The notes under the pieces were generated by a model. The model searched no databases and was not told the origin of the DNA. It saw only the letters and a program-made list of their open reading frames with translations. A stretch of 64,000 nucleotides of DNA from Psilocybe cubensis (taxonomy: Eukaryota), in contig CM038998.1 in assembly GCA_017499595.2 (NCBI GenBank), forward strand, positions 4,092,001-4,156,000. The letters are read 5' to 3'. Of this stretch, positions 1 to 64,000 are shown in pieces. The translations under genes were made by a program, and so were the position numbers. Positions within the stretch are counted from its first letter, which is position 1, and every line of letters begins with the position of its first letter.

Positions 1-1519
1 ACTGGAGGGTGTCGCTAGACGCTTGTTTACCTCGGTGGGCGGGTCGATTACCACCGTTTCGTGAAGATTCCGAATAGGCTGGTGGATTATATCGTCCTGT
101 TCTTTGGCTTTGGCTGGGCGTGGTCGGACGAGTGACATCCATTCTCATTCCTCCGACCGGAGGAGCAGAAGGAGAGTCATATATCGGGAATCCACTGCCG
201 TTTGATTGTTTTCTGTCGTGACCGATATTTGCCTGTTGTGGTGGAGTAACGAATGGTTCGATTACATCTTCAACGCGATTACCGGGAGGTGGTGAAGTGG
301 TCACGGGTGGGGTAACTGGAGGTAGATTTGTCGCTCCGTAAGGGGCAGCGGTGGGCGCGACTGAGCTCATGAAAGGAACAGACCGCACGCTGGTGTTATG
401 AGTAAAGATTGTGGGGCTCGTCGGAGGTCTGAAAGGTGCAGATCCAAGGGTAGTATATGCTTGGGAGGAAGTAGTAACATCTGACATCGAGCGCATGTGG
501 CCAGGCATGCCTGAGAGCGGAACAGTGCCAGGAGCAGACTTTCGTTGTCGGCGAAGGATGTAGAGCGCAGCGGCGACGGCGGCAGCGATAACTACCAAAC
601 CTCCGATGACACCTCCGACTATTGCACCCACATTTGTTGATTTTTTGTTAGAAGGAGGAGGAGCCTGACCTAAGTCGGCGTGATCTGCTCGAATGATGAA
701 TATTGAGGACGATTGAGAGAATACAAACGTCAACACTGACTTTCTCTAGCTATCTGCTGTGCGCTTGCAACATTGAACTGTCTGCTGGGCCAGGTCGTGG
801 CTAAATAATACATGTAAGGGAGATCTTGGCCTAGATAAGGCAAATATGACTTACGATCTGTCCCAGCCCAGAATGGTATAGTAAGATCGGTAGGAAGCGT
901 GTAGTTGGAAGGGAAGTATCTATTGGTGGAGTCAGTCAAATTGGGGATGTCTAAAAACGACCAAAATACGCACGTAGTAGACAGTTTTCCAGAGCACATA
1001 GAAGAATAATCATCCCACCTAACCAAACGCAAAGTTAATGTTTGAAGGTATGCTGATTTTTAGACAAGGTCCTACATTGCGACAGTCGAAGTTGCATTTT
1101 GGCACATAGTACATGCACTAATCAGGTTATAGGAAGCCCATGAACTTTGAAAATAGTCAACAGAGCAATTCACTGCTAGAATAGTGCCTTCATACCATGT
1201 ACATAACGTTGCGGTACCAGCACTCGGATCGGGATTGTTGTATCGACCAGAGGTGAGGGAAGGGATAACCCAATCTATTGAATTTTTTTAATGCGACAAG
1301 CCAAGTATGTGAACACAGATCAAACTTACTGCCGCCATTACAGAGTGCGTCCAACTGAGCAACAACTTGACACGGTGATGCGTTGTGCGCATTGTCCATC
1401 CAAACAAAATCCTTAGTGCATGTCGCCGTGGTTTGCCCGGCCCGTCGTTGTAGACCACCTACGCCATACCCGAGAACAAGGGATGTCGAAGCAGCCAGCG
1501 TGCAGAGAATTGACAGCAT
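1..1519 (-). CDS. Cys-rich extracellular domain, single-pass membrane protein (copy A; multi-exon, 3' end runs off the window)
   Basis: Signal peptide MLSILCTLAASTSLVLG, then C-x4-WMDN...SPCQVVAQL..LCNGG, YFPSNYTLPTDLTIPFWAG and TM GAIVGGVIGGLVVIAAAVAAALYIL-RRQR (~545-630), then a Pro/Ser-rich tail. Colinear with the paralog at 8032-9800. Confidence 0.85.
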
Positions 1520-2711
1520 CGCAGTCGTCGATTTCGCAGTGGTCTGTGAGGGTTCCGAGCAGAAAGGACCAGGCTGATAAAGCGAAGCCAGGGGCTATAA
1601 TATGCTCTGTATAAACATGTGAGTTTTACGGTGTTCTGTGTGAGAAGATTTACTTCGCAGCCAATCGAGATCTAGGTAGGCGCCCTGTCGTGCCGTTGTG
1701 CTAAATGCAGATACGCGGCAAGGCCAAGCGATGGCACCGCCTAGGTCATCGGCACCTCCGACATTTGTCTGGATCAATGCACCCCATGCGGCAAAGTATT
1801 CACCCAAGGTCTAAAAATTCTTTTGCCGAAGAGGAATGTCCATGCATGGTTCTTGGGTTCTTCATTTTGCAAAGAAAACGGCAGCTGACAATCAATTAAA
1901 AAAGGGAGACCGTGTTAGATTGTTACTGGAGTAAATGTATTTTTTTAAAAAGCAGGACTTACGGACCCGTCGTCATAGTTTGCATATTTTCTCCTCAGTT
2001 GCGTCCGGGCGGCACAGCGACGCAGAGCGACAATCCACCATTTTATTGCATCCCCGATATTAACCGAAACTGATAGCCGCGATTTGAATTTCAGCACGTC
2101 CGCCGACGGTTTAAAAGTTCTCGACAGCACGTTCTCCTAAGGATAAACAAGTCAAGCTAGGAGCATGAACCTACCAAACCTAGATTAATAACCTCTGAAT
2201 CGTACGTCGAAAGGACCATCGAATCGTTTTCAATGAGCTTTCGACGCAGCATGATGTCGCGTATTCAAGCTAAAAACCTCCTGAAACATTACAGATACCT
2301 CAAACTGTTTCATTGGAACGTATGCTACCCATTGGAGTCAGTGCCCGCTGGAGGGCGGTCAATCTGCCAACGAGCAACTCAAATCTGGTAGGTCATCACG
2401 GTCATCTGTGTTGGTCACCGGTTTCCGGGGAAGCGTTAGCAGCGCCATCCCGACCTAAACCGGGGAATGATTAGATCTTTTTGCTTGCCGTCATCATGGA
2501 GGTGGCTTGCCAATCCTGATAAGATATTGATACATTACTGAACCAAAATCACAAACATGGGGTAACAACAACATGAAATCAGTTGCGTCTAACATACTAG
2601 AATTAGAATAAGCAAATATAAAGTATAATCAACATACAAAGCGCGCGCGGCGTTGCAAATCTGAATCTCGCAAAGAATTAAATGAACAAGGGGAACGGAT
2701 GCCGTGTTTGA

Positions 2712-5700
2712 TCAACGCGCATCAAGAGCCATTTCCTTCCAGACGGCTTGCATCGTCTCCATCACAGTGGGTGCGACGTAGGTACGCGCGCGTTTCGCAG
2801 CTTGGCTTGAATCTTCTTCACAATCCATTTTGTCGTCGCTCTCGCCAGCTGTATGCCTTTTCTTGCGTTTGGCGGCTAAAAATTCGAGATACGCAAGGCT
2901 ATGCCGAGGCCCTTTGGCGCGCGCCATATTCAAGGGCGGTGCCGCGAACCATAGGACTTCATTCGTTTCTGGGTCACGGTCGACCAATTTGGCTGTTGTG
3001 TTCGGCGAAAGACAACATATATGGCGGTACAGGTCCAGTTCACGCGCAGTATTGACAGGAGCAGACATAGAAAGGGTGAATGCATGGAAAGACATGATCA
3101 TCAGCTCAAAATACTGCTCCGCACGCCAGAAGAGCTGAAAGTCTTCTGCGTGCGAAAGGAAAACGCACCTGTATCTGGTGGAAGTTTCTCTACCTGTGTG
3201 GGACCGCCTATCGAAGCCAATCCCCCCGCTGCTGTAACTACCGACCTGTCAGGACCTATCCGCTGGCTGAATTGCTGCTGCTGTTGATACTGCTGTTGCT
3301 GAACATACGGAAGCTGTATGTTTTGATATGTTGATGGATATGCAACGCCACCAGTCACGCTTGCAGCAACTCGCGCGCTATCGGTTCGTGACTTTTTCTT
3401 ACCATAGGCCCCCTCCTCCATCCCATCCACAAGGTCAGGCGATGGCTCTAAAAGCCCCCCAGGGCCTTTCGGTACGCCTTTCCCACCAGCACCTTTCGAA
3501 ATGAACGGGCTCGGATGGCGCACGGGATAAACAGTTCTCTCGAATGGGTAGATCGGCATAAATTCGGTGCTCTGTCTGACCTCTTCAGGAACACACGAGT
3601 TCCAGTTCTTGATCCTCACAAAGACGCGGTCACGGTCGTTGTACCGCGAATCACACACATACAAGGGGAAGCCGACATACCAGAAGGGCGGTCGAGGCCG
3701 TCCTCTGATATGTCGTGCGGTGAATTGACACGCAATTTTTTCGATGATATCTTCCAGAGGATGGTCCGCAAAGTGACCTAGAAAGTTAAGGGGGTGTCGT
3801 TTCGGTAAACTTGACAATGATAAAACCGTAGACATGCCGTTAACGTACTTGTTTTGAATACCTCTCCCTCCCAAAACATTCTGTTTGACGGATGGAACGT
3901 CTACGTGCAAAAGATTGAGTTTGTGGGACAGACGCTATTTTGGATGTTGTTACCGACCTGCTCGGGTCTATAGTACCATGAGACAGTGATACCTGGGGGC
4001 CCTGGTTTGCCACTAAAAACAGCCGCACGAGCGTCAATCAAGCGCATTACGTCCATATTTGCGGAATACCCACAAGTTATCCGACACCCAGCACCTGAAG
4101 ACCTGCCCAATAATTGGCCGACTGGGATCATCGGGGTTGCTCAAATGCACCCAATCGGCCAATTTGATCTTCCATCCCTTGTAATTCAGCTCGTCAACGA
4201 ATGTTCGATCTCGTGAGAGAACGCGATGAGTCGTGACGTTCGGGATGCCCTCGCCATCTGACCCATGGACAGGTCTGACGTTTCCTGGGCCAGCTCGAAG
4301 CGCCGCAAAGTTTGTATTTGATACATATGGCGCAGCAGGAGGATTGGGAGATGTCAGTGCTTGATACAGACGCTGGGAAATGTTCAGAAACCAGAAGGAT
4401 TACCACAAAGATGGTGCGATAATTACCTGGAGAAGAAGAGTTCGACCGTATGCTTCTGTGCCAGGGTCATGCCATCGCCGCGCTTTCTCGAAAAGCCGTG
4501 CCATATCGTGGTCAAAATCTTTGGCGCTTTTGTAAAGTTTGTGTCTTGTTCGAGTCTGCAAAAAGAAGTCAGAATTTAGAGAAAAGGAAGTCTTCTATAT
4601 TACGTACTTCTATCTGCTTCAGAGAAATTGGGGAAGTAGATGCGAGGTGCAACGTTGGAGATGATTCTTCGGGCACCGATTCGAGACAGACAGCAAGGCG
4701 ATTCCCACTAGTGAAAAAAATAAGTCTCTAAATTGTATCGAGGTGTGAATTACTTGCATAATATCTTTGAATGTTTTGAGAGCATGAACGATGTCCGACA
4801 AACGTTCCTTTATTATCCATTGAGAACAAAGTCATATCGATGATGGTATAACAATGACGCACAGGTTTAGTATCAGTCATCCAACCCTCCTCTCCAAAAC
4901 CAGGCCATCTCGGCAGACCTTTCTCCAACTGCTTCACAATCTCTTCACTTTGCGGGTCCCGTTCCGCCTGTAATGCAGCACCATCAGATTCTGCTTCATC
5001 AGATTCTGGCGACACGACGTCCACTTCGATTTCAGGCGTCTGACGTTGCGTAGATTTGGGGCGAATGGGCACGGGTTTTGAGTAGGCATAATTGGAAGTA
5101 CTCGCACTGGCTGTCGGCTGAGGTTGGGTCTGAGAGGCTGGTGTTGTTGTGCGTGCTGCTGTGGCAGCAACAGGTAATGGAGCTGGTGTTGGGGGCGCCG
5201 GCGTTGAAGGAGCCGGTGTCGGTGCTGCCGGTGTCGATGTTTTCACTTCCTTGGCCCCTGTCGATGATGGCTTCACTTCCTTTGCTCCTGCGGTGGTATC
5301 TTCTGCTACCCCATGTACCTTTTGTGCGGAGGAAGGTGGGGGAGAAGAACGTGTAGTTGGAAGCACTGTGCGTTTCTTCCATTCTGCCTCCAAGATATCC
5401 TAGCCCTGCAACCTCAGCACAAATACGGAGCGTATAAACGGGCACCTACTTTTAGTGTCTGCGCGTCCAATGCAATCTGGCTGTCGGACTCATTGTAGAA
5501 TAACGCGTTCCAGAAAACAAGCGAGAGATCGGTGTATACATCTGTCGCTTCCTTGTATCTTCCTTTCGCCACGCCTGATTGGATATTCTTCAAGCACCTG
5601 GGCTCAGGTATAACCTGCACCGGTGTCAGCTTTCCATAAGAGCCTGAATCAGGACGAAACGAACCTCGTAGTACTGCGGCCATGACCCTCGATCAACTAA

Positions 5701-5808
5701 GTCCATAAACATTGCAGCTAGCTGACGTCTTCCACGGGGTGCCTGTGCAGCCAGAATGGCGCTAATAACCTCTTCAATAGCGGCCTTTTGCGCTGGTGTT
5801 ACTGGCAT
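2712..5808 (-). CDS. RSC1: RSC1/RSC2 (polybromo-like) chromatin remodelling subunit, bromodomains + BAH domain
   Basis: Bromodomain motifs MFMDLVDRGSWPQYYE, LVFWNALFYNESDSQIALDA. BAH motifs WYYRPEQ, HFADHPLEDIIEKIACQF, YVCDSRYND..F.RIKNW. C-terminal RDPETNEVLWFAAPP. Multi-exon. Confidence 0.88.
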
Positions 5809-6652
5809 TGTCGTTGATGGTTTCGTTTATGTGATAAATGTAGCCGTAAGTCGCGTTGAGTCGCGTTAAATCGAGTCTCGTTTGTGATGTAAGTTAACGT
5901 AGAAGATGCATATAACGTTGAAGGAACAGGGAAAATAGTAGAGTCTTCTGAAATCGTGATTCTTTGAATCCTTCACGGACGACGGACAAGAGATGCATTC
6001 CTTCTTGACTTGGTGCCATCATCATCGCCAAATTTCCCACGGGTCAAACTAGTAGAAACCATGCATAAATGAAATTCTGAGCCGTTCACAGAACCCCGGT
6101 TACGCCAAGTCTCCACAAAAAGTAGGGAAGAAACGCTCAAGGGACGACGAAATAACAACTTCATCAAAAATCCAACGCACCAGATCGACTAACAGCGCCT
6201 AACCGAACTGAATCCCCTACACGAAATACTTCCAGAATTCGGAAGACACCGACATTGGAAGACGAAAATACGCACCCACTAAACGTTGAAGCTGAAGTCT
6301 GAGTCAAAAGACGTGGATATCGACGCACAACAAACTATCGACAACATTTACACCAACTTGAAGGAAGTCAAACAATGTTTGCACTCAATGAAATAACCCT
6401 CCTTCGTGAGCAAACACGGCGACATTACGAAATACACGACGTACTGCAAGGTTTCGCTAAACAAAAAACAAATGGGAGACGCGCTCTATCAAACCATATC
6501 TCATCTTCAATCTTCAGAGCAGACAATTTACGATGTTTCCCTTGTGTTATGACACAGGTCTGACTGTCTACTCGGTTCCCCTATTATTCCCTGCATCGGA
6601 GACCGGTTTTGGAAGACACCGGCAACGTTAATTCTGCTTGAATACAACTTTC

Positions 6653-7713
6653 ATGGAACAGATTCTCATGGCAAGTCAACTTCCTATCGATGCATTCTCA
6701 AATAAAACTCGGCAGTGCATCGCAAATCTTGTTGATTTCTTCAGGAAATCTAAAGATGAACAAGAGCACCGAGCCGCCTACATGTATGTTTTCATCTCTT
6801 CCCTGATTAACGCAATGCTAATGAGTTTACCCTGAATATTCAGAAATGGAGTAGAGCCATACTCTCGTCTCGCTGCTGTTCTTGTTGTATTGTTTGAGAG
6901 AGATGGTGCACTGCGTGTGTTGGTCACAACCCGTGGAGAAAAACTGAAGACACACGGTGGTCAGACGTCTCTACCTGGTGGAAAGATGGATGCGGAGGAT
7001 AACAGAAACATCATCGCTACAGCTGTGAGTTTTGCGTTGCTGAAGGAACAGTATAAATCTGAACGAGCCGTGCAAAGTACAGGGAAGCTTACGAGGAAGT
7101 TGCGCTGCCTAGAGACTGCCCCCACATATACACACTAGGAACTTTGGATCTCCATCCATTTCACAAACTCGTTGTAACACCTGTTGTCGCTGTTTTGACA
7201 GATGCTTCTGTACTAGACGAACTGGTACCCCGTGAAGGCGAAGTGGATCACATCTTTTCCCATCCTGTTGAGGCCTTCCTGAATCCTAGCCTTGCTGCCA
7301 ATCTTGAACCACTAGTGCCCCATGGGAGCAAATACTGGCCGCACGAATCTAAATACCATGTAATAATGATTCGTTTTTCTTCTATCCTTGCTGACCTTTT
7401 GTGTTCAGCACTACAGTGACCATGTAATCAAAGATTTAGGTGGGACAACCTACCGCTGGCATTTCTTTCAAACAAGCGCGTCGCCTGTAACCGGGCTTAC
7501 AGCTGATGTCATGGTTAGATTCTACATCCGCTACTACTGGTATTTGATACTTTTAAAACTGAAATTTGGATATCGACGTAGATACGAGTTGCCGAAATTG
7601 CGTATCAACGGGAGGCTGACTTTGAGCGATACGCGTATGATCAAATTCGCAGCTCACAGGCATGGGTGGAGGCATTCGAGGAAAAATATCAAAAAGCGTT
7701 AGCATTGCAGTAA
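6653..7713 (+). CDS. PCD1: Nudix hydrolase, CoA pyrophosphatase (PCD1/NUDT7-like)
   Basis: AAVLVVLFE...VLVTTRGEKLKTHGGQTSLPGGKMD..., Nudix box ATA|YREAYEEV across an intron, VTPVVAVL, EGEVDHIFSHP, VTGLTAD. Stop TAA 7711-7713. Confidence 0.8.
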
Positions 7714-8031
7714 ATAGGACCTGGATACCTAGACAATGCAAAATTCAGCAATGCTAAATGTCTATTTGTTTTCCTTTCTCTTACCTTACTTTGAAACCTA
7801 TGAATTGAGGGGAACCGTAAATAAAGGACCTTGGCCTTGGCCGATCAGTACTATCCTCCGACTTTCTTACTTCCGGCAGTGCCGCATTTAGGGCGCCTAC
7901 TTTAGTACTAGATCTTGATTCGCGACAAATCTCCCACATGTTATTAAAGCATAGCCCCTGCCCTGGTTTATCAGCCCATCCCTTTCTGTCCGGAACCATC
8001 ACAGGCCCCCGCTGTGAAATCAGTGCCCGCG

Positions 8032-9800
8032 ATGTTGTCAATCCTCCTCATCACTTTGGCAGCCTCGACGACGTTCGCTCATGGCGAAAGCTCTCTGCAA
8101 CGTAGAGCGGGTCAGACGTCTGCGGTGTGCACATCGGACTTTTCGTGGATGAATAATGAGCATAGCGCATCACCTTGTCAAGTGGTCGCACAGTTGAATG
8201 CGATATGTAACGGCGGCAGTGCGTACGATGTTCCTATATCCCTCCATTTCGATATTGAACTATTTTTTTAGACTGGGTCATTCCGGCCATCAACGCTACA
8301 ACCCACTACGACAATCCCTCTAACGACCCCAATAATGATACTGCAAGTTTCTGTACATGGTAAGGAATCCCTGTCTAAATGAAGTTCGTGTTGCTGATAT
8401 TAATTCATTTTGAAGTTCATGGGCTTCTTATAACCTTATCAGTGCATGCACTGTTTGCCAAAATGCTGATTTCCAGTTCAAGATCTCAGTGTACGCTCAC
8501 CATTGTGTGGATCATTGTACCATTATTGATACATTTTCTTGCTTAGTTGGACAGATTATTCCTCATTGTGCTCTGGGAAACTTTCAACGACGTGCGCTTC
8601 CAATCACCTGTTCGAAATCTACTCTTCGGCTTACGCGGTTCTGACAGATACTTTCCATCCAACATAACACTTCCAACTGATCTAACTATACCATTCTGGG
8701 CGGGACAAGATCGTGAGTTGTTTTCGTATGTCATGAGCCAACTTGCTCATCTTTTCATCTAGCCACAACCTGGCCAAACGGGAGATTCAATCCCTCAAAC
8801 GCGCAACAGATAGCTAATGAAAGTGAGTTGTTATTAGTACCTATATTGAGGTCTTCTTTATAACATCTTTGAAGACCATGCCGATCTGGGTCAAGTCCCT
8901 CCACCTGCTCAGAAAAAGTCGTCGAACGTCGGTGCAATCGTTGGCGGTGTGATTGGAGGTTTGGTGGTCATTGCTGCTGCGATCGCAGCTGCACTTTATC
9001 TCATCCGTCGGCAACGCCAGTCCGCTCCCCCAGAGGGAACTCTTCCACTGTCCGACTCGTCTGGGCACATGCGTTCAATGTCTGATGTATCGGCGTCCAC
9101 ACGGGCTTACACTACTCTTTCATCTACCCCCTTCAAGACACCTGCGAGCCCTACCATTTTTACGCACAACACCAGTGTCCGATCCGTCCCCTTCATGAGC
9201 TCGGTAGCAGCTAGTACAGTACCTTACGGGACCGCTACACCTCCTCCCCTTGTCCGACCCACGGCTACCCCTCCTCCCGTAAACCGAGTCGAAGACGTTA
9301 TTGAGCCTTTCACGACGCTTCCACAGCAAACCAACTCTAGTCACGATAGGAAGCAATCGAACGGCAACGGGTTCCCTCTGTATGACTCTCCCTCTGCACC
9401 CCCGGTTGGCGCTGCTATGCACATGGAGATCACCCGACCTACAACCCCTAGCCAGGCCCAGAGGGTCGGCCGATATAATCCCCCTGCCTATGCGGAATCA
9501 TCTGCAGGGAACGGCAATCGGGCCGCCCACCAACGGAACCAGCCATCGACCTCGGACGCCCAATCGTTACACTCTCTCACTTCAAGCAGGCATCATGGGA
9601 CACAACATACGATTGCACACAGTCCGAGCTCCAGTGGTTCTGGGATCACTAATATTGTGGGACAAGCGTTTGCCGACAATGAAGCTAGTGGAAGTGGTAT
9701 CAATAGCTTGCCTGGATATGGCCGCCAAGTTGGTCCTTTTAGGGACGAAAAACGGAGGCCTCCGGAAGATGGGAGTATCAGTGCTCGCGACATCGCCTAA
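8032..9800 (+). CDS. Cys-rich extracellular domain, single-pass membrane protein (copy B, complete)
   Basis: Signal peptide, Cys-rich ectodomain (CTSDFSWMNN..SPCQVVAQLNAICNGG; CT..SWASYNLISACTVCQ), TM GAIVGGVIGGLVVIAAAIAAALYLI-RRQR, cytoplasmic tail with YNPPAY. Confidence 0.85.
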
Positions 9801-12800
9801 AAACAACCTTCGAACTCCCTTCGAAGTATCTTTATCAGGCACCTGAAACGTGCAGGCCAGATTTCTCCCTATGGACCTTTTCGTCTTGTCATGATCCTTT
9901 GTTTGTAAAGCACACTGTACACCTGTACTCCTTGGATATCTTTATTCTACAGTCTCAGAAACGACATCAACGGACATGTTATACCTATGACAGTACGATA
10001 CTACTTTCTAGCTTTCGCTTTGAAATTTGAAAACGAATGTACCTCTATTTATCTGTACATTGATTATCTCTCACACCAAGGTACCATATAGCCGAGTAAT
10101 AATAGTACATGTATTTAATGAACTCTATAGCCCGTGTCATTTGTTGACGTTGGCATGCGAGAAGTCCGGCTTTGCGTTGATGGAAAAGGGGACAGCTGAC
10201 CTTCGCCATATACTGCCAGTATAGACTGCTATCAGCTACGTCGGACTCGTTCGGCTTGGCTATTATAGGAATTGCGTTTTCAGATGCCGAACAAAAAAAC
10301 ATAAGACTCACAAGAACCATGAGCTTGGGACGAAAAGGCAATTCGCAATTGTTTCGTGCCCATATCTAACAGCAATAGATGTGTTTTGGCTGGTGCCAAC
10401 AATGATTCATACCACCACAGAAGCTGCCGCGCCCTTGTGAAACAAAGCAGTACATGATTTGAAGTTTGCAACCGATACACCTCTCTGATCTTTTCGAAGG
10501 AACTATGTCGAGCGTACGCATCAACTTGAAGGCATATGCAAATATAGAACCACATACATGGTGGTATGAGAACAGCGTAAGTGGGCAATGTGATAATTAC
10601 TCCCGTGCACATACTAGATCATAACAATACGGTTTCGGGCGGGCACACACTACCAATGACAGAGATTACTTCCCAACCAAAAAAATATCGTGTATTTTTG
10701 GCTTCGGAGGGTGGGGTCTAGGGTTTTGTGAAAGATTTCCCCTAGGAAGGCCACAGTTAACTCTTTGCTCCAAAGAATCAAATTTGGTGCGACTAGAAGG
10801 AAACATATCCACTGTAATTTTCATAGGACTTGGTAAATTTCAAACCTATATCAGTGAGTATCACCTTCGTATGCAAACTGTATAAAAATTTGCACTACAT
10901 CTCTCAAGCAAATCTCGAGCTTATTCAAAGCGAAAGTCTCGCGATAAGAAGTACTCTAATACCTTGGATTATAGCGACTCACCAGAGACTTATACAAACT
11001 ACCAGAAACTAGTCCGTTGAAGGTTTGCACCTAGCTGGTATGCTTCCAACCTTCAAGTGAGGAGGCCTGAATGACACCGTTGGTACTTAGCGGTGATCGG
11101 AGGATGAATAAGTCAAAGATCAAACAGATTTGGCCACCTTTTCTACATACACATGCGTAAGGGTTACAAATTTTCGTGCAGTGCCAATGCGCTCAACAGC
11201 AGTGGCCCAGAACTCGTATTAAAATAAAAACCAGATGGCAACATCATACACGATTAAATGTAGAAACGATACTGTCCTTATGTGAAAAGATCAAAAAGAC
11301 GGTCCGACTGTGGTCCTAGTCGATTAATATCTGAAGAGTGAAGATATCAAGTTCAATATAAATCTAGCCAGAACCGTGGTTGAACTTCACAAGCTAACAA
11401 GAATCAATTCCGTTTAATTGTGTTGAGAAAAATTAGAGGCAAGACTGCCGTGCCGATGATGCTAGATTAAGTGATTCCTGCACCACACCCGTGTGTTCTT
11501 GAGTATTATAGCTGTCAAGGAGAGCGCTCAGAAGCCATGTTAATACAGGGTCTCCAATTCAGCAGTTTCTCACTCGATACACGTCCCGACAAGTCCGAAT
11601 CTGCAGCGATGTATTGACTGATGTGCCCACAAGTTAGAGAATCCTTTCCAAATTTGAATATTACATAGTATTGTATGTATTTCTCCTGTTCAGAATATTT
11701 CTTCTTGGTTGTTACCTTACGGCTACTTGAGCATTATCATGAAGGTACAAATGTAAACTTCTGCCAGCAGTACTTCGAGGTGTCGGCCGTGTGGTACTGT
11801 ACCTGTTCAAACCTATTTCGGAGAAATTATTATATATATCGTTGCGCGGCTTGTGCTCCATCTATTCATGTACAGAGAAGCTGATTATCTGGAAAATCCA
11901 GCGCCGGGGTGGAAGAATAATTGAACTTGTGGGTAGAATTATTTATAGAACATACACGTGCCTTCAATGAGGCTGGTTGTGGGTGTTGATGAGAATACAC
12001 CGCGACATATGGACTCCAAAGTACCGTCAGAGCCTGGTAAGCCTAATATTAAAGCCCTCAGACTATGCTGGCTGCGCCTCTGTTTAAATACACATACTCA
12101 ACACGAAGGTGTAACTAAATACTATCTACTCCCAAGAGTCCTTTACGGGCGCTTAAATATTCGATGACTTTTTAACCTTCAGGTTAATAAAAAGAAAAGA
12201 TTCAGATATGACCACTTCATGGAATTTAGCTCTCTTTGCATGGGCGAGAATTGTTTCTTCTTCCTGGTTTCTTCCGACTTCAATGACCGCTAACCTATCA
12301 CTTCAGATAGCCAAGTATCGTATTAAATATATAACTCTTGAAGGAACGACAAACGTTAGTCCTACTAGGCCCTGTACAGCTGCTGCATGGACACATACCA
12401 TTATCAGAGCATACTCGCTATATTTCATATCGACGGGCATTTGCATAACCTCGTGGAGTTGTCGAAAAGACAGGCGTTGACATCATATTTCTGACAAAGA
12501 TTTAGCATGCGGAGTCGGATTGGTCAATCTCAGTCAACGGCAGGAGACGTTGCCAATCTTTCCAAACCCCATGGGGAATGATATAGGCTTGAGCTCAAGA
12601 AATGAGAACACATGAATGGCAATCTCGACGGACGGGTAAAGATTGAAGTGTGACAGGATCGTACAGGATACATTTTATTTTGAGGTGGCATGCCGGATAA
12701 TGTACAGCGAGAGTTGAAGCTGAAGAATGACATCGAATGGATCTGTCGAGCGGCTATCTTGAAGTGCCTCAGAGAAAAGAGGATTGAAATATGCAAAGCT

Positions 12801-14055
12801 GAAGGCACTAGATAATAGACATGAGCATGAAATCTATAGTAGTCTGTAGATCAAGACACACCTCAAGGACTCATAATGATTCATTTCGTCACCTGATTTT
12901 ACCATACCCACAGTCCGACGATACTCCGTTCACATAACGTAGCGAGGCCATTAGCCCGCACTACACACAGCGCACGCACTTATTTCAACAAAAACAACAA
13001 TTATATCATTGTACAAGGTCGATGCTACTGCTTGACACCGCACAGTAAGTTGTATGTAAGTAAATATGTACAGTGAGGCAGACCAAGAAATGTGAATATC
13101 ATCATGGCTTCTCAGTATTACGAGGGAGAGTCGACGGGTGTCAACCAGGGTGAGGGTGTCACTTGGATGCCGGGAGGAAGAGATGGGTATGAGGGTATGT
13201 ATGATATATATAAGGCCGGCGAAGAAGAGTGAGAAAGAAAGCCAACAAAAAATGGTATATGCGAAGGACAGATGAAAGAATTGAGTAAGAGTAGGATCCA
13301 AAGTGACTGAGAATGATGTGTTGGATATTTGTACTTCAGGAACTCGATAGAAGGCGATGTGATGGATACGAGGTTGTTGAAGTTATTACTGCTGCTGTTG
13401 CTGTAGTAGACTGGACTGGAAGATGATGCCAAAGCGAAATGAAAAGCGAAGCGATACCGGATACCTGAAGATGGACAGAATAACCCAGAGAGACAAAAGC
13501 AGAGGGAGGAAGGAAAAGTGAGAAGAAGAGTCGTAAAACATGTCGTAGAGTTGTCATGATAAAGATAGGACACAAAATTAGACCAGATTGCGTTCAGGTA
13601 TGCTGGCAATGGCTGAGCGGATTGTGCAAGGGGAGCTGGGTAATTTGAATATGGGCAGTAGTAGAACAAAGAAGAGAAGGTGGTTTGATGATGGTATTGA
13701 TGGGGAAGAGACGTCCAGTTGCCGGTAGTTTAAAGTTTTGAAGAAGGCGGGCAGGGAAGGAAATGAAGATAGCGGTCCAGAAGGTCCAGAAGAGCCGGGG
13801 ATTAAAGCCATGCAGCATGCTCATAAATGACGCACACTAATTAGACACAGTTGGACAGGTAAACGTCAAGCTGTATAGGAATAACCTTCGTCATGACTCA
13901 ACACAAACTGGACCCCAATTCAAAAAATGAAGTCCCCACAAGAACCAAAACGAGGACTGGCCGAATGATACATCATTTCACATATCGCATCCAAAATCTC
14001 GACAGCAAAAATCAAAAATCTGGTATGTCGAGACCGCCAACACAATCATCAAACA

Positions 14056-15997
14056 TCAGATAGCCGTCCCTGACATGGAACTGACACCCTTTAGCACGTC
14101 GACACTCGCGTCACGGAGTGCTTCTCCCGCTCTAATGAACGGGGCACTGAATGACAGCTTGCGCTTCTGTTGTCCTTGTGCATGTCCCCGTACAGGGCTG
14201 GTACTGGACCTGGAAGGAGCAGTCGGCGGTGAAGATAACGACTGAGAATGCGAATGCAAGTGGAAAAAGGAATGATGACTGGAAGCGGATGGTTCGTGTT
14301 CCTGCGTCTTAGCTCCAGGAATGGGTATAGGAGAAGAACCAGAAGGGATTGGAGCTGTTTGGAGACGAAGCGGGACTAAAGGTTTCAGACGTTGTGGTTC
14401 CTGCGAAACGGCCGCAGAGGATTCGGGTGTCGAAATAGGCGTAGATTGTTCCTGTTCTTTAGCTGCTACTCTCTGCGCCGCAGCATTAGGGGATGGGCGA
14501 GGGCCTTTAGGGAGTGCTACGCCCGACGCAGCTCTTTCGCTCGTAGTAGAGGCCGACGGGATCTGCAGACCGCGTAATGAAAGGCCTTTCATTGGTTTGA
14601 CATCTACTTCGTCCTCTGCTCGGGACGTAGCAGCCAGACCCAGAGGCGACGGTGACCGCGGTAATGAAGTAGCAGATGTCCCAGGCGAACCTGAAGGTTT
14701 CCTCGTGAAAGATGCTTTCAGGAGGCTCTCCTGAGACGAACCCATCTTGGAAGCCACGCTTTCCTTAGAAGATGAAGCAGAAACCGTAATGCCTGCAGGC
14801 CCTGGCAAACCGGAGCTCGAGATCCTCGGACTAGGTGAGGGCGAAAGCCTGGGTGATGGGGTACCGCTGGGAGACCTTCTGGGAGACGGGAGAGGGAAGA
14901 GTTGTGCCTCATCCTCTTCTTCAATAGGTGAGGAGCGTAATCTGTGACGCGGGTCGAGGATGTCTCCGGGAGAAAGTTCGTCCACAGCTGAATTAGAGGA
15001 TAATGAAGAGCTGGAATCGCGTTCTCTGCCCAATCCACGAGGGTATCGTGGCCCGGAGTAAGGAGATCCTGGTGATAAAGAGGCAAAGCCTGCACCGGGG
15101 GGTGGCGGAGCGACCGAGCCGTAGAATGGCTGTAAATTTTCCCTGCTTGCATCGATGGACTTCCTGCGCTTGTCGACTTCATCGACCGTTAGCGAAAAGG
15201 CAGGTTTCGCACCATGTCGGGAAGACTCCGCAACATCGTCCAAACAAGAGGAAAGGACGCTGAATTCCTTTGAGTAGCTAGCGCTCTTGGTGTGCGTAGG
15301 CAGTTTGAACAATGAATTGATGTCGGTATTGTCGAGACTCGCGCTTCGCCTACGCTTGGCGCCTCGGGAAAACTTTTCTTGCCAGTTTTCGCCTTCTCTG
15401 AGAGATTCCTCCATAACATGTTCGCAGGCCTCGCAGCATGGACGTAAGGGAACCGTTGTTGCATCCTGGGGTCGATGGTAGATGGGTAACGACGGACGAC
15501 GGACAGGAGATAACGGCATTAGAGTCGGCGAAGAGGATGGCGCCCTATGAACGAGGCATGGAGGTGGTCTTTTGGTGATAATTGGGGAAAGCGAAGTTGA
15601 TCTGCTCCTCGACGGTGATCGTGAGGATCTTCGTCTGAACCTACACATGTAGTTTAGCGCTGTAATTCAATAGAAAATTTTTCACAACGAACAGAGGTAT
15701 TGGGACTTTGATAACAACTCTCGATTCCTCTGCACTTTGGTTCTGCGCCAGTGAGCCACCAGACGCATCCTCCCCGTCAGACTCCGTTTGCTGGCCCTTC
15801 CTCTTCCACAAGGGTAGTGAATAGGATTTGGTCACCATCAACGACGGTCTCTTTTGCAGAGCCTCTGGTATCAAGACACACTCGTTGTCAAACCGAACAA
15901 CTCGACTGGCCCCATCAGCCTCAGACGCTGAGTTTCCTGGCAATATGAAATGGCCGGTCATCGTCGAACTCGCCTGAACTATGGTTGCCGTCTGCAT
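14056..15997 (-). CDS. Ser/Pro-rich hypothetical protein (two exons)
   Basis: 118-aa ORF (RVVRFDNECVLIP, VTKSYSLPLW) joined by a short intron near 15645-15695 to a 530-aa ORF (LRPCCEAC...WQEKFSRGAKRRRS). No family recognised. Confidence 0.7.
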
Positions 15998-18048
15998 AGT
16001 GTGAGGTGGTGGTGGTGGTTGGAGTAAGAGGCCAGAACAACCTCAATCCCACCCGAGATGAAAATAGGAAGGAGTGGTGCGATAGTTAGTCGCTTGTGCG
16101 TTTCTTCTTCTGGGCCCAATTTCGGACACACGGTACCCCCACATGTCACCCCTGATCTCGGCTAATATGTCGACTTCTTGCTGTCGTCCTTTCACAGTCC
16201 GCAGCGAAAATGATTTGCGGTAAAGACACCTTAGTCTTGCTTCAGCATAGGTTTGAAAATATGCTGAAAGCTATGCGTAGCGTCGACAGTAATATTTTTC
16301 AACCAAGTTCAAGCTTTGAAACCCCAAGAAACTCAACCGTAATCGGTTACATACAGGTTGCCACACGTAACTTGATTTAAAGTAAACTAAACACATGATG
16401 AACTAAATAGAACTTTAGAAGCGATTATTCTTGGAGCCTTTGCAGTTCCAATTATCTGGACACTGGGGATGGAGTCCTCGTTTCCCTAACCCTGTGGTGT
16501 ACGTTGTACACTGGTGGGGTAAACCGTGGACCAAATCCTATATTACAGCCATTGGTCATTGGTTGGAGATATTATGGAGAGTGCGGAGAGAATGGAAATG
16601 GTTCCCGCAATTAAGGTCATACAAACAATACACGCAGGTCTCGGATCCTCAAAAGGGAAAGTAAAATACAGCAGCGGGGGTGACCACCCGGATATGATCC
16701 CGAACGGGGACATAACCCACCGGAGCCGAGGTTGGACAAAAAGCGGAAGCTTTTTGGTACAGTAGTACTGGACCCTCCTGGGCAGAAGGAAGATGAGCTC
16801 AGCCAAAGTCCTCTTCGATGATACAGAGATATTTGAATCCACGGGCACTGAACAAATTTAAGTCCCAAGCCAGTCAGGAAAAGTATATGTTGACAGTGTC
16901 CAATCGACTTGTGTGAAACAGTGGAACGAAGCCTCGTACGAGATACTCGTGCTGACCGGCGATCTTTTCATTGCAAAGATAGGGGCAGAACAGATGCACT
17001 TTCACGTTATCCTCGTCCAACATGTTCTCGGGGCGTGCATCAAGGACCAGGGTTTAAACGTTGAAGCTTCGAGATATAAACTCACCAGTCAATTTTGTAC
17101 TGACTGCTGACAGGCGTCAGGCTTGCTTGCTGCAAAAGAGTGAACGTGCAAAAGCCGCTTGTTGTGTCTGTCTTATTAGCGATAAGAAGACGTGAAGACC
17201 CGAGTCCCTGCGCCTGCCGTTTGTCACCTGAGTTCTGTGAAGGCGTTAATGTTATGAAAAAATTGCCAATCATTCATAAAAAGCATTCAAATAACAGACA
17301 AAATCCAATCCTTTTTCGATTCGTCTGGAACAAATATAAATTTCCTTCACTTCATTCCCAGTGAATCGTTCAGAGAACGTACCTTGGCTGAATGTGAGTG
17401 TTTTCTTGAATTTGAATAGAGGAGGGCTCGCATTATAATCAGCAGGTAGATTAAGAAATCATGAGTGCCGCTGGCAGGAAGCGAGTCGGCAGTCAAAATG
17501 AATTAAAACCTCCCCTAAATGAGGCACGTGTGGAAGTGAACTACTGTGAGAACCTTCAAAAGTGATGGCCGTAAACCGGCTGGAAACTTCAAGCTTTGTT
17601 CTTTCTTACAACGCAAGGCAATAGCCCAATACAACATTACCTGAGTACTTCCTACTATTAAAAAAATTTTCAACATTTTTAGTGGCCAAGCATAAAACCG
17701 AGCTGGTAGATGAAGTTCATATTCATGCAATTGTCGTGTACTTCAAGTTGAAATATATTATCATCCAAAGTACGGGACCCCTTACAGCTTAAATACTCGA
17801 CCTTCATCTTGCTCATACATATATTTTCTGAAGTATTCAAGTCCAAATTTCAATGTTTCGTCAATCTATACTCTAAGGGTTTCGCAGTGAATTCGAATGT
17901 CATCTTTATGCGTAATCTTGCTTTGAAAATGGATAGGACCGCTTGCGAGTCGGGAATCGGCATTGGTATAACCGGATTTCCAATTTCCCCACAAAACCCT
18001 TTATAATACCAGCACGTCAGGTTCTCTTCCTCCATCTCAATCTTCACC

Positions 18049-19302
18049 ATGTCGAACCGTCTTGCACAAGTTTCTGGACACATTACCAACTCAAATGGGC
18101 GCGGGCTGCTCGCTGGAGAGGTTGCTATCATCACGGGTATGTCACCAGCACAACAATTTCCGAGCATATCTAACAGCGTGCCTATTAGGTGCTGGACAGG
18201 TAACTTGCTTCGTATCATCCAAAGCGCCCCTGACCGGTGTATCTGCTAGGGAATTGGACGCTCAACAGCAATCCTTTTCGCAAAAGAAGGAGCAAAGGTC
18301 GTCATCAGCGAGTATGTGCCATGTCTACCACTTTCTGTGATGAAGTTACTTAACATTGGATTAGTATCGACGCCAAACGCCTGGAGTCAGTAGAGGGTGA
18401 AATCAAAGCTGCAGGTGGAGAGGTCCTCTCCGTCGCCGGAGACGTTGGCGCAGACGACTTCCCAAAAAAGATCGTGGATGCAACCGTTCAGTGAGTTCGG
18501 CCATATCGTTCGCCCGAGGTGAGGTCTGCTGACACCAATCCGCACAGGAAATGGGGGAAAATCAACCATATCATCAACAACGCCGGATTCACGTTCGACA
18601 AGATGTTGCACACGACCCCGGACGAGACGTTCGACATCATCATGAAGATTCACGTCCGCGCGCCGTTCCGACTTATCCGCCAAGCCGCGCCCTACTTCCG
18701 TCTCAAGGTATATTCAATCTGGTTGTCGCGTGTGCAATTGTATTCTGATAATACCCGACGACTAGCCCGAGGCGCGTGAGAACAGGTCTATCATTAACGT
18801 ATCCTCGACGTCAGGTCTGCACGGGAACGTCGGCCAGGCAAATTATGCCGCTGCCAAAGCTGCGGTCATCGGTCTAACGAAGACCATTGCGAAAGAATGG
18901 GGCCCCTTCGGTGTGCGCGCCAACACCATCGCCTTTGGGCTGATTCACACTCGGTTGGTGCTTCCGTGTTTCGCCCCGGTTCCATGCTGATAGACCGCGT
19001 TCTAGGTTGACTGCACCCAAAGAGGCTGGAGTTACAATTGAGATTGATGGAAAGAAGGTTGCACTGGGCGTCCCAGGCGCGCGCCCACCGGTTTCGGCTG
19101 CTGCTCCATCAGAGGAGGCATTCCCTCAGATACCCCTTAGGCGCGGCGGAACTCCAGAAGACGCTGCTGGATCAATGCTTTTGTAGGTTCATGTTTTCAA
19201 TCAATGATGCCATTTTTCTGACGCTTTCATAGCCTCGCGTCTCCTTTGGCTTCTTACGTCTCAGGGCACACTTTGGAAGTTACTGGCGGTGTTGGAATCT
19301 AA
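18049..19302 (+). CDS. Short-chain dehydrogenase/reductase, FabG/3-oxoacyl-reductase-like
   Basis: Spliced TGAGQGIG (11-nt exon 18189-18199), NNAGFTFD, NVSSTSG, YAAAK, SYVSGHTLEVTGG. Stop TAA 19300-19302. Confidence 0.9.
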
Positions 19303-19663
19303 GTTTCTGTTAACTATGCTTCAGTTTGTAAATATTCATTGCTATGCCTATACCATGTAACAGCTGTATGTGTAGTCAAATACAAGGTGTCTGTCACCCT
19401 GAATAAAAATCCGAGTAAATATGCGAAATTTAGATAGATAAACTTGCAAAACCTTCAAACATGCAAATCAGAAAGTACGACGGTGTTTTCGAGTTCGCGC
19501 GTTGTACCGTACTTGGATATTTATAGATTCGGCTATCACTTCGGCTTTGAAATTTGAATATCGGACCGTGAAACCAATAATATATATTGGCGTCATGGTT
19601 CTTGGCGTTCCTTCTCAAACCGCAAACCAACCACATTCTATACCCTGGCACATCGTCGCTACT

Positions 19664-22600
19664 ATGGACAAAGAAGCTGGCACAGAACATGTGCCACAGA
19701 AAGTATCCACAGAGCCTGAAGGATTGGACAAACTCTTTCCATGGCTGAAACCTGCATTGCGGTCGAGACGGACGATTAAGACATGGATTCGATGTTGTAT
19801 TGCATTGGCGACGACGATGATGCTTATGGTGGCCACGAAGCCTGCGCATACGATGGGCCAAGCTGCATTCTTCTGCGTGTGAGGACAATTGTACACAGAA
19901 ACGCGCCCGTCTACTGAAGTTATTGTCTCAAGAATCGTGGCCGTGATGTTACCTCCAACGTTTGCTCTATCGGTATTTTTGATGGCTGCGACAACGTTGC
20001 TAGTTGGTATGTCTCTCTAGACATGAAAATGCATGCTTGAAATTATAACGAATAGGTATGCTTCTGGGATGGGCATGGGGTAGTGCTGCCATGGCTTCAG
20101 CCCTGTCTGTTCGCAGCGCGTCTTTGTTTGCCCAGCAGTCACAGACATTGAAGTCTTTGTGAGTTTAACAAACGTATTCTTCGCCTTTGGCACTGATATT
20201 TGCATAGACTGGATCCCACAAGTCCCATCCCAATTGCGAGACAGATTCAAATCCACACTTTCCATGGCATTTTTCTTGACCCACGGTTAGTGAATCCGTC
20301 GTTTCGTTTTACGGGTTAATTAACTGTAGTGTGTGCCAGCTCATCGGCGGTTTACGGCGCCTTTCTATTTATTGGTACATTTGCAATGGGAGCGTTGAGA
20401 GCGTATCTTCCGAGCTTGACGCTGCTGAGCGTCTTTGGGTCGATCGTAATGGATGTGGTAAGTTGATCTGTCAAAAAGATGCAGTTGAAACGCCTTAGAT
20501 GACCGTTTTACAGGCGTGTACTACAGGGCCGCGTGAGTTTTTAAATAAGATCACTATTGCAGCTCTAACTCCCAGTGCAGTGCTACCAACTGCACAATAT
20601 ACCATCCCTGAACAGCTTATCATCCCTACAACCTTCTATGTTGCGGTCGCGATTGGGACTGTTATCCTTATCTTCCCAGAGAGCTTGAGCCACGTTTGGC
20701 TGTGAGTGTGTTTAGCTTTGGCCAGAAACCTAAACTGATAAGATTATCCAGTACGCTGTTATTGGAATCGTTCTGGACCAAGACTCTGGATCTGCTGCGG
20801 TTACAGTCCGAGACACTTGCCCTCCGTCCATCAGACCATGAGGCTTGGACCAAACTGAATGCTCGCGGCACACAATTACGCACCAGTCTGGTTGCTGCGA
20901 CAGATGCAGTTTCCGACCAACTCAAGTTAATCGACTTGGACACATCGATTGGCCGTTTAGGTCCAGCAGACCTTAAGAAAATCAATTTGGAACTGAAGTC
21001 GATTATGTTTCGTGCTAGGTGAGATATTAAGAGTGCGACGCCCAAGATATTAAGTGGTTCTCACGTATGGAAAGCGAGACTGTCAAGCCTCGAAAGCCGT
21101 TGCCAAACATTCTCGGGTTGTCAAGCCGTGCACACTTGGCAAACTCTCGGCAAGCAAAGACTCCGTGCACCTAGTGCCGTCAAAAAAATAGCTAGAATTT
21201 AATAAGAGCAGGTCATCTACAGTAGTATACAATATATACACAATTTCTCCGCTACGTGGTGCACATATAAAGAACATCCATGCAAAAAAGCAGGGATGTG
21301 GTGCTCCCGCGCAGCTTGTGCGCCGTTTTAACCCCTGTCGGAGTTTGATAGGAGTCAAAATATGAATGGCGCGAGCGGTCCGCTAGTGGCGCCCGTGGGA
21401 CTTGGTGTAAAATAGCTGCTTTTGATTGCACGCAACGTGAATAACCTTTCAAGAGGCCTACTCTCTTTCATAGAAAGACTTTATAGTACTGTATTGTGCT
21501 GATATAAACATAATAGACCGTATAGTGTAGTTTGTACCAAGTAATTATGACTTGAATTGAGAGTATCATATATAGTAACTTTTTTTATATCAGTACATCC
21601 TCGCCCTCGTCTTCCTCGTTTTCATCATCTGTAAACTGAACCTCATCAATTTCTAGCTCTCCATCATTCTCGTCCATTGCATCAAGTATCCTATAATGCT
21701 CGTTATCTAGCAAACAATCAGATATAAAGAAAAGATATTTTGGTAAAGCATACCTAGCCCATGACCATTATTAACCCCACCCATGTAATAGGTTCCATCA
21801 CTTTTGGAATTGTCTATCCCACCAAACAGATCTCTTCCTTGAGGCTTGAAAGAATTCTCATTGTCTTCATTGTCTTGTAGCTCCATTGCCTCGATATAAA
21901 CTTGACATTCTTCAATAAAGTCCACAGCATTGTCAAGATTTTCAAAGCGGTAGAGAAGTTCAGAATACACCTCCCATATATTCTCCGAAGTAAGTACTGG
22001 ACTTTCCATACTTTGGTAAAGTATATCAGCATAGTGCTTGAACTCTGGTGGGACTAGTTGAAAGACTGGGTCCTCTGGAGGTGCAAATATTTGTCTGACT
22101 TCATCAATAGCTTCCTGGCTAACCTGAATCTACAGCATTTGTTAATACTGGTTATAGAAAAATTTACAAACAAATACCTTGAAGTCCAAACATCCATATC
22201 TTTCAGGAAACAGATGTATATGTTGAGGAATGCCATGTGGAAGTATTTTATTTCGGTCAGATCGTTTTTGGGTATTGTTGACCATATCTGTCCATGCATC
22301 AAGCTCAACTTGAAGAAAAGGAATAAACAGATATCTAAACACAAGGCTTTTGAGAAGGTATAAGTAAGATATGGAAATTAAGATTTTAACCAGCTTACAG
22401 ATCAAGAGGACGTCCTATGTCATATAAACCATTGTTAACTCCATAATCCAATAAATCTTCAAATCCTGGAGTAAAGCGACTGCGAAGTTGAGACCAGGAT
22501 ATTTCAGGTTTTATGTTCTTTTTCTTGCGCATCCAGCGATGTTGAATTGTACCAATTAGCCTAGGGTCGTGCATATGTCGCAGAGTGGTTTGGGCATTTG

Positions 22601-25600
22601 CAATCCCATAGTTTTCAGATCCAGGATCGCTTTGAGTAATAAGGGGAATGCCTGCAAAATATAACAATTAGAATTAATTATCAAACAGTTTGGAACAAAG
22701 CTTACACTTGTTCTTCTCAACAACATTCAAATAATAAGAAGCAATTAACTTTGGATTGCTATTTGTCCACCAAATCTTGTACCAATGAATATATCCGTCA
22801 AATGGATCACCTCCATTGTGCAAGGCAAGCCCAAACCGTTTCCACTTATCATGCTGATCAACAGCAATTATATCATTGACTCCAGCTGCCCAAAATCGCC
22901 TACGACGCAGACGACGTGCTTTGCGTTCTCGAATAAGCTCTGGCTCATATACTCGGAAGTAGACAACAATTAAATCGCTATTTTGATTGTCATTAAAAGC
23001 AATATATAGGTATAATGAGCATTTACCGTGGTACAAGCATTCCATAATGATGAAATAAAAGGGACCCCATATCACGAGCACCAGCCTTTGGAAAGCGTTT
23101 TCTAAGTGCAACCATGCTTTCTTTGATGCTTTCCACCGTATGACCTTGTTGTCTTGCAGAGAGCAAACCTAATCTTCGACGTATGGCCTTGTATGAAGTT
23201 AGACTAAAATAGTTAGCATATATATTATGTGTAGTTTAAGGTGAATACATACCCAATGCCATAGATAGCTCTGTCAATGTGCTCTTCTTGAAGTAATTTT
23301 ACTACTTCAGTGTCGGGCTTGCGCATTTTCCAATACAGAAAAATGTGAGGTGCAATGTCCTCAATAGGCGCTAGTTACAGGCATGTCAATATTGTTCACC
23401 CTTATAACTTAAACATTTACTCACGAAGTGGCTTAAACTGGTTTTTTTGCGGCATGTTGCACAATTTTCTGTCTTAAAAGCATTGTCTTTTATAGGATTT
23501 CAATGAATAACTAAAGACTCTACTCAAATATTACAGATTGTATTGAAAGAATCAAACAATGTACGACCACCTACTATTGTCCATTTAATTTCAAATGAAG
23601 TATTTCAAATTCCATAAAAATCACAACATTATTGCGAGAGGATGATGCTTATATTTGCTATTATAGCCAATAAAGCTCTAATTCAGATTCTAGCGCTCGT
23701 CATCTCATAGAATATGGTAAATTTACCAAGACTTAATTTGTTCTCGACCTATAAACCATGTCTAGAATCAATAACTAGACCTTTAATATTTCATATGTTT
23801 GAAATAAATAGTAGGAATAAGGGAAATTGTTGCGTCAGATTGCAGAATAATGGCATGCAAATGATAGATTGCAGAACAATAGCATGTAAATGATAGAGAA
23901 TTACGTGAAAATAGTTAATATTGTCAAGATATTTTCCTAGAATGGTGTAATCTGAAGTTAGTTTAAATATATCTAGTGCATTCATTGCGAAGTTTGTCCA
24001 TTTTCATTCCCCATATCAACCAATTCTATGTCTTCTGGTAATCTTCACATTAGCACCCAGTTTACTGAGGATGTTATTGCAAGAACACCATCTAAATGCG
24101 AGCGTCCTAGCTGTCAGGCCATTATTCAAGTTGGAGACCAGCGCATCTATTTGGCCTCTCAGAATCCAAATGTTTCTGGCAAATATGTGTGTAAAGCTTG
24201 CTTTGACCACTATGCTAGAAAAAGTGTCACTTTGGCCCGTGTAGTGCATGAGGATTCCGGTAAGTCTGACTTTAACTTTGATGCTATGTTTTGGGCGCTT
24301 ATTTATATACTAGCATCATCAACCTCAATTCAAACGAAACAGAGAGAGGAAAGCAATGCTGTTGCATCTGGTATATGTCCTTTTATATAATTCTAAGATT
24401 ATCACTTATTATATCCACTTATTAGCCAAACTCACTCCCGTTTCTGCAAGACTTATTAACATATCAGATGTTCAACAAATGATTAATGAAGGGCAGCGTA
24501 AAGGTATGCTTTGATATTCTCATATTATTATTTATACTAATAAATTTAGGAGCAAATACACCTCAAGGCCGTGTTACTTCTATGCCGCCTTCTTCTTCTT
24601 CCGTTGTTGGAGGGCCAAATATCCACAATCCATCTTATTTCCAAAACTTTTTTAGTCACCATTCTACACCATCTATTTCGGCTTCAGGATACTCTGCTTC
24701 TCATGCATTATATGCTCAAGAGCACAAGCGTTGGTCAACTGCAGCTTATAAAGGATCTCTTGCTCCTGGACAAATTCCTGTAAATGCACAAACAAAGGCA
24801 ATGGTTCCCATTGTTGCTGGTGTTGGGTATGAGCTTCTTTTAGGGAAGACTGAACAAACGGTCAGATTTATCACTTTATTAAATGTTCATTTAGTAATTT
24901 TACTTTCTAATATTACATTAGGGAATTAAGGAAGGTATCTCTGTGGACTATGGTCTAACTCCGCAAGAACTTGCACAAGCAATTCGGTCCTGTGTAATCA
25001 AACCTCTGACCAAGCTTTTTCCTGGGTTTCCGTGGGACTTTTCCAAGTCCCGTGTCCGAGAAACAGCAATTTGGCAAGATATTCTGGCAAATAGGGATCT
25101 AACTGAGCCTTATTTCCAGGGTCGATTTCTCAAAGCAAAATCGGGAAAATCTGCTGCTGGTACCTACACATTTTCTCCCCCAAACAAACCGGTTTCCTTC
25201 ATAGTCATTATTGACCGAAATCAATGGATTGAGGCAGAAAGAATGACACAAGATTCTGATGCTGCATATGTCCCTGTATGTTTACAATTCTTTTAAATTG
25301 CTATTAAACCCACTGATTAAGAGTTTTTGCAGGAACCTAAAAGGCTTATTGAATCCGTTGCTTCTGACTCTTCTGAGAAGCATACACATCAACATGATCA
25401 TGCGTTTCCACTTACCCGGAAACGTAAAGAACTTGCTAGTCCCTATTCAACTACAGACAATTCTGATATTCGAAAGCGCAGAGAACCTGCTAATTCCCAT
25501 CAGACTATAGATACCTCTGATGCATTTTCTACTCTATCATATGTTGAAGACGAGTATTCTTTTGATAAAAAGGTTAGCAATATTTTTGGGCAGTAATATT

Positions 25601-28600
25601 CACTAACTTATATATATATAGAATCAGAACAACACAAACAACACCGGAGAATCCGTTCAGTTCAAGTCATTGGATGCAAATGAAGTTACACGTGGTTTGC
25701 TACTTGGTGGCCAACAAAGTGTGTTAGAGTTAAAGCAACGATGTATGTCCAATCTTATTAAAGATGACAGCTTTCTAATGTTTTTTCTAGTTGATGCGAT
25801 CCGTATTGAATCCATACTATGCTATCCAATTGTCTTTACACCTTTTCACGATCTTGGAAGCAACAATCAGTCCTCGATTATAAGCAGCAAAGGGTATTTT
25901 GCTCAATTATCCTTCAACGACCACACAGACTTTATTTCAAAAGGTGGATTCAAAACAGCACATAGTGCCTTGTTGGAATGGACATCTGCAAGTCCTTCTG
26001 GCCTCCTTGGATCATGGTTGACGTCTCCAATCTCTATTGCTATGAAGCGGCTATATACCCAGAGAAAGGATCCTAAAACTGGCGCTATGGTTCTCAAACG
26101 GTTCGCATATGCCGATGAAAGCATCAAGACTTTGATGGAGGCCACTTCTCTCGCCTATGCAGACTCTATTTTACAATTTGCATACGGTTTTATTAACAAC
26201 TTTCTCAATAAGCAGGGCAGCAATCTCGATTCGGATGATCTTCCCTTTTCAATTCCAAAGCTTCGATTTGTTAAGGCATGCATTGCTTATTCATTTGGAA
26301 AAGGCAAACAGCAAGCAGCCTCAACATCCTACTCCGCAGCCTATCTTCTCGAAGAACTCATCCCAACAGAACTGCCTTTTATCAAGTACATCCATAATGC
26401 AGACGCCGTTCCACTTCTTGAAGAAAGCGAGCCAGGATATGACACATCAAAGTTCCTTTGCTTTGTTCAGCATGTGCAGTTTGTCGAGTCTCATGGTCAA
26501 GTTTTTCTCTCAGACTTTCAAGGTGCCGTGATTATTTCAATATTTGTTTATGTGGAATAACTGACTTATGTGCACATATAAGGCGCTGGAGACTTGTTGA
26601 CGGACCCACAGGTTATGACCCATCCGTAAGCAACTTGTAAATACTGGCTTGAGTTTATGCTAATACATTCTGTAGCAAACTTAAAGACGGCAATGGCAAT
26701 CCATTGCAAAATCTCTTTGGTGAAGGCAATGTTGAAGAAGCATTCATGAAATTTCCATCTCAGCACAAATGCAACGAGTACTGCACTTGGTTTGATCTGG
26801 AGCCCATCAATACAGAATAGATATACAGAATGACTATTAGTCTGATTAGTATGCCTTAATCTTAAACAATCGCCGTTCTTGTTTCTCAGAAACTGTCTGC
26901 CCATATCCACTTGAGTAAAGTTGTGCTGACTTTCGTAAATTATAATATGAGGTAGACATAAAAAAGAAGATCAATTACTCTGGTGGCGCTAGCGTATTTC
27001 CGTGCCCGAAAATTTCTAGGCCACCAGCAATGAAATTTCTTTTACATCTATCTCAGACCAAAAGCAGCCGTCAACAAAAGACACTTGCAAAAAGAGTAAC
27101 AGCTGCCCCAGCTGCCTTATTCTCAAAAATACTGCCTTTCACGGATGGATTGGCATAACCTCAATGCATACACAAATGTCTTCAGCGCAGACTATAGTGG
27201 CATGCCACAAGCATACACAAAAGCATCTCTGCCTGGATGTGCACGCTCCATCCAACACCGCCACTACGGACTGTGGTGTGTTCACTACGGAGCGTGTATG
27301 CGCATGCAGAGTTGCCGGTACAAATGTAGGCAGATATATGGGAACTGAAGGCGTGCCACGCTATACACCGTCACACAGTGCAGCTACAAAGCAAGCGCGG
27401 GAACACGGGCAGAACCACAAGGTGAATGCACGGCCCTACTGGCCAACTGTGTATGTGAAAAACTCCTATGCGGCATGCAGGCGCATGGCATTATTGTCAG
27501 TGTTGCCCATGTGTTGGAATCAAATCAGAACGCACCGTAGTGACCCAACACCCAGAGAGAGTTTCTCCCTTCTCATTTTCCTCATTCCAATAGTCATGGC
27601 ATGTGCGCAAAAATACGCAATCCAGCGCTGCACGATGCAATTCTTCTGGCACAGCAGGTTTGATTGACTGTCGCTCACACGATAACCCTGGCCCAGGGAT
27701 GATCCTTGGTGTTATCAAGTGAGCGACAGGATTGCAAACACGATGGCCGGGAAAGCCTCGAGTGAAAGGCGCAAGAAGTGGTCGGGTTGAGGCGCCCAAA
27801 CAGGAGTGCTACAGCTTGGCAATGGCTGAGACGACGGTGCCCAGACAAGTTGAAATGCCACGCAAGCGGGTTTCCGGGGTCAGGTTGTGCCTCTGGATCA
27901 AACAAATACCCGGCAAGCTCACCCGGTCAATGTTTGGCAACGGCTTTTGAGGCTTGACAGTCTCGCTTTCCATACTCACGCCGTGTCAAGTGGTCTACAC
28001 TCGTTTCAATCTTTCGTAAACGATTCCAATATCGCATTGCAGAAAGAGAAAAGTGCGAATGTCCCGCAGGGTGGTCGATACCACGCGCTTTCTCGGCGAA
28101 TCAGAGATCGCGAGCTGAAACATGGACATGATCTTGACTCCCTTGTACCCATCCTGGCATCATCCTCGTTGAACTTGCGCCAAGCATCAGAGTCGGCTAT
28201 TGTTTGTCTTGTTGATTGGTTCCAAGAATGTAATAGCCACAGGTGGATGGCGTTCATCTCGAAGTCGTCGCCAGAGTCGATCGCGAAGCGCCACGAGAAA
28301 CTGGTGAAAGAGCTCGAAAATCTGCAGAATGCGCTGACGGAGTTCAGAACGGTTGAAAGAGTACAGCTAATCAAGCCATATGAACGATTTTTCGACCCAA
28401 AAACGAGGTTGCTTCTGACCAACTGCGATATGTTCACGTCGCGGTAAGTATATATATTTCTGCTCAGGTCTTCTGAATTGAATCCCTTTTTTCTTTTCCC
28501 CTTATACAGCTCGCTTTACATTTGTTTTGTTTTTATCGACACCATTGATGCCTTTTCAGAGGCAATCGTCAAAATGCTGAAAATCGTGACTGAAATTGAT

Positions 28601-31358
28601 GCGCAAAGACCAAAGCCGAAAGTGTGGTTCCCTGGACGAATTGTTAAAGCCTCGCAGAATATCACCAACAGTGACTTCAAAGATGTAGATGGCCCTATAG
28701 CTCTAGGGACATCACAGAATCCGGTCGTCTTTTCTAGTAATGAGAGTTCACAAACCAGCTTGACCGAATCAGAGTCGGACGATGAAGACGAGGAATCAGA
28801 AGAAAAGAAAAGGAAAGAATTGGATGATCAGGCTTGCCCAGCGGAACCACCAAGTAAACATCTTATTTACCTTGAAAGCAATTGCGTACTTGCTTACACG
28901 CATTAACTGTCACAGAAAAGCAAGACCCTGATGCTTTCCCTCCTACAACGGCATTCGGACGCATGGTTGTGAAAGTTGCTCCTTTCTTCAGGTTCTTCAA
29001 ATCCCCTCAAGGTATATTTGCACTGCGAATGGGCATTGTTTCAGTAGCATTATGGATACCCTCTGTGTGCCACTCATCGGCGTGGTTTTATTACGACAAT
29101 AAAGGGTTGTGGGCGCTTATCATGGGACAAGTAAGCGCACACCAGCGATTTTTGTCTGAGGGCAGTTATATACTAATTCTATACAGATGGGATTAGCAGT
29201 ATACGCTGGAGATCAGGTAAGCTTGTTTGACATATAAATGGCTGGAACCTGGTTGAACTCGGCACTTTAGATCGCTGGATTCATCGTCAGAATAACAGGA
29301 ACACTGCTCGGATTAGTTGGCCAGTTCTTTGCTGTCAAGTCGGATATAACGTCCACTAATACTGATGCCACTCTACAGTTGGATTGGTTGTCTGGTACAT
29401 TGGGGCAGGCCATGGGCACGGAAACCCTTACGGACTCGTGATTGCAACGGTCTGTTCAGAGTGTCATCCATATCAAAGAATTTCCTATACTTATTGATTT
29501 TTTTTTGGCGTGTGTAGACTTTAATCGTTTCTCCATTTTTGTTAGCGCGTGTCGCTGCATCTCCAGCGCAAGTTGGGATGTTCACAATGCTTTGCGTCAC
29601 GACGGTATTCGGTACCCGTTTTCAATCGTTCAACCATCTGTCAGTGAACTGATACATGGCTTCTATTAGTGGTAGGCTATAGCTGGGTCAATGCAAATAT
29701 CGACGTTATCTCCAATCCCGGCGTTGGTGTCACCTTGGGGTGGAAGAGAGCGTGAGCATACTCCACTTGATCATATGCAACCTCTTGACATAGATGAACT
29801 CTTTAAAATAGTTTGCTCGTCATCATTGGGTTCACAGCGGGCGTACGTATCTTCGGAATAGTCCAATTGACACCTCATCTGATATGGTCCCAACATAGTT
29901 CATTGTAATGCTGTTCCCCAACCCAATATCATCCCGTGTCCTGGTCCGCAAAACACTAGCCGCAGTAATAAGCGAGTCAGGAAATATCTTTGCAGGGGAG
30001 GTTGAAGCGTTCCTCAGCGAAGAACAAAAGGGCAGAAGCGGCATTTATGAAAAAATCGAACTCGTGGGTAGAGCAGAGCCTGATGATAAAAAAGTATCGC
30101 CGAAAGAGAGAAGAATCAGAAGGATTGCGAGAAGGGTTATCGCTGTCTCAGTAAGTTTCCTGTATCCATTGTTCAAGTGTTTCCTATTGGACAAATATTC
30201 AAGATCTTTAATGAAACCTACAGCATAGGCTGCGGATGATCGCCCCGTCGCTTTCGACGGCTAAATTTGAACCTCAGATTTCGTGAGTTGTCGTTGATGG
30301 TTTTGCATCAGTACCCGGTTTGAGACGACGATATCCGACAGAGGAAGGTGGCCACAAGAGCAGTATGAAGAACTTCACAGGATCCAGTACGTGATCTCCG
30401 AAGATATATTGGGTTGAGATTCCAACTCTTTCGGCCCACAGAGTACGGATACTAGGATCACTCGCTCTTCTCACCACGTCATTTTCCAAACTGGACACCA
30501 AATGGTGCAGCGCATTGGTCCATCGGGTAAAGTTTTGTATGTCTTGATACCCATGGATCAAAAACTGACCACCCGTAACCAGTCGCCCTTTATGAATCCA
30601 AATTTTGCAAGTTTCATCCCCCCGCCGCGCTCTTCGAAGTCTTACTGATCAATCTATAAAAACAGTTGTCCGATGTCTTCTCGACGATTGCGATCGTGTC
30701 GACCTCCCTAATGGAGGGCCGGCCACTTCCTGCATTTCTCCCGAGGTTGAGGGACCGCCTTTTGTACCATGATTATCACGCGGCCAAAGCGACGAAATCT
30801 ACTCTTCGACAAGGCAATCTTTTCCCTGGGCACATTCGTGACGGGGGAGACGAGGTAAAAGAGGAAAAGAGTATTCACACAGATTCAACCTCCGAGCTGT
30901 TAAACAAGGGGGACAAGTCGGGTTTCGAGAGTGAAGAAGACTTAGGGGCTGCTGCTGGACCCATGCATGTCGATGGTCATAGTGTAGGTATTGAGCTCGA
31001 CGAGCTGAATTTGGACATGTTACTGGTATGCTTTCTTCGTTGAAATATTGCTGTCCCCATTGACTTTGTCGCAGAATGAACAACTGCCGGCGCATTCAAC
31101 TGGTAATGCGTCTTTTTTTAGGCAGAGCTATTAGCTGACTTTTGCACTGTCGTAGCCGTGATTGCCCTCTCAAGCCTCCTTTTCGTGAGTCTGCTTTGCG
31201 TTGCTAAAATAGTCCAATCTTACGTTTTACAGCGCGTCGACGAGATGATTGATATCACGCGTACTCTTTGCGGCCAGGCCACCTTCCGTGGCTATGAAGG
31301 GCTTCAACAAGACTATCTTGATAGAGAGGAAAAAGCGATAGGTGGGGTGAGACCTTGA
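19664..31358 (+). CDS. ArAE/FUSC-type (aromatic acid exporter, BRE4-like) multi-pass membrane protein, with a transposon in one intron
   Basis: KTWIRCCIAL...MGQAAFF, ILIFPESLSH, DTSIGRLGPADL, then after the insertion SGLHSFQSF, FALRMGIVSVALWIP...FYYDNKGLWALIMGQ, MLFPNPISSRVLVRKTLA, AKFEP. Frame joins GCT AG|T GGT across intron 21019-27990. Confidence 0.8.
21066..21111 (+). repeat. Left terminal inverted repeat (46 bp)
   Basis: TATGGAAAGCGAGACTGTCAAGCCTCGAAAGCCGTTGCCAAACATT. Confidence 0.95.
21585..23455 (-). CDS. Integrase-core (RNase H fold) DDE transposase, 8 exons, about 490-500 aa
   Basis: Manual splicing gives an open frame MPQKNQFKPL...RKRFPKAGARDM...RRLRRRRFWAAGVNDIIAVDQHDKWKRFGLALH...DPFDGYIHW...QSDPGSENYGIANAQ...NIKPEISWSQLR...acidic tail DEGEDVLI*. 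Confidence 0.9.
23837..23894. repeat. 2 x 29-bp tandem repeat in the divergent promoter region of the transposon
   Basis: AGATTGCAGAATAATGGCATGCAAATGAT / AGATTGCAGAACAATAGCATGTAAATGAT (3 mismatches). Confidence 0.85.
24028..26820 (+). CDS. Alpha-kinase (eEF2K/MHCK family) with N-terminal Cys4 motif, about 10 exons, transposon-borne
   Basis: ISKGGFKTAH (P-loop), AMKR, LMEATS, LRFVKAC, YLLEELI, FIKYIHN, FVQHVQF, LSDFQG, LTDPQV, FGEGN, HKCNEYC (C-terminal Zn site). Stop TAG 26818-26820. Confidence 0.9.
27929..27974 (-). repeat. Right terminal inverted repeat (46 bp)
   Basis: Reverse complement TATGGAAAGCGAGACTGTCAAGCCTCAAAAGCCGTTGCCAAACATT, one G/A difference from the left TIR. Confidence 0.95.
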
Positions 31359-31440
31359 TACCGGATTGTGCTTTTCTATATCCCATGCAAAATGTACATT
31401 CAATAAAACAAGCATTGCTATTATTCAACTGGACGGACCA

Positions 31441-32610
31441 TTACAGAAAGCCTCCGCTCTTGCCACTCCCGAATCGATCTCCGAGGCCTTTCGCTTCCTT
31501 GAGCATCTTGTTACGTTTTTCATCGTCCATTAGACGGCCACCCAGACCCATATCTCGAGAATGGTCCCAGATGCCAGGCACCTCGTCTGTGGACTTTTTC
31601 GCGACGGATGCATGTTGGTCAATAAGAGCGGCTCCGCGCTGTTTTTTCTTTGAAAAAGGGTGAATATGTTGTATAACCCAGGTAGTAGAACGCGTACCGT
31701 GTGTTCTTCCACTCCTCTTCTGATAGCCTCCTCCTCTGCCTTTCGCTGCCGTTTCCTTGCTTTAATCTCCTCGGCCTCATCAACCGGAGCGTCGGTAACT
31801 CTTCTCTTCTTGCCTGAAACCTCGTCTGCTAGTCTCTGTTGACGTTCGGCTGGTGTCTCTGTCCAGAGCGAGTTGTCGTGGCTGCTGCTAGTCTCTGCAC
31901 CCGTTCCTCGCGAAAATTGGCGTGCCTTCAATTTAGTGGTGTCAAGGTCTAGAATGAACATGGTGAGCCCGGGTCTCGAACGATTCCCAAATTCACAAAG
32001 CTTACTGCCTAAGAGGCCTTGGGATGTGGGTGGTACCAGCATCCATTCGTCGCGTTTCACTGCTTTCGGTTTTGCCGCTTCCTGAAAGCAAGTCAATAGT
32101 ATGCATTGTCCAGAAACAGGGCTAACACACCTCTGCCGCCTTCCGCCGCTTCTCCTCCCTTTCTAAAAATTCCTGCACCGCGTCGCTCTGTCGATGCTGC
32201 ATGCCCGCAGGTAAGGGTTTCGGCCCTATATCGTCATCATCGCTGTCTTCGTTGTCATATGCACTATTTGGATCGTACGTTGGCGCGTAGGTGGGGAGAG
32301 AGGGTCCAATTGTGCGTGCTGAGGACGGTGGAGGTATAGAGGGACCTGCTACCGGCTTTGAGGTGACTGTAGGCATCGTTGGGCCTATACTGGGAGAAGA
32401 AGTGGGCTGTGGGCCAAAATCATCGTCGTCATCGTCAATTACTTGTATTTTTGAGCTTGAATTCAAGAGATGTGCGGGGATCTGGGGGCCTATGCTTGAG
32501 GAACTAGCGTTGGGCAGCTGGGGCCCATCGTCGTCTTCGTTTTCGTCTTTGTCGTCGCGTTTAGATTGCTTGAGAAGATGAGGGGGAATTTCAGGCCCTA
32601 TTGACGCCAT
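31441..32610 (-). CDS. GPALPP1: GPALPP-motif protein (DUF3752 family)
   Basis: Repeated IGPxxP motifs, KRDEWMLVPP, SLWTETPAERQQRL, IWDHSRDM, C-terminus RFGSGKSGGFL*. Confidence 0.85.
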
Positions 32611-33296
32611 TTACGTTCAATATAGCGTTGACTGGTAAAACAGTATATGTAACACCGTCCTAGTTGCAGTTTAGAAGGTTAGGTTCGTGACCAGTCATAT
32701 GTGACAAATTACCTTTTTGAAGTCCGAAATACTTTCGATGTCCGCGTGTTCCACTAATATTTACACAGAAAAACTGAGCCACAACAGCAACACAACAGTG
32801 TAGTGATGTGTAGATTAGAGTCTCCACAGAGATATCATCAGTTCGTTACAACAAGCACGGTAGTCCTGAAGCCAACTAGAACACATGATATGAACATATA
32901 TTAAGCTGGGTAAAATCGTCATGTTAATTTAATCGTGTACAGATCTGGAGCACCATTGAGTGAGTTGTAACTGATTTACGGTCGATTTACTAGTACTACT
33001 ACTTTAAAAAATTCAAGCTCTGGAACTGTGTCATTGAATCGCAATTCGCCAATTCACAAAAACATAATCACCCTAATTGTGATAGTATCGGTGTAATAAC
33101 TTCTCTAAGCAATGCCGCCTCGGTGCCATCTTTGGCCCAAATACATATCCAATTCATCATTCCAGCATCGTGTATGCAGTAAAGAGGGTAGAAAGCATCT
33201 ACAAGAGCCTAAGAGTCAAACGTCTATTCATTCGACTTCAAGGTTAACAAAACGTACCCGGTACTAGAATCTCTCCGGCGCGCATACCAAAAGAAT

Positions 33297-33800
33297 TCAA
33301 GTCTCTTGTGTACCTGGCCATGGCAATCCTGCTCCTAACTTCCTCCTGATCTCATTCTTCTCTGTTCCACTAACGCGCTCGCGATATCTCTCACCATACA
33401 ACACCCTACATTCATCTTTTGTTCTATATCTTAGGATATCGTAGTGACTTTCCGCAGTCATCATAGCGTCTCGTTCGGTATGGCCTCCTTTCACTATAAC
33501 CAACGTTCCACCTCCTTCTTCAAACTTCTTGAAATTACCCCGGAGATGGGTCTCCTCGCTATTGTTGAGATACAAGCGTATACGACTCTTTGATACCTGC
33601 GATTTCTGCAGGTAATCAAATGCCAACGTATCGATGCCACGAGATGGCCCAATGATGAAATGATGGCCTTTACGAATAGCGTCCTTTATACGTGGAAGAT
33701 AATGTTCGTTGAAATAGGCGCCATCAGTGTCAAGAGGTCCCGATATGAAAGCTATAGGGTTTTGAGAAAATAGCCTGGTAGTTGTCAACGGTCGGGCCAT
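33297..33800 (-). CDS. Intronless 167-aa SLOG-superfamily-like (YspA/DprA-type Rossmannoid) protein
   Basis: IAFISGP...AIRKGHHFIIGPSRGIDTLAFDYL...ERDAMMTAESHYDI...SGTEKN resembles the SLOG pattern (G.a.GiD..A, RD..M, SGT). Family call from motif recall. Confidence 0.6.
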   Translation of the reverse strand: MARPLTTTRLFSQNPIAFISGPLDTDGAYFNEHYLPRIKDAIRKGHHFIIGPSRGIDTLAFDYLQKSQVSKSRIRLYLNNSEETHLRGNFKKFEEGGGTLVIVKGGHTERDAMMTAESHYDILRYRTKDECRVLYGERYRERVSGTEKNEIRRKLGAGLPWPGTQET

Positions 33801-34762
33801 AACTATGGCAACTGGTGGGTGGTGGAGGAGTGAACTTCAGAGACGATCCCAGGTCGCTAATACTATATCACGATGATTCGATTGATGTCACATTCGGCAC
33901 ACACCCTTAGAATCATGGTTGGCACCATTTGAACGCTCTGAAAATAAAATGGTGTAAGATTGATAAAATTTTCAAATATTATTGTCAGAAAAATGAAGTA
34001 GAAAGTAGAATTGTGGTTGAGGACGTTCAGAACTGTACAGCACTGTTCAGGTCATTGTTCAGGAATTCGAAGGTCAACGTTTCAACCCGCGCGCCGGTTC
34101 CGATGGTTGCTTATTTTTGATCGGAGATCATTCGGAAAATGAATCACAATCCTCAATATAGTTTTTTTTGTAAAACTCTGTCATCACGAACAGCAAGAGA
34201 ATCTTAGAACTATAGGACGCTAGCTGTTCGATTCTTTTGCTATTTTCATTTCATGAGTAGCAGGTAGCTTTCAAATTAAGTTATTCAATGCCGTTGACCT
34301 GATGACAAATGATTGGAATTTATTGCAGGATGTCAGATATTGGATCAGGTTGGGTTAAGTGCCCTGTTGAAGCTATCGAGTTTATAATTGCTGACATTCT
34401 TTGGACTTTCCAAAATTAAGGAACTAACTGTCCAGGACCAGTCTCTTTTTTGCCTTGAATTGGTATTTCCTTCTGCAAGACCGATACTTGGCTGATAATG
34501 ATAATTATAAGGCACGAACACAATTCTTCGATTGTTGGATTGATACACTACAGATTACAACTTTCTCGGAAAGTGCGATCGTCGGACGGAGGTGCTCAGT
34601 AATATTATTGGTAAGACGCTGTACATACCATGGGTAACATGTCATCATCCTGCTTAACCGGTTCAATAATGATATATAAGAAGCCTGGAATCGAAGTGGT
34701 CCAGACATTTCGCATTATTGCGACTCTATCAAGTCTCAAGATTCCTCCTTCACAAGGGTATC

Positions 34763-35752
34763 ATGACGGCACTTATCACAGGTGGAACAGGAAGATCTGG
34801 TCTTGCACTTGCAAAGCTACTTCAAGAGGCAAATTATCCTGTCGTCATTACTTCACGATCCGGAGAAGCGCCCAAACCTTTCAAAGCCATCAAATTCGAC
34901 TGGTTCGATACGACGACACATGAGTCTGCCTTTAAAGATATCTCTATCGACCGGGTGTACATCGTCGGACCGCCTGGAAGTAATGACTCTGCAAACATCA
35001 TATCTTTCATTGATTTGGCCGTTTCGAAAGGAGTGAAAAGATTTGTGTTGATGTCAGCTACTCAAATTGATCCATCGAGGATTCAATCGGCTTTCCCAGC
35101 TGGAGCAATACATCAGCATCTTATTGACAAAGGCGTAGATTATGTTGTTCTAAGACCTACGTGGTTCATTCGTAAGTCCGGGTCGCTTTGGCCATTAGTA
35201 TGCAGTTTCGATTTCTGATAAAAAAACCAAAACCCTGCAGAGAACTTTGGCACTAATTTTCTGGTCAGCATCAAAGAGCACAGCCAAATATTTTCGGCTG
35301 CACAAGACGGACGTGTTCCTTGGATTTCAACTGAAGACATAGCACAAGCTGCATTTCAGGCTTTAACGGCAGAACCAAGTCCCAACAAGGATATCTTTGT
35401 CCTCGGTCCCGAGCTCTACTCATATGCCGAGGTGAGTCCTTTTGGAGGATCTGTGTCGACCTATTTTCACGTTTTTTGGGATTCCCAGGCTGCCGAGGTC
35501 GCTTCCTCCGTATTGGGGCGCAAGATCGAATATAAGAGGCTGACTATTCAAGAGCAGGCGGATTTCTACTCGACTTTGGGCGTGAGTCCCGACTTAGCTA
35601 AGGTCCTTGCGGAAATGGATCAAAAGATTGCAGCGGGAAACGAGGAGGCTTTGTTCAATAATCCCCAAATCGCTTCCGAAGGCCGTAAATTTATTGGAAA
35701 GCATACGCTTCGGCAGTACTTCGAAGACAACAAGGACTTGTGGACCAAGTAG
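34763..35752 (+). CDS. NmrA-like NAD(P)-binding reductase, EasG/agroclavine dehydrogenase-like (copy A)
   Basis: MTALITGGTGRSG, FDWFD, GVKRFVLMSA, YVVLRPTWF|ENF, DGRVPWISTEDIA. 3 exons. Confidence 0.88.
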
Positions 35753-38700
35753 CTGCTTTCTTACCAGTATAAATACACCTAGTTCTATTATGTAGCTTTA
35801 GATAATGACTCGTTGATTCATTTGACTCCTACGTATAGGTATCAACCATAAAGTAGGGGTACTTAACTTAATTTAATGCTAACAAAAACCAATCAAAATC
35901 TAGACATCGTATCAACAGTTAAGTAGAATAAAATGATCAAATTAGCATTTCCAGATCTTCGGGTTTTTGAATCCCAGCAGATTCGGTGTGACTCGGTATA
36001 TATCATAGCTGTATTGAAGGTGTTCAGGGGTCAGACTATAAATAGCGCAAGGTTCTCTTCAGCCCAGAAGCACCAAGCTTTCTTTACATTTGGGTAGCTT
36101 TGCGCGCACGAGACATGAATTTAGACGCTCGAAGTCGATAATAGATGAGATTTATCAGTTAATAATTGCAGCAGTCTCATTCAATACAGACCGAGGATTA
36201 AGTGCTGAAGACGATCAACGTGCTTTAATTCAATCCATTGTCATTAGGTGCCTTACCTTGGTCGTAAGTCCACTGGGGATAACAGTCGTTGAGGCACTCA
36301 GCAACTCTACATGTAGATACAGAAATCCCTATCTTTTGACTCGTGGGTGGGATAGGATAACGATTTAGCCTTGAGGCCCGTGGCCCGTGGTATAAATTCG
36401 GGATGCGATCAACAATGAGCTCTACGATTTCTCACCAGGCTGAGAACTTCCTCGTGCTGCACATTGCTCTTCGATTCAGTTCCGTGCTTATGACAAGTGA
36501 TGATCATGGTTCTGTTCATTTGAAATAAAGCCCCATTGGTACTTGTAAAGGTTGCCTTGTGGAGTACAAACTCAACGTCGGAGATCGAACTACCGCAATT
36601 TCACCGTGGGACATGTACACACGGAGGTGACTGGGCTCTCAGACTAGATGGCAGCTATTGGAATGATAAAAAGGGAACCAATTTAATTTTGTCTCTTTGT
36701 CAAAAATGTACAAAATTACTCGCGTCCTTATCCAGATCGTACAGTCGAGAATATTGAATTACAGGACCTGAATACCTTTCATATGTAGAGACGTAGGCTC
36801 ATGTATCCTCCCGGCGAGATACAAATCAATATTTAGAGGCGGATGAACCTTAGATTTACCGACGAGGATGCGTTTGATCCCCACCAAGCCTATGGATCCT
36901 TAAGTTGGTCTCCAGCCTCGGACAACACAGAATGGGCTAGATAAGACTTTAATTAGAGTGTGTATTGTTGGGATTTGTATACCCTCACCCAAAAATACCA
37001 GTTTACAAACAAGCAACGGTAAAGTCGGACTTCGGTATTCTACATTTTTACTTGTGATTACTTTTTCATTAGAATGAATGAAAACTATCACATTTTGGGT
37101 AGTGCCTGGCAAAGTCTTTTTATTGTGTATGTCAGAAGTCCAAGATACTTCAAAATGTATTGATCGTTATATTATCATTTGATATGCTTGGAAAATTAGT
37201 GAAGCCATCTTTGGTAGAAAGATGTATCGTAGTCACAACAGATCAGATAGTTTGAATCCTTTGCATTTGATACTTAACCGTAGAATCTAGATAGCAGTTT
37301 CACAGAATGCACTGTAAGTAGTAGAAATGATACTAACAACATTCGCCTTAAGGGTAGAATTCATCAAAATTTTTGGGATATTCAACTGGTTCGCAAGGAT
37401 CCCTTGAATGTGGAAGTAATTAGTATTATCGTTGAGTTTTAATATGACGCAACGTACAATATGGATATTTTTTATTCTAGGCTTACCACTCAATATTACT
37501 ACGATATGATTCGAAGCTCAGAACAGTAGTTAATAGTATACTAGACTTGGGTTGCTAACCTACTGGCGGAGGAACTTACAGCCAGTCCTGTATCATCGGA
37601 CAGGCGTAAGAAGACATATGCGCATTATATATCGAAAGACAGAGAAGATCTTCAATGCATTATATGTCAGGAAGGTAGAATCGAAGCGCGAGATTTAAGT
37701 TTATAAAGTTCGACCCAGTAGAACATTGCCGACCTGCCAGGGAACGACCAGTGTATTTTTAAAACGTGCGAACTAATTTCCAAGCATAGCCCTCACATGA
37801 CGAACCCCAATCACCATTTCTTTCCTACCATCATCACGGTTTCTCGTGGAATTGTTGATTCTCAGTATTCCAGCTGCCGTATTCGATCTAGTTTTCAAGC
37901 GCTTTCAGTTTTTTAGACGACGAGAAAACCTGCTGGTATACATCAACCTCCGTTTGGGAACCGTGGTACATATCAGAGGGTCAGACACCTTTCGCCTTGG
38001 CGCAACCGACATATTCTAGGATATCTCCCAAGTATGGTCCATACACAATTAGAACATGCAATCTGCTCCTTCATTCCCATCACTTGACATCGGATTCCTT
38101 CTCCGACTCAACAGTACACTCCAGCTACCATAGGATTCAGACGACTCCGCCCTAGCGCCACAGTTACGGACAAGTCTGTGTTCGAGGTTGGGAAAATTTA
38201 AGTATGGTGCATGGTGAGTTTTCTTTTCTCGTCAGAATACATGCAACTTAACTGGTATACCACTATTCATCTATGCCGTATGGTAAGTTATTAATGTAAC
38301 GGATCCATCTGGTCCCATACACCTTGACTGGCATCCCGAAGGAGTCTTGATATACACATGAAATTGACACGGCGTAAACCATATGGTAAACGCAATTACT
38401 GCGCAATGGCATAGTTCAATGACAAGTCAGGATGGTACGGCGGGCTCCACCGGTCTCGACGGCATGGTTTCTCTGTTCCTGTATTTTTGTAACTGAAGTG
38501 GATAAGGCGGTCAATTTCTATATGCGCAGAAACTGATATACGATATGCATCATGTTTGCTCTCAGAAAGACGTTGATGGTTTGCCATTGTGGTCACACCA
38601 TTAAGGAACCTATCTCTAGGCAGGCTATCTCACGAATTGGATGATGCCACGGGTTGTGACACGGGAGCGGATTTTGACATCCTATTCCACTCGCCAATGG

Positions 38701-39261
38701 TGCGCTTAAAGTTTTTGTATACTTCGATATGCATTGACTCTACGAAGTAAGTCGATACAATGTCAAATATCTCAACAAGAAGCGATGCAAGGAAAAAGAA
38801 GATTCGAACTTCTCCGACATCCAGTCGGCGACGCGGAATGGATTGTAACCTTTGCCGAGTAAAGAGGCGTGAGTAAATGACTTAAAATATCTAAACTGTG
38901 AACAAGTACTGACTTGTCATGTGCGATGAGAAGAACATAACCCATATATCAAGACCATACTTAGATCGGGTGTCACTGGTGGCGGCGGAAGTTCTTTTAC
39001 ATGTGAGATCTACACCTTCGATACACCACCAATGACTGGCGCTGTCGCGCTGGGAAAATAACCGTGTGTCGATTTGGTCAACCTCGAGCGTATCTTCCGG
39101 TTTTCAATTTAGCACTTAGCATGTGCTGCTTGGACGTCTTATCGCAAAACCGCATTTAGAACTCCACATGCATAGGTCATTCATGTGAAGGATATAAGCC
39201 ACCCTCCTTCCTGGCAGGTCTCCCTGATTCCCTTGTGCGGATTCACTCCCAGAACTTTGCG

Positions 39262-42200
39262 ATGGCTGATCAAGCACCGCAATATTCCACTGCTGAGGAG
39301 AGAGCCTTCGACGTCGAAAAGGCAGAGAGCCCTGAGGAGAAGGTTCTTGATGGTAAAGTCCTTCCATTGTAACTACTACTCTTGACTGTTTTGCTCATTA
39401 CTTTACAGACCTTGCGATAGCAGTATGTCTTTCTCGCCAGCATTCAGTGTCTTACATGAACACTTACGATTATATGCTCTATACTAGGAACTCGCTGGCG
39501 CCCAATTCGACGACCCGAACTTGGACAAGGAAAACATCGTTGCATTCGACGATGAGAGTCCTTATCCCGAAGTCAGGTCTGCCGTCGCCAACACGGATGA
39601 TCCTACCATGCCCGTGACGACCTTGCGAACCTGGGTCATCGGTATCGCATGGGCGATCCTCATTCCTGGATTGAACCAATTCTTCTTTTTCCGATTCCCT
39701 TCGGTCAGCATTGGTGGCATAGTGGCCCAGCTTTTGTCGTTCCCCGTAGGTCGGGCCGCTGCTGCCTGGTTGCCTAACTGGCATATCTTCGGCATTGCCA
39801 TTAATCCGGGTCCCTTCACCGTGAAAGAGCACGTTCTCATTACTGTAAGAAAGACATTCTGATGTATTATACCATTTCTCACGATATTTGTAGATCATGG
39901 TTTGTTTTTGTCTCCATGAATTCAGCACAATTTCATCTTATCGAATGAGATAGGCAACTGTCGGTGCTGGATCTGCTTATGCTACAGATATCATTGCCGT
40001 GCAAAGGGTGTACTACAATCAGATATACAACTTCAGCTGTGAGCCCTGAATATGGCCGTTGTATTTCATTAGCTAACCTAGTCTACAGACCAGTGGTTTG
40101 TTGTTATGTCAACCCAGCTTATTGGCTTTTCTATTGGTGGAGTTGCTCGGCGCTTCCTCGTCTCTCCACCTTCCATGATTTGGCCGGCAAACTTGGTTAA
40201 CTGCGCCCTCTTCAATACCCTTCATTCTCAACAATATGCAGGTATTGGTACTCGCGGAGGTATCAGCCGTGAGAGGTTCTTCGTATATGGATTCCTTGCT
40301 TCATTCGTCTGGTGTGAGTAATCTTGCCCGTTTTCAATTGATAGACCAATCTGATCTCATGATCCATAGATTTCTTCCCCGGATATCTCTGTAAGTTGAA
40401 CTAAAAACAGCGTAGTACTCATTGACTGACGTGGACCGATTCAGTCCAAGCCCTGTCGTACTTCTCTTGGGTGACGTGGATCGCCCCAGAAAACACCAGT
40501 TTGTAACCATTTATTGTTCTCAAAACATCTTCTAATATCTATCATTTTAGAGATCGCTGGGCTCTTCGGGTGGGTTTTCTTTTATAACTAATCATTATTC
40601 ATCACTTACATCATGTCCCTCTGTTAGATATGTTCATGGAATGGTTAGCCTTTGGCATGGTTCTGGATATAGAGGAACAGGCGCTAACCGGGTATATTAC
40701 AGGGAATGTCGGTTATCACTTTTGATTGGAGTCAAATCGCGTATGTCTTTTTGATGCTGATGCCTATCATTCATCCTCTTAAAGCAACACAATAGCTATA
40801 TTGGGTCTCCTCTTGCTACACCATGTACGTTCGTAAAGTATTACTAACCTCCACAAGACTAAAGAGATTACAGGGTGGGCAGAAGCAAACATCTTCGCCG
40901 GATTTGTTTTCTTCTTCTGGTTCCTTACACCGGTTCTCCACGTACGCATCTTATTTCTAGCTGGAACTGGCACTGAAAATATATTAGTACACCAACACGT
41001 GGTTCGGTGAATTCATGCCGTAAGTCTTGAAAATCTACTCCAATGCGGTGCAATGAGCTGAACCTGTTCAATAGTATATCTTCACGAACATCTTACGACA
41101 ATGAAATGAAATCTTACAATGTCACACGCATTCTCACTGCTGACTCAACCTTCGACATTGAAGCTTATCATCAGTACAGCCCTCTCTTCCTCTCGTAAGT
41201 TTTCAGACATGCCATATATAATCGTTACTCACAACATAAACACAGGACTACGTTTGCGATCTCCTATGGGTACTTTCATTAGCATCTAACGATTTTTTCA
41301 CTTCGAACTCATATTTGTTCAGGCTATCATTTGCTTCTATTACAGGCGAGTATATCGACCGTTACTTGCTACTAAATAACTCATAGAATTATAACAGCTA
41401 CGCTCATGCACGCCTTCCTCTACTTCCGCAAGCAAATTTGGGTCCAGGCACGTCGCTCGTTACACGAACAGCCCGATATTCATGCCCGACTCATGTCGAA
41501 ATACGAACAAGGTATTTCAAAATTCGACCATCATGTGGAGTTTTTTCACTAATCCGTTTTTTAGTTCCTGAATGGTGGTATCTGACTATTTTCCTGAGCA
41601 TGTTCACACTTGGTATCATCAGTATTGAGGTCTGGCCCACGTAAGCAAATATGGATTTTCCAATTCTCAGTTTAACTTATATTCTTTCTTCAGTGAGATG
41701 CCCGTCTGGGCCTTCGTTCTTGCCCTTCTCATCTGTGAGTCCAATTTGTATTACCCGTGGTCGTGAACGGCGTCAGTTTATATTTGTTGTCTAGCTTTCA
41801 CCTATGTCATCCCGATTGGAATGATCCAGGCCATCACTAACCAACAAGTCGGCCTCAAGTATGTATTGACCGTTGCATTATTGGACCAACAGTACTAACC
41901 ATCTTCCGCAGCGTCATTACCGAACTCATCATTGGGTACGCTTCTACGTATTAAATATTGCAGACGACCTAATCACATACTTTAGTTATGCACTTCCTGG
42001 ACGCCCAATTGCTATGATGATGTTCAAGACCTGGGGTTACATTGTAAGGAATTTTCTGCCTTGTGTTTTCAATACACCTGACAATTGGAAATAGACCATG
42101 GCTCAGGCTTTGACATTCACCTCTGACTTTAAACTGGGCCACTACATGAAAGGTAAAGCCATCTTAATTCTTGTTTATAACTAGCAGAAGTTATTCATCC

Positions 42201-43489
42201 AAAACACTTGTACAGTGCCACCCAAACCCATGTTCTGGAGTCAGGTCGTTGCTACCGTAATCGCTGGAACTGTTCAGCTCGGCGTTCAAGCATGGATGTT
42301 CACCAACATTCCGTAAGATATTGCTCCTAATTGTTATTCAACACAGCAATTTATCATCTTCACATAGCAACATGTGCGACCCACATCAGAAAGATGGGTA
42401 TGTCGTTTTGTTAATTTTGAAGCATGTCGGGACTGATCGATGCACGAAGATTCATTTGCCCGAGTACCGAAGTCTTTGGAACAGCCAGTATTATCGTAAG
42501 CATTTGAACTTCACGTAATTCGCAACACCATTGGCTGACGATCACATCAGTGGGGAGTCATCGGACCAGCGCTTCAATTCTCCAAGGGACAGACCTACTA
42601 CCCGCTTGTCTTCTTCTTCTTGATTGGTGCCGTCGCACCAGTCATCCCATGGCTCATCAGCAAGCGCTATCCCAACAGTATCTTTAAGTACATTAAGTAC
42701 GTCCATTTTCTTATATTTGTTACAAGAATAGACCATTTATTAACGTCTTTATCACAACAGCATGTAAGCGAATAATTACCAAAGTAACGTTTGATTCCAT
42801 GCATCTAATGTTAATACTAGGCCCGTTATCTTCAACGGAACTGGCCTCATCCCCCCAGCTACTGCTATTAATTACGTTCCCTGGGCGTAAGTGCTTTCCT
42901 CTCACGTAAATTTGACAATGTCTTAAGTGCAACTCAACAGTGGCGTCGGATTCATCTTCCAATATGTTATCAGAAGGTGCGGTTTTTCTACTTCCAATCG
43001 AAAAGTTCCTAATTTCTCCATTAAGACGTCATTTCTCATGGTGGACAAAGTACAACTGTACGTTGGTTTACCTCCGATATGCATACCTTTCTTATAATAT
43101 CGCTTTAGACGTACTTTCTGCTGCCTTGGACTCTGGAGTGGCCGTATCCATCCTTGTCATTTTCTTCTGTCTCCAATTCCCTCAGAATGGTTCGGTAAGT
43201 AGCATTTAGAGCGCTCAAGATCGTGCATAGTGAGACTCACGACACCGTAGATCGGATCAACCAACATCGCTACTTGGTGGGGGTATGTATAGATTATCCT
43301 CATTCAACACATCAAGTACTGAAGGCGTTGTTTTTTTTTGTATAGTAACACTGTACCATTCGTCGGCGCAGACAATGATGGAACTCCAGTGCGTTCACTC
43401 GCACCTGGTGAGAAATTTGGGTAAATATCAATTTCCCTAATAACGTGTTTGCCACGCTGACAATACCACACAGCCCTACTCACTGGTAA
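39262..43489 (+). CDS. OPT-family oligopeptide transporter (Isp4/OPT-like), very intron-rich
   Basis: SPYPEVRSAVANTDDP, NPGPFTVKEH, MIWPANL, PEWWY, PGRPIAMMMFKTWGYI, SDFKLGHYMK, WGVIGP, YN..LSAALDSG. TATA-like element at about 39192. Confidence 0.92.
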
Positions 43490-44333
43490 GGTCTACAAGG
43501 AGACCTATTCTCAAATTTGCGACGCCCTTTTATTACATCGATGCGACACCTTTGTATATTGTAAATTAGTTCAATTATGTGATTTATCCCAGGTGAACGA
43601 TCAATTGCTCCGGAGATATCGTCTATTTTGCATACCATCGAGGTTACTTGAGCTTGGAGTAAAGCGGTTGGAGGCATACGTGATTTAGCTAACGATGCAA
43701 CTCCGACGTCATCTTTCATATGTTTTCTAGTAAGGACGTAGTTCATGGGCTTTGTAATATCCTTCGGCCAAGAAATCGGCAACAACTCAAATCACCGAGA
43801 AATTTCCGGGCGTTCAAGCTGCGCAAAGCATGTTCCAAGCTGTACTTTATTTTTATTATTTATTAGAGGATTTGATGGATCGTCAAGGAAGATAGATTCA
43901 GAAAATGTCCTTCCTCAGCACTTTGATTGTGCACATGGGTGTTAACGGAACTCCCTATTTGGCCCAGCAAAATCAAAAAAATTGTGGATTAACTTGGGAC
44001 GCGTTGTGTCACAGTACTCTCTCAAGGCGCTTGTAGTTTTCAAGATTATGAGTGGGTCATCAATCAAGTGATCCTCTTGACAACTTCTTTTGACCCTTTG
44101 GAGATTTTTACGTTTACTATACGGTAAATGTGCCTGTCTCATTGGCTATATCCCGTCCCATAGTGCACCCTGTGTACTCGTATATATCCGAGAATTTCCC
44201 CGTAATCTCATGTCGAGCTTGGGTCGAGCGACCTGCGATGGCATAAAAGGCTGCCATTCCTCAGACGTTTTACTTTGACTCTACTGTCTAGTGTCATTTG
44301 GTCGGCTGCCTTCCAACTTTTCCAGTAGCTGTG

Positions 44334-45670
44334 ATGCAGTATCTACGAGTTCTAGCTTGCGCTTTGGCGCTCGCGCCTTCTGTTGTGTTCTCGGCACCTT
44401 CGGCATCCAATTCTCAAGTTAATCCATACATTGGAAAGGAAGCTTACGCCAATAAGGAATACGCCAGGAAATTGGAGGAAACGATCCAGTATTTCAACCA
44501 GCGATACGACTACTATAATGCGGCGAAGACGAAGACAGTACAGAAAATCCCCACCTTCGCTTGGATATCAGCTTCCTCTGATGTAAGTTCTTGATATTTT
44601 ACTTACTTGTGAAATATATCTAATGCTGATATCTGTTCTGTGTCGCGATTCTAGATATCCAAAATAAAGGGTCTTGTCGACGAAACACTCGCCGCACAAG
44701 CAGCAACAAATAAGCAGCAGATCCTTCAGCTCGTAATTTATAACTTACCTGATCGCGACTGCTCTGCCAAGGCTTCCGACGGAGAGTTTCAACTAGATCA
44801 GGATGGCCTGAACAAGTACAAAAATTACATTGACAGTACGCAGTCTTCGTTATTTTCTCAACCTCATATTTGAATTAATATATTACCGTAGCTATTGCAA
44901 GAGAGCTGGACACTCCCGAAGCCAAAAAGCTCAAATTTGTCGTCATTCTCGAACCTGATTCGCTCGGAAACGCTGTTACCAACTTGAATGTTCCTAAGTG
45001 CGCCAAAGCCGCTCCTGCCTACAAGGAGGGTATCTCTTACGCCATTGCAAAGCTCCAGCATCCTAACCTCTCCATCTACGTCGACGCTGCTAATGGAGGT
45101 TGGCTCGGCTGGGACGACAATCTCTCGCCCACCGCCGTCATACTCGCCGAAGTTCTCCAAGGGGCCCAAGCCATTACCCCTGGAGCCACTGTTCGAGGTG
45201 TAGCCATAAACGTCTCCAACTACAACCAATACGTTTCCCTTGTCCGCGAAAACTTCACAGAGTTGTCAAACAGCTGGGACGAGAGCCACTACGTCGCCTC
45301 ACTGACACCCCACCTCCAACGCGAAGGATTCCCTGCCCACTTCATTGTCGACCAGAGCAGGGCGGGCAAAGGCGGCATTCGTACCGAATGGGGCCAGTGG
45401 TGCAATGTCAGGAACGCAGGATTCGGCATACGGCCTACAACGGACCAGGGAATCTTGAAGAACTCGAATGTCGATGCCATTGTATGGATTAAACCTGGAG
45501 GCGAGTCGGATGGTACGTCTGACCGTAACGCTGCTCGCTTCGACGAGACGTGCGCGAGCCCAGTTGCACATGTACCTGCACCGGAAGCTGGATCGTGGTT
45601 CAACGAGTACGTTATAAATTTAGTTAAGGAAGCAGATCCTGAGCTAGAGGCGACGTGGTCATGGCCTTGA
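44334..45670 (+). CDS. cel6: GH6 cellobiohydrolase/endoglucanase without CBM1 (copy A)
   Basis: Signal peptide, then NPYIG, YNLPDRDCSAKASDGE, ILEPDSLGN, GWLGW, FIVDQSR, WGQWCN, WIKPGGESDG, APEAGSWF. 3 exons. Confidence 0.93.
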
Positions 45671-46604
45671 ATCGGAAAACATTTCAAACTACAAGTAGTT
45701 CCGCTTTTTCTTAGAAAACTTAAGCGCCGTATGATTGTGGAATAGCAAATACACATCCCGAGTAGCAACCATCATTCTATTACCTATCAACATATTTAAT
45801 GGATAGATCCTTGCTTGTAGAGACCAAGAAATTGGATTTTGTATGCCATGATAGATCTTGAACTGTTGAATGGGCCCTGTGATTCATGCGCTCGGCGCTT
45901 AGAGCTAGATGTGGTTGATAGGCGCCGGTAATTCGGGGAAACTGTAGTGTATAAATAGCATTTTTTTCTCACAGACGCTACAGCCAGCCTTTAATGAAAA
46001 GCCACAAAACTTCGGTGTTTTGTTCCTCTCCTTTGATGATGGCGACATAGATTATATAGTTGGATGACATGTGTGAGAAACACCCTCAAATTGTCCATAA
46101 AGCGTGCCTACCCATGGTTGTTTGTTTTTTCAACCGGAATCCAATGCGCGTGTTGTTATGAAAGCTTCACATCATATCGAAGTCTGTCTAAGAGAGACTA
46201 GCGTGTTGTTGCAGTGTTTGCAACCTTGCAAGTTCGGATCGGGCACTCTCGCCTACTACAGTACATCAACCCATGATCGATGCGTACGCAAATGCAGTCT
46301 CTCACTTACCATTGTACTTGATAACTTTTACCTGGTCAAAGCAGTTAGCATGGTCTAGCACTTCATAGTTTACGCAAGTGGATAAAAAAAAGAGTTAGTA
46401 AAGAGAAACAGATGATGACGTCTGAATAATCACGTGCATATTGACAACAGACTTGTTTGTCGTTATTTACGGCCACCAATAAGCCAATTGCACCGCAGAT
46501 GTAAACCTGCCTTAAACCTGCCAGCTAATGTGACAAGTTCTGGTGCTCGGATTTTTTCGACAAGCTCTGGTGCTCCAGGGACCCTTTTAATTGTTTTTTT
46601 GATC

Positions 46605-47432
46605 ATGAATCTCACAGAAAGCCAAGTTTTGCATCTTCCACCCCTTATAGACGGAGATGATGTGTCTACAGCACTTGAAACCCTTGTCCAAATCACTCAG
46701 GCCTTGGATATTCCAGATGCATCATTTGCTCAGTACGCATTCATTTTTATCCTATGCACTATAAACACGCATCATTCCAGTTATTCGTCCACGATCGATG
46801 CTTTACATGCGGAAAGACACGCCCTCATGCGCTCATTACTCAGATTGCAGGGAGTAGAAGATGCACTGAAAGATTATCTTGCTTCGCTCAAACTCGAACT
46901 CAATTTGATAAAGCGGTGTGTCGACATATTAGATCTCCCCTTCAAAATCACTCAAAACACCTAGCTGGAACGGGATTCTCACTTCTGGATCTCCTGACAG
47001 CATATACCAAGACACGACGGCAACTTTAGAGAAGCGAAAGGAGGCTTTGGTCAAAAAATCGAAAGAACATTATCGGGAATTGGAATCTTTGCAGGTCAGT
47101 CAGAGGTACCGGATCTAGAAGTTAACCAATTATGTCCATCACAGGCCGAGGTCCCACTCAGCATACCTATTTCCATTAACAAATTGCTCACACAAAAAGA
47201 GAAGAATCAACTTAAAGAGCGTGAAATCAGAGAAAAACGAGCGAGGATCAAAGCATTTCAAGGTCTCCCTCCTGTACGTCAGGTCAATATGGTGGCCAAT
47301 GTTCCAATGTCTCAATAATTATAGAACCTCGAGTTGGCGCGGCATGAATTAAAGCAAGCCCGTCGGCGACAGACTGAATTGACGCAACTTCGAGAACGGC
47401 TACTAGCTAAAATGGCAGATGGATTGGCGTAG
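46605..47432 (+). CDS. HAUS1: Coiled-coil protein, HAUS augmin subunit 1-like
   Basis: Spliced ~210 aa coiled coil ending AFQGLPP|NLELARHELKQARRRQTELTQLRERLL, resembling the HAUS1 C-terminal LPPN..LA motif. Confidence 0.6.
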
Positions 47433-48057
47433 CGCAGACTCTTGCCAAGAGATCAGAAATACACCGAAAAGTCTCCAGATTCATGCTAGTGACAATGCCT
47501 CCTTTCCAAAAGTCTTTGCATCGACGCAACTTCGGGTCGGCAAAGCAAACTCCAAGCATTGCAATGTACGGTCTGACGTCACGACGGATGACTTGAACGC
47601 TTTCCATTTGGTGGCTTTGAACGCGGTCAAAAAAATGCTTTACTCCAAGTGACCAGTCATTTCAGTCACGAAATGCGGACTGTACCAATATTTCGTACTT
47701 TCAGTCCGGAGAAATGGTGTGTTGACCAAGGCGCTTGCAATCGGATGCTTTTTGAGATCAAAATCGCTCAAGAGTCAAGTGCTTCTCTTGACGACAGCCT
47801 ATGGCCTTTTTAAGACTTTTTCTTGCGCTATATGTTGAACGGACCTACGCCATAGACTATATCCGACCATACAATGGCTCTCTGTGTGTGTCAGTATATG
47901 TCCGAGAATTACCCCACATTTCTGGGGTCGAGCTTGGGTCGACCACCCCGTAGATCTATAAAAGCGTGATCTGTGTCGTCTACTTTTTCCTTGTCCGGTG
48001 ACTCAGTATCGTCGCTTTGCCTTCGTCGACCAGCTTCCAGTCTCGCCAGGATCTGTC

Positions 48058-49402
48058 ATGCATTATCTACGAGCTCTGGCTTGCGCTTTGGCGCTCGCTC
48101 CCTCTGTTGTTTTCTCTGCGCCACCGGCCCCCCAGCCTCCCCAGCCTCCCCGCTCTGAAGTGAATCCGTACATAGGGAAGGAGGTTTACGCGAACAAGGG
48201 ATACGCAAAGAAGCTCGAAGAGACCATCCAGTACTTCAACCAGCGTTACGACTACTATAATGCAGCGAAGACGAAGACAGTCCAAAAAATTCCTACCTTT
48301 GCTTGGATATCATCGTCCGCGGATGTAAGTCTAGATATTTCATAAAATGCACACAGAACACTTCGAATTGTAACACGGTTTGGGATTAGATCTCCAACAT
48401 TAAGGGACTCGTCAAGGAGACTCTGAATGCTCAGGTGGCCACAAAGAAGAAGCAGATCCTACAGCTTGTGGTTTACAATTTGCCTGATCGTGACTGTTCC
48501 GCCAAGGCTTCTGACGGAGAATTCCATCTCGACGACGACGGTCTTAATAAGTACAAGAACTACATTGACAGTATGTGTTTTCTGCTCCGTCTTCCTCTTA
48601 TGTATTCTAAAATCTTGTCACAGCTATTGCGAGAGAACTGAACACTCCCGACGCCAAAAAGCTCAACTTTGTCGTCATTCTCGAACCTGATTCGCTCGGA
48701 AACGCTGTTACCAACTTGAATGTTCCTAAGTGCGCCAAAGCCGCTCCTGCCTACAAAGAGGGTATCTCGTACGCAATTGCGAAGCTCCAGCATCCTAATC
48801 TTTCTATCTACATCGACGCTGCTCATGGAGGATGGCTTGGTTGGGACGACAACCTCGCACCCACCGCCGCCTTGTTTGCCGAAGTTCTCCAGGGAGCCCA
48901 GGCTATCACCCCTGGAGCCACCGTTCGTGGCGTAGCCATCAACGTCTCGAACTATAACCAATACATCGCTCCTATCCGCGAGAACTTTACGGAATGGTCG
49001 AACAGCTGGGACGAGAGCCACTATGTCGAATCGCTGACCCCGCACCTCGAGCGGGCCGGTTTCCCCGCCCACTTCATCGTCGACCAAGGCAGGTCCGGCA
49101 AGGCTGGCGTCCGCACTGAGTGGGGCCAATGGTGCAACGTGAAATATGCAGGGTTCGGTACGCGCCCTACAGCAGACCAGGCTGTGCTGAAGAACCCACA
49201 TGTCGATGCTATTGTATGGGTGAAGCCTGGTGGCGAGTCGGATGGTACGTCGGACCGCAACGCTGCTCGCTTTGACGAGGTGTGCGCTGGACCAGTGGCA
49301 CATGTCCCTGCGCCTGAAGCTGGCGCGTGGTTTAATGAGTATGTAGTGAACTTGGTCAAGGAGGCCAATCCTGAGCTTCAAGCTACATGGTCGTGGCCTT
49401 GA
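48058..49402 (+). CDS. cel6: GH6 cellobiohydrolase/endoglucanase without CBM1 (copy B)
   Basis: Same motifs and intron positions as copy A; DAAHGGWLGW, DQGRSG, WVKPGGESDG. Confidence 0.93.
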
Positions 49403-49587
49403 GATTATGCGCAGACATACTTAGGGTAGTTAGTAAATTATGTGAAAAACAATTGTTTACTTGAACTTGTGTAAAATCAATCAGCTGTCTCTCCAGCGTC
49501 TTCCAGACGCCATAAAATTAGTTGATGAATTCAGAATCGAGCCAAATAATCGTCATAAAAGCAAGTATTCAATTACGTATACAACCG

Positions 49588-50563
49588 TCACTTGGTCCAC
49601 ACGTCTTTGTTCTCTTGAAAGTACGCAAGCACCGTATGCCTCCCCACGAATTTTCTTCCCTCATCGACGAGCTTTTTGTCCTTGAATATCGCTTCCTCCC
49701 GTCCCTGAACGACATCTGCGTCCAACTCTGCGAGAAGTTTTGAATAATCAGAGGGTATTCCAAGGGATATGTAGAACGCGAGCTGTTCTTCAATCGTAAC
49801 CCGCTTATATACGATAGGGCGTCCAAGGACAGACGATGCAATTTTGGCAGCCTAGTATCTGTCAGTGAGAAGAGTTATAATCAAATTTTGGGAAGTACAT
49901 ACATCGTCGTAGGAAAGTGCCTCAGGTCCAACAATAAAGATGTCTTTATTGGGGCTTTTCTCAGCCGTTAAGGACTCGAATGCGGCTTGTGCTATATCCT
50001 CTGTTGAAATGAAGGGTATGCGTCCGTCCTGAGCAGATGAAGTGATTTCATTACGTTCCTTGATGCTATTTGCATATGCGTAACCGAAGTTTTCTGACAA
50101 AATATTATGTGAGTTTTCAAGTAATTATGATAAGGCTGTGGACATGGATGGCCTCACGAATAAACCAGGTGGGACGCAGAATTGCATAGTCTACACCTTT
50201 GTCAAGTAGATGTTGGTGAATCACGCCCGAGGCAGTTTCAGACGTCGCTGATGGTTCATATTGAGATGCAGACAACAAAACGAATCTCTTTACTCCTTTC
50301 GATATCGCAAGGTCGATGAAGGATATAACGACTGCCGGATCGTTGATGCCAGGAGGTCCAACGATATACACCCGGTCAATAGAGTTGTCGCTCAACGCAG
50401 CTTCATGGGTTTCCGAATTAAACCAATCGAATTTGATTGCTTTGAATGGTTTAGGGGCTTCTCCTGCGCGCGTAGCTATCACCAGCGACCGGTTTGCGGC
50501 ATGCAGAAGTTTCGCAAGTGCGAGGCCGGTTTTTCCTGTCCCTCCTGTGATGAGTGTTGTCAT
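49588..50563 (-). CDS. NmrA-like reductase, EasG-like (copy B)
   Basis: MTTLITGGTGKTG...LRPTWF|ENF...DGRIPFISTEDIA...FQENKDVWTK*. Same 3-exon layout as copy A. Confidence 0.88.
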
Positions 50564-52601
50564 GATGCGCTTTGTACCAGTGTGAAATAGTTTCTGAGAC
50601 AAGTGTAATCCGTCTAGGATATTGAAATGTGGATGCTTGGGACTGATAAAGTTGACCGCAAAAGCAAGCCTTATATTTGCCAATGGATTCGAACTTGATG
50701 ACACATCATAAAGATGGCTGCGCTTCTACAGTGTTCCATGAGCGCTGATTATTAGCATGCTTATTGTCTTACCAATGTCCTTGTTGCTGAGCAAGCTGTG
50801 TGGTTTACCTGGTTAAGCCAAGACTGACGTGCCAGATGCATGTCGTTTAATTTCATTGCTCCCGATTCATAACATCATCTGCGGTATATACTCAAAATAA
50901 TATCTCGTAATGAAAATGAATGAGACCGCCACCTGTAAGTTAAAGAAAGTCGAGAAAGAATCCGCTTCAGGTGTCTAGGACTAACGCCATCACGTCAGCG
51001 TTATTGACCAAATTTGAGCTCCAGACCGATGAACGACTGGCAAGCCTGTTCAGGAATTGGGAATATCATCGAAAAATATGTGCACCATTGTGTTTGTTTC
51101 TATCTTGAAGAATACGTTTGACAAATTACGTATAAATTACACATAAACCTGAGATCATATGGCATTGTGAATCAAAAGGGCAGAATAGATGTATTCACAG
51201 TCACGGTCTACACGGGTTTAAGTTGTATGTTATCATTGATTGCTGCAAAGTGACGTTATTTCACGCAACAACACGGGTTTCAACAGTTTTGGATGGCATT
51301 CCACAAAAGTCCATGTAAACATTAAATACCACCATTGTTGGGACGTTGCTTGCTTGCGACCGGAATCAGCTAGATATTATTCTTTAGTGTGTAACTCAAG
51401 ACTACATCTAGAGGTCACCTTGAATCTATCCTCGGGGGAGGAATAAATGTCTACCTGAGGCTCAGACTCTCTGTGACGTCCTCCAGGCATTCAGGGTAAA
51501 CGAGACCGGTGACGGGCGCTTATTCTTATTAACTTGTTTCAGTGACGAATAACGGAAATGTCCTGTGAATCATCCCTGATAAAAAGTTTGTTCAGGACCG
51601 AAGAATTGTTCTTGACAAATTATATGTTAACAGTACCCAAGTTACTCCAACTCTTTGAAATTGTTTAGAACATTAAAGTTAGATTACACCACGTTTGTAA
51701 AGCCATCTGAGGCAATTTTCTTAGATGGGAGCAGACAAAACTTTACTATACCATATTAATCTGATAATCAAGAATGATCAAAGAATGATTGCCTCAAATT
51801 TTTAAGGTTATTGCATATAAATGGGATGCTTACCAGCTCCAACGTGTCTGTTAGTTTCGAAGTGCATACTGACGAATTGTGCGCTTTTTGAGAAATTTAC
51901 GACGTTTCCGCTACGGTACTGGAATTATTAAAATTTCTTCTTCCCTCTCTAACAGTTATTAATATCGGAATCTGCATGCTTGTTAGCATAGGCACGACCT
52001 AGGCAGATTTTTAGGAGAACTAGCTTATTTTTCAGCTGTAAATCTCTTATACGTAATTGTGCGCCAAGCACCGAACTCGGAAGCAACTTTGGCAAGCCGC
52101 CGAAATTTGGTAAATTTCAGTCTCCGAAGAAGATCCGACGAATTATCTATAGTACGGCAAGCCGGCACATCACACGTGTCACTTGCTCGAATGAGTCGGC
52201 AGGGTTGCTTCACAGATGAGGCATTATTTCCAACTATTTCCAAAGTATTTCTCAATTGCTCTCAGTCTGAATGTCCCTCAAGTAGATGCAGGAAGGGATC
52301 ATTGCGGAAGCTAACACATTTGGGCAAGCTTGGATACCTTGCTCTTAATTGAATTCAGAGTCGTGTTTACAACGAAAGGTGGCGTGGAGTGTTGTGTCAA
52401 GTGCGTATCTCCAAATTACAACATTCATCGACAGTGTAGTCTCAAAAATATTCCAAAGCTTCTTTTCTCTGTTGAAATAGAGCCACGATTGTGAGAGAAT
52501 TGGAACCGCTGTCTACCTCATCCGACGACCCGATCTAAAGGTCTTCCGAGCACGCGACGTGGAGATAAATCCAGTCACCGGTTTCGTGTTCTACCACCAT
52601 A

Positions 52602-55600
52602 ATGCCTGGAATAACGAGCACGAATGACGCGGATTCTCCAGTTCGAATTGTCGTAACCCCTTCACAGTCTTCGTTCTTTGCGGGGGAATCCTTCTCTGTA
52701 ACCATAACCTTCACCAATACGCGATCAACAGAGGCGGGTCCGTCGAAACCGACCCCTCATTCGCACAAACGAGGAGCACACTCTATAAGTTCAGCACCTC
52801 TCGCTCGACCGCCTACTTCTCCTGGTACACCGCGTAGCGCCGCCATACATACCCCAGTTCGATCCAAAGTGGTCGAAGAAGTGCCCCGCAGGAAGGGTTT
52901 CATAGGGAAGGGAAAACCCCTGTCAAGTTCGGAGACACTACCTGACTTGATTGAGCAGAGGAGAAAGAAGCAATTGGTGCCTAAAGCTCTCTCTGTTTCT
53001 ATAACTCCGTTTGAGTTGGAGGGCCAACTCGCGGATGGGGTCACGTCACTATCGGCACCATACTCTCAACGATCGTTCATCCAGAGTGCGTCCTCTTCAA
53101 GTCGGTAATTAACTTTTGATTAAACACAAAACAGCCCCAACTACCCCTCATGTATCTTCCCCTTTGGCACGTACGGATTCACTCCCATTGGCTTCCAATC
53201 ACCCCCATGCAAGGAAACAGTCCCTTCTGGATGGCCAGTTTTCGCTGGACGTTTTGTCACCGACGACTTCTACACCACCCTTACCATACACGCCTACTTC
53301 GTCCACATCCACTTTTTCACTAGCCCTTGATCCCATCGCAGAGGCAACGATGTCGCCATATCCTTCCACCCCAGCCATTGGATCACCTACCATTGAACCG
53401 GTTTCATTCACACCTCATACTCCCACAGCCGATGTACCTTCACCCAACTCCGTGTACGCGTACCCACCTCCAAGGCCAACCAACCACCGCCCAACACCCA
53501 TTGGTCTCGGTCAGCCTTCCAACTCTCCGCGGGGGTACTTACATCCACCACGTTCTGCTTTTGCGACTACCTTCCCACCGCCCAACACAGAGTTGATCCT
53601 ATACTCTTATGCCCAGCTCTCCGGAACAATTCAAATCACCCCGGTACCGGGAGCACTGCCCACACCCGAACAATCGCAAACTTTAAACGCAGTGCGCGGC
53701 GCCCTTCTCAGTCGCTCCGTGTTAGGCGGCGGCAGCATGGACATCACATCCACCATGAGCGCCACGTCGCCCGCGTCGCCCAAACCACGGCTTCGGCAAA
53801 CGCACAGTCGCTCGTCGTCATTCTCCGCCGGACTTTTATCCATCCTCTCACCTACGTCATTGGTGTCATCAATCGCGAGCCCGTCACCGCCTGCGTCTGC
53901 GACGCACTCGCGAAGCGGGTCGATGAGGTGGCGATCGACATCCTCGACGGCCATGCCACTGGCTGCAACACCGACATCTGCACGATTTCCGAACAGCAGC
54001 AGCAGTCCCAGTGTACTCGCGTTTGGGAACACGTCCGGGCAAGAGTTTGATCCCGAGGAGCCGTTACCGACCTTTGAGATACAACCGGCGATGTTGGCTG
54101 TCGATTTGTCGCTTGCGCCGGGGGAATCTCGCAGCTGTATGTCTATCTAGCTTTCTATTCAGAGTCCGGAATTGGGGTGCTCAGAAACTGTGTTTCCAGA
54201 TACGTATACTGTCAAACTTCCGGACAATTTGCCACCCACTTTCAAGGGCAAAGCTCTAAAGTTTAATTATGAACTTATCGTGGGCACCTGCCGGGCAGGT
54301 CCTTCAGGAGGAAGCGGAGGTGGGGTCAGTGCGAATAGCATCAGTCGCGTGATGAAAGTTCCAGTGCGAATTTACAACCACGTCGCTGGTAAGTTCTTGA
54401 ACGATTCTTTTTTTCATTTTTTTTTTGAAAAGTCTGCATATTGACATGTCCCCGAAATGATGTCATAGTTGGTCATTCCATGAAACCGTATGATCTGCTG
54501 TGGCCGGTCAGCCGTAGACAGGATGCTGGTATGCCTGGTACAGAGGCCAAGGTTGAAGAGGAAGGAAACGAACTTGACAGGCTTTCGTCGGGCGTAGCTC
54601 GACTCCCTGCGTGTCAGTATTAGTTCCATCTGGATCATTATATCTGTTTTACTGACTTCTCTTCTTCAAAGCCTCGACACCTTCATCATCCGCTTCGACT
54701 AATACACGTGAATCAATACAAGAATATGCGCGATCGCTATTGGCTTCGTTGCCAGAACCTGTTCCGCAGGAAGATGGTGGTTCTTCATGGTCCTCGACCG
54801 ATGGTGTGCTAGATGGCCAGGGAGAAAAAATGATTAACACGCGAAGAGCCGAGGAACTTCGAAGGACAGAGAGTGAAAGGGAGCGCGTGGAGGAAGTTAA
54901 TTTAACGGGATGTCGAGAGGCTGTGGAAATTTTGACTCGAAATCCCAAAAAAGGTACTACTGACTCTCAATCAAGTTGTAGGATGTTGCTAATTCCGTTG
55001 TCTAGCTTCATATGATGTTAATAAGGATGGAGTCAAAGTTGCTGTTCTTACTTTCACAAAATCTGCGTATCGTCTTGGGGAGACTGTGACAGGAGTGGTG
55101 GAGATTAATGAACGAACAAGCAGAGCTCGAGTTCTAAAGGTATGTTTGTACTAGCACTAAAAAAGTTCTTTACTAAGGTGACATATCGCTTCAAGTTGTC
55201 AGCCATTCTTGAATCCCATGAGACATTACCTTCAACAATATCACCTCCATCAAGTGCAAAACATCTTCGCCGAGCGCATGCAGAATCGCACTGTTCATTC
55301 ACCCTTAACACCCTCCGTACGACTTTTTCCCTCGACATCCCGTCAGATGCCAGTCCTGCTTTCCAGGTCCGCGTCGGAACACCAGTCAGCTCTCCTTCAT
55401 CCCCACATCACACGCAGCCGCCGACACCAGGGGGTTTGGAATGGAAAGTCCGCCTGTGTTTGTTAGTGGGTATAGCTTCAGAGACGTCACACACCGGTGT
55501 CCAAAACGTGCGCTTCAAAAGTCTCATGCGGGACGGTCCGCGGGGGGAATGGGGTTCGTCATGGCGCGCGACTCCTGGGAACGCGCCCCTAGAAAAACCG

Positions 55601-55987
55601 AATCTGAAACTTGAAGCGGCGCGCGCACAACAACAACAACGCGCCGCCCAGCAACTGTCCTCTCCCCGAGCGTGGTCACGGTTTATTGTATCGTCCATCC
55701 TATATGGATCGCAGAGCAATGACACCGCGGAGAGGGAGTATCATGACGGTGATGTTTTAGATACTGACGAGGAAGATGGGGACTTGTTTAGCGGGGACGC
55801 TGATGGCGATGGTTATGATGGGATTATCCCTGACCTTGCGGGTGGTGTTGGGGTTGGGGTGGATTTCTCTGGTGGGGAGGAAGGTTGGCGGAATGTGAAG
55901 CTCGAAACTGTGGAATGTGAGGTGCCTGTGAAGGTGTTCCCTGGGAATACTGCTTTCAAGGCGCTGGATGTCGTATTTGATGTCTGA
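52602..55987 (+). CDS. RGP1: Rgp1 (Ric1-Rgp1 Rab6/Ypt6 GEF subunit)
   Basis: VTPSQSSFFAGE, LILYSYAQLSG, DLSLAPGESRS|YTYTVKLPDNLPPTFKGKALKFNYELIVG, YDVNKDGVKVAVLTFTKSAYRLGE, ECEVPVKVFP. Confidence 0.85.
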
Positions 55988-57194
55988 TTTCTTCAGACTC
56001 CCGACGCGCCTTTCACCCGAAGGTAAAATCAACCGGTATTTCTCTTTCAAGTGGATAAGGATGGATGTATGTATTCAGGTTTTTTCTCTTTTCTTTCTCT
56101 TTTCTTTATTTCTATTTTTTTTTCTCACTCCTTTCTTTATTCTCTTGTTTTATTTGATTGCATCGTCTCATCCTTCTGAAATCATTTTTCTACTCATCAT
56201 TTATTTTTATCATCTTCATGGGTGGCATATTGCAAGTGGAATTCAAATCAATATTTTATATACATGTTAAGATTTTACGAAGCTATGAATTGACACAGCG
56301 ATCAACGTCAACCTATGACGCAATCAGCATCTGATAGACTACAGCACAATACTATATAAGGTGTATCCCTTTCCAAATTGAGATACCTAAAAAAGAAGAG
56401 GGTTTTGTCAATACTAAAGGGAGATATGCCAACTTTAACAAAAGTGCACCATCTCCCCTTTGAAGTGGTGGATTGAAACTTCATTGTACCCAAGCACATC
56501 TCACCTCAAGGCAAACCGTCACTGGATATATCTTTGAGTTGACTCAAAACTTATGACTTGTTCAGCATGGTACCAGCGTTCTTGCATGTTACAATATCAA
56601 ATACGGCGATGAACTGACCACAAGGGACCCAAATATTCAGCTCCGATACTGTAAGAGCCATCGCCAGTGCAATAGCCTCACCCTGTAAGCATAGCCATGA
56701 TGACCGGTGCTGCCAAGAGCAAGCGGGATACTACACCGTTATCCCAATGTATCGCTTAGTTGTGTATAGCCACCATCACATCGAAGCAGTCGCATGCCCA
56801 AATTGCCTTTATTCACTAAACAGCATGCTAAACATCATGCATCATGATTAAGTTTTCCAGAGATACAGTAGCTATTGCTCAGCACTACCGTATTTCTGAG
56901 AAATCTTCACAAAATCATTTTAGCTAGCCACGAGGAACGAAGGAAGCAACCGAGTTGAACGATGCTAGGATCCTCCGCTTAGCGGACATAAGATTCCGCG
57001 TCCTGATTGGGAGTAAATTCGGAGTGACGCAGGTGATACTCTCCGACCTTCCCGCCTCTAACAGTGTGTCATGTATATGGTACACAAGCGCAGTCAGCTT
57101 TATTATCAAATAATGAGCACAGTACTGAAGGTGATCTACAGTATAAATAGGCCTTTTGGAGAGCAATTTCTAGCATTATCTCAGCTCAGACAAC

Positions 57195-57896
57195 ATGCCT
57201 TTCACTTTCTCCCTCAAACAAATCGTCGTTGGCGGGCTTCTTCTGTTTGCCTCCGCAGAAGCAGCTGTAATCAGCAGTTCCCATGCTCAGTACACGGTCG
57301 TCAACAATTGTCCCGATGCTATTCTCGTGCGAAATAACGACACCAACTCGACTCTCGCAGCTGGATCCTCTATCACTAAGACGCTTCCAATCAACAACGC
57401 TGGCACATTTGTAGGAAGCACTCCTGGGTTTGGTGCTATATCCGGTTTGATTGCAGGATTCCAAGCAGTAAGCAGACTGAATGTATACATAGTATTTTAC
57501 ATTCTGACAGATTATCTAGCCAAGTACCTACTACATTGCCAAACTCAGCAGAACACCAGTCTTCTATGGAGTCAGCATCGCACCAAGCACAGTTCCCGCT
57601 ACCCCTAATGTATGTTGATATTTCCGGTATTTTGTATTGATTCATTTAATTAATGCATGGATTTGCAGAGCGAGGCACTGTGCAGTAAGGCCAGATGTGA
57701 TAACGTAGACTGCGCCGACGCCTTGCCCAACCTCCTGCAGGAGTTGTCAACCCTACCTTTCCCGGACATACATGCCCTGGGAATGATGTATCTTACACGA
57801 TTATGTGAGTTAGTTCTGGAGATTATGTGTTTGTTGAAACTAAAGAGCTGCAATAGCTTCTGCCCATCTGGAAATTTTAACAACAACAATCTATAA
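57195..57896 (+). CDS. Small secreted Cys-containing protein, thaumatin/osmotin-like
   Basis: Signal peptide, YTVVNNCP, YYIAK...YGVSIAP, Cys-rich exon, terminal SFCP. Multi-exon. Confidence 0.6.
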
Positions 57897-58654
57897 GTTC
57901 CAGAATGTAGTTGGGTGATAGCTTCAAGACAAGGACTAAGACAAGGACTTTAGTATACTAGTAGCAGCCTTTGACCATATCATACTCATTTATATCTTAA
58001 TTAGTAAAATCACTTATTCGAGTCCACGGTTATCTTCGCGTTTTTGTTTTTTGTTCATCCAGATAATAGAAACAGCAGTACAACACACTTGCGAAAGCAG
58101 GAAAATTCGTTGACGTTTTGCGTCGCGAAGTTCACTTTCTCACAATTTGTATCGGCTTCTCGGCATCTTTGCAAAATCGGCTGGCAGGAGCCGTCTTGTT
58201 TGAGGCTGTAGCACTAACAACGACCCGTCCGTATCATGGCAGCCAGTGGTTAGCTCTGGATGAATCCTGAATGTGCCCTGCATTCGAAAGCTAATGTTTT
58301 GCACTGGCAGATAAGTATACAACACTTGGTCAGGAATGTTTTCGAATAATCTAACAAGAACATGATGTGACTATGACTTCGTTAGGGTTTCAAGTTCTTC
58401 TGTGGTACGGTTGCTGGTTAATTCAGTAAATTGTTTTTAGGTAAGTCATCCATGTCACACTGGCTTGGTTGATCTGTCATAACATGCTCAGCGCCCTTGA
58501 GCGAGCGTGTTTTCAGAGCTCACCGCCGGATGCACTGCATGACATGCTAACAAGTCATGAGTCATAGTGTGCCAGTTACATTAAAATGAGCCGGTACCTA
58601 ACATCTGGTGTCTGACAACCCGCTACTCCTTCTTTCCTTCCCAAATCATCCTCA

Positions 58655-60287
58655 ATGGATCAGAACATCGTCCTCGAATGTGCTAATTTGCAAGCGGAGG
58701 AATACGAGGTCATCAAGGTACATCTTACATGACCTGCGTCATCAGTAATAGGAGCTTATCAAAATTGGTTAGGCAATTTATCCGGACTTTATTCTTTCGT
58801 TTTCTTCACCACCCAATGAGCCTCAGAGTATTCATCTTCAGATTGGTATCCAATTTTCAGTTCCAACTAAGATGGCAATTTATCCAATGATGTATGCGGA
58901 AGCCTGCGAATCCTCGATGTCTGTTACTGAGATTGCTGTTAAACATCTCCCCCCAATTTTTCTCGACATTTCCCTTCCACAGTGTTATCCACTCTCTGAT
59001 CCTCCGACAATTGGATCTATAAAGTTCCATTCATCATGGTTAATGGGCGCCGACGGTCTAAAAGCGACTTTATTAGACATGTGGGACGCCGGTGAAACGA
59101 CCATATATTCTTGGATCGAGTATTTACAGACTGGCCAGTTTCTGGGGGAGGATGAAAAACTTAGAAAAAAGTTAGTATCCTATTTAATTTCTTGTAGTGC
59201 TTACTCAACATTTGCATAGGATTTTCTACGACCCACCTGGTCAATTATCGGAGATTCTTCTGGACTACGACCTTAAAACACAACGTACGGCATTTCTTGA
59301 AGGAACGTACTTGTGTGACGTTTGCTTCGAATACAAAAAGGGAACACAGTGTATCTTTCTTTCTTGCTCCCATACGTTTTGTAAAGCTTGCCTTCGAGAG
59401 TTTTGGACGGCGGCGGTTCAGGAAGGCGATATTGGAAAGCTTGTGTGCATCAATCCAAAATGTATGAAAACTAAAACGGTTGCAAGTGAGGAAGAATTAC
59501 GAGATGTGTTATCCGATAATGCTTTCCGGCGCTGGAAATGGCTTAAGGAAAAACGCGAGTTTGAACAAGGTGAGCAAGGGTCTTTACCAAAAATTTATAG
59601 CGCGTCTAATATCGCACTGTAGATGTAAATCATGCATATTGTCCAATTTGTGAAAGCCCTGCAAGACCATCGACCGACCATGTGCCTGAAGATAAGGATG
59701 GCCCATGGAGTAGATATAGAGAGTGTCCAAAATGCAGGTTCACATTCTGCAGGGTGTGCAGATGTGTATGGTACGGTGACTCTGTCGGAATTATCATAAT
59801 GTTTTTAACTTCATATTCTGAATAGGCACGGCGCTCATTTCGACTGCCCTGTTCCTGTACAAATTCTGACTCGCTATATGGATGCTACAAAGAATGGCAC
59901 AGATACATCTTGGATGAAGTTAGTGGAACAAACGTATACGTCAGGCGTTCTCCAGCGCCAGATAAAACGTTTCAGGGAAGAAGCCAAGAAGCTGCGCAAG
60001 ACTCATTCCTCAAAACCAACATCTGCCCAAGTCAAAATCAGTGAAAGATGGCTGGCAACAAACACCCAATGCTGCCCAGGACCGGGATGCGGCGCGTACA
60101 TACAGCGGACCGAAGGTTGCAATCATGTAAGTCTTTGACTTTGAATTTTCGGGTCGCATCTCTTCTCATTTGTGTATTTTTGTGGCTACAGATGGTTTGC
60201 TCATTGTGCAAGCAATCCTTCTGCTATGGCTGTGGAAGGCCATTTTCAGAGCACGGATCCAAAGGCTGCTTGGGGAAATTTATCTAG
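58655..60287 (+). CDS. RWD-domain RBR E3 ubiquitin ligase (RNF14/ITT1-like)
   Basis: RWD (QAEEYEVIK, HLPPIFLDISLPQCYPLSDPP), RING1 CDVC..CSHTFCKAC..C..PKC, IBR CPIC..CPKC.F.FCRVC, RING2 CPGPGC...EGCNHMVCSLCKQSFCYGC. Confidence 0.88.
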
Positions 60288-60472
60288 GAAGGATGAGTTG
60301 TTGGGTCATCCTTACACTCTCTTGCATTTTTGGTTAACGTGAATGTGGTTCAAAATATAATCAATAATGATTTTGCGTGGTTGTATTAAAGACGAAGTGT
60401 GGTGATTCGCCATAGATGCTCTGGTGTGCAAGCAGTGTCCATGCTGCCTGTATGCGGAAAACATTAACATAA

Positions 60473-62820
60473 CTAGATAAGTCCAAACTGCTCAAAGGAT
60501 CGGTTATTCCAGCCAGTGTCAGATTCCTCTTTCTTGACCTCAGGAAATTTACCGTACTGGGGTGGCTTGGTAAATTTTACCGGGACTGGCTCTTCTGGAG
60601 GCCGCAGAGTGGTAATCTCCACCAAACACGACGAAAGAATACCCTTACTATCCCCCTCGTTAGTTGAATCTTCAATGTGGGAAGCCTTGAAAGAATCCGA
60701 GATCAAGGGAAGTAACTCGACATTGTACTGAAAAAAGGACAGAGAAACAGATGAAAGCTGGAGCCAACAAAAAAATGAGCATCTCACCTCTATCGAAAAC
60801 AGGCGACTGGAGTAGCTGGGCACCAAGTCGTCTTCTAGGTGTATCTCTCCCTCTAAGTAGCAATTTCTGTTGTCCAGGCTTTCTAGGTCACGTTTTGAAA
60901 GGGCACGCCACATCGCCAGGGTCAATATAGTACACTTTGTGAAGGTGCATTCTCTCTCGAACTCCAAGGCGGATTTGTCTCGAAAAGGAGTAACCGGACT
61001 GGATCCCAAAGGGCGAGTCGATTTGTGTATCTCAAATTGACGTAACCGTCGGGTGAGGCGCACCAGAGGTGCATCTGCCTGGCAGACAAGTTTTAAAGTT
61101 TGGATGTCATTGCTGGCGAATGTTAAATAACAGGGGATAGCCGTTCCTCGACAATATGAGCGCTTAAATGAACAATAATCAAGAAATGGGAGAGATATAC
61201 GTGTCAAATTGACCTACTGGGTTACCTATATGGAGCTATTATCATTCAGTGTGTGGTTAAGTGAATGTAAACAGAGAAAGTTAAGGCGAGAACACACTTT
61301 GGAACTGATTAAAATGGGTCGTCCATCGACCTCGCCTTTCATGCTAGCCTCAGGGAGTGCAAACCATCCTTCAGGGTCATGATATGGACCAGGAGCCACG
61401 GCGCCAGCAGCATGGGCACTCTGTCTCTTCGACGAGGCCGCTCGTGCGATGGTTAGTGGCACATAGGATACTTCTGTTTTGATTCTGCCATTGTGACCAT
61501 ATAAGTCAAGATCTTGGATAGATAATATAGGTAAAGTATTCACATGTTGTCTGGTCGAAGACGTCGTTGTATTCGTACAGATAGTGTGTATTCGACACTA
61601 GCGGGTATACCCCTTTCTTTGAAGCTAGGGGGTAACGGATCTTGCAAGTCAGCTCTTGTCAATGTATCCGACAGCCTTGGACTGGAGGCAGAAGCTCGTA
61701 AAGGGGATGATCTAACTGATTGTCCCCGAGAAGATGAAAGCATCTGCCAATGGTTATTCTTGGGTTTTGAATAGGCCAAATGTTATATACCTTTGATTTA
61801 TATGCTGCGCCTTGAGAGCGCGTTTCCTCGTAAGGTGAAAGCTGTAGGTCAGGCTGGGAATGAAAGACACGGGAACTTCCCGGGAGCTTTGGGGACCACT
61901 TCGACGATCCCCCAATCTGACCACGACGTAGCGGGGAAAGCTAAGTATTGCAAATGATTGAGGGGGATATAAGTTTATGAATAATGCTCGCCCCACATCT
62001 TTGTCAGCGATGAATCCAGCGACAGTTCTTCTTCATAGGGTGTCACTGATGTATCTAAATCGGACAACTGGGCGTCAGAGTCCTCGTTTGTCCGTCTCTG
62101 CACTTCTCCAAGTTGAAATGAGAATGGCATTTGATGGGAGCCTAGAAGTTTGCCGTCTTTAACTGGACTAAGCTTATGCCATAATAGATAGCTTTGATCC
62201 AAGATTTTGGTAGAAGATTCGGAGTACCAGTTCCATACCTTGCCCTGAAGCTGTTGAAGCAAATCAACAAATTTCATCAATCACAAAAAATCTACACGCA
62301 CAGCGACAGTAATCTGCTCAATAATACCCTTTGGACTGTCTATATCCAGCTCTAGCATTCCGAGCACCGGTTCCTGACCATATATCACGGGCACTCTGAG
62401 AGTAGTTTGAGATGATTTAGGCATTCCAGGCATAGTCTTCGGGGTGAACAGGTACACGGTTGCCCACGGCTTTTTGCTTTGGACGGAGAAGGCATGCTCG
62501 TAGTGTTGCACCACAAGCGAATCTTCATTGGGTTGTTCCACTGTTGGATGGGATGTCGATATGGTCGAATATCGTGGAGGAAGGACGGTGCGATCAGATT
62601 GGAAGGATGACCGACTGGCTCTAGTACGATATTGAGGCCGCTGTGCGGAAAGCACTTGAAATCTGAGTGTCTTCCCTCGTATATCCTGCTCGAAAGAAGA
62701 TGGCGCGTCTGCTTCTTCGGCTGAATCGCTGTATTGCGGCAATATGGTATTAATGCTCAGTGCTACGCTGTAAACAGAGGATCTCAAAGATGTTTCCTCG
62801 TTCGATTGGATGTCGGGCAT
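60473..62820 (-). CDS. Arrestin-like domain hypothetical protein (multi-exon)
   Basis: LPPRYS (PY-like), PVLGMLELDID, MPFSFQL, LPPSFKERGIPASVEYTLSVRI, RGTAIPCYLTF, LEGEIHLEDDLVPS. The middle exon structure (61750-62000) was not resolved. Confidence 0.6.
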
Positions 62821-63414
62821 CTTTAATCTTCAATACTTGGGAAGAAGTAGTAGGGATTCGTGGTAGATAGAGTTAAAGCTTGAAGCATTGACGTTGTGTG
62901 ATCTATGAAGCTTGACGCATGGGCACTTTTTGATGGTTCCCAAATCCTAGCCTCCGCTCGAAGCCAAAGTCCCCACAGTCGATCCAAGTTCGGCGGCTTC
63001 TCGGCGGTTATTTATATTGGAATTCAATTCATGGACTACTAATAAAGTGACATTGACAATTAGTTATCAGAATGAAGAGACCCACAAGTCATTAAATTAT
63101 GGCTATGCAAGATCAGCCATTGAAAAATGATCTACTAGCAACCCTCAAACCGAAAAATTTTCTAGATGAATTTTAGCCAAAATGGGCAATAACTTGCTGA
63201 AGGTTTCATAGTCCGTATGTCGCCATGAAGTCGAGCTGTGTGTTACCCCAGGTGTCTCGCCGGTGATCGATTGGTCCGGTTAAATATTTCACCTCTGTCA
63301 GAATTGTCGATGTCTTCTTCTGCACACTATCAGCACAGCAAGTCAAGATTGGATGCACGGGAGGAATTGGTTCGGGTACAAATACACAGGTCTTGGTACA
63401 ATTGTGGCTTTTTG

Positions 63415-63827
63415 TCATGAAACTGGTGCTGAGCCAACTTTTCTCTCCGCCGTTACTTTGTAGGAAATGTCAACATAGAAGAGTCTAGACCTGAAAAGAG
63501 AACGCACACCACGGTTTTCGGTCCATGGGACACTGCTGTTTTGACGCGGCAGTTCCAATCCACTTCAAGAGGCAGTGCATATGAAAGACATGTGTACATT
63601 CTCCCCAAACTACGTGCAACCCCGTGAACATCGTTAGCGCATAAAGGAATCAAATACTCACTAAGCGGACAGTCATCACCAGGCATCTTACACGATGGAC
63701 AGCAGCCTTCATAGGGTACTCTACAGATACCACAGACATCACCTTCGCCGTCATCGTCCTGCTCTGAGTGCCCTGTGTCCCACCGCCACTGCGCGACTGC
63801 GTGCCATTGCTTGACGGTAACTTTCAT
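63415..63827 (-). CDS. APC11: Anaphase-promoting complex subunit 11 (RING-H2)
   Basis: MKVTVKQWHAVAQWRWD...CGICRVPYEGCCPSCKMPGDDCPL|IWGECTHVFHMHCLLKW...CPMDR. 3 exons. Confidence 0.93.
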
Positions 63828-64000
63828 GACTATTCAAAATTCGAATAATGAAATAAGAGAAAAAACAGGGTAGAGAGTCGCGATATTAACGCGTCAGTTG
63901 CAATGATTGTATGGAAAGATTATCTGTGACGCGGTTGAACCAAGTAAACGCGCCTTCCACCGCGTCTGGGCTTATGTAACAGATTCAAATTCCGATGACC

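What the first reader, a model, noticed from the sequence alone, without database searches (positions are those of the whole stretch)
21060..27980. Intact IS3EU-like DNA transposon carrying a full-length alpha-kinase
Seen: 46-bp TIRs starting TATGG, a 6-bp TSD CTCACG, and two divergent spliced genes without evident stops or frameshifts, an integrase-type DDE transposase and an alpha-kinase with all catalytic and Zn motifs. Knowledge (from memory): TAY..RTA termini with a 6-bp TSD match the Repbase IS3EU superfamily. Alpha-kinases are expanded in some mushroom genomes, but an atypical protein kinase is not a standard part of cut-and-paste elements. Inference: this is a two-gene kinase-transposon in which the kinase may regulate the transposase, counter host silencing or act as an effector. 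It could also be a vehicle for alpha-kinase family expansion.
Basis: partly seen in the sequence, partly recalled or inferred. Interest (0 to 1): 0.92.

Follow-up and report, generated by a model that had tools for sequence, protein, structure and literature searches.

The report
Active mushroom transposon carrying a kinase
This is an intact, recently mobile IS3EU-type DNA transposon of the mushroom Psilocybe cubensis whose second gene, an alpha-kinase, turns out to be a standard, co-inherited part of this fungal transposon group, though what the kinase does is unknown.

Summary
Window 21066-27974 is a 6,909-bp element with 46-bp TIRs (TATGG..CCATA, 1 mismatch) and a 6-bp TSD, CTCACG.

It holds two divergent, intact, spliced genes. 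One is a 505-aa integrase-fold DDE transposase. The other is a 770-aa alpha-kinase. Both are identical to annotated Psilocybe cubensis proteins.

Other strains carry the precise empty site, a joint skipping 6,915 bp. The reference annotation shows three kinase+transposase pairs. The element is therefore young and mobile. It sits in a 57-nt intron of an ArAE_2-family host gene.

The kinase is not a one-off capture:
- 19 of 21 metagenome contigs with at least 3.5 kb upstream of a transposase homolog carry a kinase homolog there on the opposite strand.
- All 9 contigs with a detected TIR pair contain a kinase, and 6 of them have perfect 6-bp TSDs.
- Kinase and transposase distances co-vary (Mantel 0 of 5000).

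The pairing is already in print. Kojima 2025 (PMC12730594) notes opposite-oriented transposase and alpha-kinase genes in IS3EU. I file this as a new member of a known kind. The kinase's role remains untested.

The parts
21060..21065 (.). Left target-site duplication CTCACG
   Evidence: The empty-site joint 21059>27975 has 6 ambiguous bases in runs X9, X5 and X13.
21066..21111 (+). Left terminal inverted repeat, 46 nt, starts TATGG
   Evidence: It is 82-86% similar to termini in metagenome loci L001, L004, L006 and L024.
21585..23455 (-). DDE transposase gene. The CDS has 8 exons: 23455-23425, 23370-23253, 23203-23027, 22977-22706, 22651-22399, 22346-22178, 22129-21754, 21706-21585. It encodes 505 aa.
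   Evidence: Gene model. Identical to P0002 and P0129 of P. cubensis. PF24764 rva_4, 32 bits. Model residues 142-335 align to the HIV-1 integrase core at Z 9.4-9.9, rmsd 3.1-3.4 A, about 140 residues. D149, S207/D208 and P248/E249 are conserved in 25 homologs.
23456..24027 (.). 572-bp AT-rich region between the two start codons; presumed bidirectional promoter (inferred)
   Evidence: Gene models. GC is 0.34 in 23001-24000. No promoter test was run.
24028..26820 (+). Alpha-kinase gene. The CDS has 10 exons: 24028-24259, 24314-24370, 24426-24503, 24550-24860, 24922-25275, 25333-25572, 25622-25742, 25791-26522, 26583-26625, 26676-26820. It encodes 770 aa.
   Evidence: Gene model, equal to P0124. 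PF02816, 64.3 bits. Foldseek E 3e-12 to MHCK A and TRPM7 kinase domains. K550, H692 and D706 are invariant and D716 is nearly invariant in 20 homologs.
26821..27928 (.). About 1.1 kb of non-coding, GC-richer sequence between the kinase stop and the right TIR; function unknown
   Evidence: GC is 0.51 in 27001-28000. No Pfam hit for its 215-aa ORF. No Rfam hit. No similarity to related elements except the TIR. Contigs of X5 and X9 break here with foreign continuations.
27929..27974 (-). Right terminal inverted repeat, 46 nt, ends CCATA
27975..27980 (.). Right target-site duplication CTCACG
21019..27990 (+). Host-gene intron that received the element. It is 57 nt when empty. The insertion point is 10 nt upstream of the 3' splice site.
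   Evidence: The spliced contig of run X10 joins 21016>27989 (GT..AG, cut +2) and has four further GT..AG joints. The downstream exon hits PF10337 ArAE_2_N at 28.8 bits.

Best explanation
Window 21066-27974 is an autonomous, recently active cut-and-paste DNA transposon of the IS3EU superfamily in Psilocybe cubensis.

Shown:
- It has 46-bp TIRs and a 6-bp target duplication.
- It is absent from exactly this site in other strains.
- The annotated genome holds several near-identical copies.
- It has an intact DDE transposase with an all-helical N-terminal region and an RNase-H/integrase catalytic core (D149, D208, E249).
- It has an intact alpha-kinase transcribed divergently from the same 572-bp spacer.
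- The kinase is an old, co-inherited component of this fungal transposon group, not a local capture. It lies next to the transposase in most related elements, inside their TIRs. Its gene arrangement follows the transposase tree. Its divergence tracks that of the transposase. Its ATP-binding, catalytic and zinc residues are kept at about 30% overall identity.

Inferred:
- The transposase binds the TIRs through its N-terminal helical domains and moves the whole 6.9-kb unit.
- The kinase is kept because the element needs it. Most likely it is an accessory factor that phosphorylates the transposase or a host chromatin, repair or silencing protein.
- Its conserved N-terminal zinc ribbon and a possibly ubiquitin-like middle domain may act as the targeting part.

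No step of the kinase's action has been shown.
For: TIR, TSD and chance control.

Empty site: a 6,915-bp skip with 6-base ambiguity in X9 and X5 (1 contig each) and X13 (16 reads, 12 starts). X13 also has 40+51 and 44+59 reads that run from the element ends into other, mutually different flanks. These indicate further insertion loci.

Three pairs in the P. cubensis annotation, by consecutive accessions: KAH9481781/2, KAH9487316/7 (identical to the window) and KAH9486129/30. They differ by 1-4 residues.

Family features match the printed IS3EU description (PMC12730594 and PMC10045372, passages).

Transposase: PF24764; integrase-core fold at Z 9.4-9.9; 314 of the 327 candidate proteins scored E<=0.001, and the named ones among the 120 rows listed come from Agaricomycotina fungi.

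Kinase: PF02816 at 64 bits; Foldseek E 3e-12; invariant K550, H692, D706.

Pairing:
- A kinase homolog lies upstream on the opposite strand in 19 of 21 loci with >=3.5 kb upstream, 27 of 35 with >=2 kb, and 31 of 44 with >=1.5 kb.
- All 9 loci with a detected TAYGG..CCRTA TIR pair enclose a kinase, and 6 of the 9 have perfect 6-bp TSDs.
- Locus tags are consecutive in Arthromyces matolae (H0H93_012194/5) and Hypsizygus marmoreus (Hypma_007523/4).

Co-divergence: 20 linked pairs give Pearson 0.81. After dereplication, 16 pairs give 0.67, and 0 of 5000 permutations reach it.

Selection: among the element variants listed, coding changes are 7 synonymous to 4 non-synonymous, and none of the non-synonymous ones lies in the kinase domain.
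Against: - No evidence of expression of either gene. The only run that proved to be RNA (X10) laid nothing on 21424-27886. Contigs cannot show absence.
- No evidence that kinase and transposase interact.
- Some relatives lack an adjacent kinase. L061 and L062 (transposase 32% identical) have none within 9 kb and 3 kb upstream, yet nest inside a kinase-bearing clade. The kinase can therefore be lost, or those copies are decaying.
- 13 of 44 loci with >=1.5 kb upstream show no upstream kinase hit. Two of these, L044 and L046, carry one downstream; most of the rest have short flanks or distant transposases.
- The variant table was truncated (100 rows not shown), so the 7:4 count is a sample.
- Clade membership among Repbase IS3EU transposases could not be tested, because no Repbase sequences were available.
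- Adjacency in other species rests on locus-tag order or shared contig length, not on DNA.
Confidence: 0.85

Rival explanations
1. The kinase is a passenger. A host alpha-kinase gene was captured by an IS3EU ancestor and is carried along without benefit to the element; it only inflates the host's alpha-kinase family.
For: DNA transposons in fungi do pick up genes passively. PMC12730594 argues this for TET/JBP genes (passage). L061 and L062 seem to have lost the kinase. Non-catalytic parts of the kinase evolve fast: about 30% identity against 45-69% for the transposase.
Against: A useless passenger should decay. Instead the catalytic Lys and Asp and the zinc ligands are invariant or nearly so across 20 homologs. 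The full three-part architecture is kept. The pair co-diverges. All 9 TIR-bounded relatives keep the kinase. Gene order is clade-specific.
Confidence: 0.2
2. The kinase serves the host, or acts on other cells, rather than on transposition. It could be a stress or defence signalling enzyme, or part of an addiction or drive-like function that makes carriers of the element favoured.
For: An alpha-kinase gene was listed among 46 genes under diversifying selection in wheat stem rust (PMC4150398, passage). The family is reported as highly expanded in rusts (PMC4469406, table: 79 and 39 copies in its two rust-genome columns). The IS3EU-derived Styx/REP9 elements of Zymoseptoria carry extra genes tied to fungal phenotypes (PMC8232023, PMC10853768, passages).
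Against: I noticed no N-terminal signal-peptide-like hydrophobic stretch when reading the protein, but no predictor was run. The insertion here is polymorphic and intronic, with no sign of fixation. There are no data on phenotype.
Confidence: 0.12
3. The structure is not a mobile element but a conserved host gene pair that happens to be flanked by an inverted repeat.
For: Only one copy is present in the 64-kb window.
Against: Precise empty sites exist in three other runs, reads from other loci end at the same termini, and the annotation holds three pairs. Six related elements have different perfect 6-bp TSDs.
Confidence: 0.01

Closest known systems
IS3EU superfamily of eukaryotic DNA transposons (Repbase; Kojima 2023 PMC10045372, Kojima 2025 PMC12730594), in particular the TET+ IS3EU families of rust fungi and Tuber indicum
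   Same: 6-bp TSD, TA..TA termini of the form TAYGG..CCRTA, TIRs over 30 bp, a DDD/E transposase without an HHCC zinc motif, and a first catalytic D 100-300 residues from the N-terminus. Transposase and alpha-kinase genes lie in opposite orientations (passages).
   Different: No TET/JBP dioxygenase gene lies between the two genes; here only a 572-bp spacer does. The host is an Agaricales mushroom. No paper in the searched library links Psilocybe with IS3EU. Whether this family is already a Repbase entry could not be checked.
Styx / REP9 element of Zymoseptoria tritici (PMC8232023, PMC10853768)
   Same: IS3EU-related integrase-type transposase, TIRs, 6-bp TSDs, and recent activity in a fungus (passages).
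   Different: Styx/REP9 has four genes. The passages seen mention no alpha-kinase, and 'kinase' occurs 0 times in PMC8232023. It is an ascomycete element described as a distant member.
Alpha-kinases with solved structures: Dictyostelium myosin heavy chain kinase A, TRPM7 (ChaK1) kinase domain, eEF2 kinase, ALPK1
   Same: Same catalytic fold (Foldseek E 3e-12 to 1e-8, TM by target 0.58-0.69). The ...DxQG..., TDPQ and HxCNxxC motifs align with MHCK A.
   Different: The N-terminal zinc ribbon plus middle domain are not found in those proteins. The gene lies inside a transposon. No substrate is known.
Bacterial IS3/IS481/IS21 transposases, TnsB and retroviral integrases
   Same: RNase-H-like DDE catalytic core (IstA Z 10.6, TnsB Z 10.3, HIV-1 integrase core Z 9.9).
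   Different: Sequence similarity is too low for phmmer against PDB (no significant hit). The gene has eukaryotic introns. There is a long C-terminal extension with an acidic tail.

Membership tests
IS3EU superfamily (DNA transposon) | 6-bp target-site duplication | tested here: met
   CTCACG is present on both sides. The empty site holds a single copy in three runs. Definition from PMC12730594 and PMC10045372.
IS3EU superfamily (DNA transposon) | TA..TA termini (TAYGG..CCRTA) and TIRs longer than 30 bp | tested here: met
   TATGG..CCATA, 46-nt TIR with 45 of 46 matching.
IS3EU superfamily (DNA transposon) | DDD/E transposase with an integrase-like core, no HHCC motif upstream, and a first catalytic D 100-300 residues from the N-terminus | tested here: met
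   PF24764; integrase core fold; D149, D208 and E249 conserved. There is no Cys in the first 150 residues of P0129 (read).
IS3EU superfamily (DNA transposon) | Transposase falls in the IS3EU/GingerRoot clade in a phylogeny with Repbase and IS-family references | not testable with these tools
   No Repbase or ISfinder sequences were available. Only indirect support: shared termini, TSD and gene content.
IS3EU superfamily (DNA transposon) | Two protein-coding genes (in fungi: transposase plus alpha-kinase in opposite orientation) | tested here: met
   Gene models. Literature statements in PMC8232023 and PMC12730594.
Alpha-kinase family (PF02816) | Profile match above the curated threshold | tested here: met
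   64.3 bits against a cut-off of 21.3, covering profile positions 8-185 of 185.
Alpha-kinase family (PF02816) | Catalytic Lys, catalytic-loop Asp (DxQG), metal-binding Asp (TDPQ), Gly-rich FGxGN loop, and His/Cys zinc ligands | tested here: met
   K550, H692, D706 and G709 are invariant. T715, D716 and Q718 are at >=90% in 20 homologs. The motifs align to MHCK A. FGEGN and HKCNEYC are present in P0124. Assigning roles to these residues follows the known MHCK A/TRPM7 literature (recalled).
Alpha-kinase family (PF02816) | Alpha-kinase three-dimensional fold | tested here: met
   Foldseek E 3e-12 and probability 1.00 to 5dyj and 1ia9. The kinase-domain part of the model mostly has pLDDT 75-93.
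Alpha-kinase family (PF02816) | Protein kinase activity | not testable with these tools
   Needs a biochemical assay.

The most novel reading that the evidence does not exclude
The alpha-kinase is an obligatory, element-encoded cofactor of IS3EU transposition in fungi. That would make this the first cut-and-paste transposon group known to need its own protein kinase. In addition, the 'alpha-kinase family expansions' reported for rust and mushroom genomes would be largely counts of IS3EU copies rather than host signalling genes. A further lead: the N-terminal zinc-ribbon plus ubiquitin-like module, not the kinase domain, may be the ancestral second protein shared with animal IS3EU (weak Atlas leads to cnidarian and chordate proteins).
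Probability: 0.3. Interest if true: 0.75.

Novelty: new member of a known kind. Interest (0 to 1): 0.45.

Why it matters
IS3EU is one of the least studied superfamilies of eukaryotic DNA transposons. [quoted passage not shown]

This copy is complete, polymorphic between strains and present in a cultivable mushroom. It therefore offers a natural starting point for the first functional study of an IS3EU element and of why it carries a kinase.

The analysis also gives a cautionary reading for comparative genomics. Alpha-kinase 'gene family expansions' in basidiomycetes may in good part be transposon copies. This needs a genome-wide census.

Tried and rejected
- Whole-genome search of the window's own assembly: no genome is held. 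Copy number therefore rests on protein records and on laid runs.
- RNA evidence: no RNA holder was listed. X10, guessed to be RNA and confirmed by five GT..AG joints in a host transcript, laid no contig on the element body. It laid only a 179-nt contig on the left end with a foreign flank. This says nothing either way about expression.
- Complex prediction of the transposase with kinase residues 1-345: 'no answer', score 0.01. It is not evidence for or against binding.
- Co-variation of percent identity over 8 species pairs taken from protein records: Spearman 0.30, p 0.12, inconclusive. It was replaced by the test on physically linked pairs.
- phmmer of the transposase against PDB sequences: no meaningful hit. 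Foldseek alone gave no hit at E<=0.001; the fold came out only with VIA-align.
- Word-indexed searches with the kinase found only 1 hit and 6 hits, because the protein diverges fast. The exhaustive search found 981.
- Rfam on 20500-28500: nothing.
- A third gene in the 1.1-kb right-hand region, or in the longer relatives: only unconvincing ORFs, no Pfam hit, no cross-similarity.
- Earlier findings of this scan: nothing relevant.
- Kojima 2019, the review cited for 'two proteins', is not held.
They may list agaricomycete IS3EU families.


Full report
**1. What is in the sequence.**

TATGG starts at 21066 and CCATA ends at 27974. The 46-nt arms differ at one position. The 24-nt TIR start occurs only at these two places in the window, and none is expected by chance. 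CTCACG flanks both ends (21060-21065 and 27975-27980). The element is 6,909 bp and is the only copy in the window. Its body is AT-rich (GC 0.34-0.41), but the right-hand 1 kb has GC 0.51.

**2. Genes.**

- Minus strand: I built an 8-exon model. Its introns are 47-54 nt, all GT..AG, and it encodes 505 aa.
- Plus strand: I built a model that became 10 exons once the database protein showed one more 48-nt intron, at 25743-25790. It encodes 770 aa and is identical to P0124, named 'Myosin heavy chain kinase C [Psilocybe cubensis]'.
- The transposase model ends with P0002 (JR316_0001389). P0129 includes my first exon.
- The window is therefore Psilocybe cubensis DNA, or something indistinguishable from it at these genes.
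- The two start codons are 572 bp apart and face away from each other.

**3. Domains and folds.**

Kinase:
- Pfam Alpha_kinase scores 64.3 bits.
- The AlphaFold model has mean pLDDT 63. The kinase-domain part mostly has pLDDT 75-93. It hits MHCK A and TRPM7 kinase domains at Foldseek E 3e-12.
- The DxQG, TDPQ and HxCNxxC motifs align with MHCK A.
- In front of the kinase domain the model shows a zinc-ribbon-like C-x4-C...C-x2-C unit (residues about 20-63), an invariant GYS..H motif, and a beta-rich middle domain (205-340). These are separated by disordered linkers.
- The middle domain gave only weak ubiquitin-like leads: PI3K Ras-binding domain at E about 0.01, and RnfH and Rad60-SLD rows with TM under 0.6.

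Transposase:
- Pfam rva_4 'Integrase core domain' scores 32 bits.
- The model has pLDDT 76.5, with a confident all-helical N-terminal part (13-139).
- Its core (142-335) superposes on the HIV-1 integrase core at Z 9.4-9.9, rmsd about 3.2 A, about 140 residues. IstA and TnsB score Z 10.3-10.6.
- D149, D208 and E249 are conserved in 25 homologs.

**4. Mobility.**

I laid four public runs on 20300-28700.
- A joint from 21059 to 27975 skips 6,915 bp with 6 ambiguous bases. It appears in one contig of X9 (a differently labelled organism), one contig of X5, and 16 raw reads from 12 starts in X13. This is the empty site with a single CTCACG.
- In X13, 40+51 reads at the left end and 44+59 at the right end continue into other, mutually different flanks. 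The element therefore sits at other loci there.
- The P. cubensis protein records show three kinase/transposase pairs with consecutive accessions. They differ by 1-4 residues. In one pair the kinase is truncated, and its 3' part is annotated five accessions away.
- Among the element variants listed, coding changes are 7 synonymous to 4 non-synonymous, and 15 are non-coding. The table was truncated, so this is a sample.

**5. Insertion site.**

Run X10 yielded a 2,670-nt contig with five GT..AG joints. It is a spliced host mRNA. One joint spans 21019-27990. Without the element that intron is 57 nt, and the element lies 10 nt upstream of its acceptor. The next exon matches PF10337 (ArAE_2_N, putative ER transporter). 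I cannot tell whether X10's strain carries the insert. It therefore stays open whether the 6.97-kb intron is spliced.

**6. Is the kinase a regular part of the family?**

Records:
- The transposase has many relatives: 314 of the 327 candidates scored E<=0.001. The named ones among the 120 rows listed are Agaricomycotina.
- The kinase has 981 representative relatives at E<=0.001, and 69 at E<=1e-30. Several cover the whole length at about 30% identity.
- Of 20 kinase clusters looked up, 19 hold named members, all from Agaricomycetes; one is an unnamed fragment.
- Two named kinases have locus tags consecutive with a listed transposase: Arthromyces matolae H0H93_012194/5 and Hypsizygus marmoreus Hypma_007523/4.
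- Seven more kinases in six further species share a contig length with a listed transposase: Gymnopilus, Galerina, Hebeloma, Pisolithus albus (two), Mycena citricolor and Roridomyces. The Gymnopilus contig is only 62.9 kb.
- For the remaining named kinases no match was found among the 120 transposases listed.

DNA:
- A metagenome scan with the transposase alignment returned 80 loci.
- A kinase homolog lies upstream on the opposite strand in 19 of 21 loci with at least 3.5 kb upstream, 27 of 35 with at least 2 kb, and 31 of 44 with at least 1.5 kb.
- Exceptions: five loci (L020, L044, L046, L051, L079) show a kinase hit downstream on the same strand, the L020 hit being a single N-terminal match that the domain HMM did not confirm. 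L007 has the kinase convergent. L061 and L062 have none nearby.
- Nine loci have a detectable TAYGG..CCRTA TIR pair around the transposase, and all nine enclose a kinase. Six of them have perfect but different 6-bp TSDs.
- On a transposase tree the divergent arrangement fills two large clades, one of which holds the window copy. The tandem and convergent forms sit together on a separate long-branched clade. The kinase-less L061/L062 nest inside a divergent clade.
- Distances between transposase cores and between kinase domains of physically linked pairs are correlated. For 20 pairs Pearson is 0.81. After removing near-duplicates, 16 pairs give 0.67, and 0 of 5000 permutations reach it.

Together this shows an old, jointly inherited gene pair.

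**7. What is already known.**

All of the following are passages I saw, not whole papers.
- PMC12730594 (Kojima 2025): IS3EU have 6-bp TSDs, TIRs over 30 bp and TAYGG..CCRTA ends. [quoted passage not shown] - PMC10045372: gives the TA..TA termini, the 6-bp TSD and the lack of an HHCC motif.
- PMC8232023: described IS3EU encode two proteins, citing a 2019 review that is not held.
- PMC4469406, PMC5295586 and PMC4150398: report expansion of, or selection on, alpha-kinases in rusts. The passages seen do not mention transposons.
- Literature searches: 'alpha-kinase' + 'transposon' + 'transposase' found 2 papers. 'alpha-kinase' + 'Agaricomycetes' found 2. 'Psilocybe' + 'IS3EU' found none. No paper found deals with the kinase's function in the element.

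**8. Verdict.**

The identification as IS3EU with a DDE transposase and an alpha-kinase is right. The claim that the kinase is an unusual cargo is not. It is the family's normal second gene and has been mentioned in print. What remains open, and interesting, is why a cut-and-paste transposon keeps a catalytically intact alpha-kinase for so long. I favour an accessory role for the element itself (inference) over a pure passenger. I rate the finding as a new member of a known kind, of moderate interest.

Noticed in passing
L044 241-6856, L051 143-5960; also L020, L046, L079, L007: A separate, long-branched clade of related transposons shows the alpha-kinase downstream of the transposase on the same strand (convergent in L007; in L020 only a single N-terminal hit that the domain HMM did not confirm), not head-to-head. 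Two such elements have 40/40 TIR matches, but I found no matching 6-bp TSD at the ends I picked. Their true termini may lie further out.
   Followed up: partly
L061 9876-11669 and L062 3217-5010: Two contigs with a 32%-identical transposase have no kinase domain within large flanks. Yet they nest inside a kinase-bearing clade, which suggests secondary loss of the kinase or decayed copies.
   Followed up: partly
window 26821-27928: The 1.1 kb between the kinase stop and the right TIR is GC-richer (0.51), non-coding by every test, and unlike the matching part of related elements. Contigs of X5 and X9 break at about 26990, 27027, 27660-27720 and 27906 and continue into other sequence, so parts of it are repeated elsewhere in those genomes.
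   Followed up: partly
window 26700-26738: In raw reads of X13, 80 and 78 reads match only this 39-nt stretch (the FGEGN region of the kinase) and continue on both sides into one other, uniform sequence. This is probably a paralogous alpha-kinase gene or a rearranged copy.
   Followed up: no
P. cubensis records KAH9486124 and KAH9486129/30 (P0123, P0122, P0127): In the third annotated copy the kinase protein breaks off after residue 611 of the intact protein. Its C-terminal part is annotated five accessions away, as if another insertion with about four gene models had split the kinase gene.
   Followed up: no
window 20862-21142 and 27606-27886: Depth over the TIR-containing bins is about twice that of the element body in X13 (about 63 against 36) and higher in X5. 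This hints at additional TIR-bearing, perhaps non-autonomous, derivatives.
   Followed up: no
P0124 residues 1-345: The ESM Atlas gave weak leads (scores 0.77-0.80, TM 0.26-0.30) from this N-terminal zinc-ribbon plus middle-domain part to unnamed protein clusters of Cnidaria and Chordata, phyla in which IS3EU elements are reported. It may be worth testing whether animal IS3EU ORF2 is related to this module.
   Followed up: no
P0010 (Panaeolus cyanescens CVT24_001149): One annotated transposase homolog carries precomputed Pfam hits to conventional protein-kinase domains (PF00069/PF07714) at its C-terminus. This is probably a gene-model fusion with a neighbouring gene.
   Followed up: no
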